This document shows, in pieces, positions 1 through 64,000 of a stretch of 64,000 nt of DNA; positions within the stretch are counted from its first letter, which is position 1; each line of letters starts with the position of its first letter. The position numbers and the translations under genes were made by a program. The notes below the pieces were generated by a model. That model saw only the letters and a program-made list of their open reading frames with translations. It did not search any database and was not told where the DNA came from. Origin of the DNA: Nitrospirota bacterium (GTDB lineage Bacteria > Nitrospirota > UBA9217); NCBI GenBank assembly GCA_029858565.1, contig JAOUEV010000012.1:278-64277 (forward strand), written 5' to 3'.

Positions 1-725
1 ACATTGCTCTTGCTGTAGAGCGGCGTTTCGGGCGAATTCAGGTACTTGGGCAGCGAGTCGTCCATGACCCTGCCGCCGAAGGCGATCACATTGCCGCTGA
101 TGTCCCTGATCGGGAAGATGATCCTGCCGCGAAAGCGGTCGTAGTGACCTTCTCCCTCGCTCCGCTTCACCACCAGCCCTGCCTTTTCGAGCACCTGCGC
201 TGAATGGCCTTTCTGCTTGAGGTGACGCAGGAGCCCGTCCCACTCCGGCCGCGACCAGCCGATGCCGAACTCCGCGACAATGGCATCGCTCACCCCGCGC
301 TTCGCGAGATAGGCCCGGGCTGCGCTGCCGGCCGGCCCCTCCAGCTCGCGCCGGAAGTAGGCGCCGGCCTCGGCCATGACCGCGAGCAGCTTTTTCCGCT
401 CCTCATCGTGCTGCTTATTCTCGGCCCGCGGCCGGTTCTCGGGAAGGGTGATGCCTGCGCGGTCCGCCAGCTTTTTCACTGCTTCGGGAAAGTTCAGCCC
501 TTCCTGCAGCTCCAGGAACTTGAAGGCGTCCCCGCCCACGCCGCAGCCGAAGCAGTGAAAGATCTGCTTGTCCGGGTTCACGCTGAAGGACGGCGTCTTC
601 TCGTTGTGAAACGGGCAAAGGCCGGTCCAGTTCTTCCCCGTCCGCTTGAGCGTGACATACCCGGAGATCAGGTCCTGGATATCGACACTGTCCCGCACAC
701 GGCCTATGACGTCATCGGTATACAT
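1..725 (-). CDS. dnaG: DNA primase DnaG, N-terminal part (gene continues beyond window start)
   Basis: Reverse-strand translation from ATG at 725-723 reads MYTDDVIGRVRDSVDIQDLISGYVTLKRTGKNWTGLCPFHNEKTPSFSVNPDKQIFHCFGCGVGGDAFKFL..., i.e. a CHC2 zinc finger followed by the start of a TOPRIM domain. No stop before position 1. It is absent from the ORF track because it runs off the window. Confidence 0.85.
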   Translation of the reverse strand, partial: MYTDDVIGRVRDSVDIQDLISGYVTLKRTGKNWTGLCPFHNEKTPSFSVNPDKQIFHCFGCGVGGDAFKFLELQEGLNFPEAVKKLADRAGITLPENRPRAENKQHDEERKKLLAVMAEAGAYFRRELEGPAGSAARAYLAKRGVSDAIVAEFGIGWSRPEWDGLLRHLKQKGHSAQVLEKAGLVVKRSEGEGHYDRFRGRIIFPIRDISGNVIAFGGRVMDDSLPKYLNSPETPLYSKSN

Positions 726-726
726 C

Positions 727-3162
727 TTACTTCTTCAGCTCCGCCACCGTGGCGCCCGCGCCGCCCTCGGCAGGCTCGGCCGGCCGGATGGAGGACACGA
801 GCGGATGGCCCTTGAGGAACGCTGTCACCGCGGCCTTGAGCGCGCCGGTGCCCAGGCCGTGCACCACGAGCACCTGGCCGAATCCCTGCATGCTCGATCG
901 ATCGATGAAGCGGGCTGTTTCTTCGAGGGCCTCGTCCACACGCATGCCGAGCAACATCACTTTGTCGGGCAGGCCTTCGCGTTCCTGGAGCTCGGCTTTC
1001 CACCCGGAAGCAACAGCGGCTGCCGGCGAACCCTGTTTCGCCTGTTCAACAGGAACGACCGCTGCGAGCGGCAGCTTCAGCTTCATGCCGTTGCTGTCGA
1101 CCTCGACCGCGTCCTTGTGCAGGAAGAGCACGGTCCCGGTCCTGTTCAGTCGCGGCATGCGCACGCGGTCGCCCGCATGGAGGGCATGGCTGACCGCGCT
1201 GGCAGTCTCGAAGAGCGCTTCTTCCGCAGGTTCGAGCTGCCTGCTCAGCTCATTGATCCCTGACCGTTCCGCTTGAATATCTGACGGGGTCATGGATGCC
1301 GTGCGCGAAAATTCCTTCAGCTTCGTCCGGAGGCTTGACAGCACTTCCCTCGCGTCCTGACGGGCCTTGGAACGGGCTGTGCGCGCTTCCTCGGCAGCTG
1401 CTTTTGCGGAAGCCTCGGCGTCCGCCTTGAGAACCGCCGCTGTCCGCCGGTCCGCTTCCGCCTGCTCCCGCTCGGCCCGAAGCCTGCGCGAATCATCCTC
1501 CAGCTGCTCCAGAAGCCGGTCGAGACCGGCTTCGCCTCCGCTGATCCTCGACCGCGCGTCATGAATGACGCTGTCAGGAATGCCGAGCCGCTTGGCCAGG
1601 TCAAGACCGTAGCTCCGTCCCGGCCTGCCGGGAATGAACCGATAGGTCGGCTTCAGCGTCTCGGGATCGAACTCCATGGCCGCGTTCACCGCGCCGGCCG
1701 TGCGCGCTCCGAAGAGCTTCAGGCTTCCGTGGTGCGTCGTCACCACGGTCATGCATCCCCGCTCCAGGAGCTTTGCCAGGACCGAGGAACCGAGAGCCGC
1801 GCCCTCGGAGGGGTCGGTGCCCGTGCCGAGCTCATCAAGCAGCACCAGGGAGCCTGCATCCGCTTCCCGGAGGATCTCCGCGATCCGGCTGATGTGCGAG
1901 GAGAACGTGCTCAGGTCCTGCTCCAGGTCCTGCTCGTCCCCGATATCCGCGAAGAGGTCTTTGAACACCGGGACTTCGCTGCCCTCCGCCGCGGTCACCG
2001 GCATGCCGGCCTGGGCCATGAGGCTGAGCAATCCGACCGTCTTCAGGATCACGGTCTTGCCGCCGGCATTCGGCCCGCTGATGATGAGCGCTCGCCGGTC
2101 TTCAGCGAGTTCCACGTCGTTCGGCATGACGTCGAATGCAGCAGGCGCGGTCTTCCGTTTCCAGACCAGCAGCGGATGGCGCGCTTCCCGGAGCAGGAGA
2201 CGGTTCGCCGGGCTGATCGCGGGGATCGTCGCTCCGCATTCCTTCGCGAACCGGCCGCGGGCGTGGACCTCGTCAAGCCCGGTCACCGCATCAAACGTTC
2301 CCGCGATCTCCCCGGCATGCCCCGCCAGAAGCGACGTAAGCTCCCGGAGAATGCGCTCCACCTCGTCGCGCTCATCCATGCGCAGTTCGGCAAGGCGGTT
2401 GTTCTGTTCCAGCACATCGATCGGTTCCACAAAAAGCGTGGCCCGGGAACCCGAGTGGCCATGCACCACGCCGGTCAGCCCCTGCCGGAAGTTCGGCTTG
2501 AGCGGGATAACGTAGCGGTCGTCACGGACCGTGACCACCTGTTCCTGCACGATGTTCTGCGAATCGGCCTGGCGCAGGATCTTGCCCATCCGGTCAAGGA
2601 TGTCGTCCCGCGTCCTGGCGATCAGCTTGCGCAAGCGCCGCAGCTCCGGGCTCGCGGAATCCTTCACCTCGCCTGTCTCGTCCACCGTCGCCGAGATCCG
2701 GTCCTCGATGTCCTTGAGAACGACGATGCGGCCTGCGCGGGAGCAGAGGAGAGACGCCCGCTGCTGTGATCCGGCCGATGGCGCGTCTTCTATCCTCCGG
2801 AAGAAGGCCTTGATCCTCCGGGCAGCGCCGAGCGTGGAGCCGAGCGCAAGAAGTTCCGCAGGCTGCAGGATCGTCCCGGCCACGGACATCCTTTCGAGGG
2901 ACTGCCCGATGGCCTGCACTCCGTCAAAGGGCGGCTGTTCACCTTCCTGGAGGATCTGCAGGAACTCAGCCGCTTCCCCGAGCCGTTCCCCGACAACAGC
3001 ACGCTCGGTCGAGGGCTGCGCGCTTTGGGCCCGGTCCCTGCCCGGCTCGGTTGCAGCAAAACGGGCTACGATCTCCCGCGCTCTATCGTATTCCAGGACC
3101 CGCAGTGCGTGATCGTTCATGTGCCTGATCATCCCCGCTTCACGCGCGTGAACCCGGAACAT
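727..3162 (-). CDS. mutS2: Endonuclease MutS2 (MutS domain + C-terminal Smr domain)
   Basis: 811-aa ORF with Walker A LIISGPNAGGKTVILKTVGLLSLMAQAGMPV and a C-terminal Smr-like VLVVHGLGTGALKAAV segment. The true start is probably the internal Met at ~3120 (MNDHALRVLEYD), which would remove the overlap with the upstream gene. Confidence 0.9.
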   Translation of the reverse strand: MFRVHAREAGMIRHMNDHALRVLEYDRAREIVARFAATEPGRDRAQSAQPSTERAVVGERLGEAAEFLQILQEGEQPPFDGVQAIGQSLERMSVAGTILQPAELLALGSTLGAARRIKAFFRRIEDAPSAGSQQRASLLCSRAGRIVVLKDIEDRISATVDETGEVKDSASPELRRLRKLIARTRDDILDRMGKILRQADSQNIVQEQVVTVRDDRYVIPLKPNFRQGLTGVVHGHSGSRATLFVEPIDVLEQNNRLAELRMDERDEVERILRELTSLLAGHAGEIAGTFDAVTGLDEVHARGRFAKECGATIPAISPANRLLLREARHPLLVWKRKTAPAAFDVMPNDVELAEDRRALIISGPNAGGKTVILKTVGLLSLMAQAGMPVTAAEGSEVPVFKDLFADIGDEQDLEQDLSTFSSHISRIAEILREADAGSLVLLDELGTGTDPSEGAALGSSVLAKLLERGCMTVVTTHHGSLKLFGARTAGAVNAAMEFDPETLKPTYRFIPGRPGRSYGLDLAKRLGIPDSVIHDARSRISGGEAGLDRLLEQLEDDSRRLRAEREQAEADRRTAAVLKADAEASAKAAAEEARTARSKARQDAREVLSSLRTKLKEFSRTASMTPSDIQAERSGINELSRQLEPAEEALFETASAVSHALHAGDRVRMPRLNRTGTVLFLHKDAVEVDSNGMKLKLPLAAVVPVEQAKQGSPAAAVASGWKAELQEREGLPDKVMLLGMRVDEALEETARFIDRSSMQGFGQVLVVHGLGTGALKAAVTAFLKGHPLVSSIRPAEPAEGGAGATVAELKK

Positions 3163-4094
3163 TCCAGAACCTCGAAGCTCTGCTGCTTCTGCACCGCATC
3201 GAGCAGAAGGTTCAGCCCCAGCGTATCGCTCGAAATGTGACCGGCTATGACCACCCGGAGGTGATGCTTCTCCGCCTCCTTGCGGTGGTCATCGGGGAGA
3301 TGCATGCAGACCATGGTGCCGATCCCTGCCTGTGACATCCGCTCGATCGTGTCCTTGGACCCCGAGGTTCCGCCGGTCATTTTCACGAATATCTTCCCGC
3401 ACCGATGCTCCTCGGCGCCGACAAGGATGCGCGGGCCGGCATTCTGACGCTCAGCCTCCTGGTACTCGGGGATGGCCCGGAGCAGGGCCAGCAGGTCGCG
3501 CAGTTTCTCGGGCTGCGCGCGATCGAACAGCGACTGGATAAAACCCTGGACCATGTTGTCCGCCGGCGAATGCAGACAGGCAAAGGGGAGATCAAGGAGC
3601 CGCGCGGCATCCACCGGCCTCCGGTGGTTCGCCGGAAGCACGCTTCGCTCCACTTCCCGCATCCGGTCGGCGATCTGCGATTCTGCGACCGTGATCGGCA
3701 CGCCGAACCGGTGCAGGATGTCGGCCTGCATCTTCATGACCTCGTAGAAGTTCGCGTAGGCCCTTCCTTCGGGATGATGGGCCAGCACCAGGTCGATGCC
3801 TGCGCCCTTCTCGTTCAGGCGGTCGGCAAGCAGCAGTTCCGGGGTCTCGATATCGATGCCTGCGAGGATCTTGCGTAACGGCCGGTCAGGATCTCCATGA
3901 AGGATCCTGCTGTCGGCGTAGGGGTTGGTCAGTTTGTCGCGGTCAAAGGCCCCGGCATCGCCGGGCTGTGTCTTTTCCTGAGCCTTCCGCGCCTCCGTCA
4001 GGTCGCGCTCGGCCGCGGCCCGGCCTCGCGGATCCGCGTCCATGCCCGCGCGGAGGGCGTGCTCGAAGAACTCTCCAATGGTCAATGCGTTCAC
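3129..4094 (-). CDS. Nif3-like dinuclear metal center protein (GTP cyclohydrolase 1 type 2 / YqfO family)
   Basis: 321-aa ORF. Length and conserved His/Asp-rich segments (LVLAHHPEGRAY, VVIAGHISSD) match the NIF3 family. Confidence 0.7.
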   Translation of the reverse strand: MNALTIGEFFEHALRAGMDADPRGRAAAERDLTEARKAQEKTQPGDAGAFDRDKLTNPYADSRILHGDPDRPLRKILAGIDIETPELLLADRLNEKGAGIDLVLAHHPEGRAYANFYEVMKMQADILHRFGVPITVAESQIADRMREVERSVLPANHRRPVDAARLLDLPFACLHSPADNMVQGFIQSLFDRAQPEKLRDLLALLRAIPEYQEAERQNAGPRILVGAEEHRCGKIFVKMTGGTSGSKDTIERMSQAGIGTMVCMHLPDDHRKEAEKHHLRVVIAGHISSDTLGLNLLLDAVQKQQSFEVLECSGFTRVKRG

Positions 4095-4097
4095 TCC

Positions 4098-4136
4098 AAA
4101 AAAAAACAGGGGGCCTCATGCATCAGGGGCCCCCTG
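4098..4136 (-). terminator. Rho-independent terminator after yqeY
   Basis: Perfect inverted repeat cagggggcc/ggccccctg with a 10-nt loop. On the minus strand it is followed by a run of 9 T, immediately 3' of the yqeY stop. Confidence 0.7.
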
Positions 4137-4183
4137 TCGTCGTAGCGGATCACGTATGCTGCTGTGGTCCATGCATCGTATGT

Positions 4184-4630
4184 TTATCCCAATGCATGCT
4201 TTACCAGCTCGCTCACCAGCTTATTGTCTGCCCGTCCGGCAATTACCGGCTGGACCGCTTTCATCACCTTACCCATGTCCTTGGCGCCCTGAGCTCCGGT
4301 CTGCGAAATAGCTTCGCGCACCATGCGCTCCACTTCCTCGCGAGGCAGCTGCTTGGGCAGGTAGACCTCGAGGAAAGCCGCCTCCGCGGTCTCCTTGTCC
4401 GCCAGGTCCTGGCGGCCGGCCTTGGTGAACTGATCGATGGAATCCCGGCGCTGCTTGATGAGCGAGCGGACCGTGTCCTGCACGTCACTGTCGGTCAGTT
4501 CAGCCGGCCGTTTTTCGATCATCTTGTTCTTGATCGCCGCGGACAGCATCCGGAGGGCCGAAACTTTGTCCTTGGCCCCGGACTTCATGGCATCCTTGAT
4601 GTCGCTATCGATCTGTTCCCGAAGTCCCAT
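4184..4630 (-). CDS. yqeY: GatB/YqeY domain protein
   Basis: 148-aa protein with a typical YqeY pattern (KDAMKSGAKDKVSALRMLSAAIKN ... GAKDMGKVMKAV). Lies directly downstream of rpsU, the common rpsU-yqeY arrangement. Confidence 0.85.
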   Translation of the reverse strand: MGLREQIDSDIKDAMKSGAKDKVSALRMLSAAIKNKMIEKRPAELTDSDVQDTVRSLIKQRRDSIDQFTKAGRQDLADKETAEAAFLEVYLPKQLPREEVERMVREAISQTGAQGAKDMGKVMKAVQPVIAGRADNKLVSELVKHALG

Positions 4631-4666
4631 GCACTCCCCTCGGCAATGCCTGATCTGACCCAGGAA

Positions 4667-4867
4667 CTAGCCGTTCCTGAACATACGCGCGGTCTTTGCC
4701 GCCTTCTTGCGCGCGGCGATCGCCTTCTTCTTCTTCTTCACGCTCGGCTTTTCGTAATGCTCGCGCTTCTTCACCTCGGAAAGGATGCCTTCCTTTTCGA
4801 TGCTCTTCTTGAACCTCCGAAGCGCTGCTTCAAAGGGCTCGTTGTCGCGTAATCTGATGCTCGGCAC
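4667..4867 (-). CDS. rpsU: 30S ribosomal protein S21
   Basis: [48 protein letters not shown]... matches S21. GTG start at 4867 is preceded by GGAGG 6-10 nt upstream on the minus strand. The longer track ORF (to 4945) has no RBS. Confidence 0.85.
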
Positions 4868-5075
4868 AGTAACCCACACCCCCCTCCCACAACAACTCAT
4901 TGATAATCCAACGAATTCCTGTCGTTTGTGATACAGGACTGTCATCCGACCTGGAATGTTGGGTATATACGAAGTGATAAATTAACAACTCCGCATCTGG
5001 TTGTCAAGCAGAATTTTCTGTTTTTTTAAGAGGTTCCGGCTCTTTTCAGACCGGACCTGCTTGCACGCGGACCAC

Positions 5076-6281
5076 TCAGCTCCGATAGGCTGCGTTGATC
5101 TTCACATACTCGTAGGAGAGATCGCAGGTCCAGACGGTTGCCTCGCCTTTTCCCTTGCGAAGATCGATCAGGATATGGACCTCCCGCTGCTTGAGCGAAG
5201 CGGTCGCCTCCTTGTCCGCTGCCTTGCCAAGGCCCACTCCCCGCTCAACGATCTTTGCTTTTCCGAAAGTGATGTCGGTCCGCGTCTCTTCCATATCAAC
5301 ACCGCAGCTCCCGAGCACGGCCATGATCCGGCCCCAGTTGGCATCCTCGCCAAAAAGCGCTGTTTTGACGAGGCTGGACGTCGCAACAGCTGTTGCAGCG
5401 CGCTTTGCCTCAGCGGGATTCTTGGCACCCTGCACCGTGATCTGCACCAGCTTCGTGGCGCCCTCGCCGTCCTTCACCACCTGCAGGGCAAGGGATTTCG
5501 TCACCGCGTCCAGGCAGGCCTGGAGTTTTTTCATGTCCTTGCTGCCCGGCGCCGGCTTCTTGTTCTCTGCTGCGCCGTTCGCCATGACCAGCACCATATC
5601 GTTGGTGCTCATGTCGCCGTCCACGGTGATCGCGTTGAACGAGCGCTCCGTGGCCGACTGCAGCATCTTCTTGAGCACCGGCGCCGCGACGGCCGCGTCG
5701 GTCACGATGAAGCACAGCATGGTCGCCATACCCGGGTGGATCATGCCTGAGCCCTTGGCGATACCGGCCATGGTGATGGTCTTCCCGTCGATCTGCTCCT
5801 GAACGGCGACTGTCTTGACAAAGAGGTCCGTGGTCATGATCGCTTCCGCGGCCTGGCTCCAGCCCGCCGGCGCAAGAAGCCCCCCGGCTGTGGCGATCCC
5901 GGTGCGGACCTTCTGCATGGGAAGCAGCTCGCCGATCACTCCGGTCGAGGCAACATACACCATATCGGGTTTCACACCCAGTTCCTGGGCAGCGATCTCG
6001 GCTGTCTCTTTGGCGTCAGCGAGCCCCTGCTTGCCGGTACACGCGTTGGCGCACCCGCTGTTCACCACGATCACCTGGCCTTTGCCGGATTTCGATTTTG
6101 CCATGCCGAGCACTATGGACGCTGCCTTGACCTTGTTCTGCGTGAACACGCCGGCAACGGCCGCCTCGCGATCGGAGGCGATGATCGCGAGGTCCTTTTT
6201 ATCGGTCTTCTTGATCCCGCAGTGGATGCCCCAGGTCTTGTAACCGGGGACGGTGAAGTTCTTTGCATCGAGATTTTTCAT
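5076..6281 (-). CDS. argJ: Bifunctional glutamate N-acetyltransferase / amino-acid acetyltransferase ArgJ
   Basis: 401-aa ORF with the self-cleavage ATML motif (GMATMLCFIVTDA) and overall ArgJ pattern. Confidence 0.9.
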   Translation of the reverse strand: MKNLDAKNFTVPGYKTWGIHCGIKKTDKKDLAIIASDREAAVAGVFTQNKVKAASIVLGMAKSKSGKGQVIVVNSGCANACTGKQGLADAKETAEIAAQELGVKPDMVYVASTGVIGELLPMQKVRTGIATAGGLLAPAGWSQAAEAIMTTDLFVKTVAVQEQIDGKTITMAGIAKGSGMIHPGMATMLCFIVTDAAVAAPVLKKMLQSATERSFNAITVDGDMSTNDMVLVMANGAAENKKPAPGSKDMKKLQACLDAVTKSLALQVVKDGEGATKLVQITVQGAKNPAEAKRAATAVATSSLVKTALFGEDANWGRIMAVLGSCGVDMEETRTDITFGKAKIVERGVGLGKAADKEATASLKQREVHILIDLRKGKGEATVWTCDLSYEYVKINAAYRS

Positions 6282-6361
6282 GGCCCTTCCTCTTATGAAA
6301 GAGTTGCCCCGAAGCGCCGCGTCCGGCTGATTCTCGGGGATTCACATCCTGTTCGCTTGTC

Positions 6362-7408
6362 TTACGGGAACAGCGCGGCAAACCGAAGGCCCGCTGTCTC
6401 CTCAAATCCCATCATGATGTTCATGTTCTGGACCGCCTGGCCTGACGCGCCCTTCACCAGGTTGTCGATGGCCGTCACAACAACGGCGCGGCCGGTCCGC
6501 GGATCGGCGTACACGCCGATGTCGCAGAAATTGGAACCCCGCACGTTCCGCACGTTCGGGAACTGCCCCAGGGGCAGCACGCGCACAAACGGCTCGTTCC
6601 TGTAGAACTCGTCGTAGATCCTGTGGAGCGCGCCGGTGTCCGCTTTCCCGGTCATGTTCGCATAGATCGTCGTCAGGATGCCGCGGTTCATCGGTACAAG
6701 ATGCGGCGTGAAATTGAGCGTCACCTGTTCGCCCGCGAGTATTGACAGCTCCTGCTCGATCTCGGGCGTGTGCCGGTGGGTGCCGATCTTGTACGCCATG
6801 AACGCTTCATTCGCCTCGGGATAATGGTAGGGAAGCGCGGGGCTTCTGCCTGCGCCGGACACTCCGGACTTGGAGTCGACCACGATCGTCCGATGGTCGA
6901 CCGCCTTGTTCCGGAGCAGCGGGGACAGTCCGAGGATAGCGCTCGTGGGATAGCACCCGGGATTGGCGATCAGCGATGCCTTTTTGATATCGTTCCGGTG
7001 CAGTTCGGGAAGACCATAGACAGCTGATTTGAGCAGATCGGGGTACTGATGGCAGTGCTCGTACCATTTCTCATAGACCGCGGGATCGGACAGCCGGTAG
7101 TCGGCGGAAAGGTCAACGACCTTGACCCCCAGCTTGTGGAATTGATAGCCTGCTTCCTGCGCGGTCACGTGAGGAAGCGCGAGAAAAGCGACGTCCGCTT
7201 TCTTCGCGATCCGTTCAGGATCAAGGGACTCGCAGACCAGGTCCGTGAGCTTGGCAAGATGGGGAAAGATGTCGGTGATCGGCTTGCCCGCGGACCGTTC
7301 CGACGTGATCGCGGTGACCTCGGCCGCCGGGTGATGAAGAAGGATGCGGAAGAGCTCCCCGCCCGTGTATCCGCTGGAGCCGACGATGGCTATTCTGAGT
7401 TTTTTCAT
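6362..7408 (-). CDS. argC: N-acetyl-gamma-glutamyl-phosphate reductase
   Basis: [24 protein letters not shown]-terminal Rossmann motif, catalytic Cys in ANPGCYPTS, 348 aa. Confidence 0.9.
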
Positions 7409-7584
7409 CTCTGATAGTATACCTGCAATTATCCGCTGCAGCCCGTCGAGAACACAAAAAAAGGGAAGGCATCATCACCTTCCCTTGTCGATCAGCAAGT
7501 ACTGCAGCATGTCTCCAATGTGGTTGTCTGCCCTTTCCGGTGTCGGCATTGGAGGCAGCCGCGCACCCAGCATGCAGTCCGCGA

Positions 7585-7983
7585 TTAACGCTTCGAGAAC
7601 TGGAACCGGGCCCGGGCGCCCTTCTGGCCGTACTTCTTGCGTTCCTTGGAACGGGGGTCGCGCGTCAGCAGGCCTTCCTTCCGCAGCTTGCCCTTTGCCT
7701 CGGTATCAACGGCAAGAAGCGCCTTGGAGATCCCGTGCCGGAGCGCGCCGGCCTGGCCTGTCTCACCGCCGCCCAGCACGGTCGCGAGCACATCGAACTT
7801 GTCCGTCGTACCCGTCACTTCAAAGGGCTGGCGAATGATCATCTTCAGAACATCGCGGCCGAAATACTGGTCCACGGGACGCTCATTGATCGTGATCTTG
7901 CCGCTTCCGGGCATCATCCACACCCGGGCGATCGAATTCTTCCGTTTTCCGGTCGCGTAGAACCGGGATACCGCTGCTGACAT
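7585..7983 (-). CDS. rpsI: 30S ribosomal protein S9
   Basis: [13 protein letters not shown]...[19 protein letters not shown]...[17 protein letters not shown]. Confidence 0.95.
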
Positions 7984-8049
7984 GCACGTTCCTCCGTATG
8001 CCGCCGCTCCCCTGGCAGGGACCGGCGTTTGAACCGAATGCTCCGGTTG

Positions 8050-8481
8050 TTAGAACTTCATTTCCACGGGCATCTGCGCCGCGTGGGGGTGTTTCTCGCC
8101 GGCATAGACCTTCAGCTTCGAGAGCATGGACTTGCCCAGCTGGGTCTTGGGCAGCATGCCCTGCACAGCCATCTGGATCACCCGCTCGGGCTTGGTCTTG
8201 AGAAGCTTGCCAGCGGTGATCGACTTGAGGCCGCCGGGATAGCCGGAATGGCTATAGTAGGTCTTCTGAGCCAGCTTGTCACCGGTCAGGTGGATCTTTT
8301 CCGCGTTCACGATGATCACGAAATCACCGGTGTCAACGTGGGTGGTATAAATCGGCTTGGTCTTGCCCTTGAGCACAGCGGCGACCTGGCTTGCGAGCCT
8401 GCCGAGGGTCTTGCCGTTAGCATCGACAATGAACCAGCTTCTTTTAACATCCGCTGCTTTTGCTGAATAAGTAGTAGCCAT
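8050..8481 (-). CDS. rplM: 50S ribosomal protein L13
   Basis: [31 protein letters not shown]...[12 protein letters not shown], 143 aa, upstream of rpsI. Confidence 0.95.
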
Positions 8482-9027
8482 AACTCCCGCCTTACGGAAA
8501 AAATGTGTTAAGAACAGCGAATATAAACAATTTGTTCTTGGAAGTCAAGCCTTTTTCAACTTCCATTGGCAAAATTTTCCGATATTCCTGCAACCCTATC
8601 AGCGCAATGCAAAGTTAGGCTTAAATAACAGCAAGTTAGCAGGAAACCGCCCTGCCCAGACTGTTTGAGGGCTCATGAAACCCTGCCTCTTTCCTTACAA
8701 ACTGGATGCGCCGGGGCACAAGCCGTGAGCAGTTATTGCGAAAAAACGGTGCAAGCTGCCTGTCTGCGGAGCACGAGGTTGCATTTTTGCCGGTCGCCAG
8801 CATAGGGCCTTGGCACGCTAAAGAGCCATGATTATTTATGGTAAATACCGCATCTTTTCCCTTGAACCAAAAGACTGAATATGGTAGTCTATGGGTCGCC
8901 TTTCAATAGGAAGGGCGAATTTCAAATCCACACGCATTCGGGACCTGTTGCAGGGTGTCCTGTCCACACGACAGGATCTGCTTTGGGGATGATCGGATGC
9001 GGAGGGACAACCTGAAGGAGGGACATC

Positions 9028-9816
9028 ATGTCCACGATCACGATGAAGGAGTTGCTGGAAGCGGGGGTTCACTTCGGCCATCAGGCCAAGCGCTGGAATC
9101 CCAAGATGAAGAAGTACATTTTTGGCGAGCGGAACGGGATCTATATCATCGATCTTCAGAAGACGCTCAAGCTTTTCAAGGAAGCCTACGATTTCGTCCG
9201 GGATTCCGCGGCCCAGGGCAAGGACATCCTGTTCATCGGGACCAAGAAGCAGGCCCAGGACGCGATCACCGAGGAAGCCAAGCGCTGCGGCATGTACTTT
9301 GTGTCGAGCCGCTGGCTTGGCGGCATGCTGACCAACTACGCAACAGTCAAGAAGAGCATCGACCGCCTCAAGAAGATCGAAAAAATGAAGGAAGACGGCA
9401 CCTACGACAAGCTCACCAAGAAAGAGGTCGCGGGCCTCGAAAAAGAGCGCACCAAGCTCGAAAAAATCCTGTGCGGGATCAAGACCATGCCCGCCCTTCC
9501 GTCGGTCATTTTCGTGATCGATCCCCGGAACGAGGCGATCGCGGTGCATGAGGCGAACAAGCTCGGCATTCCCGTGGTCGCGGTGGTGGACACGAACTGC
9601 GATCCCGACAACATCGACTACGTTATTCCCGGCAATGACGACGCCATCCGCGCCATCCGCCTCATGGCTTCCAAGGTCGCCGATGCGGTGATCGAGGGAC
9701 GCCAGGCGATCGCCAAGGAATCGGGCGAGGCAATGGAAGCGGCCAAGGCCGCGGGCGCGACCGTGCCTTCGGAAGTCCCGGCTGAAGCAGAGGGTGACAC
9801 GGCGGAAGAGGCGTAA
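9028..9816 (+). CDS. rpsB: 30S ribosomal protein S2
   Basis: [52 protein letters not shown] at 9014-9021. Confidence 0.95.
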
Positions 9817-9884
9817 ACCCGCATCCGGACCGGACCTAACCCGGTCGGGAGTTAGGATAATCACGAAAGGGGTTTTTGCATATC

Positions 9885-10754
9885 ATGGCTACGATTTCAG
9901 CATCTGCAGTCAAGGACCTGCGCGAGAAGACCGGCGTAGGCATGATGGAAGCGAAAAAAGCGCTTGAAGAGGCCGGCGGCGATTTTGAGAAGGCCGTCGA
10001 CATTCTGCGCAAGAAGGGGCTTTCCGCGGCCGCGAAAAAGGCAACGCGCGTGGCATCCGAAGGCATGATCGCGTCAGCGGTCCAGGGACCGGTGGGCGTG
10101 CTTATCGAAGTGAACAGCGAGACCGACTTTGTCGCGAAGAATCCCGAGTTCCAGCAGTTCGCCAAGGGGCTGGCCGAGCTTACTGCGGCCAAGGCCCCGG
10201 CCGATGTCTCGGCGCTTTCCCAGCTCACGCTGGACAATGAGAACGTCGAGGCGCGGCGCAACAGCCTGGTCCAGAAGATCGGCGAGAACATCTCGATCCG
10301 CAGGTTCGTACGCTACGACAATGCCGGGAATCTGGCGATCTACCTGCACGGAACCCGCATCGGCGTCATGGTGGACCTTGCTGGCGGCGACGAGCAGCTC
10401 GGCAGGGATATCGCAATGCATATCGCGGCGGCAAACCCGCCCTATCTTTCCCGGGAAACGGTTCCCGCCGACTCGGTCAGCCGCGAACGGGCGATCTACG
10501 AGGACCAGGCCAAGCAGACCGGCAAGCCGGCCGCCGTCATCTCCAAGATCGTGGACGGCAAGATGGAGAAGTTCTACAGCGACAACTGTCTCGTCGAGCA
10601 GATCTACATCAAGGACCCCGAGGGAAAGCAGAAGGTCAAGAACATCCTGAAGGGCGCTGAAATCAAGCGGTTCGTCCGCTTCCAGCTCGGCGAAGGCATC
10701 GAGAAGAAGAAGGAAGACTTCGCGGCCGAAGTCGCCGCACAGCTGAAGCAGTAA
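9885..10754 (+). CDS. tsf: Elongation factor Ts
   Basis: MATISASAVKDLREKTGVGMMEAKKALEEAGGDFEKAVDILRKKG (UBA-like N-terminus) plus the dimerisation domain. ATG at 9885; the track start 9876 is TTG. Confidence 0.95.
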   Translation: MATISASAVKDLREKTGVGMMEAKKALEEAGGDFEKAVDILRKKGLSAAAKKATRVASEGMIASAVQGPVGVLIEVNSETDFVAKNPEFQQFAKGLAELTAAKAPADVSALSQLTLDNENVEARRNSLVQKIGENISIRRFVRYDNAGNLAIYLHGTRIGVMVDLAGGDEQLGRDIAMHIAAANPPYLSRETVPADSVSRERAIYEDQAKQTGKPAAVISKIVDGKMEKFYSDNCLVEQIYIKDPEGKQKVKNILKGAEIKRFVRFQLGEGIEKKKEDFAAEVAAQLKQ

Positions 10755-10763
10755 GGTACCAAC

Positions 10764-11480
10764 ATGCCGTCACCCTATAAACGCATTTTGCTCAAACTGT
10801 CCGGCGAGGCCCTCATGGGCTCCCAGGGACATGGCATCGACCTCGCGGTGATCGACAAGATCGCTTCGGAGATCAAGGAGATCCACGAGCACGGCATCGA
10901 GATCGCGATCGTGATCGGCGGCGGCAACATCTTCCGGGGCCTTTCAGCCGCGGCAAAAGGCATGGAGCGCGCCAGCGCGGACTACATGGGCATGCTGGCC
11001 ACGGTGCTGAACGCCCTGGCGCTCCAGAACACCCTGGAAAACAAGGGCGTGGCGACCCGGGTCCAGACCGCCATCGAGATGCGCGAGCTCGCCGAGACCT
11101 ACATACGCCGCCGCGCCGTGCGGCACCTTGAGAAGAAGCGCATCGTCATCTTTGCCGCGGGCACGGGCAATCCTTATTTCACCACCGACACAGCCGCGGC
11201 GCTCCGCGCCATGGAGATCAACGCCAACGTGATCATGAAGGCGACCAAGGTGGACGGCGTGTACAGCGCCGACCCGGTGAAGGACCCGACGGCGGTCAAA
11301 TACGATCACCTGACCTATCTCGATGTGCTCCAGAAGAACCTGAAGGTCATGGATGCCGCCGCCATTTCACTCTGCATGGACAACAATCTTCCTATTATCG
11401 TGTTCAATCTCAACGTTCCCGGCAACATCAAGAAGATCGTCGCGGGCGAGTCGCTGGGAACGATTGTTTCCGGGAGATAA
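10764..11480 (+). CDS. pyrH: UMP kinase
   Basis: [15 protein letters not shown]...[11 protein letters not shown], 238 aa, in the conserved rpsB-tsf-pyrH-frr block. Confidence 0.95.
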
Positions 11481-11483
11481 GCT

Positions 11484-12047
11484 ATGGCCAATGAGCTGGT
11501 AAAAAAAGCCGATGACAAGATGCACAAGGCCCACGAGGTCCTGAAGAAGGAGTTCGCCGCTATCCGTACCGGCAGAGCGTCCCTGGGCATTCTGGACAAC
11601 ATCATCGTGGATTATTACGGAACGCCGACCCCTCTGAACCAGGTCGCCAACCTCTCTGTGCCTGATCCCCGGACCATCGCCATCCAGCCCTGGGAGGCCA
11701 AGATGCTCGGCGCGATCGAAAAGGCCATCCTGGCATCCGACGTGGGCGTCACGCCGACCAACGACGGCAAGAATATCCGCCTCTCCATGCCGCCGCTCAC
11801 CGAAGAGCGAAGACTGCAGATCGTGAAGCACGCGAAAAAGCTCGCCGAGGACACGAAGGTGGCCTGCAGGAACATCCGGCATGATGCGAACAACGATCTG
11901 AAGAAGAAAAGCAAGGACAAGGACGCCCACATCTCCGAGGACGAGGTAAAGAAGCTGCAGGATGAGATCCAGAAGCTCACGGACAACCACATCAAGAAGA
12001 TCGACGAACTCCTTGCCCATAAGGAGAAAGAGATCATGACCGTCTAG
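11484..12047 (+). CDS. frr: Ribosome recycling factor
   Basis: 187 aa; LKKEFAAIRTGRASLGILDNIIVDYYGTPTPLNQVANLSVPDPRTIAIQPWE. Confidence 0.95.
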   Translation: MANELVKKADDKMHKAHEVLKKEFAAIRTGRASLGILDNIIVDYYGTPTPLNQVANLSVPDPRTIAIQPWEAKMLGAIEKAILASDVGVTPTNDGKNIRLSMPPLTEERRLQIVKHAKKLAEDTKVACRNIRHDANNDLKKKSKDKDAHISEDEVKKLQDEIQKLTDNHIKKIDELLAHKEKEIMTV

Positions 12048-12079
12048 GCCCGGGGACTTTCCGGCCAAAGGAGCGGAAC

Positions 12080-12460
12080 ATGCTGAAAGTTCTTTTCCGT
12101 AAAAGTCTTTGTTGTTACCTTGCCCTCGCCCTTTTCGCACTATCCCTCCCCGCAACGGGATGGGCCATGTTCCTGCCTGCTGATACCGCGACCCTTCGGA
12201 CCGAGGACCTGTCCACGGTCCGAACGACCCTTGAATCGAATATCGTCAAACAGCGCCTTCTGGATTACGGCCTGACCGCCGAGCAGGTATCCGCTTCCGT
12301 GGACCGGCTCTCGGACGAGCAGCTTCACCGGCTTGCCACGAACATCGATTCTGTCCAGGCGGGCGGTGACGGTCTGGGAGGGGTGATCTTCATTTTGCTG
12401 GTCGTCATCATCGTCATTGTCGTGCTCGAAGCCACGGGGCATCATATCGTTGTCAAGTAA
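12080..12460 (+). CDS. Small secreted protein, PA2779-like family (paralog 1): signal peptide, ~60-aa domain, GG motif, C-terminal TM anchor with short basic tail
   Basis: Signal peptide ending ATGWA; conserved core KQRLLDYGLTAEQVSASVDRLSDEQLHRLATNIDSVQAGGDG, then GVIFILLVVIIVIVVL-EATGHHIVVK. Confidence 0.6.
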   Translation: MLKVLFRKSLCCYLALALFALSLPATGWAMFLPADTATLRTEDLSTVRTTLESNIVKQRLLDYGLTAEQVSASVDRLSDEQLHRLATNIDSVQAGGDGLGGVIFILLVVIIVIVVLEATGHHIVVK

Positions 12461-12504
12461 TGATCAGACGACCAGGTTGCTTTTTTAGACAAAGGAGACT
12501 TGTC

Positions 12505-12915
12505 ATGCAGTCCATCAGGAGAGCGTTCTACACAAAACCGCTGGCGATCTATCTGGTGCTGGCCCTGATCGCCATTTCAACTGCCGCGGGTCCGGCCGAA
12601 GCCATGTACATTCCTTCCGCGCCTGGCTCCGGGATCGCGCCAGCCCTCGACCGCGCCGCGGACCTGGCAGTCATTCAAAAGGCCCTGGAAACAAAGACCG
12701 TGCAGCAGCGCCTGGTGGACTACGGGCTCACTCCCGATGAGGCCATGGCCAAGCTGAACAACCTGCCTGACGACCAGCTGCACAAGCTCGCCACGAATAT
12801 TGACGAGGTCCAGGCAGGCGGCGACGTGGTCGGCACGCTGTTCGCTCTGATCATCATTGCGGCCCTCGTGGTATTTATCATCTTCCTGCTCGAGGGCAGG
12901 ATCCAGATCCGGTGA
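12505..12915 (+). CDS. Small secreted protein, PA2779-like family (paralog 2)
   Basis: AAGGAG RBS then ATG at 12505. Signal peptide ending GPAEA; core QQRLVDYGLTPDEAMAKLNNLPDDQLHKLATNIDEVQAGGDV, then TM LFALIIIAALVVFIIFLL-EGRIQIR. Clear paralog of the 12080 gene. Confidence 0.6.
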   Translation: MQSIRRAFYTKPLAIYLVLALIAISTAAGPAEAMYIPSAPGSGIAPALDRAADLAVIQKALETKTVQQRLVDYGLTPDEAMAKLNNLPDDQLHKLATNIDEVQAGGDVVGTLFALIIIAALVVFIIFLLEGRIQIR

Positions 12916-13508
12916 CCCTTTTCCCGAAATGTCGCAGAGCCGTGAGCAGCTATCCTGTTCACGGCTTTTTTTTCCTTCTCACGCTTCTTATCCTTGCCGG
13001 ATGCGCTGCGCCGGACTTCGAGTCCCTTCGACCGGGCATGGGCGACCATGGCCGGTACATCGACAACGTGCCCTTCTTCCGTCAGGGCGAGGCCGCCTGC
13101 GGACCGGCGGCACTTGCCGGAGTTCTGGAATATCGAGGGAAGCCGCGGCAGCTGGAGGAGATCACCCGGGCGGTCTATACGCCGAAGCTTGGCGGAACCC
13201 TGCCCATGGACATGGAGCGCTATGCAGGCGAGACAGGACTTGCGGCCAGTTCCCGCTCCGGGACCGTTGATGCGCTCAAGTCATTGATCAGGGATTCTTC
13301 CCCCGTGATCTGCCTGCTGGATCTGGGTTTTTGGGTCTACCGCCAACCCCACTATGTTCTGGTCATAGGCTACGATGACGCAAAACGCATGCTCATCATG
13401 CATGACGGCGCCACCCCGAACAGGATCATGGACGTTGATGCCTTTGACCGTGCCTGGTCCCGGGCAGGCCGGTGGATGCTGATCGTCAAGCCCGGGAAGG
13501 GATCATGA
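12912..13508 (+). CDS. Lipoprotein with peptidase C39-like (papain-fold cysteine peptidase) domain, PA2778-like
   Basis: Lipobox LAGC. Putative catalytic Cys in FRQGEAACGPAALAGVLEY and His in QPHYVLVIGYDD, spaced as in C39/bacteriocin-processing peptidase domains. Start overlaps the stop of the upstream small-protein gene. Confidence 0.6.
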   Translation: MTLFPKCRRAVSSYPVHGFFFLLTLLILAGCAAPDFESLRPGMGDHGRYIDNVPFFRQGEAACGPAALAGVLEYRGKPRQLEEITRAVYTPKLGGTLPMDMERYAGETGLAASSRSGTVDALKSLIRDSSPVICLLDLGFWVYRQPHYVLVIGYDDAKRMLIMHDGATPNRIMDVDAFDRAWSRAGRWMLIVKPGKGS

Positions 13509-14140
13509 TGACTTCGCTCCGATCTTTAGCAGCCATCCTCCTGCTCCTTGGCACTTTCTCCGGCTGCTCCCTGCCGAAGATCGTATTCCTCCATGACCCA
13601 TTATCAGCGGACGAGCACACGCAGCTCGGCATTGCCTATGATTCCCAGCAAAAGCACGACCTTGCGCTGGACCAGTTCCGGCTGGCGATCAAGAAGGATA
13701 AGAAACACCTGGCCGCATGGAAGCTTCTGGCAGACCTTTCCTACCGCCTGAACGACCTCGACAGTGCTGTCTCGGCCCTTGAAAAGGCTATAGAACTGGA
13801 GCCGGCCTCAGGCGACAGCCGGAACAACCTGGCATGGGTGTATCTTAAGCAGGGAACGAACCTCAAGCAGGCCGCGACGATACTTGAGGAAGCGCTGATG
13901 CTTCACCCGGCGAACAGGCCTTATTACCTCGACACCCTGGGCATGGTCCTGCTGAAGCTCGGGAAAACGAAGGAGGCGGTCTCGGCGCTTGAGGAGTCGG
14001 CTCGCACCCTGCCCGCTGACAAACCAGAGGTACTGGCGGAAGCCTACGACCACCTTGCCCAGGCATACGACGCTGCGGGTAATAAAGATGGTCACGAGCG
14101 CTCGCTGATCAAGGCGCAGGTTCTTCGCAACAAAAAGTAA
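13505..14140 (+). CDS. TPR-repeat lipoprotein
   Basis: Signal/lipobox FSGC; 3-4 TPR-like repeats (LGIAYDSQQKHDLALDQFRLAIKKD, AWKLLADLSYRLNDLDSAVSALEKAIELEP, ...). ATGATGA overlap with the peptidase gene stop suggests translational coupling. Confidence 0.7.
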   Translation: MMTSLRSLAAILLLLGTFSGCSLPKIVFLHDPLSADEHTQLGIAYDSQQKHDLALDQFRLAIKKDKKHLAAWKLLADLSYRLNDLDSAVSALEKAIELEPASGDSRNNLAWVYLKQGTNLKQAATILEEALMLHPANRPYYLDTLGMVLLKLGKTKEAVSALEESARTLPADKPEVLAEAYDHLAQAYDAAGNKDGHERSLIKAQVLRNKK

Positions 14141-14219
14141 GGGGCTTTCGTATTTTAGTTGAAATTGCTTGATCCCCATGCACAAAAACAATCAATCCTG
14201 GAACAGTAACCCTTTTTTT

Positions 14220-14385
14220 CGCGCAAAGCCGCAAAGGCGCAAAGAAAGGCAATCCTGATACCGGTAACTATCTTAAACCGGCTGAAATATGCGAACATTT
14301 TGAAGTCTTCACATTTCCCACGGTATCTTTTCTTGAGCCTTTGACATTGTTTTCTTTGCGCGCTTTGCGGCTTTGCGCGAGACAG
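14220..14385. repeat. Small inverted-repeat element A (MITE/REP-like): triple 8-mer GCGCAAAG arrays in inverted orientation flanking a ~105-bp AT-richer core
   Basis: Left arm gcgcaaagccgcaaaggcgcaaag (14221-14244) matches the reverse complement of right arm ctttgcgcgctttgcggctttgcgc (14354-14378) with a 16-bp perfect core. Ends in gcgagacag. Sits in the atpB upstream intergenic region. Confidence 0.6.
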
Positions 14386-14576
14386 AAGTTAGCCATTGTT
14401 TTCAACTTTACTGCGAATGAACAAAAAGTAACCTCCTCCCAGCCCTCTTCATTAGCAAAAATATATATATTCATTAGGAAATTTAATGGTCCCTTTCCGG
14501 GTTTAGGCTTGACAAAAAAGTGGGGTTACTGTAGATTTTTTTACCTAGACCGTGTAACCGATAAAGGAGTGCCCCT

Positions 14577-15251
14577 ATGAAAGAAGGACCGGTAGTCCTC
14601 CATAACTCGCTTGTTGCCGACCATGTGTCCTACACCTGGTTCACCATGGCGATCCTGATCGGCCTGGCGCTGATCGCGCGGGCTTCTCTCAAGCGGGATG
14701 CGCCCACGGGCGTTCAGAACGTGTTCGAGGTGATCTTTGACGGCCTGAACGGCTATGTGGACGAGATCATGGGACCCCATGGTCACCAGTATTTCACCCT
14801 GGTCGGCACGCTCTTTCTGTTCATCCTTACGGCGAACATCATCGGTCTCATCCCCGGATTCAACTCGCCCACGGCGAACATCAACACCACCGCGGCTCTG
14901 GCGATCACGGTCTTTGCAGCGACCCATATCATCGGCGTTGCTAAGCACGGTCTCTCCTACTTCAAGCATTTCATGGGGCCTGTTTCCTGGCTCGCGCCGC
15001 TCATGATCCCCATCGAGGTCATCAGCCATCTGGCCCGGCCGGTATCCCTCTCGTTCCGTCTTTTCGGCAATATGGTGGCAAAACATGAACTCATGCTCGT
15101 GCTTGCGGCCCTGGCCCCGTTCCTGGCTCCGGTGCCGATCCTCGGCCTGGGCCTGTTCGTGGCCTTTGTGCAGGCCGGCGTGTTCACGCTCTTGACCATG
15201 CTCTACCTCGCGGGCTCCATCGAGGAAGCCCACGGCAGCGACCATCACTAA
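14577..15251 (+). CDS. atpB: F0F1 ATP synthase subunit a
   Basis: 224 aa, 5-6 TM; conserved Arg region [20 protein letters not shown]. Confidence 0.9.
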
Positions 15252-15262
15252 TTCGCAATTAC

Positions 15263-15300
15263 GGTAGGGGCAGGTTTAAAACCTGCCCCTACAAATTTTT
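15263..15300 (+). other. Perfect 14-bp palindrome hairpin between atpB and atpE followed by a short T-run
   Basis: gtaggggcaggttt/aaacctgcccctac then aaatttttaaacc. Possibly an attenuator or processing site for atpB:atpE stoichiometry. Confidence 0.4.
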
Positions 15301-15406
15301 AAACCTCGGAGGATGTCGTTCCCGCAGACGCGGGAGTCCCCGGGAGGTAGCGCCCCGGCATGATTCCGGACAAGATTTGCACTTTTGGAGAAAGGAGGAC
15401 AACCTC

Positions 15407-15727
15407 ATGAAAAAGCTTGCTCTTCTCGTTATGTCCCTCAGCATGGTCCTCGTTGCCGCAGCTGCATTCGCGAGCGAGGGCGCCGCAGCTCCTGCTGCAG
15501 CCGCTGCGTCCACCGGCATTTCCGCCGCGGTCGCCGCGCTCTTCGCCATCGCCATCGCGGCGTTCGGCGGCAGCATCGGCATGGGCCTCAGCATCAGCAA
15601 GGCCGTTGAAGGCATCGCCCGCAACCCCGAGGCGTCCGGCAAGATCATGACCACCATGATCATCGGTCTGGCGCTGATCGAGTCGCTGGCCATCTACACC
15701 CTGGTCATCATCTTCATCAAGGCCTAA
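15407..15727 (+). CDS. atpE: F0F1 ATP synthase subunit c with N-terminal signal-like extension
   Basis: RBS AAAGGAGG then ATG at 15407. C-terminal ~75 aa is a canonical c subunit ([45 protein letters not shown]). The N-terminal ~30 aa [25 protein letters not shown] is hydrophobic and signal-peptide-like. Confidence 0.9.
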
Positions 15728-15750
15728 GGGTAGATATCGCAGTTCAGAAA

Positions 15751-15779
15751 GGGGACGGTGAAAACCGTCCCCTTTTTTT
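15751..15779 (+). terminator. Rho-independent terminator after atpE
   Basis: ggggacgg-tgaaaa-ccgtcccc hairpin followed by TTTTTTT. Confidence 0.8.
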
Positions 15780-15798
15780 GTGCCTCATCCAGCCCCTC

Positions 15799-15827
15799 TT
15801 GACTTGTGTCACGTGACGCGTTACAAT
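15799..15827 (+). promoter_or_regulatory. Sigma70-like promoter (TTGACT-17-TACAAT) with a 10-bp palindrome gtcacgtgac in the spacer (likely HigA operator)
   Basis: TTGACT at 15799-15804, 17-nt spacer, TACAAT at 15822-15827. The higB GTG start lies 7 nt downstream, which would make the transcript leaderless. Confidence 0.6.
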
Positions 15828-15833
15828 TCCCCA

Positions 15834-16115
15834 GTGATCAGATCGTTCAAGGACAGACATACCGAGCAGCTCTACATGACCGGAAAATCCAAACGGCTGC
15901 CCGGCGACATCCTGCAACGCGCAAGACGTCGGCTTGAATATATCGACCTTGCAACCTGTCTTGACGACTTGAAAGTTCCGCCCAGCAATCGACTGCATGC
16001 GCTTACCCGTAATCGAACCGGACAACATTCGATTGCGGTGAATGATCAATGGAGAATTTGCTTTCGGTTCAAAAAGGGCGATGCATTCGACGTAGAGATC
16101 ACTGATTACCATTGA
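15834..16115 (+). CDS. higB: Type II toxin HigB (RelE/ParE superfamily)
   Basis: VIRSFKDRHTEQLY...NDQWRICFRFKKGDAFDVEITDYH closely follows the Rts1 HigB pattern (MIKSFKHKGLKLLF...ANWRITFQFINGDAYILNYEDYH). GTG start chosen by homology. Confidence 0.8.
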   Translation: MIRSFKDRHTEQLYMTGKSKRLPGDILQRARRRLEYIDLATCLDDLKVPPSNRLHALTRNRTGQHSIAVNDQWRICFRFKKGDAFDVEITDYH

Positions 16116-16131
16116 GCGGAGAGAGAAAACC

Positions 16132-16437
16132 ATGAAGACACGGGAAAGAGCAATACGTCCGGTCCATCCAGGAGAGATGTTGCGGGAAGATTTTCTGCCT
16201 GATTACAACATGTCCGCATCATCTTTTGCCGCCGCGCTGGGCGTATCCCGCCAGACGGCCAACGAGCTTCTGAACGAGCGTCGGTCGGTCACGCCCGTGA
16301 TGGCCCTGAGCCTGTCCCGCTTATTCGGCAATACGCCTCTGTTCTGGCTGAACGCCCAGGCGGCCGTTGACCTATGGGAAGCCCAACGACGCAGCAAGGC
16401 CAAGCTGGCCCGCATACGACCGCTGACCGCTGCGTGA
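16132..16437 (+). CDS. higA: Antitoxin HigA (HTH XRE family)
   Basis: IRPVHPGEMLREDFLPDYNMSASSFAAALGVSRQTANELLNERRSVTPVMALSLSRLFGNTPLFWLNAQAAVDLWEA; toxin-upstream gene order typical of higBA. Confidence 0.85.
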   Translation: MKTRERAIRPVHPGEMLREDFLPDYNMSASSFAAALGVSRQTANELLNERRSVTPVMALSLSRLFGNTPLFWLNAQAAVDLWEAQRRSKAKLARIRPLTAA

Positions 16438-16442
16438 ACCAA

Positions 16443-16490
16443 GCCATAGCCATTTACACCCTGGTCATCATCTTATCAACGCAAGCCTGA
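16443..16490 (+). repeat. Decayed direct-repeat copy of the atpE 3' end, including a stop codon
   Basis: gccatagccatttacaccctggtcatcatcttatcaacgcaagcctga versus atpE 15689-15727 gccatctacaccctggtcatcatcttcatcaaggcctaa; 19 bp are identical (acaccctggtcatcatctt). Together they flank the higBA cassette. Confidence 0.75.
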
Positions 16491-16650
16491 TGAGCAAAGT
16501 GTCTTCGTGCCTGTTTTGTGAGAAATGGTTTTCTTTACGTTTACTTGTGTCTAGGGCAATGACTAATCTTTTTTCCCTTTTTCTCCCCATTCACCTGCGG
16601 TATAATAGCCCCTCGATATCATTGCTGAACAAAAGGAGTTGTTTCGAATT

Positions 16651-18093
16651 ATGAGTAATGTTCGCGTTCGTTTTGCCCCCTCCCCGACGGGCGCCCTGCA
16701 TATCGGCGGAGTCCGCACCGCCCTGTTCAACTGGCTCTTCGCCCGTCACCACAAGGGAACCTTCATCCTGCGCATCGAAGATACGGACCAGCAGCGGTCA
16801 ACCGACGAATCCATCCGTATCATCATCGACGGCATGAAATGGCTCGGCATGGACTGGGAAGAGGGACCGACCGTGCAGGCCGACGGAACGGTCAAGGGAT
16901 TTCGCCAGACCGAGCGCATGGACATCTACCGCGAGTATGCGGACCGGCTGCTGAAGGAAGGCAAAGCCTACTACTGCTACTGTTCGCCCGAGGAACTCGA
17001 CAGCCGCAGAAAAGCAGCCATGGCCGCTGGCAAACCGCCCAAGTACGACCGCACCTGCTTCGGCCGCAAGGAGCCCGTTTCCGGCAGGACCCCGGTGCTT
17101 CGTTTCCATTCGATCGACGAAGGACAGACCATTGTGCGCGACACGATCCGCGGCGCGGTCACTTTCGAGAACCAGCAGCTCGACGACCTGATCATCATGC
17201 GGTCCGACGGTTTTCCGACCTATAACTTCGCTGTTGTCGTGGACGACGTGACCATGAAGATCTCCCATGTGATCCGCGGTGACGACCACCTGAACAACAC
17301 GCCGCGCCAGATCCAGATCTACCGCGCTCTCGGGTTCGAACCGCCCGAGTTCGCCCATCTGCCCATGATCCTGGGTTCCGACAAGACCAAGCTGTCCAAG
17401 CGCCACGGCGCGACCGCAGTGACCGAATACAAGGACCTTGGTTACCTGCCCGAGGCCTTGATGAACTATCTCGCGCGGCTCGGCTGGTCCCATGGCGATC
17501 AGGAGGTCTTCTCCATTGCCGAACTGATCGAGAAGTTCACCCTCGACAACATCGGCAAAGCGCCCGCAGTGTTCAATCCGGAGAAGCTCGTCTGGCTGAA
17601 CCACCACTACATCCAGCAGTCTGACCCTGAGCGGCTTTCCGGCCTGGTGCTCGATCTCCTGAAAAAGGACGGCGTGGTTCAGGAAGGCAAGGAGCCCGAC
17701 GCAACATGGATGAACAAGCTCGTGAAGATCCTGACCGAACGGAGCCACACGCTGGTTGAGATGAAGACCTCGTCCCTGCCATTTCTCCAGGACAGCATCA
17801 CCATGGACGAAAAGGCCAGGGCCAAGCATCTGACGCCTGACGTGAAGCCGCTGCTTGAGGAACTTGCCGGGAAGCTCAAGTCGCTCGAACCTTGTTCCCA
17901 CGACGCAATCGAGAAGCTATTCAACGATATCGTGACGCCCAAGGGTGTGAAACTCGGCAAGCTGGCCCAACCGGTGCGCGTGGCCCTGACCGGCGGGACT
18001 GTCAGTCCGGGCATCTTCGACGTCATCGAGGTCATGGGGAAAGACCGGACCGTTGACCGCATCAACGCGGCGATCAAGATGATCAGCACATAG
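16651..18093 (+). CDS. gltX: Glutamate--tRNA ligase
   Basis: MSNVRVRFAPSPTGALHIGGVRTALFNWLFARHHKG (HIGH motif), KLSKRHG (KMSKS); 480 aa. AGGAG RBS; ATG at 16651 (the track start 16639 is TTG). A TATAAT -10 at 16603. Confidence 0.95.
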   Translation: MSNVRVRFAPSPTGALHIGGVRTALFNWLFARHHKGTFILRIEDTDQQRSTDESIRIIIDGMKWLGMDWEEGPTVQADGTVKGFRQTERMDIYREYADRLLKEGKAYYCYCSPEELDSRRKAAMAAGKPPKYDRTCFGRKEPVSGRTPVLRFHSIDEGQTIVRDTIRGAVTFENQQLDDLIIMRSDGFPTYNFAVVVDDVTMKISHVIRGDDHLNNTPRQIQIYRALGFEPPEFAHLPMILGSDKTKLSKRHGATAVTEYKDLGYLPEALMNYLARLGWSHGDQEVFSIAELIEKFTLDNIGKAPAVFNPEKLVWLNHHYIQQSDPERLSGLVLDLLKKDGVVQEGKEPDATWMNKLVKILTERSHTLVEMKTSSLPFLQDSITMDEKARAKHLTPDVKPLLEELAGKLKSLEPCSHDAIEKLFNDIVTPKGVKLGKLAQPVRVALTGGTVSPGIFDVIEVMGKDRTVDRINAAIKMIST

Positions 18094-18117
18094 ACCACCT
18101 GTTCACGGACCAATCAA

Positions 18118-19608
18118 TTGAACTATCGTATTCTTATCAGCGCAATTTTTTACACAGCTCTTTTCCTTGTCCTGCCGCTTTCGGCTTCGGCATCCACGAC
18201 CTATATCCCGGTTGGCGACGAGATCTATCCCCTGCTTGACCGGCTCGAAGCAGAAGGGGTCATCACGTCCGGGCTTCTCAATACCCGGCCGATCAGCCGG
18301 GCTGAAGCGGAACGCCTGTACCGGGAAGCGGAGGGGAATTCCGCCGGAAGCACCCTTTTTGTTAAGGACCTCGTCGGGTCCCTGCGGCGCAGACTTGGAT
18401 CTTCCACAACAGACCCTTCGAAGATCGGATACGGCGCTGCTGCCTATATCAGGTACATCCGCACTGATACAACGCTTCAGGCACTCCAGTACAATAACGA
18501 CGGAGACAAACCCGCGAAAGGTTCAAACCTGCGTGTTGGCGCTGACCTGCGGCTGGAGAATGCCGGTCCCTTTGCGCTGGACCTGAACCCGGAGTTTCTC
18601 GACACCGGCCCCGAGCGCGAAAATATCATGCATCACGGCTATGCCGTTGTCGGCATTGCAAGGTTCGATATGGTGCTCGGCAAGGACGCGCAATGGTGGG
18701 GCCCGGGGCGTCACGGAGCGCTCCTGCTCTCGAACAATGCCGATCCGTTCACCATGGTCCGGCTCACCAATCCCGAGCCCATAGTCCTTCCCTGGGTGTT
18801 CAAGCACTTGGGCGATTTTCGGTTCAGCTTCTTTATCACGCAGCTTGAACGGGACCGCGACTTTCCCGAACCCTACCTCTGGGGCATGCGGTTCGACTTC
18901 AAACCAGGCCGAACCTTCGAGGTCGGCATTCACCGGACCGCGATCCTCGGCGGAGAAGGCCGTCCCAACGATTCATCGATCTGGGGCAAAAGCCTCTTTC
19001 CCTTCTTCGACGCCGAGAACACCGGAACGATCAAGGAGCCGGGAGACCAGCGAGCAGGCTTTGATCTGACCTGGAGCATACCTGCCGGCCGCCAGCCCGT
19101 TCAACTATACCTTGAGATGGACGGCGAGGATGAAAAAAATAACCTGCCGAATATCTGGGCATGGATCGGCGGTGTGTATCTGCCCCGCATCGGCTCATGG
19201 GAACGGCTTGGTTTTCGCTTTGAGGTCGGTTCGACCATGGGCAGGCCCCTCGCGCCCTCGGTCTGGTACAATCACAGCATCTACACCTCGGGGTATACTT
19301 ATAACGGCAGGATCATCGGTCATCATATCGGGACCGATACCCGCGATCTGTATTTCGAACTCTCCTATCACCTGCCTGAGCGCGACAGCCGGTTCTTGAT
19401 CGCCTACGACCGACACGAGCACAATATGCGCGGCCCGGGAAGCAGCGAGATCGATCACGAAGCCATTGCGGGGGCCGACATGGCGCTATCCGATCACATC
19501 GGCCTGAAAGCTTTCTACAACCACGCCTGGGTCAGAAATTTCGGCAACCAGTTCGCGCCGATGCAGGAGATAGGCAGCTTTACCTGCGTGGTCAGCTATA
19601 CCTTTTAA
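18118..19608 (+). CDS. Capsule assembly Wzi-family outer-membrane protein
   Basis: Signal peptide, ~490 aa, beta-barrel-like composition ending in aromatic residues; overall resemblance to the Wzi family. Start codon uncertain (TTG at 18118). Confidence 0.55.
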   Translation: MNYRILISAIFYTALFLVLPLSASASTTYIPVGDEIYPLLDRLEAEGVITSGLLNTRPISRAEAERLYREAEGNSAGSTLFVKDLVGSLRRRLGSSTTDPSKIGYGAAAYIRYIRTDTTLQALQYNNDGDKPAKGSNLRVGADLRLENAGPFALDLNPEFLDTGPERENIMHHGYAVVGIARFDMVLGKDAQWWGPGRHGALLLSNNADPFTMVRLTNPEPIVLPWVFKHLGDFRFSFFITQLERDRDFPEPYLWGMRFDFKPGRTFEVGIHRTAILGGEGRPNDSSIWGKSLFPFFDAENTGTIKEPGDQRAGFDLTWSIPAGRQPVQLYLEMDGEDEKNNLPNIWAWIGGVYLPRIGSWERLGFRFEVGSTMGRPLAPSVWYNHSIYTSGYTYNGRIIGHHIGTDTRDLYFELSYHLPERDSRFLIAYDRHEHNMRGPGSSEIDHEAIAGADMALSDHIGLKAFYNHAWVRNFGNQFAPMQEIGSFTCVVSYTF

Positions 19609-19623
19609 CCGTTGCTCACTCGT

Positions 19624-20511
19624 ATGCAGCAGGTCATATCCGCAAGCCGCCGCACCGACATCCCCGCGTTCTACGGCGAATGGTTCCTCCATCGTCTTGC
19701 TGAGGGCTTCTGCGACGTCCTCCATCCCTATACAAAGAAGTGGTTCCGGGTCTCGCTCCGGCGGGAAGATGTCGGGGCTATTGTCTTCTGGTCCAAGAAC
19801 TACGCACCCCTCCTGCCGAAGCTTGACAGCGTCGAACGCACGACCAGGAACCTTTTCTTTCACTTCACCATAACGGGAAACCGCGACCTTGAGCTGCGGG
19901 TCCCGGATTTTCGCGAATCGATCGGGGACTATCTCTATCTCACCCGACGTTACTCCCCCGATCACCTCATCTGGCGTTTTGATCCCATCTGCATTACCGA
20001 TAAGCTTTCATACGTAACCTATGAGGAGCGCTTTGTTGCCTGTGCCGAGCTTCTCCAGGGCCATGCATCATCCTGCACCATCAGCTTTGCCCATCCCTAC
20101 CGCAAGATGATCAACAACGTCAGAAAGTATTCTTCCCATGTCCCTGTCGAGACATCCCCTGAGCAGCAGAAAGCATTTGCGGAGCGTCTCGCGCAGCGCG
20201 CGGAAACGTACGGCATCCGCCTCCTTGCCTGCTGCAACGACCACCTGCTCTCGGACCGGATCGGCAAGGCCCGGTGCGTCGACGGTAGAAGACTTTCCCT
20301 GCTTTTTTCGACATCACTGGAGACCCGGGCCGCGGCGTCCCGCAAAGGATGCGGCTGCACCAGAAGCGTCGACATCGGTGCCTACGACACCTGCGGCCAT
20401 GGTTGCTTATATTGCTATGCGAACAGGGACCAGGAAAAAGCGCGCAGCGCGCAGGGATTGATCGAACAGAACAGTACCGCGCTGACGCCAAAGCGCTCTC
20501 CAGGAACGTGA
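19624..20511 (+). CDS. DUF1848 domain protein (Cys-rich C-terminus CGCTRSVDIGAYDTCGHGCLYCYAN)
   Basis: ORF with ATG at 19624; conserved N-terminus ISASRRTDIPAFYGEWF and a C-terminal cysteine cluster typical of DUF1848. Confidence 0.5.
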   Translation: MQQVISASRRTDIPAFYGEWFLHRLAEGFCDVLHPYTKKWFRVSLRREDVGAIVFWSKNYAPLLPKLDSVERTTRNLFFHFTITGNRDLELRVPDFRESIGDYLYLTRRYSPDHLIWRFDPICITDKLSYVTYEERFVACAELLQGHASSCTISFAHPYRKMINNVRKYSSHVPVETSPEQQKAFAERLAQRAETYGIRLLACCNDHLLSDRIGKARCVDGRRLSLLFSTSLETRAAASRKGCGCTRSVDIGAYDTCGHGCLYCYANRDQEKARSAQGLIEQNSTALTPKRSPGT

Positions 20512-20513
20512 TC

Positions 20514-20984
20514 ATGCCGATCTGTATTGAAAGAAAACACCTCCTCACCGGATCCGTCCATACCTACCAATGCGAGCTGATCCACTTCGAGCCGGGTTTC
20601 GGCATCTTGAAGTACGTCATTGACCGGGAATATGTAATTGCCAATCACAGGCTCGCTCCCGGCGATATCACCTGCGCGCTCTATTGGGAAGACCGCCCCT
20701 ACACACTGTATATATGGAAGCTCGCGGACGCATCGGTTCTCCACTATTTCAATATCGCTGACCATGTGTCCCTCGCTGCAAACGAGTTCATCTGGCGCGA
20801 CCTGGTTATTGATATTCTGGTCGATCAGGGCGGCACCTCGCATGTCCTGGATGCCAACGAACTGCCGCAAGAACTGGACAAGGACCTGTTGACCTACATC
20901 CGCACTGCCCAGCAGCATGTCCTTTCAACGTACCCGTTGATCATGGAAGAGTCCCGCTCATTGCTCCAGCGCCACGGTTGCTGA
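20514..20984 (+). CDS. DUF402-like protein (possible nucleoside tri/diphosphatase family)
   Basis: 156-aa ORF starting at ATG 20514, right after the upstream stop. Motifs YTLYIWKLADASVLHYFNIADH and DILVDQGGTSHVLDANEL resemble DUF402. Confidence 0.4.
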   Translation: MPICIERKHLLTGSVHTYQCELIHFEPGFGILKYVIDREYVIANHRLAPGDITCALYWEDRPYTLYIWKLADASVLHYFNIADHVSLAANEFIWRDLVIDILVDQGGTSHVLDANELPQELDKDLLTYIRTAQQHVLSTYPLIMEESRSLLQRHGC

Positions 20985-21002
20985 CCCCGCATCTCCCGTA
21001 CG

Positions 21003-21726
21003 TTGTGTTATACTTTCTCCGGGAGACCGCTCATGCAACCAGACAACCTGCATCCACGCCTTAAGGAGATGGCCGCGAGCTATCCCGACAAGTTCGCTCC
21101 TGAGAACGTCATATTTTCCCACATCCATCCCGGCAACAGGATCTTCATCGGCACCGGCTGCGGCGAACCGCAAAGCCTTGTCCGGTCCCTGATCACCTAC
21201 GTCCAGTCCCACCCCAAGGCTTTTGTGGACACGGAGCTGCTCCAGGTCTGGGCACTTGGCGTGGCGCCTTATGCGGACGCCAAGTTCAAGGATAATTTCC
21301 GGTACAATTCCTTCTTTAGCTGAGCGGATCGGCAATTACGTGGCCCGCATTGTACAGGACGGGGACACCATCCAGGTCGGGTATGGAAGCATCCCCAATG
21401 CGATCCTCGGCCAACTCGCGGAGAAGAAGCATCTGGGCGTCCACACCGAGCTGCTGACCGACGGCATCGTTGACCTCATGAAGCGCGGCGTGATAGACAA
21501 CTCGCAAAAGGACCTGAACCGCGGCAAGACCGTTGCGGCCTTTTCCATGGGCAGGCGGGAGACCTACCGGTATCTTCATGACAATCCGGCCATCGAGTTC
21601 CGCCAGGTGAACTACACGAACAACCCCACGGCAAGAACGTGCGCGAACGCGCCATGGACCTCATTGCCATCGCTCATCCGAAGTTCCGGCCCGGCCTTAT
21701 CGAAGAAGCGAAGCGCAGGCACCTGA
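21003..21726 (+). pseudogene. Degraded acetyl-CoA hydrolase/transferase-family gene (4-hydroxybutyrate CoA-transferase-like): three collinear fragments in different frames with two internal ~100-aa deletions
   Basis: Frame A (21033-21323) matches the N-terminal ~90 aa (GNRIFIGTGCGEPQSLV...KFKDNFRYNSFF). Frame B (~21316-21630) matches the central IGxYVA..DGxTLQxGxGxIP segment (ERIGNYVARIVQDGDTIQVGYGSIPNAILGQL...VNYTNNP). Frame C (21639-) resumes at the family C-terminus (RERAMDLIAIAHPKFRPGLIEEAKRRHLI). About 110 aa are missing at each junction. Confidence 0.6.
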
Positions 21727-22301
21727 TCTACAAGGACCAGGCCTACGTTACCGGCACAGGAGGCGAGTACCCCGAGCATCTCGAAGCGTGGCGCACCACG
21801 CGGATCGGCGTTACCCTCCTTCTCCGGCCGGTCCGGATGAATGACGAACAGATGCTGAAGGATTTTTTCTACCACCTTACCACGGACAGCATGTATCACC
21901 GGTTCATTTCCACACGTACCGACATGCCCCACGAACGGCTCCAGAAGTTCGTGGCCATAGACTACAGCAGGGAGATGGTGATCCTGGCGGTCATGCGGGA
22001 AGAGGGCAAGGACGTGGTAGCGGGCATGGGCCAGTACATGATCGACGAGAAGTCACATACCGCGGAAGTGGCTTTTGTGGTGCGAGACGTGTACCAGGGA
22101 AAGGGTATCGGATTGACGCTGCTGACCTATCTGACCTTCCTGGCAAAGAAACAGGGCCTGCTCGGCTTCTCCGCGGTCGTGCTGCAGGACAACAAGCCCA
22201 TGCTGCATCTGTTCGAAAGCATGGGTTTCGTGGTGGAGAAGCGGCTTGACGCGGGGGTGTACGAACTGATGATGTCATTCAAGGAAACAGGGGAGGGATA
22301 A
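21639..22301 (+). CDS. GNAT-family N-acetyltransferase domain ORF (C-terminal part of the former hydrolase-GNAT fusion)
   Basis: The C-terminal 150 aa carry the GNAT acetyl-CoA-binding pattern (VRDVYQGKGIGLTLLTYLTFLAKKQGL). First in-frame ATG is at 21654. Intact ORF, but expression is uncertain because the upstream part is degraded. Confidence 0.55.
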   Translation: MRERAMDLIAIAHPKFRPGLIEEAKRRHLIYKDQAYVTGTGGEYPEHLEAWRTTRIGVTLLLRPVRMNDEQMLKDFFYHLTTDSMYHRFISTRTDMPHERLQKFVAIDYSREMVILAVMREEGKDVVAGMGQYMIDEKSHTAEVAFVVRDVYQGKGIGLTLLTYLTFLAKKQGLLGFSAVVLQDNKPMLHLFESMGFVVEKRLDAGVYELMMSFKETGEG

Positions 22302-22316
22302 AAAGGACCGCATTTT

Positions 22317-22491
22317 CCCGCACGAAGCCACGAAGGCACGAAGAGATCGTTAATTCATAAGACCGGCACCTTCAGGGAAAACGTGTTTTGACGCGCCATG
22401 TAATAATCAATTGGCCGGTGCGCAAACGTTGACTTTCTGAATTTCGAATTAGCCAGTTTTCTTCGCGGCTTCGTGCCTTCGTGCGAGACAG
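22317..22491. repeat. Small inverted-repeat element B, related to element A (triple 8-mer CACGAAG arrays, ends gcgagacag)
   Basis: Left arm cgcacgaagccacgaaggcacgaagag, right arm cttcgcggcttcgtgccttcgtgcgagacag. Same architecture and same terminal gttttctt(c/t)gcg...gcgagacag as element A at 14220-14385. Confidence 0.6.
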
Positions 22492-22524
22492 GTTTGCTTT
22501 TTCGTTATTAGCGTTGAGTAGCTA

Positions 22525-23745
22525 TCACTTCCACCGCCGCGGATCGTAATCTCCCGTCATCACCCGACGCACCGCCTGCCAGAGCATCTGACGGCCCCAG
22601 GAGAACCGGCCCCAGGGCGCAAGGAACTTCGCGGTATCCTTCAGCACGATCATCTTTTCCCGCATGCTCCGCTTGGCCAGGGTGCCCATGAAATCCGCCT
22701 CATGGGGACGGCCGAAGAGGATCTTCATGATGTTCCACTGGTCCGAGCAGCGCCGGACCTCGCTCGCGATCATGGACCGGTAGATCTCCTGGACCGGCCT
22801 GTTCCCGCGGAAGGCCTCGATCGCTGCCTCACCGGCGATCGCTCCCGAATGGAGCGCCGCGGACATTCCCTCGGCGATCATGTTCAGGAATCCCGCTGCC
22901 TGGCCGGTGACCAGAATATTTCCGCGGCCGAACACGTAGCGGTTGATGAGCGACAAGCCGAAGTTGTTCACGCTCGTCTCGCGCAGATCGCAGGGCCCCA
23001 GCCGTACGCCGTGCCGCTCCTCAAGATACGTCAGGGTCCTGGCGTGGCGCTCGGCCAGGTCAGTTCCTGCCTCGTAGCCCACGCCCACGATCTGGCGGCC
23101 GCTCCGCTGATGGCTCCAGGTATAGAACCCGAGGCCGGGATGGAACCAGAAATGGAAGTATTCGGGATCGAGCGGGCAGTCGATGATCTCGTGGAGATGC
23201 TGCTTGACCGTGAACCAGGCAATGGCATCACGATATCCGGGATAGAGCCCTCGCACCACCTGGGAGTTCGGGCCGTCAGCGCCGATCACGTAGCGAGCCC
23301 GGTAGTGCTGCTCCCCGTCGTCGTGGTTCCGGGCGATCACGTCCACATGGGTCCCGTGGTCAACGGCGCTGTGGAAACGCAGGTTGTCGTGCACGGTCAC
23401 GCCGCTCCGCTTGATCGCCCAATAGTCCGAGTAGGTGCGGTTCAGATGGGGCGTGGTGCCTCCGTCAAAGTCCATGGGCAGATCAACGCCGCCGGGAAAG
23501 TAAAAGGTCACGCCGCGGCAGGCAGTGGGATCGTGCAGTACTTCTTTTGGCAGGGGGCCGAAGTTCTCGATCAGGAACCGGTGGCCCCGGGGAGAGATGA
23601 TCCCGCTGCAAGGCTTGTTCCGCGGCAGGGGAAAGCGTTCCAGCGCGATGGTCTCGTAGCCAGCGTCAACAAGCCGCTTTGCTACCGCGGCAGCCGACAG
23701 GCTCGCGCCCACAATGATCACGTCAGCGGTCCTGCGCCGGCTCAT
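22525..23745 (-). CDS. FAD-dependent oxidoreductase (geranylgeranyl reductase-like / FixC-like family)
   Basis: N-terminal ADVIIVGASLSAAAVAKRLVDAGYETIALER dinucleotide-binding motif; 406 aa. Stop overlaps the upstream gene start (operon). Confidence 0.7.
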   Translation of the reverse strand: MSRRRTADVIIVGASLSAAAVAKRLVDAGYETIALERFPLPRNKPCSGIISPRGHRFLIENFGPLPKEVLHDPTACRGVTFYFPGGVDLPMDFDGGTTPHLNRTYSDYWAIKRSGVTVHDNLRFHSAVDHGTHVDVIARNHDDGEQHYRARYVIGADGPNSQVVRGLYPGYRDAIAWFTVKQHLHEIIDCPLDPEYFHFWFHPGLGFYTWSHQRSGRQIVGVGYEAGTDLAERHARTLTYLEERHGVRLGPCDLRETSVNNFGLSLINRYVFGRGNILVTGQAAGFLNMIAEGMSAALHSGAIAGEAAIEAFRGNRPVQEIYRSMIASEVRRCSDQWNIMKILFGRPHEADFMGTLAKRSMREKMIVLKDTAKFLAPWGRFSWGRQMLWQAVRRVMTGDYDPRRWK

Positions 23746-24683
23746 GGCTCAGCCACCTCCGCAAGATGCACCACCGGGAGCGATGTGTGCTTCCGGAAAG
23801 CCGCGCCGTCCTCAAGATGCTCCACCACGATGCGCTCGGCGCTCCGCCCTTCCAGGAGCCATTTGATCTGCGCCTCGACCGAAACCAGAGCCTGATGGTT
23901 CATGCGGTATTGCGCGCTCATGGCGCCGGTCGGCGTCGCGACCCGGTGAAGGTCCAGGTTCATGAAACACCCGGTCTTCTGCCTGAGCGATTCATACTGC
24001 ATCACCAGTTCCCCTCGCCGGCCGTTGAATGTCCTTGTTTCGATTATATAGAGGTCCGTGCGCTTGATACCTCTGCGCACCTGCGCGCTCTCCAGGAGCG
24101 CCTGGCCCAGGCCGCGCACGCGGACCTTCGGTCCGAGCAGGGTGGACAGGAAATTCACCATCATGCCGTCCGACGCGATGATCTCCCGCGCATCCCGCAG
24201 CGGAGCGAGAAAATCCTCGAGCCGCTTGTCATCGATCTCCGTGCCGCACTCCAGATCATGGCAAATGTCGGTCCCGTCGTCGGCCGCGCACAGGACCCTG
24301 TTGCCCAGAAGCCGCTCACATTGCTCGAGGACCGGCTTGTGATCGCGGAGTGTCTGACCCGGCAGGAACAGCGCCTCCGACCGGACCTGGCCGGTCTGAC
24401 GGGACCGATGGTGCGTGCCGATGACCTGAAGCAGTCCGCGTTTTACCAGCTGCTGGCGCAGGGAAAGCGTCGCGCGCTGGGTATCCATGCCCCGGGGACA
24501 AAGGGGCTCGCAGGACCCGCAGAGAATGCAGGCCTGTGCTGATTCCGCCAGGTCCTCTTCTGCCGCGCCGTTCGCGATCAACCGCGCCCGTCCGCACATG
24601 GTCAATGCCTGGGTGTGGCTCTGCTGCCAGACGGGGCAGGAGAGCATGCAGACCCCGCAGCCGTTGCAATCATTGTGACTCAA
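23742..24683 (-). CDS. (Fe-S)-binding protein, GlcF/LutA-like (two CxxCxxCxxxCP ferredoxin motifs + CCG-like domain)
   Basis: CNGCGVCMLSCPVWQ and CILCGSCEPLCPRGMD motifs followed by a Cys-containing C-terminal domain; 313 aa. Confidence 0.7.
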   Translation of the reverse strand: MSHNDCNGCGVCMLSCPVWQQSHTQALTMCGRARLIANGAAEEDLAESAQACILCGSCEPLCPRGMDTQRATLSLRQQLVKRGLLQVIGTHHRSRQTGQVRSEALFLPGQTLRDHKPVLEQCERLLGNRVLCAADDGTDICHDLECGTEIDDKRLEDFLAPLRDAREIIASDGMMVNFLSTLLGPKVRVRGLGQALLESAQVRRGIKRTDLYIIETRTFNGRRGELVMQYESLRQKTGCFMNLDLHRVATPTGAMSAQYRMNHQALVSVEAQIKWLLEGRSAERIVVEHLEDGAAFRKHTSLPVVHLAEVAEP

Positions 24684-26290
24684 AATATCACATCCCGGTT
24701 CAGGATCATCGCGGGATCCACTTCGCGCTTCATGGCCAGATGCTTGTCCACCAGTTCATCGCCGAACACACGCCGTATGTAGCCCTTCATCATGCCGCCG
24801 AAGCGGTAATAGCTCGTGCCCATCTGCACGCCGATGTCGTAGATCTCGTTCTTGAAAGCCTGGATATGGTCGCGGCTGTAGGTCTTTCCCTCCAGCATGG
24901 GTTCGAACTCGCATCCGTAAGCAATGTCCTCGGCGTCAGGCGGGATGCAGGAAAGCTCGTACCGTTCTTTCGGTCCGATCAGCTTGATGCCCACGCAGTA
25001 GAGCGTGTAGTGGGGAAAATACTTCCTGCATACTTCGTTGCCGCGGAGCACCGCTTCAATGAACTTCCCACGGCTCGTTGCAAGGTCCGGGATGACCATC
25101 TGCCTGCCGCCCCAGAACTTCCAGACCGCCTGGGAAAAGACCACGGTCCGGTCCACGATCCTGTTGTCCCGGAGATGGTGGCTGGGCTTGAGCGCAGGAA
25201 GGAGCGTCCGCTTCCGGTTCAGCAGATAGAGAGCCTCGCGGAACTTCCAGGGCCGGAGCAGGTAATGCATGCCCAGGGTCAATGCGAAGCGCGCTTCGCC
25301 GAACCCCCGGAGACGGGGCCGCCATTTGCGGAAGAATTCCTTTTCCCGCTCCTCGGAGTCGAACGCGACGAGCAGGTTCACGGCCCGGTCGAGCATGGTC
25401 AGGATACCCATGTAGTCCGCCGCGTCCTCCTCGCTCACCATGACCAGGTCCTCCATGGCCTGTTTCAGGTCCTGGTAGTAGAAATAGTGCATGGTGATGG
25501 GTGTGAACGGACGGATGCGCAGCGTAGCTTCGGTGATGATACCGAACTGGCCGTAGCCGAGCAGGACCCGGTTGAACCACCAGGGGTTCTCGTTCTCCGA
25601 GCACCGAAGGATCTCACCCGTTGGCGTGACGATCGTGAGCGCCAGCGCCTGGTCCGCGCTGCACCCGAGCCGCGGGGAGTTGATGTCAATGCCGCCGACG
25701 CCGAGCGTGCCGCCGACGGAAGAGGTCATGTTCAAGGGCGCGGAAAGGTAGTCCAGCCCCTGCCGCCGGAGGGATTCCGCAAGGGAATGCCAGTAGATCC
25801 CGGCTTCGCACCGCACGGTCAGCTTTGACGCATCGATCTCCAGTACCCGGCTCATGCCGCGCATATCGAGCTGAAGCCCGCCGAAAGAAACGGTCTCGCC
25901 CTCGGTAGTGAGACCTCCCCCGCGTACGGTCACGGGCACGCGGTGCTGCTGCGCAGCCGCGAGGATCCCGGCCACCACTTCAGTCGAACGCGCCACCACC
26001 ACGCCATGAGGCAGGCCGTGGGCAATGCCTCCGGCGTCGGATTGATAGAGCGTGCGGGCAGACCGCCGCTCGTCAACCGCGATGCCCCTGTTTACGAGGT
26101 CCGTTACAAAAGACTGCCAGCCCTCGCCCTGCCATCTGCAGGGGTTGGTCTGCTGGCGCGGGATGCCGATAAGGGAATCGGAAGCGACATTGCAGGGAGG
26201 GATGACGCCTGGGCCGGGAGCTTGGATCGCGATAGGCTGTGGTTTGAACCTGGTTTGCATAGGCATTTTTCTTTCGATGAACAGCCTCAC
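24680..26290 (-). CDS. FAD-linked oxidase (PCMH-type FAD-binding domain, GlcD / D-lactate dehydrogenase-like)
   Basis: FAD-binding segment HGVVVARSTEVVAGILAAAQQHRVPVTVRGGGLTTEGETV...GVGGIDINSPRLG. First of three overlapping minus-strand genes. Exact start uncertain (alternative Met at ~26266). Confidence 0.7.
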   Translation of the reverse strand: MRLFIERKMPMQTRFKPQPIAIQAPGPGVIPPCNVASDSLIGIPRQQTNPCRWQGEGWQSFVTDLVNRGIAVDERRSARTLYQSDAGGIAHGLPHGVVVARSTEVVAGILAAAQQHRVPVTVRGGGLTTEGETVSFGGLQLDMRGMSRVLEIDASKLTVRCEAGIYWHSLAESLRRQGLDYLSAPLNMTSSVGGTLGVGGIDINSPRLGCSADQALALTIVTPTGEILRCSENENPWWFNRVLLGYGQFGIITEATLRIRPFTPITMHYFYYQDLKQAMEDLVMVSEEDAADYMGILTMLDRAVNLLVAFDSEEREKEFFRKWRPRLRGFGEARFALTLGMHYLLRPWKFREALYLLNRKRTLLPALKPSHHLRDNRIVDRTVVFSQAVWKFWGGRQMVIPDLATSRGKFIEAVLRGNEVCRKYFPHYTLYCVGIKLIGPKERYELSCIPPDAEDIAYGCEFEPMLEGKTYSRDHIQAFKNEIYDIGVQMGTSYYRFGGMMKGYIRRVFGDELVDKHLAMKREVDPAMILNRDVIF

Positions 26291-26386
26291 CCTGCGAATA
26301 TCAATGTACTTCCCCGATCAGGATCCGCTGTCCTGCAGGAGACGCATAATATACGATTTCCAGGCATATTTATCAAGGCGCTAGAA

Positions 26387-26491
26387 GACGTCAAGGACGA
26401 GCAAACCCACGCTCCTGTTGTTCAGGAGCATGGGCTTCGTGGTGGACAGGCGGATCGATGCGGGGGTCTACGACCTGATGATGTTGTTCAC
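26387..26491 (+). pseudogene. Remnant of a GNAT gene 3' end (direct repeat of 22186-22301, ~75-80% nt identity), with retained stop codon
   Basis: Translates ...SMGFVVDRRIDAGVYDLMMLFTEE* versus the intact gene's ...SMGFVVEKRLDAGVYELMMSFKETGEG*. Upstream similarity continues out of frame (KPTLLLFRS vs KPMLHLFES). Confidence 0.6.
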
Positions 26492-26504
26492 GGAAGAGTA
26501 GCAG

Positions 26505-28700
26505 TTATTCCTGGGAAGGCTGGAACCACCCATGGGTGATCCCCCATATCCCTGGATCATGACAATTGATGGCGCATGACGTGGGGTAACTCCCAAGAGT
26601 CACCGCAGCCCCAATAAGGCTGTACTGATCTCCGCCGATCCCGGCGTAATGGTCATACAGCATAGAATCATGCACCCAGCCCCATTGCGTGTTCGAACCG
26701 TGCACTTCGTGACAGGAATTGCAGACGATCGATGATAAGATCGACCCACGATACTTCCATCCGTCGGGTTCCGTCTGCAGGTGCAGCATGTGAAGATTGA
26801 TATAGGTTCCGAAGAGCGGCAAGTCATCGTAAGCCTTCCCCGTGATCCCAAGGTTCACATCTCGGAACCGAGTCTTTATGTTGGGAATCGTATACGCAGG
26901 TAATGCACCAGAGGTGTTGAAAAGGTCCACCGCATAGTTCCCGCCAGCCTGCATTCCCAGAATAGCCTCCTTCGACACGGCGCCGTACGCTGCGTGGCAC
27001 GCAAAGCACAGATCATAATCGCTCTCATCAGCAGTGGTGAAATAAGTTGTCTTCGTGCTCGGCAGCGTCAGATTCCTGGCCAGCAGACCGACATTCGCGG
27101 TTCCATGCCCGTTCCCGTGGCATCCGGTGTTCACGCTTCCGTTCCCCACACAGGTCAGCCCCTTTAGCTTATGACCGAAGCTCTTGCTCCAGTTCGCGCT
27201 GATCTCGGCGCTGGCCCTGTAGGGCGCTATCCCGATCGTCGAGCCGTCGTTGAACGGTGCTGTAGACGTACCGCCGGTGATGAACGTCGAGGTCGCGCCA
27301 GAGGCATCATGGCAGCTCAAACAGAATGGTTCAAGTGTCGATGCTGTTGAGTAAGCTATTGTTGCTCCCGTATCCCCGTTCCGGAGACGCACGGTCCCGC
27401 CCATATGTATGGACATGTCGTGACACACGAGGCACTGTTCGGTCAATGGATCGTTCCCCGGTCCACGCGTCACGTGGTGCGATTTATTCGCGGCATTCGC
27501 CCCAAAGTCCCCGCTCGCGCCCATTACCGGCCGACGCGTGCCCATGGCGTTCACATGGCAGAGCCAACAGGCCGGAGCACTCACGCCTGCGGTGCCGTAC
27601 CACGCCGGTGTCTCTCCGGCGTGACAGTCCGTTGTAGCGCACGCACCGGTCTCCTGGCCTGTGTCCGCGGTCCAGGTGCCGCTTGTATTCGTGCTGTCGA
27701 AGTAGACGAGCAGCACCGTCGGGTCAGGTGTGTCGAGCACACCGCTGGCATGGGATGGACGGCTAGGATAGTTCAGGTGACATTTGGAACAGGAGAAACC
27801 TATGCTCCCCACATGCTTGCTGTGCTTGCCCGCAACGCCGCTCCCGTTCGTGAGCAGTGGATCGAGGACCGTCGAGTAGGCAGCCGTGTGACAGGTCGTG
27901 CAGGTCGCCGGTAGCGCCCAGGTTCCGCTCCCGTACCACGACAGCGTATCCGCCCCGTGGCAGGAGATCGTAGCGCACTGGCCGGTGCGGGCTCCGGTAT
28001 CGTTCGTCCAGGTGCCGGTAGTCGCTACGATATTGAAGATCACCAGGTTTTTTGAAGGATCGGCAGTATCCAGCTGGCCGTTCGCATGGGTCGTTTGACC
28101 GGGATACTGATAGTGGCATCGTTCGCAATCGATGGCGCGTGAGGTCACATGTTTGACATGCCGTCCTGCTGGAGCTGTACCGTTTATTACTGCCGGATCG
28201 AGCTCCCGGGAAAAAGTGGAGCTGTGGCAGGTCGTGCAAGCAGGCATCGTCCAGGTGGAGCCGTACCAGTTCACCGTGGCGTTCCCATGGCACGCGACGC
28301 CTGCGCAGCTGCCTGTACCCGGGCCAGTGTCGTTCACCCATGCACCCGAGGGGCCGACAACGCTGAGAGAAACGAGGCTCACCGTCGGGTCACCGGTATC
28401 AAGGGTCCCGTTCATGTGCGTGGCGGTGTTCATATACCCGCTGTGGCAGCGCTCGCAAGGGATCTGACGTTCGCTGAAATGCTTCACATGCCTGCCGTAA
28501 GTGCCGGATCCGTTCGTGACCAGGGGATCAAGGGCAGCAGAGTTCGTGCTGCTGTGGCAACGGACGCACTCCGAGAACGGCTCGCTGGAATGGGGCTGCC
28601 GTGCGAACAGGGAGTCCGGACCGTGGCCTGAATTGCAGCCTGCCGCGATCAACAGCAGGACCGCTGAAAGTAATGCGCGATACGCGTTCATCGGAAACAC
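26505..28700 (-). CDS. Large multiheme c-type cytochrome lipoprotein (OmcB-like extracellular cytochrome), ~11 CxxCH + 4 CX3-4CH motifs, three ~95-aa tandem repeat modules
   Basis: Lipobox LIAAGC. CxxCH motifs: CVRCH, CERCH, CTTCH, CERCH, CTTCH, CSKCH, CWLCH, CLVCH, CLSCH, CFACH, CNSCH. CX4CH in each repeat (CAGVACH, CATISCH, CATTDCH) and CAINCH. Repeat unit CxxCHS..LDP..NG..G.HVKH...CxxCH..TH.NG.LDT.DP...W.NDTG..TG.CAxxxCHG..WYG. Confidence 0.8.
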   Translation of the reverse strand: MFPMNAYRALLSAVLLLIAAGCNSGHGPDSLFARQPHSSEPFSECVRCHSSTNSAALDPLVTNGSGTYGRHVKHFSERQIPCERCHSGYMNTATHMNGTLDTGDPTVSLVSLSVVGPSGAWVNDTGPGTGSCAGVACHGNATVNWYGSTWTMPACTTCHSSTFSRELDPAVINGTAPAGRHVKHVTSRAIDCERCHYQYPGQTTHANGQLDTADPSKNLVIFNIVATTGTWTNDTGARTGQCATISCHGADTLSWYGSGTWALPATCTTCHTAAYSTVLDPLLTNGSGVAGKHSKHVGSIGFSCSKCHLNYPSRPSHASGVLDTPDPTVLLVYFDSTNTSGTWTADTGQETGACATTDCHAGETPAWYGTAGVSAPACWLCHVNAMGTRRPVMGASGDFGANAANKSHHVTRGPGNDPLTEQCLVCHDMSIHMGGTVRLRNGDTGATIAYSTASTLEPFCLSCHDASGATSTFITGGTSTAPFNDGSTIGIAPYRASAEISANWSKSFGHKLKGLTCVGNGSVNTGCHGNGHGTANVGLLARNLTLPSTKTTYFTTADESDYDLCFACHAAYGAVSKEAILGMQAGGNYAVDLFNTSGALPAYTIPNIKTRFRDVNLGITGKAYDDLPLFGTYINLHMLHLQTEPDGWKYRGSILSSIVCNSCHEVHGSNTQWGWVHDSMLYDHYAGIGGDQYSLIGAAVTLGSYPTSCAINCHDPGIWGITHGWFQPSQE

Positions 28701-28712
28701 TCTCCTCCTGTC

Positions 28713-29267
28713 CTACTTATGACAGTGACTGCAGTCAACGGCCGGATTCACCGGATGAGGCGCGGAAACATGGAGCGCCCGTTTGTGACAGACATTGCAG
28801 TTGTCCGCCGGGACCGAATTCGAGGCGAAATGGCACCCTCCGCAGTGCCTGCTGCGCCAGCTCGCGGTATGGGTGCGCGGCGCGGTCTCGCTGTGGCACC
28901 GGACACAGTAGTCCTGTCGGTGGCAGGCAAGGCAGCGGTCACGGTTCCCTGATGCGGAGAGACCGTGGCCCCGAGTGCGCCAGAAGTTCCCGTGGTCCCG
29001 CGGAGCCTGCATGGTATGGCAGGCTGTGCAGTCGTTCCGTTCATGGCAGGTGGTACACTCCGTGCCGGGGCGATTTGCGCTCATGCCCAGAGCCGCCACT
29101 TCCCTGCCGTGATATTCGAGCCATTTAGCCCTGTGAGACTCCGGCTTCGGAAAAGGGATCCTCGTGTCGTTGCCCGGACCCTGTTCTCCTGCGGTTGCGG
29201 CACCGGAAAGAGCGGCAAACAGCAGCACCATCATCCATGGTTTGGCAAGGCACCTGTTAAAAGTCAT
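28713..29267 (-). CDS. Periplasmic heptaheme c-type cytochrome (OmaB-like)
   Basis: Signal peptide then seven CxxCH motifs (CTTCH, CTACH, CLACH, CVRCH, CGGCH, CNVCH, CSHCH) in ~185 aa. Sits between the barrel and lipoprotein-cytochrome genes. Confidence 0.8.
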   Translation of the reverse strand: MTFNRCLAKPWMMVLLFAALSGAATAGEQGPGNDTRIPFPKPESHRAKWLEYHGREVAALGMSANRPGTECTTCHERNDCTACHTMQAPRDHGNFWRTRGHGLSASGNRDRCLACHRQDYCVRCHSETAPRTHTASWRSRHCGGCHFASNSVPADNCNVCHKRALHVSAPHPVNPAVDCSHCHK

Positions 29268-30657
29268 AGCGCATCCCCAGCCGCAGGGTATCGTAGTTCT
29301 CGATACCATGCTCATGTTCGAACGTCGCGTTCGCGGAAAGCTCCGGTACGAAGGGATACTGGGCCGAACAATAATATGCGCGCACCTGCTCCCGGGCGCC
29401 CAGCGTAAGGTAGTAATCGTAGCGGTAGAGGCTGTATGCGCTTCCGACGCTGATCCTGGCCTCCCGTTTATTGATCTTTTTCAGCACATAGGACAGATCC
29501 GTGCTCGTTGTATGGAACTTCCTTGTCCCGCTTTCCCACTCCTCCGCGGTCAGGGTCCAGGACAATCCCGCGAGCCCCAGGTCCGACACTTCCACGCCGA
29601 GGTATTTCCTTGAGTATTCCCGATCAAAGGGTCCCTGGTCAGCCGGCGCGTCCAACAACGCCCGCTTGAAATACCCCAGGTCCGCGGAGATCCATTCGGT
29701 GAAATGCTTCCGCAGCCGGATATCATAGGACTGGTACGGAGCGCTCTGACCCAGCACATCGTAGAACGGTGATAGTTCGTTGCTCCGGACCTCCTGCGTG
29801 CGGAATTGCCGGAAGTAGCTGACCAAAGCCTCGCCACCCTCTTCCGACGAGGCTGCGAACGCCTTGAGCGTAATATCGCGGGGTTCGCTGTTCTGGAGCC
29901 GGTACTTTGCCGACACATTGCCCATCGATGAGATCCTCTGCCAGGCCTTGAACGATACCAGGCTGTCATGGACGGTCCCGTTGTCAGCAGGCAGCTCCTG
30001 TTCATCATCGACCACCATGATGTCGGCGCTCATGCCGGTCCCGGGCAGCGGCTTGAGGTCGATGCCCGCTCCCTGCACCCTGTCCGTTCCGTAATGGCCG
30101 TTCACTTCAGAGAAATGGGCCGCGGTCCCCAGATAGAGCGAGAGGTTCACCTTCTCGCCGGCAAGGTCCATGTCCGCGGCTATGCCGTCGAAGAACACCT
30201 GCTCGTCACGATTGCCCGCCTGCCTGCCGATCCGCATGCTCGTGTCCGGACGCACCTGGTCGCTCAGGAGAACGTAAGCCTCATACACGGTGCTGGTGGT
30301 ACGGCGATCATGGGTGTTGTTGATGTCCTCGAAGGGAGAATAGAACGCCACGGTCTGGTTCCCGTCCAGGTCCGAACGGCTCGCGCCGAGGAAATGGAAC
30401 TCCGGCGAGCCGCTGGTCGGCCGCTTGACATCCAGCCGTAGGTCCGCGAACACGTCGCGGTCCGCGTACTGCGCGGCTGGATCATCGGTTGATCGTGAGA
30501 TGTATTTGGTGGAAAAGGAACCGTTCACCTGGTAGGAGAGCGGGGCGGGAACAACTTCTTCGGCATAAGCGGCCGCAGGAAGCAGCATGGCCGCGAACGC
30601 AAGCGCGCGGAACCACGCGCGCAGACAGCCCCCCCTTGTGATGCCGCGACTCACCAC
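29257..30657 (-). CDS. Outer-membrane beta-barrel (porin-like) protein of a porin-cytochrome conduit (OmbB-like)
   Basis: Signal peptide (AFAAMLLPAAAYA-EE), 466 aa, alternating beta-strand pattern, C-terminal ...LRLGMRYDF with terminal aromatic. Operonic with the two cytochrome genes. Confidence 0.65.
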   Translation of the reverse strand: MVSRGITRGGCLRAWFRALAFAAMLLPAAAYAEEVVPAPLSYQVNGSFSTKYISRSTDDPAAQYADRDVFADLRLDVKRPTSGSPEFHFLGASRSDLDGNQTVAFYSPFEDINNTHDRRTTSTVYEAYVLLSDQVRPDTSMRIGRQAGNRDEQVFFDGIAADMDLAGEKVNLSLYLGTAAHFSEVNGHYGTDRVQGAGIDLKPLPGTGMSADIMVVDDEQELPADNGTVHDSLVSFKAWQRISSMGNVSAKYRLQNSEPRDITLKAFAASSEEGGEALVSYFRQFRTQEVRSNELSPFYDVLGQSAPYQSYDIRLRKHFTEWISADLGYFKRALLDAPADQGPFDREYSRKYLGVEVSDLGLAGLSWTLTAEEWESGTRKFHTTSTDLSYVLKKINKREARISVGSAYSLYRYDYYLTLGAREQVRAYYCSAQYPFVPELSANATFEHEHGIENYDTLRLGMRYDF

Positions 30658-30811
30658 GATGTCCCCCCCGTAGTGAGGATAATAGTATGAGCGCTCCTGC
30701 TTGTCAATGAAAGAGTCGCTGCCGAACGTTGCATTTTGAAGCGGGCAAACTTTATTCGCGCTTCTCCGATTTCCTGTTGAATTCAGCAGGCAAGTCCGCT
30801 ACAATCGGGCC

Positions 30812-31396
30812 ATGCGTCAATACATGCTTCTTGCCGTCACGATCCTTATATACATCGCTGGTACCGCAGCAGGCCAGCAGGAACCCTGTCTTGACTGCCA
30901 TCCTGACAAGCAGGAAGGAAAGGTCGTGCACGCGGCCATATCCATGGGCTGCGCTTCATGCCATAGCGGCACCCATTCAGGCGAAAAACCCGCGCCCAAG
31001 CTGATCTCAGCAGTGCCCGATCTCTGCTTCTCCTGCCATGACAGCGCCATGGTATCCGGAACCGTTCCCCATCCTCCGGCAAAGGACGGTCAGTGCACCT
31101 TCTGCCACTCGCCTCACAGCTCGGACCAGCCCGCGCTTCTGTCCCAGCCTGCCCCCGCGCTCTGCGGCAGCTGTCATGATAAACAAGCGACAGGCAGACA
31201 TGTGATGTCGCGTTTTGGCCCGAATGATTCCCATCCCATCTCGGGCAAGCCTGATCCGTCGCGCATTGGCAAGACGCTTTCCTGCGCAAGCTGCCACCAG
31301 CCCCATGGCGGAAACCTCAAGAGGCTCTTTCCCGCTGCTTCCGCCAACGGCCTGCCCTGCATGACATGCCACACAAAGATCTCGGCAGCTCCGTGA
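30812..31396 (+). CDS. Heptaheme c-type cytochrome (divergently transcribed from the conduit operon)
   Basis: Signal peptide; CLDCH, CASCH, CFSCH, CTFCH, CGSCH, CASCH, CMTCH. Confidence 0.8.
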   Translation: MRQYMLLAVTILIYIAGTAAGQQEPCLDCHPDKQEGKVVHAAISMGCASCHSGTHSGEKPAPKLISAVPDLCFSCHDSAMVSGTVPHPPAKDGQCTFCHSPHSSDQPALLSQPAPALCGSCHDKQATGRHVMSRFGPNDSHPISGKPDPSRIGKTLSCASCHQPHGGNLKRLFPAASANGLPCMTCHTKISAAP

Positions 31397-31438
31397 GACG
31401 GTGCGACCGTCTCCCGTCTGCGGCGCAAGGAGTTCGAA

Positions 31439-31909
31439 ATGCGGTCATCCATCCTGTTGCTCTACACGCTCACGCTTTCGCTCTGGGTCGGCGGCATCAC
31501 GATCTTCACTTTCATTGTCACCCCCGCGATCTTCCGGTCCTACAACCGCGACATGGCAGGCGAGATCGTTGGCAGGCTTTTTCCCGGCTACTTCACCTAC
31601 ACGCTCGCGCTCTCTGCCCTGGCATTGCTCCTCTTCTTCCTGCTCGGCGCTGACCGCTCAACGAAAGCGTTCCAGCTTTCCCTTGCTCTTCTGACCCTCG
31701 CGCTCCTGGCGAATGCCTATGTCAGCTTCAAGCTCCATCCCGACACCGTCCGGATCAAGCAGCAGGTGACATCCTTTGAACGCGAACCGTCTGACTCTCC
31801 GGCGCGCAGGGAGTTCCGCCGTCTCCATGCCATCAGCGCGGTGGTGAACCTGTTCGTGCTCGCTGACGGCGTAACGTTGCTGGTCCTGAGCAAAAGACTG
31901 ATAAACTGA
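31439..31909 (+). CDS. DUF4149-like integral membrane protein
   Basis: 156 aa, 4 predicted TM helices, pattern LWVGGITIFTFIVTPAIFRSYNRDMAGEIVGRLFPGYF typical of DUF4149/TMEM205-like proteins. Confidence 0.5.
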   Translation: MRSSILLLYTLTLSLWVGGITIFTFIVTPAIFRSYNRDMAGEIVGRLFPGYFTYTLALSALALLLFFLLGADRSTKAFQLSLALLTLALLANAYVSFKLHPDTVRIKQQVTSFEREPSDSPARREFRRLHAISAVVNLFVLADGVTLLVLSKRLIN

Positions 31910-32351
31910 CCATGCGGCGCATTCACTACGGAAAAGCGGGCTTCACCGGCGTGATGGCCCTCTACGGCATCCTCTGCGCCTATCCGTGTACGTGAAGGAC
32001 GCGCAGGCCATGGCACTGCCGCTTGTATCCGTGGGCGGAGGAGAGGATGTCATCCACGACTGGAACTTTCTTCTCTCGCATATCGGGCTGCTGCGCTGGG
32101 ATCAGCAGGTCGGCACGTTCCTGTACCTTCTCGGCCTGATCATTATTCTCACGTCGGTCGTCGCCGCGGGGTATTGGTCCGTTGATCAACAGGAGGATGC
32201 CGCTCCCTGAGCCGGACATACCGGCCCTGCTTGCGCGTCCCGCTCCCCGGACCGGCCTTTCCTGTCCACTTCACCCCATTCCGCGTTCCGAATCCTTCAT
32301 TCCCCATGGCTTCACCTTGACCTTCCCTTGCTCCTCGTCTACACTTGACTC

Positions 32352-34478
32352 ATGCTCTCCAATCTGTTCAATCCGCGGTCCATTGCGGTCATCGGCGCGT
32401 CGCAGGACCAGAAAAAGGTCGGTCACGCGGTCTTAAACAACCTTATCCGGTTCAACTATCAAGGCGCGCTCTACCCCGTCAATCCTTCGGCAGGCGATAT
32501 TCTTGGCAGGAAAGCCTGTGCCGGGATCACGGAGATCGGCGAACCCGTGGACCTCGCGGTTATCGCCATTCCCGCGAAGTTCGTTCTCGATTCATTGCGC
32601 CAATGCGCAGCCGCGGGGATCAAAGCGGCGATCATCCTGTCAGCTGGATTCAAGGAAGCAGGCGCGCAAGGGACGCTGCTCGAGGAGGAGCTCAAGACCG
32701 TCTGCAGCCAGACCGGCATCAGGGTCCTCGGACCGAATTGCCTGGGACTTATCAACACCGCGAACAGCATGAACGCTACTTTTGCCGCGGGCATGCTGCC
32801 CAAAGGCCGCATCGCCTTCTTCTCCCAGTCCGGCGCACTGGGTATCGCGATCCTGGACTGGGCCATCGGAAATGAGATCGGGTTTTCGTCGTTCGTGAGC
32901 CTCGGGAACAAGGCGGACATTTCGGAGATCGACTGCATCCGCTACTTTGCCCAGGACGACAACACGGACATCATCCTGGGTTACATCGAGGATGTGGTGA
33001 GCGGCGAGCAGTTCCTGAAGGCGGCGTCCGCTGCAACGAAGCAGAAACCCATCGTACTGCTCAAGTCCGGCGGCACGGAGGCCGGCGCGCGGGCCGCGTC
33101 GTCGCACACCGGCGCGCTCGCGGGATCGGACACTGCGTTCAATGCGGCCTTCCGCCAGTCCGGTGTGATCCGCGCGAGCGGCGTGGAGGAGCTCTTTGAC
33201 ACGGCCCTCACCTTCTCCGGCAGAAAGCTGCCCAAGGGCAACAGGCTCCTGATCGTGACCAACGCCGGTGGTCCGGGCATTCTCGCGGCAGACACCGCGG
33301 AGCGGCTCGGGATCAAACTGCCGCAGCTTACCAAGGAAACGGCCGAGGATCTCAGGCCGAAACTGCCGCCCAGCGCCTCGGTCTTTAATCCCGTTGACCT
33401 GATCGGGGACGCCACATCGGAGCGTTATGCCGTGGCGCTCGAAGCGGGCGCGAAAGATCCGAACGTGGACGGCATGCTCGTGATCCTGACGCCCCAGGCC
33501 ATGACCGATGTGGATGCCACGGCCGGCCATGTGCTCCGGGTCTCACAAGCAACGGACAAGCCCGTGCTCGCCTCCTTCATGGGCGCGCTTCGCGTCAAGA
33601 ACGCGGTCGAGCAGTTCAAGCGGGCATCGCTTCCGAACTTCTCGTATCCCGAGACCGCCGTGCGGGCCTTCAAAAAGCTGGTGGATTATGCCGCTATCCG
33701 CGATTTGCAGGAGGATGAGGTCTACCGGGGCTGGCATAACGAGGAAGCGGTGCAGGACCTGATCGACTCGCTCCTGAACCGCGGCATCACCCAGGTGGGC
33801 GAGGAAGAAGCCATGGCGCTTCTTTCCTACTACGGATTCACCTTCCCGAAGCGCGGACTTGCGCGCACCTCCCGGGAGGCCGGCGCGCTCGCGAGCCGTA
33901 TCGGCTTTCCGGTGGTCATGAAGATCTCTTCACCGGAGATCCTGCACAAGACCGACGTGGGCGGCGTGCGGGTGGGAGTAAAATCAGCCGGGGAAGCTGA
34001 GGAAGCATTCCTGGACATTACGACCAATGCGCGCAGAAGCATGCCCAATGCTTTCATCAAGGGCGTCATGGTCTACGAGATGGTCCGCGGCGGCAAGGAA
34101 GTGATCCTCGGCGTTACCGTGGACAGGACCTTCGGCCCCATGGTGATGTTCGGTCTGGGCGGCATCTATGTCGAGGTGCTGAAGGACGTGGCTTTCCGTA
34201 TCGCGCCGGTCACCCGGCGGGAGGCGCTTGCCATGGTGAACGAGATCCGCACCGTTGCCTTGCTCAAGGGCGCCAGGGGAGAAAAGCCGGCGGACCTGGA
34301 CGCCATCGCCGACACGATCGTGCGTCTTTCGGTCCTGGTCACGGATTTCCCCGAGATCCAGGAGCTGGACATCAATCCGCTCGTGGTCATGGAAAGAGGC
34401 GCGGTCGCGCTCGATGCCAGGATCATTTTCAGGCACTGGGAAGGCAGCAAGGCGAGCAGAACCGCTGCTCGAACGTGA
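32352..34478 (+). CDS. Acetate--CoA ligase (ADP-forming), fused alpha/beta (CoA-binding + succinyl-CoA-synthetase-like + ATP-grasp domains)
   Basis: N-terminal CoA-binding PRSIAVIGASQDQKKVGHAVLNNL, 708 aa, C-terminal ATP-grasp (PVVMKISSPEILHKTDVGGVRVGV). Confidence 0.85.
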   Translation: MLSNLFNPRSIAVIGASQDQKKVGHAVLNNLIRFNYQGALYPVNPSAGDILGRKACAGITEIGEPVDLAVIAIPAKFVLDSLRQCAAAGIKAAIILSAGFKEAGAQGTLLEEELKTVCSQTGIRVLGPNCLGLINTANSMNATFAAGMLPKGRIAFFSQSGALGIAILDWAIGNEIGFSSFVSLGNKADISEIDCIRYFAQDDNTDIILGYIEDVVSGEQFLKAASAATKQKPIVLLKSGGTEAGARAASSHTGALAGSDTAFNAAFRQSGVIRASGVEELFDTALTFSGRKLPKGNRLLIVTNAGGPGILAADTAERLGIKLPQLTKETAEDLRPKLPPSASVFNPVDLIGDATSERYAVALEAGAKDPNVDGMLVILTPQAMTDVDATAGHVLRVSQATDKPVLASFMGALRVKNAVEQFKRASLPNFSYPETAVRAFKKLVDYAAIRDLQEDEVYRGWHNEEAVQDLIDSLLNRGITQVGEEEAMALLSYYGFTFPKRGLARTSREAGALASRIGFPVVMKISSPEILHKTDVGGVRVGVKSAGEAEEAFLDITTNARRSMPNAFIKGVMVYEMVRGGKEVILGVTVDRTFGPMVMFGLGGIYVEVLKDVAFRIAPVTRREALAMVNEIRTVALLKGARGEKPADLDAIADTIVRLSVLVTDFPEIQELDINPLVVMERGAVALDARIIFRHWEGSKASRTAART

Positions 34479-34535
34479 AACCGTTGCATTCAAGATATTC
34501 TTGCTTTATAGTGTATAAACGCAAGGAGGAATTTC

Positions 34536-35597
34536 ATGATCGCCATCATTGTCGCATCCAGCACACCCTATGCCGGCCGGACCTTTCTGTCCCTGAGCCT
34601 GGTAAAAAAACTCCGGGAAATGGACTTTGACGCCGGTTACATCAAACCTCTCGGCACTGTGCCGGTGAGATCGGGCAAGGACGTCCATGACGCAGACGCT
34701 ATCTTTGCCAAAGAGGTCCTCGGCCTTGCCGAACCGCTGGAGGTCATCTCGCCCTTTGTCCTGGACTACGAGAACCAATCAAAGCTTCTGGCAGGCGAGT
34801 TGAAGGATATCCGGAAGCAGGTCCTGTCCGCGTTCCAAAAGCTCAAGAAAAAGGATTTCGTGATCGTGGCGGGCGCCAACGATCTGTTCGAAGGTTCTCT
34901 CGCAGGCCTTGATGCGCTTTCGCTTGCAGCGGACATGAAAGCCTACACTCTTTTTGTGGAGCCCTGGCGAGGCGACATCTCCGCGGACGCAATCCACGGA
35001 AGTTCCCGCCTTTTCGGCGAGCGGTTCTGCGGCGCGATCCTGAACAAGGTGCCTGAGGCGGCGGTGAACCATGTGAAGCAGGATATAAAACCCTTTCTCC
35101 TGAAGAAGGGGCTCTCCGTTTTCGGCGTCTTTCCCAAGGACCGGTTCCTCGAGTCCGTGACCGTGCGTCAGCTGACCGAGATCCTGAACGGCAAACTCCA
35201 ATGCTGCGAGGACAAGCAGGACGAGCATGTGGAGAATTTCCTCGTCGGCGCCATGGACGTGGACAGCGCTCTCACCTATTTCCGCAAGACCCCGAACAAG
35301 GCCGTGATCACCGGCGCCCACCGGTCGGACATCCAGCTCGCTGCCATGGAGACCTCGACCAGGTGCATCATCATCACCGGCGGGCTCCAGACGAACGATG
35401 TGGTGCTGGGCAAGGCCAAGGCAACAGGCACGCCGATCCTGTCGGTGCCTGATGATACCTTCAGCACCATCGACAAGATCGAGATGCGCGTGGGCAAAAC
35501 GACCATCCGCGAACCGCGGAAGGTGGAGCGGGCAAAGCAGATCATGGATGTGGAGTTCGATATGTTCGGGTTTTTGAAGAAGCTGAATAAGGTGTAA
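34536..35597 (+). CDS. Phosphotransacetylase N-terminal-like protein (P-loop-like + DRTGG domain)
   Basis: 353 aa; resembles the N-terminal regulatory half of large Pta proteins (DRTGG domain: ...VITGAHRSDIQLAAMETSTRCIIITGG). Adjacent to the ADP-forming acetyl-CoA synthetase. Confidence 0.6.
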   Translation: MIAIIVASSTPYAGRTFLSLSLVKKLREMDFDAGYIKPLGTVPVRSGKDVHDADAIFAKEVLGLAEPLEVISPFVLDYENQSKLLAGELKDIRKQVLSAFQKLKKKDFVIVAGANDLFEGSLAGLDALSLAADMKAYTLFVEPWRGDISADAIHGSSRLFGERFCGAILNKVPEAAVNHVKQDIKPFLLKKGLSVFGVFPKDRFLESVTVRQLTEILNGKLQCCEDKQDEHVENFLVGAMDVDSALTYFRKTPNKAVITGAHRSDIQLAAMETSTRCIIITGGLQTNDVVLGKAKATGTPILSVPDDTFSTIDKIEMRVGKTTIREPRKVERAKQIMDVEFDMFGFLKKLNKV

Positions 35598-35813
35598 GGG
35601 AAAGGAAGCATCGAAGGCTGGATACCGGTTCCCAAGGCAGTCGGCATGCGTCTCCAGATGAGCAAGTCCCTGCCCGGCCTTGACCGGTTCTATATGGCAG
35701 GCCAGTGGGTGGAACCGGGCGGGGGCATTCAGATCGTTGCCCTGTCAGGCCGTAATGTGATACAGCTGATCTGCAGGGACGAGAAAATGAAGTTCAAGAC
35801 AACGATGCCCTGA
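35598..35813 (+). pseudogene. Orphan C-terminal fragment of a phytoene-desaturase/amine-oxidase-family (CrtI-like) FAD oxidoreductase
   Basis: In frame directly after the DRTGG gene TAA: GKEASKAGIPVPKAVGMRLQMSKSLPGLDRFYMAGQWVEPGGGIQIVALSGRNVIQLICRDEK. This matches the conserved C-terminal PGLYxxGxxxxPGGGxPxxxxSGR signature. No N-terminal part is present. Confidence 0.45.
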
Positions 35814-35990
35814 GACAGTTCTTTTATAACTCCTCTAACAGCTGCGCAATCTTCACACTTTTCAGCGGACCGAAATACCAATACGCCTGTGCTGATTTGT
35901 AATTTTCACACATTCCCTTTGCGCAGGAACAAGGCTAATTTTGCTTTCCAGGAATCCTTTCCCCCGCCTCTTTCCTGATATAATTCGCTC

Positions 35991-36785
35991 ATGACCACTC
36001 CTGTTGTTCAGGTCGACGCATTCACGGACAAACCCTTTTGCGGCAATCCCGCCGCGGTCTGCATTCTCGAGGAACTGAAGGACGATGCCTGGATGCAGAA
36101 CGTTGCCCGGGAGATGAACCTCTCGGAGACCGCTTTTCTGATCAAGAATCCTGACACCTACGATCTGCGCTGGTTCACGCCTGCGGCAGAGGTGGACCTC
36201 TGCGGCCACGCCACGCTCGCGTCGGCCCATGTGCTCTGGGAGAACGGACAGGTCGACCGCGGCCAGGCGATCAGGTTCATGACGAAAAGCGGGCTTCTCA
36301 CCTGCGCATGGAAAGACGGATGGATCGAGATGGACTTCCCCGCGGAACCGGAGCATCACGACGTTCCCCCGCGGGAACTTATAGACGCGTTGGGTGTCAC
36401 ACCGGTCTACACTGGCAGGAACCGTTTGAACGACTGGCTTGTTGAGATAGAATCGGAAACGGTCCTGCGCCGTCTTGCCCCGGATTTCTCTCTTCTCGCG
36501 GCGGTTCCCATGCGCGGCGTCATGGTGACCGCCCGGTCCGTTACCCGGGGCTATGATTTCATTTCCCGGTTCTTCGCTCCCCGCGTCAACATCGCTGAGG
36601 ACCCGGTCACCGGCTCGGCGCATTGCTGTCTCGGACCGTATTGGCAAAAGCGATTGAAAAGGTATGCGTTCTATGCCTGGCAGGCATCCGCCCGGGGCGG
36701 TGAGGTCCACGTCCGTGTTGCAGAAGAGCGGGTTCTTCTTTCCGGAAAAGCGATCACGGTCATGGTCGGCACCCTTCAAGTGTGA
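35991..36785 (+). CDS. PhzF-family phenazine-biosynthesis-like isomerase
   Basis: MTTPVVQVDAFTDKPFCGNPAAVCIL...ETAFL...DLCGHATLA pattern of the PhzF/YddE family, 264 aa. Confidence 0.85.
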   Translation: MTTPVVQVDAFTDKPFCGNPAAVCILEELKDDAWMQNVAREMNLSETAFLIKNPDTYDLRWFTPAAEVDLCGHATLASAHVLWENGQVDRGQAIRFMTKSGLLTCAWKDGWIEMDFPAEPEHHDVPPRELIDALGVTPVYTGRNRLNDWLVEIESETVLRRLAPDFSLLAAVPMRGVMVTARSVTRGYDFISRFFAPRVNIAEDPVTGSAHCCLGPYWQKRLKRYAFYAWQASARGGEVHVRVAEERVLLSGKAITVMVGTLQV

Positions 36786-36892
36786 TACAATAGTCTCAGC
36801 AAAAGTCCTTTTCGATCCAACCTATGTTGCAATTTTGGATCTGCCGGCGATGATAGGCAGCGATTGTTCTTCAACAGAATCCCTCGGAATAA

Positions 36893-39800
36893 TTGATGAA
36901 AGACGCCCCCAAACCAAAAAAAACCCTGAAGAAACGAACCGGTGCGCCGCGGTCCGCAGGCCGCAGGCCTGCAATGCAGGACGATCGTCTCGACGACCAG
37001 CTCCTGCACGAGCAATCCCGCGTACTGTTCGAAACCATGTCGCAGGGCGTCGTGTTCCGCGATCACGAGGCAAGGATCGTTGCCGCCAATCCTGCGGCTG
37101 AGCGTATCTTCGGCAGGAGCCTCAAGGACCTCGCGGGAAAGACCAGCGCCGAAGTGCATTTGAACGCGCTCGGCGAGGACGGGAAACCGCTTGCACCCGA
37201 CCAGTTTCCCGCGGAGACCGCGCTCCGTACCGGGAAACCGGTGACCGACTTTATCCTTACGATCCAGAATCCCGGAGATGTTCGGCGTCGCTGGATCAAG
37301 GTGAACGCCATTCCTTTTTCCCTGCGTGATTCACCGAAGCCGCTGGTTTACGTCCTGTTCGAGGACATCACAGAACGCCGCCAGATGGCGCTGGAACTGG
37401 AAAAGGCCCGCGATCATCTGGAGCAGGAGGTCCAGCAGCGCACCAGGGAGCTGATGAACGCCAACGAGGCGCTCGGCACGGAGATCGCGGTCCGTGAACG
37501 CGCCGAGTCTGCATTGCGGGACAGTGAAGAACGCTTCCGCAGGCTTGCGGAGAATGCCCAGGACCTGATCTATGTCTATCGTCTCGTTCCGGACCGTCGG
37601 TTCGAATTCGTAAGCCCCTCCTCGACCGCGGTCACCGGTTACACCCCCGAGGAGCACTACGCCGATCCCGACCTGGGCATGAAGATCGTGCACACCGATG
37701 ACCGCCGGAAGCTGCTTGATATGGCAAAGATCGCCGCGATCCCCTCTGAGCCCCTGGTCCTGCGCTGGGTGCGCAAGGACGGCCGGATCATCTGGACCGA
37801 GCAGCGCAATATTCCCATCACCGATGCCGCGGGCAGGACCGTGGCCATCCAGGGCATTGCCCGGGACATCACCGACCGGATCAGGATGGAGGAGAAGCTT
37901 CAGGCGAACGAGCGCTTCCTGCAGACGATCATCGAATCGGAGCCCGACTGCGTCAAACTCCTGGCACGGGACGGCACGCTCCTTATGATGAACCGGGCGG
38001 GTCTCGCCATGATCGGCGCGAAGTCCATCGATATGGTGCAAGGCAGATCGGTCTATGGGATCATCCTTCCTGAATACCGGCCCGGCTTCATAGCTCTCAC
38101 GGAATCGGTGTTCGACGGCAAGTCAGGGACTCTGGAGTTCGAAGCCGTGGGATTCAAAGGACGCCACATCTGGCTAGAAACCCACGCCGTCCCGCTCCGG
38201 GATGAGCAGAACGAGATCATTGCGGCACTCGGCCTCACCCGGGACATCACGGAGCGAAAGCGGATGCAGGAAAAGCTCCGGGAAAGCGCGGAAAGCCTGC
38301 AGGAAGCCCAGCGCCTGGCTGCCATCGGCAGCTGGGAATGGCTTCCCCGCACCGGAGAGTTTCGCTGGTCGCTCGAAACCTGCAGGATCCTGGGAATTGC
38401 CCCGTCCGCGGAACCGGCCTACGAAACATTTCTGCACGCTGTTCACGATCAGGACCGCGAGAGCGTGACCCGGGCGCTCGACGCCGCGCTCCGGCGCAAA
38501 CAGCCCATCGACATAGAGCACCGGGTCATCCGTCAGGACGGGAGTGTTCGCATTGTTCACTCACGCGGCCAGATCACCTGCGACCCCACCGGGGAGCCGG
38601 TCCATATTCTCGGCACATTGCAGGACCTCACCGAGCGGCGACGCGCCGAGGACCTGCTGCCGCGCATAGCCCAGCAGATATCGGAAAAGACCGGGGACGA
38701 CTATCTTCGCGCTGTTGCTGAGTTCACGGCAAGGGAACTGGGAACCGACATCGCCTTCATAGGCGAGATACCCGGTCCCGGCAAGCTTGTGCGCACGGTC
38801 ACGGTCTACGCACAGGGACGGTTTGTCGAAAACTTTGAATACGATCTCCAGAACACACCCTGCGACAACGTCGTGGGGAAAACCGTATGCTTCTATCCCG
38901 ACCGCATCCAAGCCATCTTTCCGAAGGATACCATGCTCGTTGACAGGGGTATGCACAGCTTCGCGGGGATACCGCTTTTCTCGTCCGAAGGAGATCCGGT
39001 GGGCCTTCTTGCAACGCTCGGTTCGCGGCCGATGCAGCCGGGCGATCGGGACCGCATCGTCACGCTCCTCCGGATATTCGCGGGCCGCGCATCCGCCGAA
39101 CTCGAACGCAGGCGTTCGGAAAAAGCGCTCCAGGAGAGCGAAAAGCGCTATCGTCAACTGCTCGAGTCGGTCACCAGTTACATTTACACGGTCACGATCG
39201 AGCAGGGCAGGGCGGTCTCTACCGTCCATGGCTCGGCCTGCGCCGCTGTCACCGGTTACACATCAGCCGAATACGCCGCGGATCCCTTCCTGTGGTACCA
39301 AATGGTCCATGATCCGGACAAGCCCGCTGTTCTGGCCCAGGCGGCCCACGTCATGGCCGGAGGAAAACCCGAACCCCTGGAACACCGTGTTCGCCACAAG
39401 AACGGAAAGCTGGTCTGGATCCGGAATTCCGTGGTGCCCCGGTACGACGACAAGGGCCGGCTTACCTCCTATGACGGCCTGATCGTGGATATCACGGAGC
39501 GCAAGCGGACCGAGGATTTTGTGCGGAACATCCTGGATGCCGTTGATGAAGGCTTCATTGTGATCGACCGCGATTACACGATCATTGCAGCGAACCGAGC
39601 CTATTGCGGACAGATAGGCCTTCCCGCGGGGGATGTCGTGGGAAAGAAGTGCTATGCCGTTTCCCACAAGATCTCCGGCCCCTGCTATCAGCATGGAGAG
39701 GAGTGCGCGGTGCGCACGGCCTTCGAAACCGGCAGGCCTCACAGCGTCGACCACACCCACCATGGCGGTGAAGGAAGGCCTCTTGTTGTCGAGACGAAGG

Positions 39801-41029
39801 CGTTCCCGCTGAAGGACGAATCAGGGAACATTTTCGCCGCTATCGAGATCGTGAACAATATGACCGACCGCCATCGCCTCGAGGACCAGCTTCGCCACGC
39901 CCAGAAGATGGAGGCTGTCGGACTGCTTGCAGGCGGCGTTGCACACGACTTCAACAATATCCTCACGGCGATCGTGGGATACGGAAATCTCCTGAAGATG
40001 AAGACCGCCGGTGACGATCCGCGGCAGACCTACATAGACCAGGTGCTGGGATCGGCTTCGCGGGCTGCGAACCTTACCCAGAGCCTGCTCGCCTTCAGCC
40101 GCAAGCAGATGATCTATCCCCAGCCCATGGACCTGAACGACACGATTCGCAGGGTAGAACGTCTGCTCCAGCGCGTCATTGGAGAGGACATCGATCTTCG
40201 CACCGAGCTCTTTTCCAGCGCGGTCACGATCCTGGCAGACTCAAGCCAGATCGAGCAGGTCCTGATGAACCTTGCTACGAACGCGCGGGATGCGATGCCC
40301 CGCGGCGGCAAGCTCACGATCAGCACCGACACCGCTGTCATTGATGACACCTTCAAGCGGCACCATGGATTCGGGATTCCCGGCACCTATGCCCGCATCA
40401 CCGTTGCCGACTCCGGCGCAGGCATGGACGAGGCTACGCGCGGCCGCATCTTTGATCCTTTTTTCACCACCAAGGAGATGGGAAAGGGTACCGGTCTGGG
40501 GCTTGCGATCGTCTATGGTATCATGAAGCAGAACAGCGGTTACATCACCGTGGAAAGCGAACCCGGCAAAGGCTCGTCCTTCCGCCTCTATTTTCCACTG
40601 ATCGCGGAAGCAGCAAAGGAGACACCGGCCGCCGAGCAGGCGACCTACCAGGAGGGACACGAAACCGTGCTCGTTGCCGAGGATGACACTGCCCTCAGGC
40701 AGTTGACCAGGACCATGATGACCGAGTTCGGGTATACGGTCATCGAGGCTGTTGACGGCGAGGATGCGGTGAGGAAGTTCCGGGAGAACCAGGAGCGCGT
40801 TCAGCTGGTGATCCTTGACGTGGTCATGCCGAAGAAGAACGGCCGCGAGGTACGCGACGAGATCCGGGCGATCCGGCCCGATGCCAAGGTGCTGTTCATC
40901 AGCGGCTACGGCGCCGACATCCTCGCATCCAAGGGGCTGGGCGAAGGGACTGATGAGTATCTGCTCAAGCCGGTCTCGCCTATGGACCTGCTCCGCAAGG
41001 TGCGCAAGGTCCTTGACAGCGCCAAATGA
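36893..41029 (+). CDS. Hybrid sensor histidine kinase: multiple PAS domains (+GAF-like region), HisKA, HATPase_c, C-terminal receiver
   Basis: 1378 aa. Repeated PAS signatures; H-box [17 protein letters not shown]; G-boxes [22 protein letters not shown]...GTGLGLAIV; receiver [13 protein letters not shown]...[11 protein letters not shown]...KVLFISGY. One PAS region has a Cys-rich insert ([19 protein letters not shown]). Confidence 0.9.
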
Positions 41030-41094
41030 CCGTCAGGAACCGCCCCGCCCCCAATCCCGCTTGACAGCGCCCGCGGACCATGCTACGTTTCGGT

Positions 41095-41952
41095 ATGCTG
41101 GTCTATGTGAACGGGAAGTTCGTACCAAAAGAAGAGGCCCTGGTCTCGGTCTTTGACCACGGCTACCTCTACGGCGACGGCATCTACGAGACCCTCCGCG
41201 CCTATAACGGAAAGATATTCCTGCTGAGCAAGCATCTGGCACGCCTGAAGTTGTCCGCTGAAGCCATTGGACTCAACCTTCCGCTTACGCTCGACAAGAT
41301 CGGGGACGCGCTCCGTGAGGCGCTCACGGTCAACAAGCTGCGGGAAGCCTATATGCGCATCCAGGTCAGCCGGGGGACCGGAGATATCGGCCTGGACCCT
41401 GCGCTCTGTCCGGCTCCCTCCATGGTGATCATCACCAAGCCCTTCAAGGACTATCCCGAAGACCTCTATGCAAAAGGCGTCGAGGTCTCGATCGTGAATA
41501 CCCGCCGGAACCATCCCGCATCGCTCAGTCCCTCTATCAAGAGCACGAACTTTCTGAACAACATCCTGGCTAAGATCGAATCTCTCAAAGCGGGCTCCTA
41601 CGAAGGGATCCTGCTGAACTGGGAGGGATACGTTGCTGAAGGGACCATCAGCAACATCTTCCATGTTAAAAAAGGCGTGCTGTACACGCCGGACCTGAAG
41701 ACCGGAATACTCGAAGGGGTCACCCGTGACCTGGTCATGCACCTGGCGCGGAAGGAAAGGATCCCGGTAAAAGAGGCGCAGATCAAACCCAGGGAGCTCG
41801 CCGATGCCGATGAATGCTTTCTGACCAACACGACCGTGGAGGTCCTACCGGTGACCAGGATCGACGGCAAGGACGTCGGCGCGGGAACTCCCGGCGCCAT
41901 CACCGCCCGGCTCATGGCGGCCTACCGCGATGAGGTGACAAAGCATGTTTGA
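41095..41952 (+). CDS. Class IV (fold type IV) aminotransferase: branched-chain amino acid or D-amino-acid aminotransferase
   Basis: LVYVNGKFVPKEEALVSVFDHGYLYGDGIYETLRAYNG, 285 aa. A TTGACA-17-TACGTT promoter-like site sits at 41061-41089. Confidence 0.8.
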   Translation: MLVYVNGKFVPKEEALVSVFDHGYLYGDGIYETLRAYNGKIFLLSKHLARLKLSAEAIGLNLPLTLDKIGDALREALTVNKLREAYMRIQVSRGTGDIGLDPALCPAPSMVIITKPFKDYPEDLYAKGVEVSIVNTRRNHPASLSPSIKSTNFLNNILAKIESLKAGSYEGILLNWEGYVAEGTISNIFHVKKGVLYTPDLKTGILEGVTRDLVMHLARKERIPVKEAQIKPRELADADECFLTNTTVEVLPVTRIDGKDVGAGTPGAITARLMAAYRDEVTKHV

Positions 41953-42619
41953 GAGCGCGGCCGTACTCGCCGGCCTGATCGATCACACCCTGGTGCGGCC
42001 TGACGCGAGCCTCGAGGAGCTGGACGCGGCCTGCAGCGATGCGCGCACCCACGGTTTCGCCGCGCTGATCGTGAACGGCTGGCAGGTTGCCCGGGCAAAG
42101 GAAGCGCTAAAGGGCTCGAGCGTGCGCGTCGGAGCGGTGATCGGATTCCCCCACGGCACCTGCACCACCACGGTCAAGATCATGGAAGCCATGGAAGCCA
42201 TGCGGAACGGCGCCGAAGAACTCGATATCGTCATGAACCTCGGCATGTTCCGGTCCGGCAAGCCCGAGATGTTCGAGATCGATATCAAGAACGTCGTTAC
42301 CATGACCAAGGGCCTGACGCACAAGATCATCATCGAGACCAGCGCCCTGCGCGACGGCGAGTTGGACGACATATGCAGGATCGTGGTGCGCTCAGGCGCC
42401 ACGTTCGTGAAGACCTCGACCGGTTACGGGGCCCGCGGCGCGTCGGTTGACGATATCCGGTCGATCCGCGCGGCCGTCGGGACCACCTGCCTCATCAAGG
42501 CGTCAGGCGGCATCAAGGACCTCTCCTCGGTCGTCGCCATGGTCGCTGCCGGCGCTGACCGCATCGGCACCAGCGCCGGCCCCGCCATCATGGCAGAATA
42601 CCTCCGCAGCAGGCAGTAG
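41945..42619 (+). CDS. deoC: Deoxyribose-phosphate aldolase
   Basis: LIDHTLVRPDAS...FVKTSTGY...IKASGGI pattern with the Schiff-base lysine context; 224 aa. Confidence 0.85.
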   Translation: MFESAAVLAGLIDHTLVRPDASLEELDAACSDARTHGFAALIVNGWQVARAKEALKGSSVRVGAVIGFPHGTCTTTVKIMEAMEAMRNGAEELDIVMNLGMFRSGKPEMFEIDIKNVVTMTKGLTHKIIIETSALRDGELDDICRIVVRSGATFVKTSTGYGARGASVDDIRSIRAAVGTTCLIKASGGIKDLSSVVAMVAAGADRIGTSAGPAIMAEYLRSRQ

Positions 42620-42766
42620 GCGTACTTACATCCCGCTTGCAAAATCCAAAACGTCGCTACGGACAAATGAGTGGCCGATCGACTCCTGCCATCATCACTT
42701 GATCGCTATACCGTGAGAACAGTGGGTACGTTCTAGAGGTTGATCTTTTACCATTCGAAAAGAAAA

Positions 42767-42800
42767 ACCGGCCGCGACTTGGCGTCGCGGCCGGTTCTGC
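42767..42800. terminator. Probable bidirectional terminator between convergent deoC and lpxC
   Basis: 11-bp perfect stem ccggccgcgac-ttgg-cgtcgcggccgg flanked by an A-rich 5' side (gaaaagaaaaa) and a T-containing 3' side (ttctgcgtt). Confidence 0.55.
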
Positions 42801-42882
42801 GTTCCCACCTGGTCAGGTTGGAGTCTAATATCTTCCTTCGTTCATTACATACGAGATTGCTTCGTTTTGTTCACTGTGGCAA

Positions 42883-43794
42883 CTAGATGGCAACGGACGG
42901 CTGCATGACCAGCGGCTCCCGTCTTGGCGCCACTGTCGGGATCTCGCCCACATGGACCCAGTTCAGCGGCTCCTGCAGGACCTTTGCGACCAGTTGCGAG
43001 TTGAGGCTGTGGCCGGACTTGCGCGCCACCACATGACCGATGATCGGCATGCCGGCGAGCGACAGGTCACCGATGATGTCCAGAACCTTGTGACGCACGA
43101 ACTCATCGCGATATCTGAGCCCTTCTTTGTTCAGCACGGTCTCGGCATCGAGCACCACCGCGTTTTCGAGCGACCCGCCCCGGGCAAGGCCCGCAGCCTG
43201 CAGGGCCTGCACATCGCGCAGGAACCCGAAGGTCCGGGCATCAGCGACCTCACGGATAAAGCTTTCTTCCGAAATACTGTAGCTCAGGCTCTGCTCGCGA
43301 AGCAGCGGATGGTCAAAATCAATGAAGTAGGAAATGCTCGAGGTCTCAGCGGGCCAGATGGCGGCCTGCTTGTCGCCATCAGCCACGAACACCGGCCGGG
43401 TCACCTTCAGGACCGGCTGGACCTTCCTCTGCGTCTGAATGCCCGCCTCGGTGATCATCCTGATGAAGGGACCCGCGCTGCCGTCCATGATCGGCACTTC
43501 CTCCGCATCGATCTCCGCCTGGACATTGCTGATGCCGAGTCCGGCAAGAGCCGCCAGAAGATGTTCCACGGTCTGCACAGTCGCGTTGTTCCTGCGCAGG
43601 GTGGTTGCGTAGTTCGTTGCCGATGTATTGGCCGCGGATGCCTTGATCTCGACACCGCCCAGGTCCTTGCGCAGGAACACCACACCGGCATCAACAGCCG
43701 CCGGTCGCAGGGTCAAGGTAACAGCCTTGCCGGAATGCAGGCCCATGCCCTTGCAGGAGATGGAGTTCTTTATGGTCCGCTGGTATCTGATCAT
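42883..43794 (-). CDS. lpxC: UDP-3-O-acyl-N-acetylglucosamine deacetylase
   Basis: MIRYQRTIKNSISCKGMGLHSGKAVTLTLRPA...TVEHLLAAL...HKVLDIIGDL pattern; ~304 aa from the internal Met. The track ORF is extended 5' without support. Confidence 0.9.
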   Translation of the reverse strand: MIRYQRTIKNSISCKGMGLHSGKAVTLTLRPAAVDAGVVFLRKDLGGVEIKASAANTSATNYATTLRRNNATVQTVEHLLAALAGLGISNVQAEIDAEEVPIMDGSAGPFIRMITEAGIQTQRKVQPVLKVTRPVFVADGDKQAAIWPAETSSISYFIDFDHPLLREQSLSYSISEESFIREVADARTFGFLRDVQALQAAGLARGGSLENAVVLDAETVLNKEGLRYRDEFVRHKVLDIIGDLSLAGMPIIGHVVARKSGHSLNSQLVAKVLQEPLNWVHVGEIPTVAPRREPLVMQPSVAI

Positions 43795-44256
43795 ATTGTC
43801 CTCGATTCTGACAATATATAAAGCAATCAATGTGCCAGGATGGCACACCAAAATAGCCCGGCTAATCAGAGAGATAAGCCGGAGAATCACCTCCCGATAT
43901 GTGGTAATTCTTCCACAGGACCGGCTTTTGTTGATTTGCTGCAACAGACCCGAGACAATTACCAGCCGGTCCTGTTCCAGAACCGACAATCTCATCGGAA
44001 CGGTCAGGCCGGGTGTCTTATCGATTGCAGAGTATCGTCATCACCAACCTGGTCAGGAATCTCGAAATATACATCAATAATTCCGGATACCAGCTTTTGC
44101 AGGAATAACGGGTTTCGTGGATTTTCCGTTACAGATCAAGGGAATCTCTTCGGGCTAATATTGGTTTTACGTTGACACACCGTAAGTGAATATGCTACAT
44201 TTTCGTAGGTTTTGCAGGATCGAACCTGGCTGGCCCGACATAATCATGGAGGCAAC

Positions 44257-44964
44257 ATGGCAGCGACCCTTGACGAACTGTACGAGCAGGGCATGGATGC
44301 TTTCAGCCGGAGTGATTACACCCTCGCGGAGAATCTTTTTCACCGGATCCTGGGCGTCAATCCCCGTTTTGCCGATATCCTCAACAAGATGGGGCTCATT
44401 TACAGCCAGACCAACCGCCCGGATCTTGCGGCAAAGTCCTTTGAACAGGCTCTTGCGATCAACCCGGGATACACCGAGGCATCCCTCAACCTCGCCATCA
44501 CCTACCATGCCCTGAACCAGTATGACAAGGCCCGGGAGGTCTTTGAGCGGGCCGCGCGTATCAGCCGGGAAGGATCATCGGATATCGACCCTTTTATCAA
44601 GGGCAAGCTCGCGAACGAGCATCTCAAGATCGGCAACATCTACGCAAACCTCGGCAAGTTCCCCGACGCAATTGACGAGTATGAAAAGGCGCTCCGTCTT
44701 GCTCCGAACTTCGCCGATATCATCACCCAGCTCGGCATCGCCCTTCGTGAAACAGGCCAGTACGACGAGGCGCTCAAACAATTCAACCGCGCCAAGGAGG
44801 CGAATGCCAATTTCATCCCGGCCCGTCTCCATCTGGGCATCACCTACTATTCCCGCGGATTCTACGGCCTTGCCGAGGAGGAATGGCAGGCCGCACTCAA
44901 GATCGATCCCAAGAACCTCGCGGTCAAGACCTACCTGAACTTTGTCAAACCGCCGCAGTCCTGA
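44257..44964 (+). CDS. TPR-repeat protein
   Basis: GGAGG RBS then ATG at 44257; about 6 TPR repeats (e.g. ADILNKMGLIYSQTNRPDLAAKSFEQALAINP). Confidence 0.75.
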   Translation: MAATLDELYEQGMDAFSRSDYTLAENLFHRILGVNPRFADILNKMGLIYSQTNRPDLAAKSFEQALAINPGYTEASLNLAITYHALNQYDKAREVFERAARISREGSSDIDPFIKGKLANEHLKIGNIYANLGKFPDAIDEYEKALRLAPNFADIITQLGIALRETGQYDEALKQFNRAKEANANFIPARLHLGITYYSRGFYGLAEEEWQAALKIDPKNLAVKTYLNFVKPPQS

Positions 44965-44974
44965 GGAGCACCGC

Positions 44975-45934
44975 GTGCATCTACTGGAAATAGCGGGGCT
45001 CTCCACCTCCTTCAACACGCCGACCGGCGACGTTCGCGCCGTCAACAACCTCCATCTGACGGCGCCCGGGGGCCGCGTTCTCGGCCTGGTCGGAGAGAGC
45101 GGATGCGGCAAGACCGTCACGGCCCTTTCCATCCTGAACCTCGTTCCCCCGCCCGGCAGGATCACCGCGGGTCGCATTCTTTTCGAAGGCACGGACCTCC
45201 TGACGCTTCCTGAGCAGGAAATGCGCCGGATCCGCGGCAGCCGCATCTCCATGGTCTTCCAGGAGCCCATGACCGCGCTCAATCCGGTCTTCACCGTGGG
45301 CAACCAGATCGGCGAGGTTCTGACCACGCACCTTTCCCTGACAAGGAAGGATGCTGAGGACCGATCGGTGGAGCTCTTGCGCTCCGTGGGCATTCCGTCC
45401 CCGGAAAAGCGGGTGCACGAATATCCGCACCAGCTCTCGGGCGGCATGCGTCAGCGGGTGATCATTGCCATGGCGATCGCGTGCAAGCCGTCGCTGATCC
45501 TTGCCGACGAGCCCACCACGGCCCTCGACGTTACCATTCAGGCGCATATCCTCGAGCTGCTGTCAAATATCCAGGCTGAGATGGGCATGGCCATGATCCT
45601 GGTGACCCATGACCTCGGCCTGATCGCGGAACGGGCCCATGAAGTGGCAGTGATGTACGCGGGCAGGATCGTGGAGCAGACGGCTGCGAGCGGGCTCTTT
45701 GCCGACCCGCGCCATCCCTATACCCGGGGACTCATGGCCTCCATCCCCCGGCCCGGCGAGACCAAGCGCTCCCGTCTCAGAACGATCGCGGGTTCGGTAC
45801 CCCGGTTGAGCGATCTGCCCGCAGGATGCGCATTCGGTCCGCGATGCGAGAAGAAGACCGAAGCCTGCGAAGCACATCCTGACCTGTTGGAGATCAAGCC
45901 GGGACATTTTGTGCGGTGCTGGAATGCATTATGA
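44975..45934 (+). CDS. Oligopeptide/dipeptide ABC transporter ATP-binding protein (OppD/DppD-like)
   Basis: Walker A GESGCGKT, signature LSGGMRQR, C-terminal oligopeptide-transporter extension with CxxC...C. GTG start at 44975 after GAGGAG. Confidence 0.85.
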   Translation: MHLLEIAGLSTSFNTPTGDVRAVNNLHLTAPGGRVLGLVGESGCGKTVTALSILNLVPPPGRITAGRILFEGTDLLTLPEQEMRRIRGSRISMVFQEPMTALNPVFTVGNQIGEVLTTHLSLTRKDAEDRSVELLRSVGIPSPEKRVHEYPHQLSGGMRQRVIIAMAIACKPSLILADEPTTALDVTIQAHILELLSNIQAEMGMAMILVTHDLGLIAERAHEVAVMYAGRIVEQTAASGLFADPRHPYTRGLMASIPRPGETKRSRLRTIAGSVPRLSDLPAGCAFGPRCEKKTEACEAHPDLLEIKPGHFVRCWNAL

Positions 45935-46893
45935 CCGAACCGATCCTCCAGATAGAGAACCTTCATAAGACCTTCTCGGTCAAGACCGGATTCGGCAAGA
46001 CCGCGCACGCGGTCGCCGTGGACGGCGTTGACCTGACCGTGGGAAAAGGCGAGGTCGTGGGTCTGGTCGGCGAGAGCGGGTGCGGCAAATCCACGCTCGG
46101 CAGACTGGCGCTGGGATTGCTCTCTCCCACTTCCGGCAGGGTGCTCTTCGGCAGCCAGGATATCACGTCCATCGGCAAAAAAGCGCTGCGCAGCCTCCGC
46201 AAGGACATGCAGATCATTTTTCAGGACCCGTTCGCATCGCTTAATCCGCGCATGCGGGTACGCGATATCGTGACCGAACCGCTGGTGATCCACAAACTGG
46301 CCGGACAAAGGGACCAAGAGCAGCACGCCGCGTCACTGCTGGAGAAGGTCGGACTGAACGCCGATGCGCTCGCGCGATATCCCCACGAATTCTCCGGCGG
46401 TCAGCGTCAGCGCATCGGCATCGCCCGCGCGCTCGCGAGCAGGCCTTCTTTTATCGTTGCCGACGAGCCGGTCTCGGCCCTCGACGTCTCGGTCCAGGCC
46501 CAGATCATCAACCTGCTGGGCGATCTGCAGCAGGAGATGGGTTTGTCCTTCCTGTTCATCGCCCACGACCTGAACGTGGTGCGCTATTTTTCCGACCGCG
46601 TGGCGGTCATGTACCTTGGCCGGATCGTGGAACTCGCGCCGGCAGACGAGATCTACAGCAGGCCTTCCCATCCCTATACTGAAGCATTGCTCGCGGACAT
46701 CCCGGTCGCGGACCCGACAATGAAGAAGAAGCACATCCTCTTGAAAGGCGATATCCCCAGTCCCACCCAGATACCGCAGGGCTGCCGCTTCCATACCCGC
46801 TGCATCCACCGGTTTGAGCCCTGCGACAAGGTCGCGCCGAAGATCACGGACCTCGGCAACGGCCATTTTGTGGAATGCCATCTCCGGGGATAA
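45931..46893 (+). CDS. Oligopeptide/dipeptide ABC transporter ATP-binding protein (OppF/DppF-like)
   Basis: Walker A GESGCGKST, signature FSGGQRQR, C-terminal ...GCRFHTRCIHRFEPCD. Overlaps the upstream ATPase gene by 4 nt. Confidence 0.85.
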   Translation: MTEPILQIENLHKTFSVKTGFGKTAHAVAVDGVDLTVGKGEVVGLVGESGCGKSTLGRLALGLLSPTSGRVLFGSQDITSIGKKALRSLRKDMQIIFQDPFASLNPRMRVRDIVTEPLVIHKLAGQRDQEQHAASLLEKVGLNADALARYPHEFSGGQRQRIGIARALASRPSFIVADEPVSALDVSVQAQIINLLGDLQQEMGLSFLFIAHDLNVVRYFSDRVAVMYLGRIVELAPADEIYSRPSHPYTEALLADIPVADPTMKKKHILLKGDIPSPTQIPQGCRFHTRCIHRFEPCDKVAPKITDLGNGHFVECHLRG

Positions 46894-47039
46894 TCCCTTT
46901 CTATCGAGCAACTGCGCTTCCGCCTTCTTTGCGCACTGCCGGCAACATGTCTCCTGTTGATTTCAGCATACATACGAATTATCATTAGCCAGCAGGTGTC
47001 CTGCACATCCTGTTCTGGCATCTGTTCTTCTGCAACAGA

Positions 47040-48287
47040 GTGTCGTGTTTAATGAATATGCCCTTAGCGCGCGAACGAAAGCTCTACAGGACCTTTATGG
47101 TGACCGTCAGTCTGGTCATCACCCTGGCCCTGTCTGCGGTCTTTCTCGGTATGGCGATCAGGACGCGCCAGCTGATCAGCGAGGAAAACGTGGTGCGGGC
47201 CCGCTCGCTTTTCAACAGCATCATCCTTGCGCGCGAATGGAACGCTCATTACGGCGGCGTATTCGTGGAGAAAAAGGCGGGCGTGTCGTCCAATCCCTAT
47301 CTCAGGAATCCGGACATCCGGACCAGTGACGGCAAGACATACACAAAGCGGAACCCGGCCCTGATGACCCGGGAGATCTCCGAACTGGCTGCGCGAAAAG
47401 GGCTGTTTACCTTCCATATCACCAGCCTCAAACCCCTCAACCCGGCGAATACCGCAGATGCCTTTGAGCAATCGGCGCTGAAAAATTTCGAAACAGGATC
47501 TGCCGAGCAATTCATGACTGATAGGGCCGGCGGAGCGTTGTTCCGCTACATGGCGCCGCTCTTTGTGGAGCGTCCCTGCCTGCAGTGTCATGAACACCAG
47601 GGCTACCGGATCGGCGACGTGCGGGGCGGTATCAGCGTCAGCTTCGACGTGCAGGACGTTGCCGCCAAGATACGGAACAATACCCTCGCCATCATCTTCT
47701 TCTCTTTCCTTACCATCCTGTCGCTGCTGGGACTGATCTACTACTTCTCCATGCGGCTGATCAAGAAGATGTACGAGGCGAGGCGGCATATCGAACGCCT
47801 GGCCACGATCGACGGGCTGACGGGAGTGTTCAACCGGCGCCACCTGGTTTCCCGGTTCGTCGTCGAATTCGCGCGCGGCCGGAGGCACAAGAAACCCCTG
47901 GGCTGCATCATCCTGGACCTCGACCGCTTCAAGAACGTCAACGACACCCACGGGCATCTTACCGGCGATAAGGTGCTGAAGGAGGTTGCCCTGCGCCTCT
48001 CTACGTCGGTCCGTGATTATGACATCCTGGGCCGCTACGGGGGCGAGGAATTCCTCGTGGTGCTGCCGGAGACCGGGGTCGCGGAATGCACGCGGCTGGC
48101 AGAGCGGATCAGGTCCGTCATTAAGGAACAGCCGATCGAGGGCATCACGGTCACAGCCAGCCTGGGTGCGACCGTCTCTTCAGACCGGGACGAAACCATC
48201 GACGACATGGTCAAGCGGGCTGATGATGCCCTGTACCGCGCCAAGGACGAAGGCCGGGACCGGGTGATCTTTACCTCGCCGGCATAG
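47040..48287 (+). CDS. Diguanylate cyclase (GGDEF) with periplasmic heme-c (CxxCH) sensor domain, DUF3365-like
   Basis: TM - periplasmic ~180 aa containing CLQCHEHQ - TM - GGDEF domain (LDLDRFKNVNDTHGHLTGD, RYGGEEF). Start could be one of the Met residues at 47040-47058. Confidence 0.8.
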   Translation: MSCLMNMPLARERKLYRTFMVTVSLVITLALSAVFLGMAIRTRQLISEENVVRARSLFNSIILAREWNAHYGGVFVEKKAGVSSNPYLRNPDIRTSDGKTYTKRNPALMTREISELAARKGLFTFHITSLKPLNPANTADAFEQSALKNFETGSAEQFMTDRAGGALFRYMAPLFVERPCLQCHEHQGYRIGDVRGGISVSFDVQDVAAKIRNNTLAIIFFSFLTILSLLGLIYYFSMRLIKKMYEARRHIERLATIDGLTGVFNRRHLVSRFVVEFARGRRHKKPLGCIILDLDRFKNVNDTHGHLTGDKVLKEVALRLSTSVRDYDILGRYGGEEFLVVLPETGVAECTRLAERIRSVIKEQPIEGITVTASLGATVSSDRDETIDDMVKRADDALYRAKDEGRDRVIFTSPA

Positions 48288-48505
48288 CCCGGCGCGCGCG
48301 CCTGAGAGATGACCGCTCGACCCTTAGCCTTGCTTCTTTCCCCTGCGAACATTTTCCCTGCAAACACCTTGTGGCAGCCGAACTTTAGTGCTATAGTTGC
48401 AATTGACGCGCACTGCTGCAGCTGAAACTCCTGACAGACTTGGTTCCGTCTGCGGTATAATCATTTTTCCAGTGTAATTACTTCGCCTGATCACGAGGTT
48501 CATGC

Positions 48506-50941
48506 ATGGAAAATGAGATTCCAGAACAAGCTCCCGCGCCGGAATCCTCCGAGCCGGCGAAGGGATACCGGAAGCAGCCCAAAAAGGAACAGAAATCCGC
48601 CCCCCCTGCTGACAAGCCGAAGAAGGCCTATACCCCTCCCAAACCCTCCATCACTGTGCAGAAATGGCCCGCGCTGCTCGAAGCGATCAACAGCGGGAAC
48701 ATCGATACCCTCAGACAGCTGATCGCCGATGGCGTGAACGTGAATACGGTCCGCGAGGGATTCTCGCCTCTCATGATCGCATCGACCGCCGGCCAGGTCG
48801 AGACCGCCAGGTTCCTCCTGCAGGCAGGGGTAAACGTCAATGACACGGACGATGACGGTAACACCGCCTTTCATCGGGCCGCGTCTTATCAGTCCGGCAC
48901 AGCTATTATCGAGCTTTTGCTGGAGTCAGGCATCAACGTGAACGCGAGGAACCGCTTCAAGAAGACCGCGCTGATGCTCGCGGAGGAACTGGGCCATAAG
49001 GACATCGTCCGCTCCATCCAGGCGCATCTCGATCGGGCGGCCATAGACGAGCAGGAGTGGCAGGCCTTTCTGAACACTCCCGAGGGCGAGCCCTATAAAC
49101 GCAGGAGACAACTTGACCTTTTGAACCGGTATGCGGAGTTCATCTGGGCGCCTCCTGTGGGCCTTGCCTTTGCCGGACTTCTCCTGGGAGCCCTGTTCGG
49201 CGCGGCCATGCTCACCGCCTTCATCGGACTGGTCCTGGGAAGTCTTGGTATCGCGGCAGGCGTGCATCAGACGCGGACCCTGACCGCCTATTTCGACTCC
49301 CTGGAACCGCTGCCGCACCTCGACATTCACATCGTCCGCGCAAAGCGAAAGGCCCGCGAACCGCTCCCCCCGGTGCAGAAGAAGAAACCTGCTGAGCCTG
49401 CCTTTGCCGTTCCGGCGGCGCCGCCAGCTGCTGCGCCGCCTGCTTCTCCGGTCGTCGTTGCTGCATCGGAAAAAGCGGCTCCCTCTGTTCCGGCCGTCAC
49501 TCCTGGATCCGGGGACGCGGAAGCTGCTGATGCTATCCTCGTTACGGAAGAAAAAGCGGCTCCTGCCTCTTCCGCAGCTGTTCCTATTCTCGAAGAGGCG
49601 AGGGCCGCTGCACCCCTTGTCGCGCCCGCTCCTCCAAAGCCCGCGCCAGAACCGGTTAAAACCAGGGAACCTCATATTGATCCCGTTCTTCCAAAACCCG
49701 CATCTGCAGCTTCTGTCGTTGTTCGCACTCCTGCGGCGCCGGCTTCGGCCGCCGCAAGAGCGGGCCGACCCAAAGCAACGCCTGCACCTTCCGGCCGATC
49801 CTTTGAAATGCCTGACAAGCGGGTATTGATCATCGCCGCGGCCGCGCTTCTCGTGATCGCGCTCCTGGGGACGGCATTCATGTTACGGCGCGACCTGGAG
49901 CGTTGGTATTTCGCAAAGCAGCTCCGGTCACGGGGATTCGACACCTCCCCTCATGCTGTTCCGGAGGCTGCCGAGAAAAATGACCTGGAGAGCATTGACC
50001 TGTTCATCAGGGCAGGCGTTTCCCTTGACGCGGCCGATGGCAAGGGAAGGACCGCGCTGATGATCGCAGCTGAAAAAGGCCGCGCGGACATGCTCGCGAA
50101 GCTCATCGAGAAGGGTGCGAATGTCAACTTCACCGCGCCGGCGAAGAAAGGTCCGGTCTCGGCGCTCCAGGCGGTCCTGTCGGTCCCTGACCTCAGCGAA
50201 GCTCACCTGCGGGTCCTGCAATATCTGCTCGATCACGGCGCCGATGTCAAGGCCCGCGACTCGTCAGGCCGGACCGCTCTGTTCTTCGCAGCGGAGCGGG
50301 GCCGCGAGCAGGTTGCCGCGCTGCTGCTGGACCACGGAGCGGAGGTGAATGCGACGGATGTGCGCGGCGACTTTCCGCTTCTTTCCGCCGCGTGCGGCGG
50401 GCATACCGGCGTTGCCAGACTGCTCCTGGACAGGGGGGCCGACGTAAAGCAAACGATGCACGACCAGACCCCGTTCCTGTGCGCGGTTGAAGAAGGCCAT
50501 CTTGGCACTATGAAGCTGCTTCTCGAACGGGGAGCGGATGTCAACACGCAGACCGCGGGCGGCGTGACGGTCCTGACCATTGCATCGGGGCTGGAGAACC
50601 TTGCCGCGGTCACCCTGCTGCTCGAAAAAGGGGCCGATCCCGCGAGCGGCTATCTCCCCGCGCCGTTCCTGGCGCTTTCGGGACGCAAGGTCTCGATCCG
50701 GGCGGCGAACAGCAGGATTAGCGCGGTGCTTCGTCAGGTGGCAAAGGCTGCTGCACGCGATGGCTATACGATCACCCTGGATGCTGTTGAGGACCGGAAG
50801 GTGACGCTCAGGACAAAGGATTCCTGGAACAGGGTCCTGCATAAGCTTGCCGTGAACAACAATCTGCTGCTGCTCGTCAAGGACAGGGAAGTTGTCGTTC
50901 TGTCCTACGATCCCGCCGCTGTTAAAAAGACGCCTTTCTGA
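48506..50941 (+). CDS. Membrane protein with N-terminal ankyrin repeats, TM hairpin, Pro/Ala-rich linker, third TM, second ankyrin array and C-terminal STN-like (secretin/TonB N-terminal-like) domain
   Basis: Ankyrin consensus repeats (GFSPLMIASTAGQVETARFLLQAGVNVN, ...TALMIAAEKGRADMLAKLIEKGANVN, ...TALFFAAERGREQVAALLLDHGAEVN). Hydrophobic segments at ~aa 215-260 and ~aa 440-460. Linker is low-complexity (PAPPAAAPPASP...). C-terminal ~90 aa ISAVLRQVAKAAARDGYTITLD...WNRVLHKLAVNNNL resemble an STN domain. Confidence 0.75.
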   Translation: MENEIPEQAPAPESSEPAKGYRKQPKKEQKSAPPADKPKKAYTPPKPSITVQKWPALLEAINSGNIDTLRQLIADGVNVNTVREGFSPLMIASTAGQVETARFLLQAGVNVNDTDDDGNTAFHRAASYQSGTAIIELLLESGINVNARNRFKKTALMLAEELGHKDIVRSIQAHLDRAAIDEQEWQAFLNTPEGEPYKRRRQLDLLNRYAEFIWAPPVGLAFAGLLLGALFGAAMLTAFIGLVLGSLGIAAGVHQTRTLTAYFDSLEPLPHLDIHIVRAKRKAREPLPPVQKKKPAEPAFAVPAAPPAAAPPASPVVVAASEKAAPSVPAVTPGSGDAEAADAILVTEEKAAPASSAAVPILEEARAAAPLVAPAPPKPAPEPVKTREPHIDPVLPKPASAASVVVRTPAAPASAAARAGRPKATPAPSGRSFEMPDKRVLIIAAAALLVIALLGTAFMLRRDLERWYFAKQLRSRGFDTSPHAVPEAAEKNDLESIDLFIRAGVSLDAADGKGRTALMIAAEKGRADMLAKLIEKGANVNFTAPAKKGPVSALQAVLSVPDLSEAHLRVLQYLLDHGADVKARDSSGRTALFFAAERGREQVAALLLDHGAEVNATDVRGDFPLLSAACGGHTGVARLLLDRGADVKQTMHDQTPFLCAVEEGHLGTMKLLLERGADVNTQTAGGVTVLTIASGLENLAAVTLLLEKGADPASGYLPAPFLALSGRKVSIRAANSRISAVLRQVAKAAARDGYTITLDAVEDRKVTLRTKDSWNRVLHKLAVNNNLLLLVKDREVVVLSYDPAAVKKTPF

Positions 50942-51062
50942 CGCCCCTGTTCCCGCCTAGCCCGTGCACGGTTGACAACGAGACCAGGTACCGCTTTCAT
51001 CTGTCTATTTGACGGGGTCGGGACGCGTGGTTCACCCCGGGCTGACTGTCGGCTCGAAAAAA

Positions 51063-51100
51063 AACGAGGCGCCCCCATTCGGCGCCTCGTTCAGTAGTTT
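51063..51100 (-). terminator. Rho-independent terminator downstream of the minus-strand lipoprotein gene
   Basis: 11-bp perfect stem aacgaggcgcc/ggcgcctcgtt; on the minus strand it is followed by TTTTTTTT. May also terminate the plus-strand ankyrin gene. Confidence 0.7.
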
Positions 51101-51132
51101 GCTATGACCTGCCGGGCCGGACCCGGCGCACC

Positions 51133-51753
51133 TCACTTCTTCAGCATTCCCATCTTCTCGCCTATCTCCTTTGCAACATACTCGGAGGTCTCATCAATCG
51201 CATTGGCCTTGTCCTTGTCATCGGGCTTCGGCACAAGGCAGCACCCGCCGACCCTACCCGCGGTCGCCGCGTATTTGCCATGGCCGACCTCCTTTGCCCC
51301 AGGCCCTTCGAACATCTGGGCAATGACATGGAGCTGATGGATCGTGCCCTGGGTGACCGTTGCCGTGGGCGTCCAGACCACATAGAGGTAGTCCGCGCCC
51401 ACCTTCTGCTGAATGTCCTTGATCTTTTTCTTGTCCGTGTTGTTGTAATCCTCTTCGATCTCAAGATAGGCCGAGGAGTAGGGCCCCTTGATCTTGACCG
51501 GATAGTTCGGTATGGCCTGGGCCGCCTGCTTGTGCGGCATGACCTGGAAGCGCGTGTTCTTGCGCAGCGCTTCGGTCATGCGCTGGGCCATGACCACATT
51601 GGCTTCGCTGTCCAGACCGGCGATCACCGCAATGCTCTTTCCTTTCGGCCGGTAGTCCGTTTCAATGAGCGAAAACGTGTCGAAACACCCTGCAAGCAGT
51701 ATCGTCACTGCGAGTATGAACGCCATGCGGATCGATTGTCCCATCCCTGCCAC
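51133..51753 (-). CDS. Lipoprotein, paralog pair member 1 (TolB-N/CsgG/LpoB-like fold suspected)
   Basis: Lipobox LLAGC; 206 aa; shares with the upstream gene the pattern G.IAV..G.D..A.V..A...T..L......V...YPV.IK...DY..VVW and a KK C-terminus. Confidence 0.6.
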   Translation of the reverse strand: MAGMGQSIRMAFILAVTILLAGCFDTFSLIETDYRPKGKSIAVIAGLDSEANVVMAQRMTEALRKNTRFQVMPHKQAAQAIPNYPVKIKGPYSSAYLEIEEDYNNTDKKKIKDIQQKVGADYLYVVWTPTATVTQGTIHQLHVIAQMFEGPGAKEVGHGKYAATAGRVGGCCLVPKPDDKDKANAIDETSEYVAKEIGEKMGMLKK

Positions 51754-51769
51754 CTCTTTCTTAAGGAGA

Positions 51770-52402
51770 TTATTTCTTAGCGGTCTTTGTCCTGTCCGCG
51801 AGGTCCTCGGCCAGGTCCTCCGCTGACCCCCGCAGCAGCGCGTCGATGTCCTTGCCCTCCGATCCTCCGAAGAGGAAGCAGGACTGGCTGCGGCTTCTTC
51901 CGAAATCGCTGTATCCCACGATTTTGCCCGGCGGGTATTCGAACAGGTTCCCGATGATCGACGCGCCGTAGCTCACGCTGTTCCGGGAGGAGTAACGGGA
52001 AAGACCGGCGACCCAGACGACCAGGACATAGTCCGTCTTGAGCGCGCCATGCATGGCGTCCACCTTGGCCTTCTCGCCCTGCGCGGGCCAGACCGGCTTG
52101 CCGCTGTCCTTGGGCTCAGCGGTCTTGATGTTCACGGGATACTTCCCGACGCGCCGGTCCACTTCGGCCTGGCTCAGGACCTTGAGGGTGCTCTTTTCCT
52201 GCAGGCTTTTGGTGACGTATTCGGCGAACTTGACGTCCGCGTCGTCCGTACCGCCGCTCACTACCGCGATCGAGCCGGTCCGCGGCTTGTATCCTTCCTG
52301 AAAAAAGTCAAAGGGCACATTCGTGGCGCAGCCCGTTGCCAGGGCAAGGACCGCCAGAAACAAAAAAGGGGCCATCAGCCGCACACATCTGCTGGTGATC
52401 AC
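51770..52402 (-). CDS. Lipoprotein, paralog pair member 2
   Basis: Lipobox LATGC. Probable GTG start at 52402 preceded by AGGAGG (an alternative ATG at 52375 would give too short a signal peptide). Paralogous to the 51133 gene. Confidence 0.55.
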   Translation of the reverse strand: MITSRCVRLMAPFLFLAVLALATGCATNVPFDFFQEGYKPRTGSIAVVSGGTDDADVKFAEYVTKSLQEKSTLKVLSQAEVDRRVGKYPVNIKTAEPKDSGKPVWPAQGEKAKVDAMHGALKTDYVLVVWVAGLSRYSSRNSVSYGASIIGNLFEYPPGKIVGYSDFGRSRSQSCFLFGGSEGKDIDALLRGSAEDLAEDLADRTKTAKK

Positions 52403-52928
52403 ATGATCCTCCTGAACAAATGGATTTTGGTCGAACTCCGGCCCGTTGATCTGCGCCGGTGGCGTTGGCTTTCGGTTCTGCTTGTTTTGTATGATCGGGG
52501 AAAGAGGGTTGCATGCCGGCGTTTTCCTGCGACGGATGATAATTGCCAATGCCCGCAACCCATCAGAACGGTACTACAAAAGGACTATCTTGTCAATTGG
52601 GCAATTTTTAGGGGAGAACTGCGAACAGTACCAGGCATTCCGGGACCGCTGTTCGTTCGCCCGTGCGAAGACCGCCTCGGTCCCGGCAGAACGCCGGCGA
52701 TGCTGACATTCTTCATGTTTGTGCGTGGGATCTCGCAACTTCAACTGAAATACGAAAGACCCTGAACCTTTCTGTTCACTTCTTTCGCATTTCAACCAAT
52801 GCAAATCGGCTTTTTTGCAAAGATGCAAATCAGAATGACCCGCCATCTTTAAGAATATCAATCACTTGCGTTTTGGCATGGCATCTGCAATATACAGGGC
52901 AGAAGTGAACGTTAAGGAGGAATGGATC

Positions 52929-53249
52929 ATGAAGAGCGTATCAGCAAAAAAAGGTGCATATATCGGCGCAGGAGCAGGACTGGTGCTCTTCGCTGTTTTC
53001 GGACTTCTTCCAGGAAGCCTGCTTGGCGGAGCAGCAGGGATCAAGGTGGCGGGAATGCTGTTCGGCCTCCCTCTTGAGCCGGGCATCCTCTCACGGGCGA
53101 TCGTGCTGATCTCGATGCTCGTGGGCGTCCTGGTCGCGGGCATCGTGATCGTGACCGCAACATCGACCATCGGCTGGCTGGCCGGCAGGATGATGGAAGG
53201 CGCTGCGGAAAAGGGCGCTGGGAAGGCAGAACAGGGACTAAAAAGCTAA
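52929..53249 (+). CDS. Small glycine-rich membrane protein, tandem paralog 1
   Basis: AGGAGG RBS then ATG at 52929; 106 aa, two hydrophobic Gly/Ala-rich helices (GAGAGLVLFAVFGLLPGSLLGGAAG...). Confidence 0.5.
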   Translation: MKSVSAKKGAYIGAGAGLVLFAVFGLLPGSLLGGAAGIKVAGMLFGLPLEPGILSRAIVLISMLVGVLVAGIVIVTATSTIGWLAGRMMEGAAEKGAGKAEQGLKS

Positions 53250-53313
53250 AGTCGTAAGTGATAGGCAGGCTGGAAAAACTTAATTCCAAATTCTGACTCA
53301 AAAGGAGATTACC

Positions 53314-53628
53314 ATGAAGAACGAAACAGTAAAGACGGGAATGAAGATCGGTGCAATGGTTGGCGGGATCCTCTGGGTGGTGTTCGGTATTATGGCAGGC
53401 TTCTACTTCGGCAGCTACGGCACGCTGTTCATCCTGCAGAAGCTCATGGGCGGCACGGTCGAGCCCACGCTCTTTGTCCGCGCGGCGGTTGTAGCGGGCA
53501 TCGGCGTCGGCATCGCGGCAACGGCGGCAGTGAGCATCGTGGTCGGCGGCCTGGCAGGAACGGTCCTCGGCTTCATCGTCTCCCCCAGGAAATCCCTGGA
53601 AGAGGCAAAGGCAGAGTCGAAGGCGTAA
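53314..53628 (+). CDS. Small glycine-rich membrane protein, tandem paralog 2
   Basis: AAAGGAG RBS; 104 aa; same two-helix Gly-rich architecture (GAMVGGILWVVFGIMAGFYFG ... VVAGIGVGIAATAAVSIVVGG) and the same C-terminal ...AEKGAG/...EEAKAESKA. Confidence 0.5.
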   Translation: MKNETVKTGMKIGAMVGGILWVVFGIMAGFYFGSYGTLFILQKLMGGTVEPTLFVRAAVVAGIGVGIAATAAVSIVVGGLAGTVLGFIVSPRKSLEEAKAESKA

Positions 53629-53679
53629 GAGCCATTACAACAGACGCTCGTAGGTAGCCAGGCAGTGCAAAAACCAGTA

Positions 53680-53714
53680 AGGCGGTGAGGATCATCCTCA
53701 CCGCCTTTTCTTTT
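53680..53714 (+). terminator. Rho-independent terminator after the small membrane protein pair
   Basis: aggcggtgagg-atcat-cctcaccgcct followed by tttcttttcc. Confidence 0.65.
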
Positions 53715-53736
53715 CCTGATCTGTCGAAAGTTGTTT

Positions 53737-54603
53737 TCAATCGAACTGCGGATAGTTCCTGCTGATCGCCGGCCGGTCCATGACCCGCTGGTCCTGGGGC
53801 CGGTCCTTACGGTACGAGCGCACCAGGCCAAGCTTCCATGTATAGACCCTCCCGCACTTCTCACAGGAAACGCCCGCAAGCGCCTCGCCGCAGGATGCGC
53901 AATAGATGACATACTGACGCGAAAGCAGCCGATCGTGTTCCTTGAGATCCACCTGTTTGCCGCAGCATTTCAGTTCACCCGAAAGGTCCGCTCCGCAGAG
54001 ACAGCGGCGGTCCTGGGGCCACGGCAGCATGTCCTCGAGCTTGTAAATGGCCCGCGCGAGGAGGTCCATGAGCTGGTCCTCGGTCGCGTCGCCGAAAAAA
54101 GACTCGGTCAGCCGTTCGCGGATATCGATCATGAGCGGGTCTTCCTTCAGGAAGTGCAGGACCTTCCGCGTCCACCCCTCGCCAGTACCGAGCCGCGAAA
54201 GGCCGCGGAGGTTCTTGTTGGCACGGTAATGCTCCTGAAGGTAGAGCAGCGTCCAGAGCTGCGTCATATCATAGAAGAACTCCAGGATGGGATAGTACCC
54301 GTACTTCGCCTGGATGGAGGCCTCCACCGAGCCGCGGCTCTCGGGGATCCGCGGGAACACGGCGAGCAGCAGGCCCTCCTCGAAATCCTCGTAAAAGAAC
54401 GGGGTCTCCGCCTGCTGCCGGCAGCCGCAGTGGGTGCAGACGATCATGTTGAATTCCCAGCGCAGCAGTGTCTGTTTCACCTGCGGCGTGCGAGACGCAT
54501 CCACCCACGTGATGACCTTTGCTTCGTACTCGCGGTTGCAGCTTGCACAGAGGAAGGCCTCCTGGCTGTAGGACTCGGCCTGATTTATGTGAATCCCTTT
54601 CAT
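53737..54603 (-). CDS. Cysteine-rich zinc-ribbon protein (CpXC-like motifs)
   Basis: Paired Cys motifs CASC...CTHCGC and CLCG...CCGK...CASCGE...CEKCG. ATG at 54603 lies 7 nt after a TATAAT box, possibly leaderless. Confidence 0.45.
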   Translation of the reverse strand: MKGIHINQAESYSQEAFLCASCNREYEAKVITWVDASRTPQVKQTLLRWEFNMIVCTHCGCRQQAETPFFYEDFEEGLLLAVFPRIPESRGSVEASIQAKYGYYPILEFFYDMTQLWTLLYLQEHYRANKNLRGLSRLGTGEGWTRKVLHFLKEDPLMIDIRERLTESFFGDATEDQLMDLLARAIYKLEDMLPWPQDRRCLCGADLSGELKCCGKQVDLKEHDRLLSRQYVIYCASCGEALAGVSCEKCGRVYTWKLGLVRSYRKDRPQDQRVMDRPAISRNYPQFD

Positions 54604-54776
54604 GAATCTATTATACACGAGTGACAGCAAAAAAACACACTTTGAAAATCACCGGCTCTTTGTGGTAGAATGCTGACCCGTAGTGAACAAAAACGCGCTC
54701 TTTTGCCGTTCAACGGCCATAAACTGCACGACCCTGCTGCTTGCAGGTGTGATTAATTATTGCACAAGGAGCACTC

Positions 54777-57050
54777 ATGGCAACCAAGGAAGATTCCATA
54801 CTGACCACGGCACTCCACTCCGAGGTCGAGAACAGATTCCTGACATATGCGCTCTCGACCATCGTATCAAGGTCCCTGCCTGATGTGCGCGACGGACTGA
54901 AGCCCGTTCACCGCAGGATCCTTTTCGCCATGTGGGAGATGGGGCTGGGGCCCACGGCAAAGTTCAGGAAGAGCGCTGCCGTGGTCGGCGAAGTGCTTGG
55001 CAAGTTCCATCCCCACGGCGACCAGGCTGCCTACGACGCCATGGTGCGCATGGCCCAAGACTTCTCGCTCCGCTACCCGCTCGTGGAAGGTTCGGGCAAC
55101 TTCGGCAGCCTTGACGGCGATCCTGCGGCGGCCATGCGGTATACCGAGGCGCGGCTCTCCCAGCTTGCCGAGGAACTGCTCGTCGAGATCGACAAGGACA
55201 CCGTGGGATTCCGGCCGAACTACGACAACTCGCTCAAGGAGCCCATGGTCCTGCCCGCCCGGTTCCCCCAGCTCCTGGTGAACGGCACCTCGGGCATCGC
55301 GGTCGGAATGAGCTGCTCCTTTCCCCCCCATAATATCGGAGAGGTGATCGACGGGCTCACCGCGCTCATCGACAATTCGAACATAGACCTGAAGGACATC
55401 CTGAAGCTCATCAAGGGCCCGGACTTCCCCACTGCCGGCCAGATCCTGAACACCAAGAAGGAGCTGAAGGACATCTACCAGACCGGCAGCGGCGCAATCC
55501 GCGTGCGCGGCGAGTACGCGATCGAGGACCTTCCCCGGGGCAAACAGGCCATTGTGTTCACCTCCATTCCCTACCAGGTGAACAAGGCTAAGCTCATCGA
55601 AAAGCTCGTGGGCCTCATGGACGACAAGAAGCTGCCCCAGGTCACCGCGGTGCGCGACGAGTCCACGGACATTGTGCGCGTGGTTCTGGAGCTCAAGGCC
55701 GAGACAAATCCGGAGCTTGTGACCGCCTACTTGTTCAAGCACACGGACCTGGAGTCGAGCTTCCCGGTAAACTTCACGGCGCTCAAGCCTTCCATGGAGC
55801 CGGAGCGCTTGTCGCTCAAGGAAGTGATGCGCTACTTCCTCGACTTCCGGCTGGAGATCACCACCAAGCGATTGAACTACGACCTCCGGCTGCTGAAGGC
55901 GCGGCTGCATATCCTGAAGGCCTTCGAGATGCTCTACGATGATCTCGACACGGCCATCAAGCTGATCCGCAAGTCCAAGTCCAAGGAGGAGGCCGGCGAG
56001 AAGCTGAAGAAGCATTTCCGGTTCGACGATGAGCAGACCAAGGCCATCCTCGAAATGCAGTTGTACAAGCTCGCCGGGCTCGAGATCGAGCGGATACTGA
56101 AGGAGAAAGCCGAGAAGACCAAGCAGAAGAAGGACATCGAGGCGATCCTGGCAAGCCAGAAGAAGATCTGGGGCCTGATAAAGTCCGAACTCCAGGAGAT
56201 CAAGGACAAATACGGTGACAAGAGGCGGTCGGTGATGAAGGCGGCCGAGGATGTGGAGTTCTCCCAGGAGGACTTCATCGTTCACGAGGATGTGACCGTG
56301 ATCATGACCAGGATGGGCTGGATCCGCCGTGTCAAGACCGTTGGCGAGAACCTGCGTTTCAAGGAAGGCGACGACCTCCTGGCGCTCCTGCCCGCGAACA
56401 CCCGTGACAACATCGCCGTGTTCTCGTCCGCAGGCAAGGTCTATGTGATCAAGGCCTTCGATCTGCCCTCCGGATCGGGCTTTGGCGAGCCGGTCCAGCA
56501 TCTCTTCAAGTTCGGCGACGGTGAGCGGCCCATCGCGACCATGAACTTCTCGACCGTGCTGAGCAACACCGCGGCAGGCGAGGGCGAGGATGAGCAGCCC
56601 AAGGCAAAGCAGGCGGAACTTTCACTCTCCGGCGGAACCGTGATCGCGATCTCGGTCTCGTCCAAGGGAATCGGCTTCAAATTCGACCTGTCCCAGTTCA
56701 ACAGCGTCACCACCCGGGCGGGCAAGAAGTTCGCCGGCGTGAAGGAAGGCGACAACATCATGGCTGTCGAGATCCTGGACCGCCTGAACGTGCTGTTCCT
56801 GACCACCGAAGGCAAGGCCGTAGTCGTTGCGGAGAAGGAGATCCCGCTCCTGACCGGCGCGGGCAAGGGCGTGAAGCTCGTGAACGTAAAGAACGGAGAC
56901 GTGGCCCTGGTGCGGGCCGTGAACAAGGGCGAGCAGGTGAAGGTGATCGACGACAAGGGCAAGGAGAAGACTCTGGAGCTCAAGAACTTCGGCGTCATGA
57001 CGCGGGGCTCAGTGGGGCTCAAAGCGGTAAAGGCGGTCAGGTTCGTATAA
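54777..57050 (+). CDS. Type IIA topoisomerase subunit A (ParC/GyrA-like; length favours topoisomerase IV subunit A)
   Basis: [20 protein letters not shown], active-site [10 protein letters not shown] region, 757 aa with a short C-terminal beta-pinwheel region. Confidence 0.85.
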
Positions 57051-57123
57051 TGGCCTGGGGCAAGTGTTGAGGCACGGTCATAGCACAGGATAAGTAAACG
57101 CGGGGCATCCAAGGAGTGAGGAT

Positions 57124-57549
57124 ATGAAGATGGCACAAAACATGCCTGTTGTCATCATACTGGCGTTATCGTTTGTTTTTGCAGCCGCGTTAGCGACAGC
57201 GGAAGTGGGCGCGGAAGCAAAGGGCGGCGAAAAGCCTGCTCTGCCGCCGGACACCGGTATTGGCGATCTCAGCAGCAGCAAACTCACGACGGCGATCACC
57301 GGCACCTGGACGTGGATATCGGACATGACGGTAATCGTCAGAGAAGATAATTCGCTCGAGGTCATTGACGACCTGAGTCACGAGAAGATCAACGAGGGGA
57401 AGTGGGAACTCGTGGACCAGACCTCCCGTACGTACCGTTTTGTCTATCAGAACGGTAACTGGATCGACACCCTCACGCTGAGCCCCGATGGACGGATCCT
57501 TGATGGCACCAACAACGAGGGATTGTCCATTCGCGGCACCAAACGGTGA
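57124..57549 (+). CDS. Secreted protein of unknown function
   Basis: Signal peptide [20 protein letters not shown]; 141 aa; no recognisable domain. Confidence 0.45.
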
Positions 57550-57622
57550 TGACCGGCGGCCTTCCGATGCTCCTCTAACCATCCGGAATAATGTGCTTCG
57601 CATTGTGGTTTCAAGGATCTTC

Positions 57623-58039
57623 ATGAAATCCTTCCGCAAAGAACTCTGGTTCAACACTCCCGGCCGCCGGGCCTTCATCAACATCACGCCCCGGGTGGAG
57701 GAATGCTTGCGTGAGAGCGGCATCAGCGAAGGCATGGTGCTCGTGAATGCCATGCACATAACCGCGTCGGTCTTCATCAACGACAACGAACGCGGCTTGT
57801 TCCATGACTTCGACGTCTGGCTTGAGAAGCTCGCGCCCCACGAGCCGGTCTCCCAGTATCAGCACAACTCCGGCGAGGAGAACGCAGACGCACATCTCAA
57901 ACGCTCGATCATGGGCCGCGAGGTGGTTGTCGCGATCACGAACGCCAGGCTTGACTTCGGCCCCTGGGAACAGATATTCTATGGTGAGTTCGACGGCGGA
58001 CGAAAGAAACGGGTCCTCGTCAAGATCATCGGGGAGTAG
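57623..58039 (+). CDS. YjbQ/UPF0047 family protein (secondary thiamine-phosphate synthase-like)
   Basis: [53 protein letters not shown]...[37 protein letters not shown]. Confidence 0.8.
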
Positions 58040-58284
58040 CTGTTCCCGTTTCCCCCATCGATTACAGCTTGCCGCAGTGTTTAGATAATATCCATCGACG
58101 ACTGTACACCTAACCCGGACAATTCGGAGCAATCTTCGAACCGCCAGACGCGAAGGTCGCGGGGAAATCCTGAAGGTCCTTGCATTACCGGTTATTTTTG
58201 ACCTCCTCGCGCCATCGCGGTGAAAATATTCTTGCCCTTTTGAGAAGCATTCATTCGTAACTGACGCACCCCGGGAGAACCGTC

Positions 58285-59136
58285 ATGCGAAAATCAATAT
58301 ACGTCGGCCTGGCTCTTGTTTTGCTTCTCAGCTCAACTGCCTTTGCCGATACCATCTACCTCAAGAACGGCAAGATCCTCCGCGGAAAGATCAGCCAGGA
58401 GGACCTGCGGTCCTTTGTTGTCGAATCCGGCGATACCTGGCAGAGGATCCAGCGGGATGATGTGGAAATGATCAGAACGGACGATACGCCTGCGCAAGCT
58501 TCCGGACAGGTCGAGAAGTCTGAACCTGCTGTTGCACCGGCGGACGGGGAATCAGTTCCGGTGCGGCGAAAGGACGCCTCCGTGGAGATGCGGCTCAAGG
58601 TCGGAAGCGCGCCGGGGATCGATGAATGGAAGGTCGGCAGTGCCTCGCCGGCAGCGGTCACCCCCGACGGCGGGGGGAACCTGCAATTCGACTTCGTGCT
58701 CGGCTTTTACCGGGACTCGTCAGTTGCGCTGCTCATGAGCGGCGGCGTCTTCGCACGGTCCCATCAGGGGAAAACGCCGCTCAGCAAGATCGATTATGAC
58801 GCTTCCGGTCTTGCCTTTGCCGGCGGTGTGCGCTTCAACACAAGCGACCATCTGCACTTCGAAGGCAAGCTCGAGATGGACCTCGGCTCAGGCATGCCCA
58901 AGCCTGAGACCCTCGGCATCACCGGGAGCTACGTCGAGGCCGGCAGCTACGCAGCGGCGTCGCTCATTATCGGCGGCTACTATACTTTTTCCACACCGGG
59001 CATCCAACTCGGCCTTGAGCTCGGCAGCCAGGCCTTTAAGGGGAGCTTCAGGACCCTCAGCACAGGCCTCTGGATCGACCAGAACGTATCGGGCGGCGAC
59101 GGTATCGTGAACCTTGTCGCAGGATACCGGTTCTAA
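58285..59136 (+). CDS. Outer-membrane beta-barrel protein (OmpA-like/porin-like small barrel)
   Basis: Signal peptide ending AFA-D, alternating hydrophobic strands, C-terminal ...LVAGYRF. Confidence 0.6.
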   Translation: MRKSIYVGLALVLLLSSTAFADTIYLKNGKILRGKISQEDLRSFVVESGDTWQRIQRDDVEMIRTDDTPAQASGQVEKSEPAVAPADGESVPVRRKDASVEMRLKVGSAPGIDEWKVGSASPAAVTPDGGGNLQFDFVLGFYRDSSVALLMSGGVFARSHQGKTPLSKIDYDASGLAFAGGVRFNTSDHLHFEGKLEMDLGSGMPKPETLGITGSYVEAGSYAAASLIIGGYYTFSTPGIQLGLELGSQAFKGSFRTLSTGLWIDQNVSGGDGIVNLVAGYRF

Positions 59137-59383
59137 GGTTCCTCTTGCCCCCTTCTGCTCACGGCAGTCTTCATTTCGCCCTTAGTTACCCGCTGAAGTC
59201 TCGCCTGCTGTTGCTTCATGCCGGCAGTTGAGAGATTCGGCAACTCATTGAAATAACAGGGTAGAGGCGCGGGGTATGAGACAATAGAGAGGATGTTCTG
59301 CGCAAGGTATTGTGATCCTTATAAGGCAATCGGCACTTGTATTGGCTGTTGTCCAATGGTAATATGCATCGCTTTGCATATTA

Positions 59384-60565
59384 TTGAAAATCATGTCACA
59401 TCGCTCATCACATAACAATGCGCAGTCCCCGTCCAGAGGCGAGAAAGAAGACCTGCTGTTGCGTCTTGCCCTGACCGAACGGAAGCTTTCCCTCACCACA
59501 CAGAAGCTGGAAGCCAGGAATCAGGAGCTTTCGGCCATTTATCGTCTTTCCGAGACCATTGGCAGCGAGCATCATATCAACCGTCTTTGCGAAAAGACCG
59601 TTGAGGAGATCCAGCACACCCTTGGAGCCGGCACGGTCTCGATCCTTCTTCGCGACCATCACACCGGCGATCTGGTAACAGCAGCCACCACCGGCAGGTC
59701 CGGTGAAAGCCTGACCCGGCCCCGCATCAAGCCCGGCGACGGGCTGCTCTGGCAGGTGGTGAAGACCGGCAAGCCGCTTCTGCTTCCCAGCGTCCGGACA
59801 GTGAAAGCATCAGGCGCCAGGACGAGTCCGGCGGGGATCGCGGCTCCGATCAAGACCAAGGATAAGACGCTCGGCGTGATCTACGCTCTGGGCAAACAGA
59901 ATGACCAGGAGTTCACCGCGCGCGAGCGCGACCTTCTGAGCGGCATCGCCAACCAGGCCGCAGTGGCCCTGGACAACGCCACGCTCTACCACGATCTCGA
60001 GAACGTCTTCGTGGGCATCGCCTGGTCCTTTGCATCGGCGCTGGACGCCAAGTCGCCCTGGACCGCGGGCCATTCCAAGCGGGTCACGCAGTATTCCGTT
60101 TCCATTGCCGAGGAACTGAACTATCCGGCAGAATTCCTGCACTCGATCAGGACCTGCGGCCTGCTGCACGACATCGGCAAGATCGGGATCTCAGAGAAGA
60201 TCCTGGACAAGCCCGGCGCCATCACCCGGGCGGAGCACAAGACAATTGCCGAGCACGCCATCCAGGGCGCAAAGATACTTGAGCATATCGACACCTTCCA
60301 GCCTCTCCTGCCGGGCATCCGGCACCACCATGAACGATGGGACGGACGCGGCTTTCCCGACGGCCTGCGGAACGAGGATATTCCGGTGCTGGCCCGGGTG
60401 CTCGCTGTCGCGGACTCCTACGACGCCATCACCTCGGACCGGCCCTACCGCAAGAAACGGAGCCGCGCCGACGCGATCGCGGAGATCAAGCGCTGTTCAG
60501 GCACCCAGTTCGACCCCCTGGTCGTGGAAGCCTTTGTCGCTGTTTCTGCCCACGAAGCGTTTTAA
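59384..60565 (+). CDS. GAF + HD-GYP domain protein (c-di-GMP phosphodiesterase)
   Basis: GAF region (~aa 60-200) then HD-GYP: HSKRV...CGLLHDIGKIGI...HHERWDGRGFPDGL. Promoter-like TTGTAT-17-TAATAT at 59339-59367 and an ATATGCA/TGCATAT inverted repeat just downstream of it. Confidence 0.85.
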   Translation: MKIMSHRSSHNNAQSPSRGEKEDLLLRLALTERKLSLTTQKLEARNQELSAIYRLSETIGSEHHINRLCEKTVEEIQHTLGAGTVSILLRDHHTGDLVTAATTGRSGESLTRPRIKPGDGLLWQVVKTGKPLLLPSVRTVKASGARTSPAGIAAPIKTKDKTLGVIYALGKQNDQEFTARERDLLSGIANQAAVALDNATLYHDLENVFVGIAWSFASALDAKSPWTAGHSKRVTQYSVSIAEELNYPAEFLHSIRTCGLLHDIGKIGISEKILDKPGAITRAEHKTIAEHAIQGAKILEHIDTFQPLLPGIRHHHERWDGRGFPDGLRNEDIPVLARVLAVADSYDAITSDRPYRKKRSRADAIAEIKRCSGTQFDPLVVEAFVAVSAHEAF

Positions 60566-60800
60566 GCCCGTCCTGCCTTTTCGAGTTTCGTCTTGACTAA
60601 TCCCCTGCCCTGCGTGATAATCGCTCCACTTCACACGAAAGACCCCGGCACCCTTTGCCACAGGGGTCACCGCGTGCTCCGAGAAGGCGTCAGACTTTGA
60701 AAAGACCGCTCTCTGCGCACGCTCTGTACCCGATAGCAAAGTGATCCGCTGTTGTCTTGCGGCATTATCGAGGATCCGAACCGTGCGCAGATCGAACAAC

Positions 60801-62825
60801 ATGCCGACGAAACGAAAAAAATCCTCCTCTTCCTGGCAGTCCGATGTCCGGCGTGTTGCAGCGGGCATCAGAAAACGCGTGCTGGAACACACGATCAGGA
60901 ATAACGGAGGCTACCTGTCCCAGGCCTGTTCATCAGCCGAGATCTTCGCATCGCTCTATGTGAAGACCATGAAACTCGGTGCGACGGACCGCCCGCTGGT
61001 GCCCAAGCCCTTCCCCGGCGTCCCGGGCCCGGACAATCCCGATTATTTCACCGGTGCGGAGTTCAACGGAGCGAAAGCGCCGGACCTTGACCGGTTCTTT
61101 CTTTCCCCTGCCCAATACGCGCTGGTGCTCTACGCGGCGCTGATCGAGACAGGCCGCATGGCCGAGGAAGGTCTTTCCCAGTTCAACAAGGACGGCAGCT
61201 CGGTCGAGATGATCGGCGCGGAACACTCGCCGGGCATGGAGACCATGACCGGGTCGCTGGGCCAGGGTATTTCCCAGGCAGCGGGCGTTGCCATGGCGCG
61301 GAAGCGGCAGGGCGACTCCGGCAGGGTCTTCCTGTTCATGTCAGACGGCGAGTTCCAGATCGGCCAGACCTGGGAGGCCATCCAGGCAATGGCCTTTCAC
61401 CATCTTGATAATGTGATCATCTATGTGGACGTGAACGGCTTCCAGTGCGATGGAGCGATGGAAACGGTGATGAACATCGAGCCCCTGGACAAGCGGCTCG
61501 CGAGCTTCGGCTGCAGGGTGATGCGGATAAAGGGACATGACATTGAGCGGCTCGCAAAGGCGGGAAGCTTAAAGCCCGACGGCAGGCCTCTTGTAGTGCT
61601 GTGCGATACCGACGCATGCAAAGGCATCAGGGTTCTGAAAAAGCGTATGCCCAAGATGCATTACGTGCGCTTTGCCTCGCCTGAGGAAAAGAGCTGGTAT
61701 GCAGCGGTATTGAACGAGCTATGTGCTACCGATCCGCCCCCTGCAGAGACGAGAGACGAGAGACAAGGGGATAAGAACGATACCACTCGTCACTCGTCGC
61801 TTGTCGCTGGTGTTCCACAAGGCCCCGAGATCCTGTCGCGGGTCCACGCAAAGAATCTGGTGAAATGGGCAGCTGACAAGCCGAAGGTACTGGTGCTGTC
61901 CGCTGACCTCACAAGCTCCACGGAGATCGACCTCTTCCGCGCGACCTATCCCGACCGGTTCCTGTCCATGGGCATCGCGGAGCAAAATATGCTGAGCTGG
62001 GCCAGCGGCCTGGCGCGCGAAGGATTTTTACCCTTTGTGCATACATTCGCGGTCTTCATCTATCGCCGCGCCTATGACCAGATCGCCATGTCCGTGGCCT
62101 ATTCCAACCTTCCGGTCCGCATGATCGGGTTCCTGCCGGGCATCATGACCCCCGGCGGCGCGACCCATCAGGCCATCGAGGATGTGGCGCTCATGCGCAG
62201 CCTCCCGAACATGACCGTGCTCGACTGCGGGGACGCCACCGAGGTGGAGTCCGTGCTCAAAGTGATGGAAAAGATAAACGGCCCGGTGTACGTGCGCATG
62301 CTGCGCGGCGAGATCCCGCGGCTCTTTGCGACCCCCATGGAGTTCGGCAGGGCGCGGGTATTGACCGAAGGCGATGACGTGACCATCCTCTCATCAGGCA
62401 TCATGACCGAGGAGGCCATGCGGGCCGTGCAGGTACTGCAGAAGCGCGGGATCTCGGTCCAGCACATGCATGTTTCGACCTTGAAGCCCTTTAACGACGA
62501 ATCGGTGATCGCGGCCATCAAACGGTCTAAGCACGGTGTGATCACCATGGAGAACCACACCATCATCGGCGGCCTGGGTTCGATCATCGCGGAGCATATG
62601 GCGGAGCGCGGCATGGCAAAGAAGCTTGTGCGCATCGGGCTCAGGGACAAGTTCGCCCATGGTGCGAGCAAAGGCTATCTTATGCGGAAATACCACATGG
62701 ACGCCATGGCACTGATAACCGAGATCGAGGCGCTCACCGGAAGGAAGCTCGGCATCACCGAGGGTGAGTTGAAAGAGACCTATATCGCGGCAGTACACAG
62801 CCTTGCCAAGGCGGAAGCGCTGTAA
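60801..62825 (+). CDS. Transketolase-family protein: N-terminal (TPP-binding) and C-terminal (pyrimidine-binding + C-terminal domain) sections fused in one ORF with ~60-aa linker
   Basis: N-half matches split-transketolase N-terminal subunits (GGYLSQACSSAEIFASLY..., GHSPGMETMTGSLGQGIS, DGEFQIGQTWEAIQ). C-half matches C-terminal subunits (GIAEQNMLSWASGLAREGFLPFVHTFAVF...). Start assumed at MPTKRKK; the track ORF begins 60 nt upstream. Confidence 0.75.
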   Translation: MPTKRKKSSSSWQSDVRRVAAGIRKRVLEHTIRNNGGYLSQACSSAEIFASLYVKTMKLGATDRPLVPKPFPGVPGPDNPDYFTGAEFNGAKAPDLDRFFLSPAQYALVLYAALIETGRMAEEGLSQFNKDGSSVEMIGAEHSPGMETMTGSLGQGISQAAGVAMARKRQGDSGRVFLFMSDGEFQIGQTWEAIQAMAFHHLDNVIIYVDVNGFQCDGAMETVMNIEPLDKRLASFGCRVMRIKGHDIERLAKAGSLKPDGRPLVVLCDTDACKGIRVLKKRMPKMHYVRFASPEEKSWYAAVLNELCATDPPPAETRDERQGDKNDTTRHSSLVAGVPQGPEILSRVHAKNLVKWAADKPKVLVLSADLTSSTEIDLFRATYPDRFLSMGIAEQNMLSWASGLAREGFLPFVHTFAVFIYRRAYDQIAMSVAYSNLPVRMIGFLPGIMTPGGATHQAIEDVALMRSLPNMTVLDCGDATEVESVLKVMEKINGPVYVRMLRGEIPRLFATPMEFGRARVLTEGDDVTILSSGIMTEEAMRAVQVLQKRGISVQHMHVSTLKPFNDESVIAAIKRSKHGVITMENHTIIGGLGSIIAEHMAERGMAKKLVRIGLRDKFAHGASKGYLMRKYHMDAMALITEIEALTGRKLGITEGELKETYIAAVHSLAKAEAL

Positions 62826-62940
62826 AAAAAAGAGCGCGGGCAGAAACCCGAATAGAGATTCGGCACTTGTGCTTCAGAGCAAATAAAGAAAGGCAGGACG
62901 GTTGACCCGTCCTGCCTTTGTCATTCTCACGTACGTGAGT

Positions 62941-64000
62941 TTAGGCTGTCACAGCTTCTTCTGTGCACTCCGCCTTGCTCTTGTTCCAGCAAGGACCGAG
63001 GATCGTTTCGAGGTCCTCATCAGCTGTTGCCGCAATAGGCTTGATGTCGAAGTTCTTGACCAGCACATCGAGCACGTTCGGCGTGATGAATGCCGGAAGC
63101 GTCGGTCCGAGCCGGATATCCTTGATGCCCAGGGACAGCAGGGAGAGCAGGATGGCCACGGCCTTCTGCTCGTACCAGGAGAGGACCAGCGAGAGCGGCA
63201 GATCGTTCACCGGAAGATTGAATGCCTTGGACAGGGCAAGGGCGATCTGGATCGCCGAGTAGGCGTCGTTGCACTGGCCGATGTCAAGCAGCCGCGGGAT
63301 GCCGCCGATGTCTCCCAGGTTCTTGTCAAAGAAGCGGAACTTTCCGCAGGCCAGGGTCATCACGACCGTGTCCTTTGGCGCTTTTTCCACGAACTCCGTA
63401 TAGTAGTTCCTGCCCGGCTTCGCTCCGTCGCATCCGCCCACGAGGAAGAAGTGGCGGATGTCGCCGCTTTTCACCGCGTCGATCACCTTGTCAGCCACGC
63501 CGAGCACCGCGTTTCGCGCGAATCCCGAGAGAACCTCCTTGCCCGGCGCGTCTTCGGCATATCCCGGAAGTGCCAGGGCCTTTTCGATGACCGGCGCGAA
63601 GTTTCCGTCGGATATGTGCTTCACCTCGGGCCAGCCCACCAGTCCGCAGGTGAAGAGGTTGTCCTTGTAGGACGCCAGCGGCTTCTGGATGCAGTTCGTG
63701 GTCATAACGATGGCCCCGGGGAAGTGAGCGAACTCCTTGTGCTGGTTCTGCCAGGCCGTGCCGTAATGTCCGTAGAAGTGCGCATACTTCTTGAGGCTCG
63801 GATAGCCGTGGGCAGGCAGCATCTCGCCGTGCGTATACACGTTGATCCCCTTGCCTTCGCTCTGCTTCAGGATCATCTCCAGGTCCTTCAGGTCATGGCC
63901 CGAGACAAGGATGGCTTTGCCCTTTTTCGCGCCGAGCGGAACCGTGGTCGGCACCGGGTGGCCGTAGGCGCCGGTGTTGCCGCTGTCGAGGATCTCCATG
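62941..64000 (-). CDS. hcp: Hydroxylamine reductase / hybrid-cluster protein, C-terminal part (gene continues beyond window end)
   Basis: ...[38 protein letters not shown]...[19 protein letters not shown]...[14 protein letters not shown] matches the Hcp C-terminal hybrid-cluster domain. No start within the window. Confidence 0.8.

Follow-up and report, generated by a model that had tools for sequence, protein, structure and literature searches.

A Nitrospirota membrane protein with two ankyrin-repeat blocks and a predicted C-terminal STN/N0-type domain

The window analysed here, a stretch of 64,000 nucleotides from a Nitrospirota contig, carries an open reading frame of 811 aa with an ATG start at 48506..50941 (+ strand; ORF list of the window). 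All parts claimed for this frame in the earlier note were present when it was read in the ORF list, by Pfam search, by hydropathy and in an AlphaFold2 (AF2) model. Searches returned full-length orthologs along with over 30 related loci, and the frame is therefore taken, on sequence grounds, to be a real gene rather than a chance ORF. The features of the locus are as follows:

48456-48461, + strand: perfect TATAAT, read from the sequence
48495..48498, + strand: GAGG, Shine-Dalgarno-like, 7 nt 5' of the ATG, read from the sequence
48506..48670, + strand: conserved basic N-terminal tail, aa 1-55 (invariant M-E, KGY.K..KK and K-W-P)
48671..49030, + strand: ankyrin block 1, 4 repeats, aa ~56-175, presumably cytoplasmic (Pfam, AF2)
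49031..49144, + strand: helical connector, aa 176-213, with conserved EW..FL..PEG.PY and a K/R-rich flank before the hairpin
49145..49267, + strand: hydrophobic helical hairpin of 40 residues, aa 214-254 (hydropathy, AF2)
49301..49357, + strand: conserved post-hairpin motif LEPLPxLDIHxVRxKRKA, aa 266-284 (alignment, AF2)
49358..49816, + strand: Pro/Ala-rich disordered linker, aa 285-437, ~150-170 aa (composition, pLDDT, indels)
49817..49930, + strand: third hydrophobic helix (TM3), aa 438-459, followed by an amphipathic juxtamembrane helix RWY(Y/F)AK, aa 460-475 (hydropathy, AF2)
49955..50635, + strand: ankyrin block 2, 7 repeats, aa 484-710, probably periplasmic (Pfam, AF2)
50648..50914, + strand: predicted STN/secretin-N0-type domain, aa 715-803, beta-alpha-beta-beta-alpha-beta-beta (profiles, AF2, Foldseek)
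51062..51092, - strand: GC-rich hairpin with T-run, between the convergent genes (terminator scan: 12 base pairs, of which 8 GC)

No full sigma-70 site was returned by the consensus promoter scan, and the TATAAT is given only as a candidate promoter element. The hairpin at 51062..51092 is the predicted terminator of the lipoprotein gene on the opposite strand; it possibly works in both directions and would then form the 3' boundary of the transcription unit with the ankyrin gene.

The invariant columns of the N-terminal tail were seen in the ortholog alignment (A1) and in the wider family, and the tail is kept in short paralogs; its pLDDT in the full-length AF2 model is below 50. No signal peptide was found in the 811-aa protein, where the membrane segments are preceded by a folded N-terminal region of 210 aa. 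Pfam placed ankyrin matches in two blocks (E 1e-57 to 1e-32), with cut-offs exceeded by Ank_2 (192.8 bits, cut-off 27.3) and Ank (184 bits, cut-off 21.1) and with Ank_4 also listed. Neither Pfam nor NCBIfam gave any other family for the protein, and no FecR or anti-sigma match was among the results. In the full-length AF2 model, block 1 forms four helix-pair repeats (aa 54-189, pLDDT 83-92) and block 2 seven (aa 484-707, pLDDT 85-95); most orthologs have eight repeats in block 2, with one additional repeat of 34 aa inserted in the alignment.

Hydrophobic segments were located with Kyte-Doolittle windows of 19 residues, of which those above 1.5 begin at aa 212-236 and 435-446. The first region starts with W-x-P-P, contains small-xxx-small motifs and has a central turn of G/H/N/P residues which is conserved family-wide. 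It is modelled by AF2 as two helices (216-231 and 234-264) with a break at 232-233. An approximate insertion-energy scan, crude and indicative only, divided it into two adjacent 17-residue segments of negative energy. TM3 is the strongest hydrophobic segment by hydropathy and by the same indicative scan; it belongs to an AF2 helix spanning 438-475 and, together with the RWY(Y/F)AK helix, is conserved throughout the family, the short variants included. Behind the hairpin, the conserved motif (invariant P268, L269, P270, L272, D273, I274, V277, R278, K280 and A283) was predicted to be helical at 274-282 with a pLDDT of ~80-85, and had no match in the Pfam search. A profile of the hairpin module (A7) was also searched for other architectures and returned 0 matches, its own family being missed likewise. 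The linker is rich in Ala (25%) and Pro (17%) over aa 270-470, has a pLDDT below 50 at residues 297-438, and differs in length and sequence between orthologs, as seen from alignment indels.

Full-length orthologs share 43-53% identity in the best BLASTP segment and 47-59% across the alignment. The family comprises about 30 loci in about 10 clades, and all records with a taxonomic label are Nitrospirota MAGs, so that by its sequences the family appears restricted to uncultured Nitrospirota. Shorter paralogs (P0059, P0056 and L022/L026) consist of TM3, ankyrin block 2 and the C-terminal domain, with ankyrin block 1 missing. In P0056 and L022/L026, an N-terminal tail homologous to that of the long form (7 K/R) is joined directly to TM3, and P0059 begins with an n-region and h-region resembling a signal anchor. 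Judging from these paralogs, TM3, block 2 and the C-terminal domain form a core module which exists on its own.

The C-terminal ~90 aa are conserved throughout the family and were examined with several profiles. Direct assignment to the STN models PF07660/SM00965 failed (14.5 bits against a cut-off of 28.4, E 0.03, half of the model covered), and the precomputed Pfam annotation of all orthologs holds only Ank families, with no STN. A profile built from the family only (A2) matched just 23 proteins among 1.84e9 sequences. Its matches include P0060 and P0061 (E ~1e-5), which both carry PF07660, P0061 also having a signal peptide. When a profile of the ankyrin-family C-termini only (A6) was compared by hhalign with one of a small signal-peptide STN family of the same phylum (A5), the match had a probability of 99.1% (E 8.7e-19, 78 columns). 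Members of A5 match PF07660 in 18 of 18 cases (best E 1e-9) and the GspD N0 family PF21305 in 10 of the 18. Against the PDB, profile A3 matched the N0 domain of PilQ (4ar0, 1.8e-5; 6w6m, 4.7e-5; 4av2 and 9sh1, ~9e-5), a significance which depends on three small STN-like sequences included in A3; the ankyrin-only profile A6 reached PilQ at E 0.3 only.

The AF2 model of the isolated domain (pLDDT 79.6, pTM 0.69; the other models of the five, 52-62) has strands at 16-25, 43-47, 53-61, 75-80 and 83-88 and helices at 26-39 and 62-72, in the beta-alpha-beta-beta-alpha-beta-beta order predicted for an STN/N0 fold. With this model as query, Foldseek returned the PilQ N0 domain as the best match (TM 0.64) and a FecR-like anti-sigma factor (4m0h) as the second. 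Matches to PilQ, GspD, XcpQ, InvG, PupA and BDI_1681 had a probability of 1.00 and TM of 0.55-0.64. Others included the N0 domains of XcpQ/GspD/PulD/InvG/MxiD/EscC, the signalling domains of PupA and FoxA, Xanthomonas VirB7 (2l4w) and a chain of the Legionella Dot T4SS outer-membrane complex (6x62_Ad). From profile comparison and modelling, the C-terminal segment is thus assigned to the STN/secretin-N0 type, which bears out the STN-like C-terminus proposed in the earlier note, and alignments A3 and A6 detect a domain that current annotation misses. No secretin pore (PF00263), Secretin_N, N1-N3 or AMIN domain was found in the 811-aa protein, where the N0 is the last domain.

The arrangement of the protein in the membrane was considered next to these data. 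Ankyrin block 2 and the N0 domain are probably periplasmic, a reading favoured by the parity of the hairpin and by the three kinds of short variants. In the short paralogs, a positive N-tail is followed by a single transmembrane segment, which would place block 2 and N0 on the side opposite to the tail. The residues around TM3 give no clear direction, K/R being about equal on both flanks or slightly more frequent C-terminally, so that export is not favoured and the positive-inside rule is ambiguous. An unlikely alternative is that both ankyrin blocks and the N0-like domain are cytoplasmic, the hydrophobic stretch crossing the membrane once, the linker forming a TonB-like periplasmic loop and TM3 returning the chain. 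Such a loop would agree with the Pro/Ala-rich spacers typical of proteins that span the periplasm, and a cytoplasmic location with the fact that bacterial ankyrin proteins are mostly cytoplasmic or effectors. In the window protein, 5 of the 15 residues in the C-terminal flank of TM3 are K/R, which would also fit. Furthermore, a related STN-like family of 93 aa in the same phylum lacks a signal peptide and has no room upstream for one; STN homology alone is therefore no proof of a periplasmic location, and this type of domain may also occur in the cytoplasm. Against the all-cytoplasmic arrangement, however, the hydrophobic stretch of 38-40 residues, with its conserved central G/P/H/N turn, has the textbook features of a helical hairpin, the tail and single TM of the short paralogs put block 2 and N0 across the membrane, the start of P0059 resembles a signal anchor, and the nearest sequence relatives of the domain bear cleavable signal peptides.

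Neighbouring genes of 33 loci were clustered, and no neighbour family was universal. Those found at several loci are clade-specific: Peptidase_S11, a 119-aa secreted protein, a methyltransferase and isocitrate dehydrogenase. The Peptidase_S11 (DD-carboxypeptidase) gene is divergently adjacent in 7 loci of a single clade. Envelope-type neighbours are a prepilin-type gene in L010 and a SurA-like chaperone gene in L011. Within the stretches examined (the window and the related loci), no gene for a secretin, TonB-dependent transducer, ECF sigma factor or PilP/GspC-like protein was found. Each neighbour being confined to one clade, the pattern is accounted for by common descent no less well than by function. 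The tandem lipoprotein genes beside the ankyrin gene are paralogs with a lipobox in both. Profile searches in Pfam, NCBIfam and PDB gave no match for the pair, and hhalign found no similarity (0.6%) to the CsgG-like lipoprotein that adjoins the small STN genes. They had been suggested as partners of the ankyrin protein; this is not supported, the genes being convergently transcribed, present only in the window and in its closest relative (L001), and of no known family.

STN/N0 domains are standard docking modules which link inner-membrane components to outer-membrane machines, among them secretins and TonB-dependent transducers. We consider it about an even chance that the protein is an inner-membrane adaptor which docks a periplasmic partner through its N0. 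In this arrangement, the N-terminal tail and ankyrin block 1 would remain in the cytoplasm, the 40-residue hydrophobic stretch would form a helical hairpin that brings the chain back to the cytoplasm, and the Pro/Ala linker would serve as a flexible cytoplasmic tether. A single crossing by TM3 would then carry ankyrin block 2 into the periplasm with N0 at its tip. By analogy with all characterised N0/STN domains, with PilQ-PilP, GspD-GspC and PupR-PupB as precedents, this tip could dock a periplasmic or outer-membrane partner via an exposed beta-strand/helix face. With block 1 possibly bound to a cytoplasmic partner, the protein would act across the inner membrane to tether an envelope structure or to report on its state. 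For the analogues, the N0 of PilQ is bound by PilP as the GspD N0 is by GspC (PMC3441751), and in PupR the C-terminal STN and the CJM subdomain together bind PupB at its STN-fold signalling domain (PMC7186176).

Two more specific roles were weighed against this adaptor. A role as accessory or assembly factor of a secretin machine (type IV pilus, type II secretion) or of peptidoglycan remodelling is quite unlikely; in such a role, N0 would enter or imitate the N0 ring of the secretin, or else bind an HR domain of the PilP/GspC type. PilQ N0 is the best match in sequence and fold, and the neighbours are mostly envelope proteins (DD-carboxypeptidase, prepilin-type, SurA-like and the window lipoproteins). 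N0 domains of non-secretin subunits also form peripheral rings, as in Xanthomonas VirB7, and 6x62_Ad is among the Foldseek matches. Yet the clade-confined neighbours are equally well explained by shared ancestry, no secretin or pilus-assembly operon adjoins any locus, and the ankyrin blocks have no tie to such machines. Signalling of the FecR/PupR kind, in which a periplasmic STN would sense an outer-membrane transducer and pass the signal on, perhaps through regulated proteolysis, for release of a cytoplasmic factor held by block 1, is very unlikely. The order of parts is the same and 4m0h ranks second in Foldseek, but Pfam and NCBIfam give no FecR or anti-sigma match, no ECF sigma factor or TonB-dependent transducer gene is adjacent in any member examined, the domain is nearer in sequence to PilQ-type N0 than to the signalling domains of TonB receptors, and block 1 is wholly missing from the short paralogs.

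Extending the adaptor reading, we tentatively propose, as a possibility with the odds somewhat against it, that the family represents a type of trans-envelope adaptor in Nitrospirota that has so far gone unrecognised. Its periplasmic ankyrin solenoid would offer N0 to a partner resembling a secretin, a TonB transducer or an HR domain, and a second solenoid, on its long flexible tether and held by the membrane hairpin, would link this contact with a partner in the cytoplasm. If true, this would be a system for cell-surface signalling or positioning made of parts not previously seen together.

As to known systems, the names in NCBI and JGI records are 'ankyrin repeat' or 'hypothetical' proteins, and no literature was found on the combination of ankyrin repeats with STN/N0; together with the Ank-only precomputed Pfam, this upholds the earlier claim that the architecture is undescribed. 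The closest sequence relatives of the C-terminal domain are small STN proteins with a signal peptide from Nitrospirota/Thermodesulfovibrionales (~126 aa, PF07660; for example P0061 and P0118, annotated 'HofQ' or 'PilQ' by JGI). Unlike the ankyrin proteins, these are stand-alone secreted domains lacking ankyrin repeats and TM helices, and their genes adjoin genes for CsgG/LPP20/FlgT-like lipoproteins, which the ankyrin-protein genes do not.

Bacterial ankyrin proteins such as the Legionella Dot/Icm Ank effectors have the same canonical 33-residue repeats, whereas the window protein is membrane-embedded, with an ankyrin block at either end of the membrane segments and an N0 C-terminus. NCBIfam effector families scored only 40-125 bits against cut-offs of 450-1400, with matches from the repeats alone; the best were MzaA (125.5 against 800 bits) and AnkH (109.5 against 600; equivalog cut-offs).

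With the N0 domain of PilQ (4ar0, 4av2, 6w6m, 3jc8), the C-terminal domain shares the fold, sequence homology over the whole ~80 residues and a conserved Trp that opens helix 2. In PilQ, N0 is the surface bound to the inner-membrane lipoprotein PilP (PMC3441751) and stands first in the chain of an outer-membrane secretin, at its periplasmic end, whereas the ankyrin protein has it at the extreme C-terminus of what is probably an inner-membrane protein.

To our knowledge, STN/N0 domains were known only at N-termini before the structure of PupR. A layout of cytoplasmic binding domain, membrane and a periplasmic module with STN at its extreme C-terminus has been described as unusual and as particular to sigma regulators (PMC7186176), and the present family would add another, unrelated example of an inner-membrane protein that ends in an STN. 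The likeness to FecR/PupR (4m0h, PupR CCSSD) lies in the succession of a cytoplasmic binding domain, membrane, periplasmic module and C-terminal STN (PMC7186176), the sides of the ankyrin protein being inferred. Ankyrin repeats, however, stand where the anti-sigma and the periplasmic CJM/FecR domains are found, and the single TM is replaced, in the long form, by three hydrophobic helices plus a tether of 150 aa. The family would also put a long ankyrin solenoid in the periplasm, and it widens the range of architectures for trans-envelope signalling and scaffolding searches in a phylum with almost no genetics. The parts are individually known from these systems, and the combination of ankyrin blocks, membrane segments and a C-terminal STN/N0 domain is the undescribed element.

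The ORF given in the earlier note (811 aa, 48506..50941 on the forward strand) was listed exactly as given, and every part of its described architecture, namely two ankyrin blocks (Ank1 and Ank2) separated by a hydrophobic hairpin, a Pro/Ala-rich linker and a third transmembrane (TM) helix (TM3), held when assessed with Pfam, AlphaFold2, hydropathy and composition. Pfam matched ankyrin families only, in two blocks (E 1e-57 to 1e-32). An AlphaFold2 model of the whole protein, drawing on 8 orthologs, resolved both arrays with high confidence, showing 4 repeats in aa 54-189 and 7 in aa 484-707; its helices 216-231, 234-264 and 438-475 covered the hydrophobic segments, and residues 297-438 were disordered. 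Hydropathy and composition agreed with this layout, with hydropathy windows >1.5 starting at aa 212-236 and 435-446, and 25% Ala and 17% Pro in aa 270-470. The gene looks monocistronic because of the following signals, the first two read from the sequence and the third taken from a terminator scan:

7 nt 5' of the ATG, forward strand: GAGG motif
~45 nt upstream of the ankyrin gene, forward strand: TATAAT
51062-51092, convergent gap 3' of the ankyrin gene: strong hairpin terminator

The C-terminus scored 14.5 bits directly against Pfam STN (PF07660; cut-off 28.4), which is best treated as a lead and not a match. An ankyrin-only profile of the domain (A2) matched two further proteins at E ~1e-5 in the whole 1.84-billion library: P0060 (Thermodesulfovibrionales), which carries PF07660 and the NCBI name 'secretin and TonB N-terminal domain-containing protein', and P0061, with PF07660, a cleavable signal peptide and the JGI name 'HofQ'. 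When the C-termini of 19 ankyrin-family members (A6) were compared, profile to profile, with 18 small signal-peptide STN proteins (A5), the probability was 99.1% (E 8.7e-19, 78 columns); PF07660 was present in 18/18 of the small proteins and the GspD N0 family in 10/18. Against the PDB, a combined profile (A3) that includes the small STN-like sequences P0060, P0061 and P0064 matched PilQ N0 across the full domain (4ar0, 1.8e-5; 6w6m, 4.7e-5; 4av2 and 9sh1, ~9e-5; 3jc8, 4e-3), a result that leans on these three sequences, since ankyrin-only A6 reached 4ar0 only at E 0.3. AlphaFold2 run on A3 returned a beta-alpha-beta-beta-alpha-beta-beta domain (pLDDT 79.6, pTM 0.69; 1/5 models confident). The 50 best PDB matches listed by Foldseek for this model were predominantly N0/STN domains and included PilQ (TM 0.64), the N0 domains of XcpQ, GspD, PulD, InvG, MxiD and EscC, the FecR-like anti-sigma factor 4m0h, the PupA and FoxA signalling domains, Xanthomonas VirB7 and the Legionella Dot T4SS outer-membrane-complex chain 6x62_Ad; most of the rest were baseplate proteins, from phages or from contractile injection systems. 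Together, the reach of A2 to P0060 and P0061, the profile-profile match, the PilQ matches and the predicted fold settle the identity of the domain as STN/N0 at the level of sequence and model, bearing out the STN-like segment proposed earlier.

Signal-peptide STN proteins of ~126 aa with the motif KIYTNKDLEKY were also observed on metagenome contigs:

L013, 6651-7046
L014, 8001-8381
L015, 3695-4075

Labelled members of this family are from Nitrospirota, and the genes divergently adjoin CsgG-, LPP20- and FlgT-like lipoprotein genes. The proteins carry the JGI labels HofQ or PilQ, yet are without a secretin pore domain.

The full-length search retrieved the window protein, annotated 'ankyrin repeat domain-containing protein [Nitrospirota bacterium]', and seven orthologs of full architecture (best BLASTP segment 43-53% identical); the remaining matches had ankyrin repeats alone in common. 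Every architectural element is conserved in the orthologs: the basic N-terminal tail (M-E, KGY.K..KK, K-W-P), the WxPP hairpin with its central G/H/N/P turn, the LEPLPxLDIHxVRxKRKA motif, TM3 with its RWYYAKK juxtamembrane helix, and the C-terminal domain. In the Pro/Ala linker, both length and sequence vary freely. Just 23 of 1.84 billion representative proteins were matched by A2, the C-terminal domain alone; sequence scans added 5 loci from species-representative genomes and 24 from JGI metagenomes, and all labelled loci from these scans were Nitrospirota MAGs. Cut at 65% identity, the ankyrin-N0 family divides into ~10 clades, and it is confined to uncultured Nitrospirota. On one 614-kb MAG contig (L010) the gene is frameshift-split just before the N0 domain (9960-10300 and 10516-11040), which we suspect to be an assembly error.

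The N-terminus is very likely cytoplasmic, because a folded region of ~210 aa stands there without a preceding signal sequence. The hydrophobic stretch, 38-40 residues long, is capped by WxPP and contains small-xxx-small motifs and a conserved central turn (G, H, N or P); AlphaFold2 breaks its helix at 232-233, and the approximate insertion energy of two adjacent 17-residue windows is negative, on a crude scale that is indicative only. In sequence and model the stretch has the marks of a helical hairpin that would return the chain to the cytoplasm; TM3 would then export the C-terminal half. Natural deletion variants, short paralogs of 456-463 aa, were useful for working out the topology:

L022, 1383-2753
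L026, 6936-8327
L012, 1-190, fragment

In these, the family N-tail (MEDKVPGP..KPKGN..PTARKRPALVE, 7 K/R) is fused to TM3-Ank2-N0, with Ank1, hairpin and linker deleted; that of L012 shares one MAG (GWC2_56_14) with a full-length copy. As the short variants have a single TM, Ank2-N0 must lie on the opposite side from the N-tail. In P0056 (462 aa) TM3 is preceded by a short N-tail, and P0059 (436 aa) starts with a signal-anchor-like MMKLSLFKR and hydrophobic core, followed directly by Ank2-N0. The natural short variants independently support a hairpin with export by TM3. Pointing against export are the K/R counts flanking TM3, balanced or slightly higher C-terminally, and a related 93-aa STN-like family without signal peptide (only 47 nt of intergenic space upstream). 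A scaffold lying wholly in the cytoplasm is disfavoured, as the hairpin and the short paralogs speak against it, and we consider it fairly likely that the ankyrin blocks lie on both sides of the membrane. The 93-aa family (P0064, P0120; L016-L018, 6001-6282) is widespread, gave no Pfam match and may be a cytoplasmic STN-fold protein.

The window gene order runs LpxC, TPR protein, two oligopeptide-type ABC ATPases, GGDEF cyclase, ankyrin gene, two convergent lipoprotein paralogs, two small Gly-rich TM proteins, CpXC protein and GyrA, and is common to the closest relative (L001), minus the GGDEF gene:

47040-48287, forward: membrane diguanylate cyclase (Tll0287-like sensor and GGDEF), directly upstream of the ankyrin gene; absent there in L001
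51133-51753 and 51770-52402, reverse: tandem lipoprotein paralogs, ~200 aa, lipoboxes LLAGC and LATGC
52929-53249 and 53314-53628, forward: Gly-rich multi-TM pair, ~105 aa each
L001 13632-14365, L032 632-1272, L037 1045-1425, L038 2402-2644, L013 728-2236: Gly-rich multi-TM pair at other loci (in L013, homologs)

Further genes observed in the window were:

18118-19608, forward: Wzi-like capsule assembly protein
26505-28700, reverse: candidate multihaem cytochrome of the outer surface, a 731-aa lipoprotein bearing cytochrome c3/c7 motifs plus an MtrC/MtrF-like domain
36893-41029, forward: 1378-aa hybrid histidine kinase, at least 5 PAS domains
53737-54630, reverse: CpXC zinc-ribbon protein
59384-60565, forward: GAF and HD-GYP-type phosphodiesterase

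The lipoprotein pair, present among 33 loci in the window and L001 only, is ~25% identical between its members, and the listed 262-aa ORF of the second probably starts ~52 codons too early. Neither matched a Pfam, NCBIfam or PDB family or resembled the CsgG-like proteins encoded beside small STN genes. Recurrent neighbours across the 33 loci were clade-specific, except the Gly-rich pair. A Peptidase_S11 DD-carboxypeptidase gene lies divergently 100-300 nt upstream at seven loci, all of one clade (L002, L005, L006, L008, L027, L030, L033); isocitrate dehydrogenase and a 119-aa secreted protein recur together in a second clade, and a methyltransferase in a third. In L010 the ankyrin-N0 gene is followed by a prepilin-type (N_methyl) gene; L011 has a SurA-like gene nearby. 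The reading as an accessory factor for a secretin machine or for peptidoglycan remodelling draws its sole support from such clade-specific context. The Gly-rich pair, for which no family match or annotation was found, is the sole neighbour recurring in more than one clade (window, L001, L032, L037, L038); it occurs near ankyrin-N0 genes in at least two clades, directly downstream and convergent in L032, L037 and L038, and homologs lie close to the small STN gene in L013. A FecR-like signalling device is opposed by the context at the loci examined, which holds no sigma factor or transducer gene, and by the absence of FecR domains.

The simplest account is that of an inner-membrane adaptor, in which the core module TM3-Ank2-N0 would project into the periplasm and its N0 would dock onto an envelope partner, the long form adding a tethered cytoplasmic ankyrin platform. 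All parts of the protein are individually known; the combination of ankyrin repeats with STN/N0 was not found in the literature searched and is not annotated in the proteins found. Together they make an STN-terminated inner-membrane protein whose second ankyrin solenoid is probably periplasmic. The N0/STN domains characterised so far serve in protein docking: the N0 of PilQ is bound by PilP as that of GspD is by GspC (PMC3441751), and in the sigma regulator PupR the STN and the CJM subdomain jointly bind PupB through its STN-fold signalling domain; the C-terminal position of the STN was termed a new arrangement in that paper (PMC7186176).
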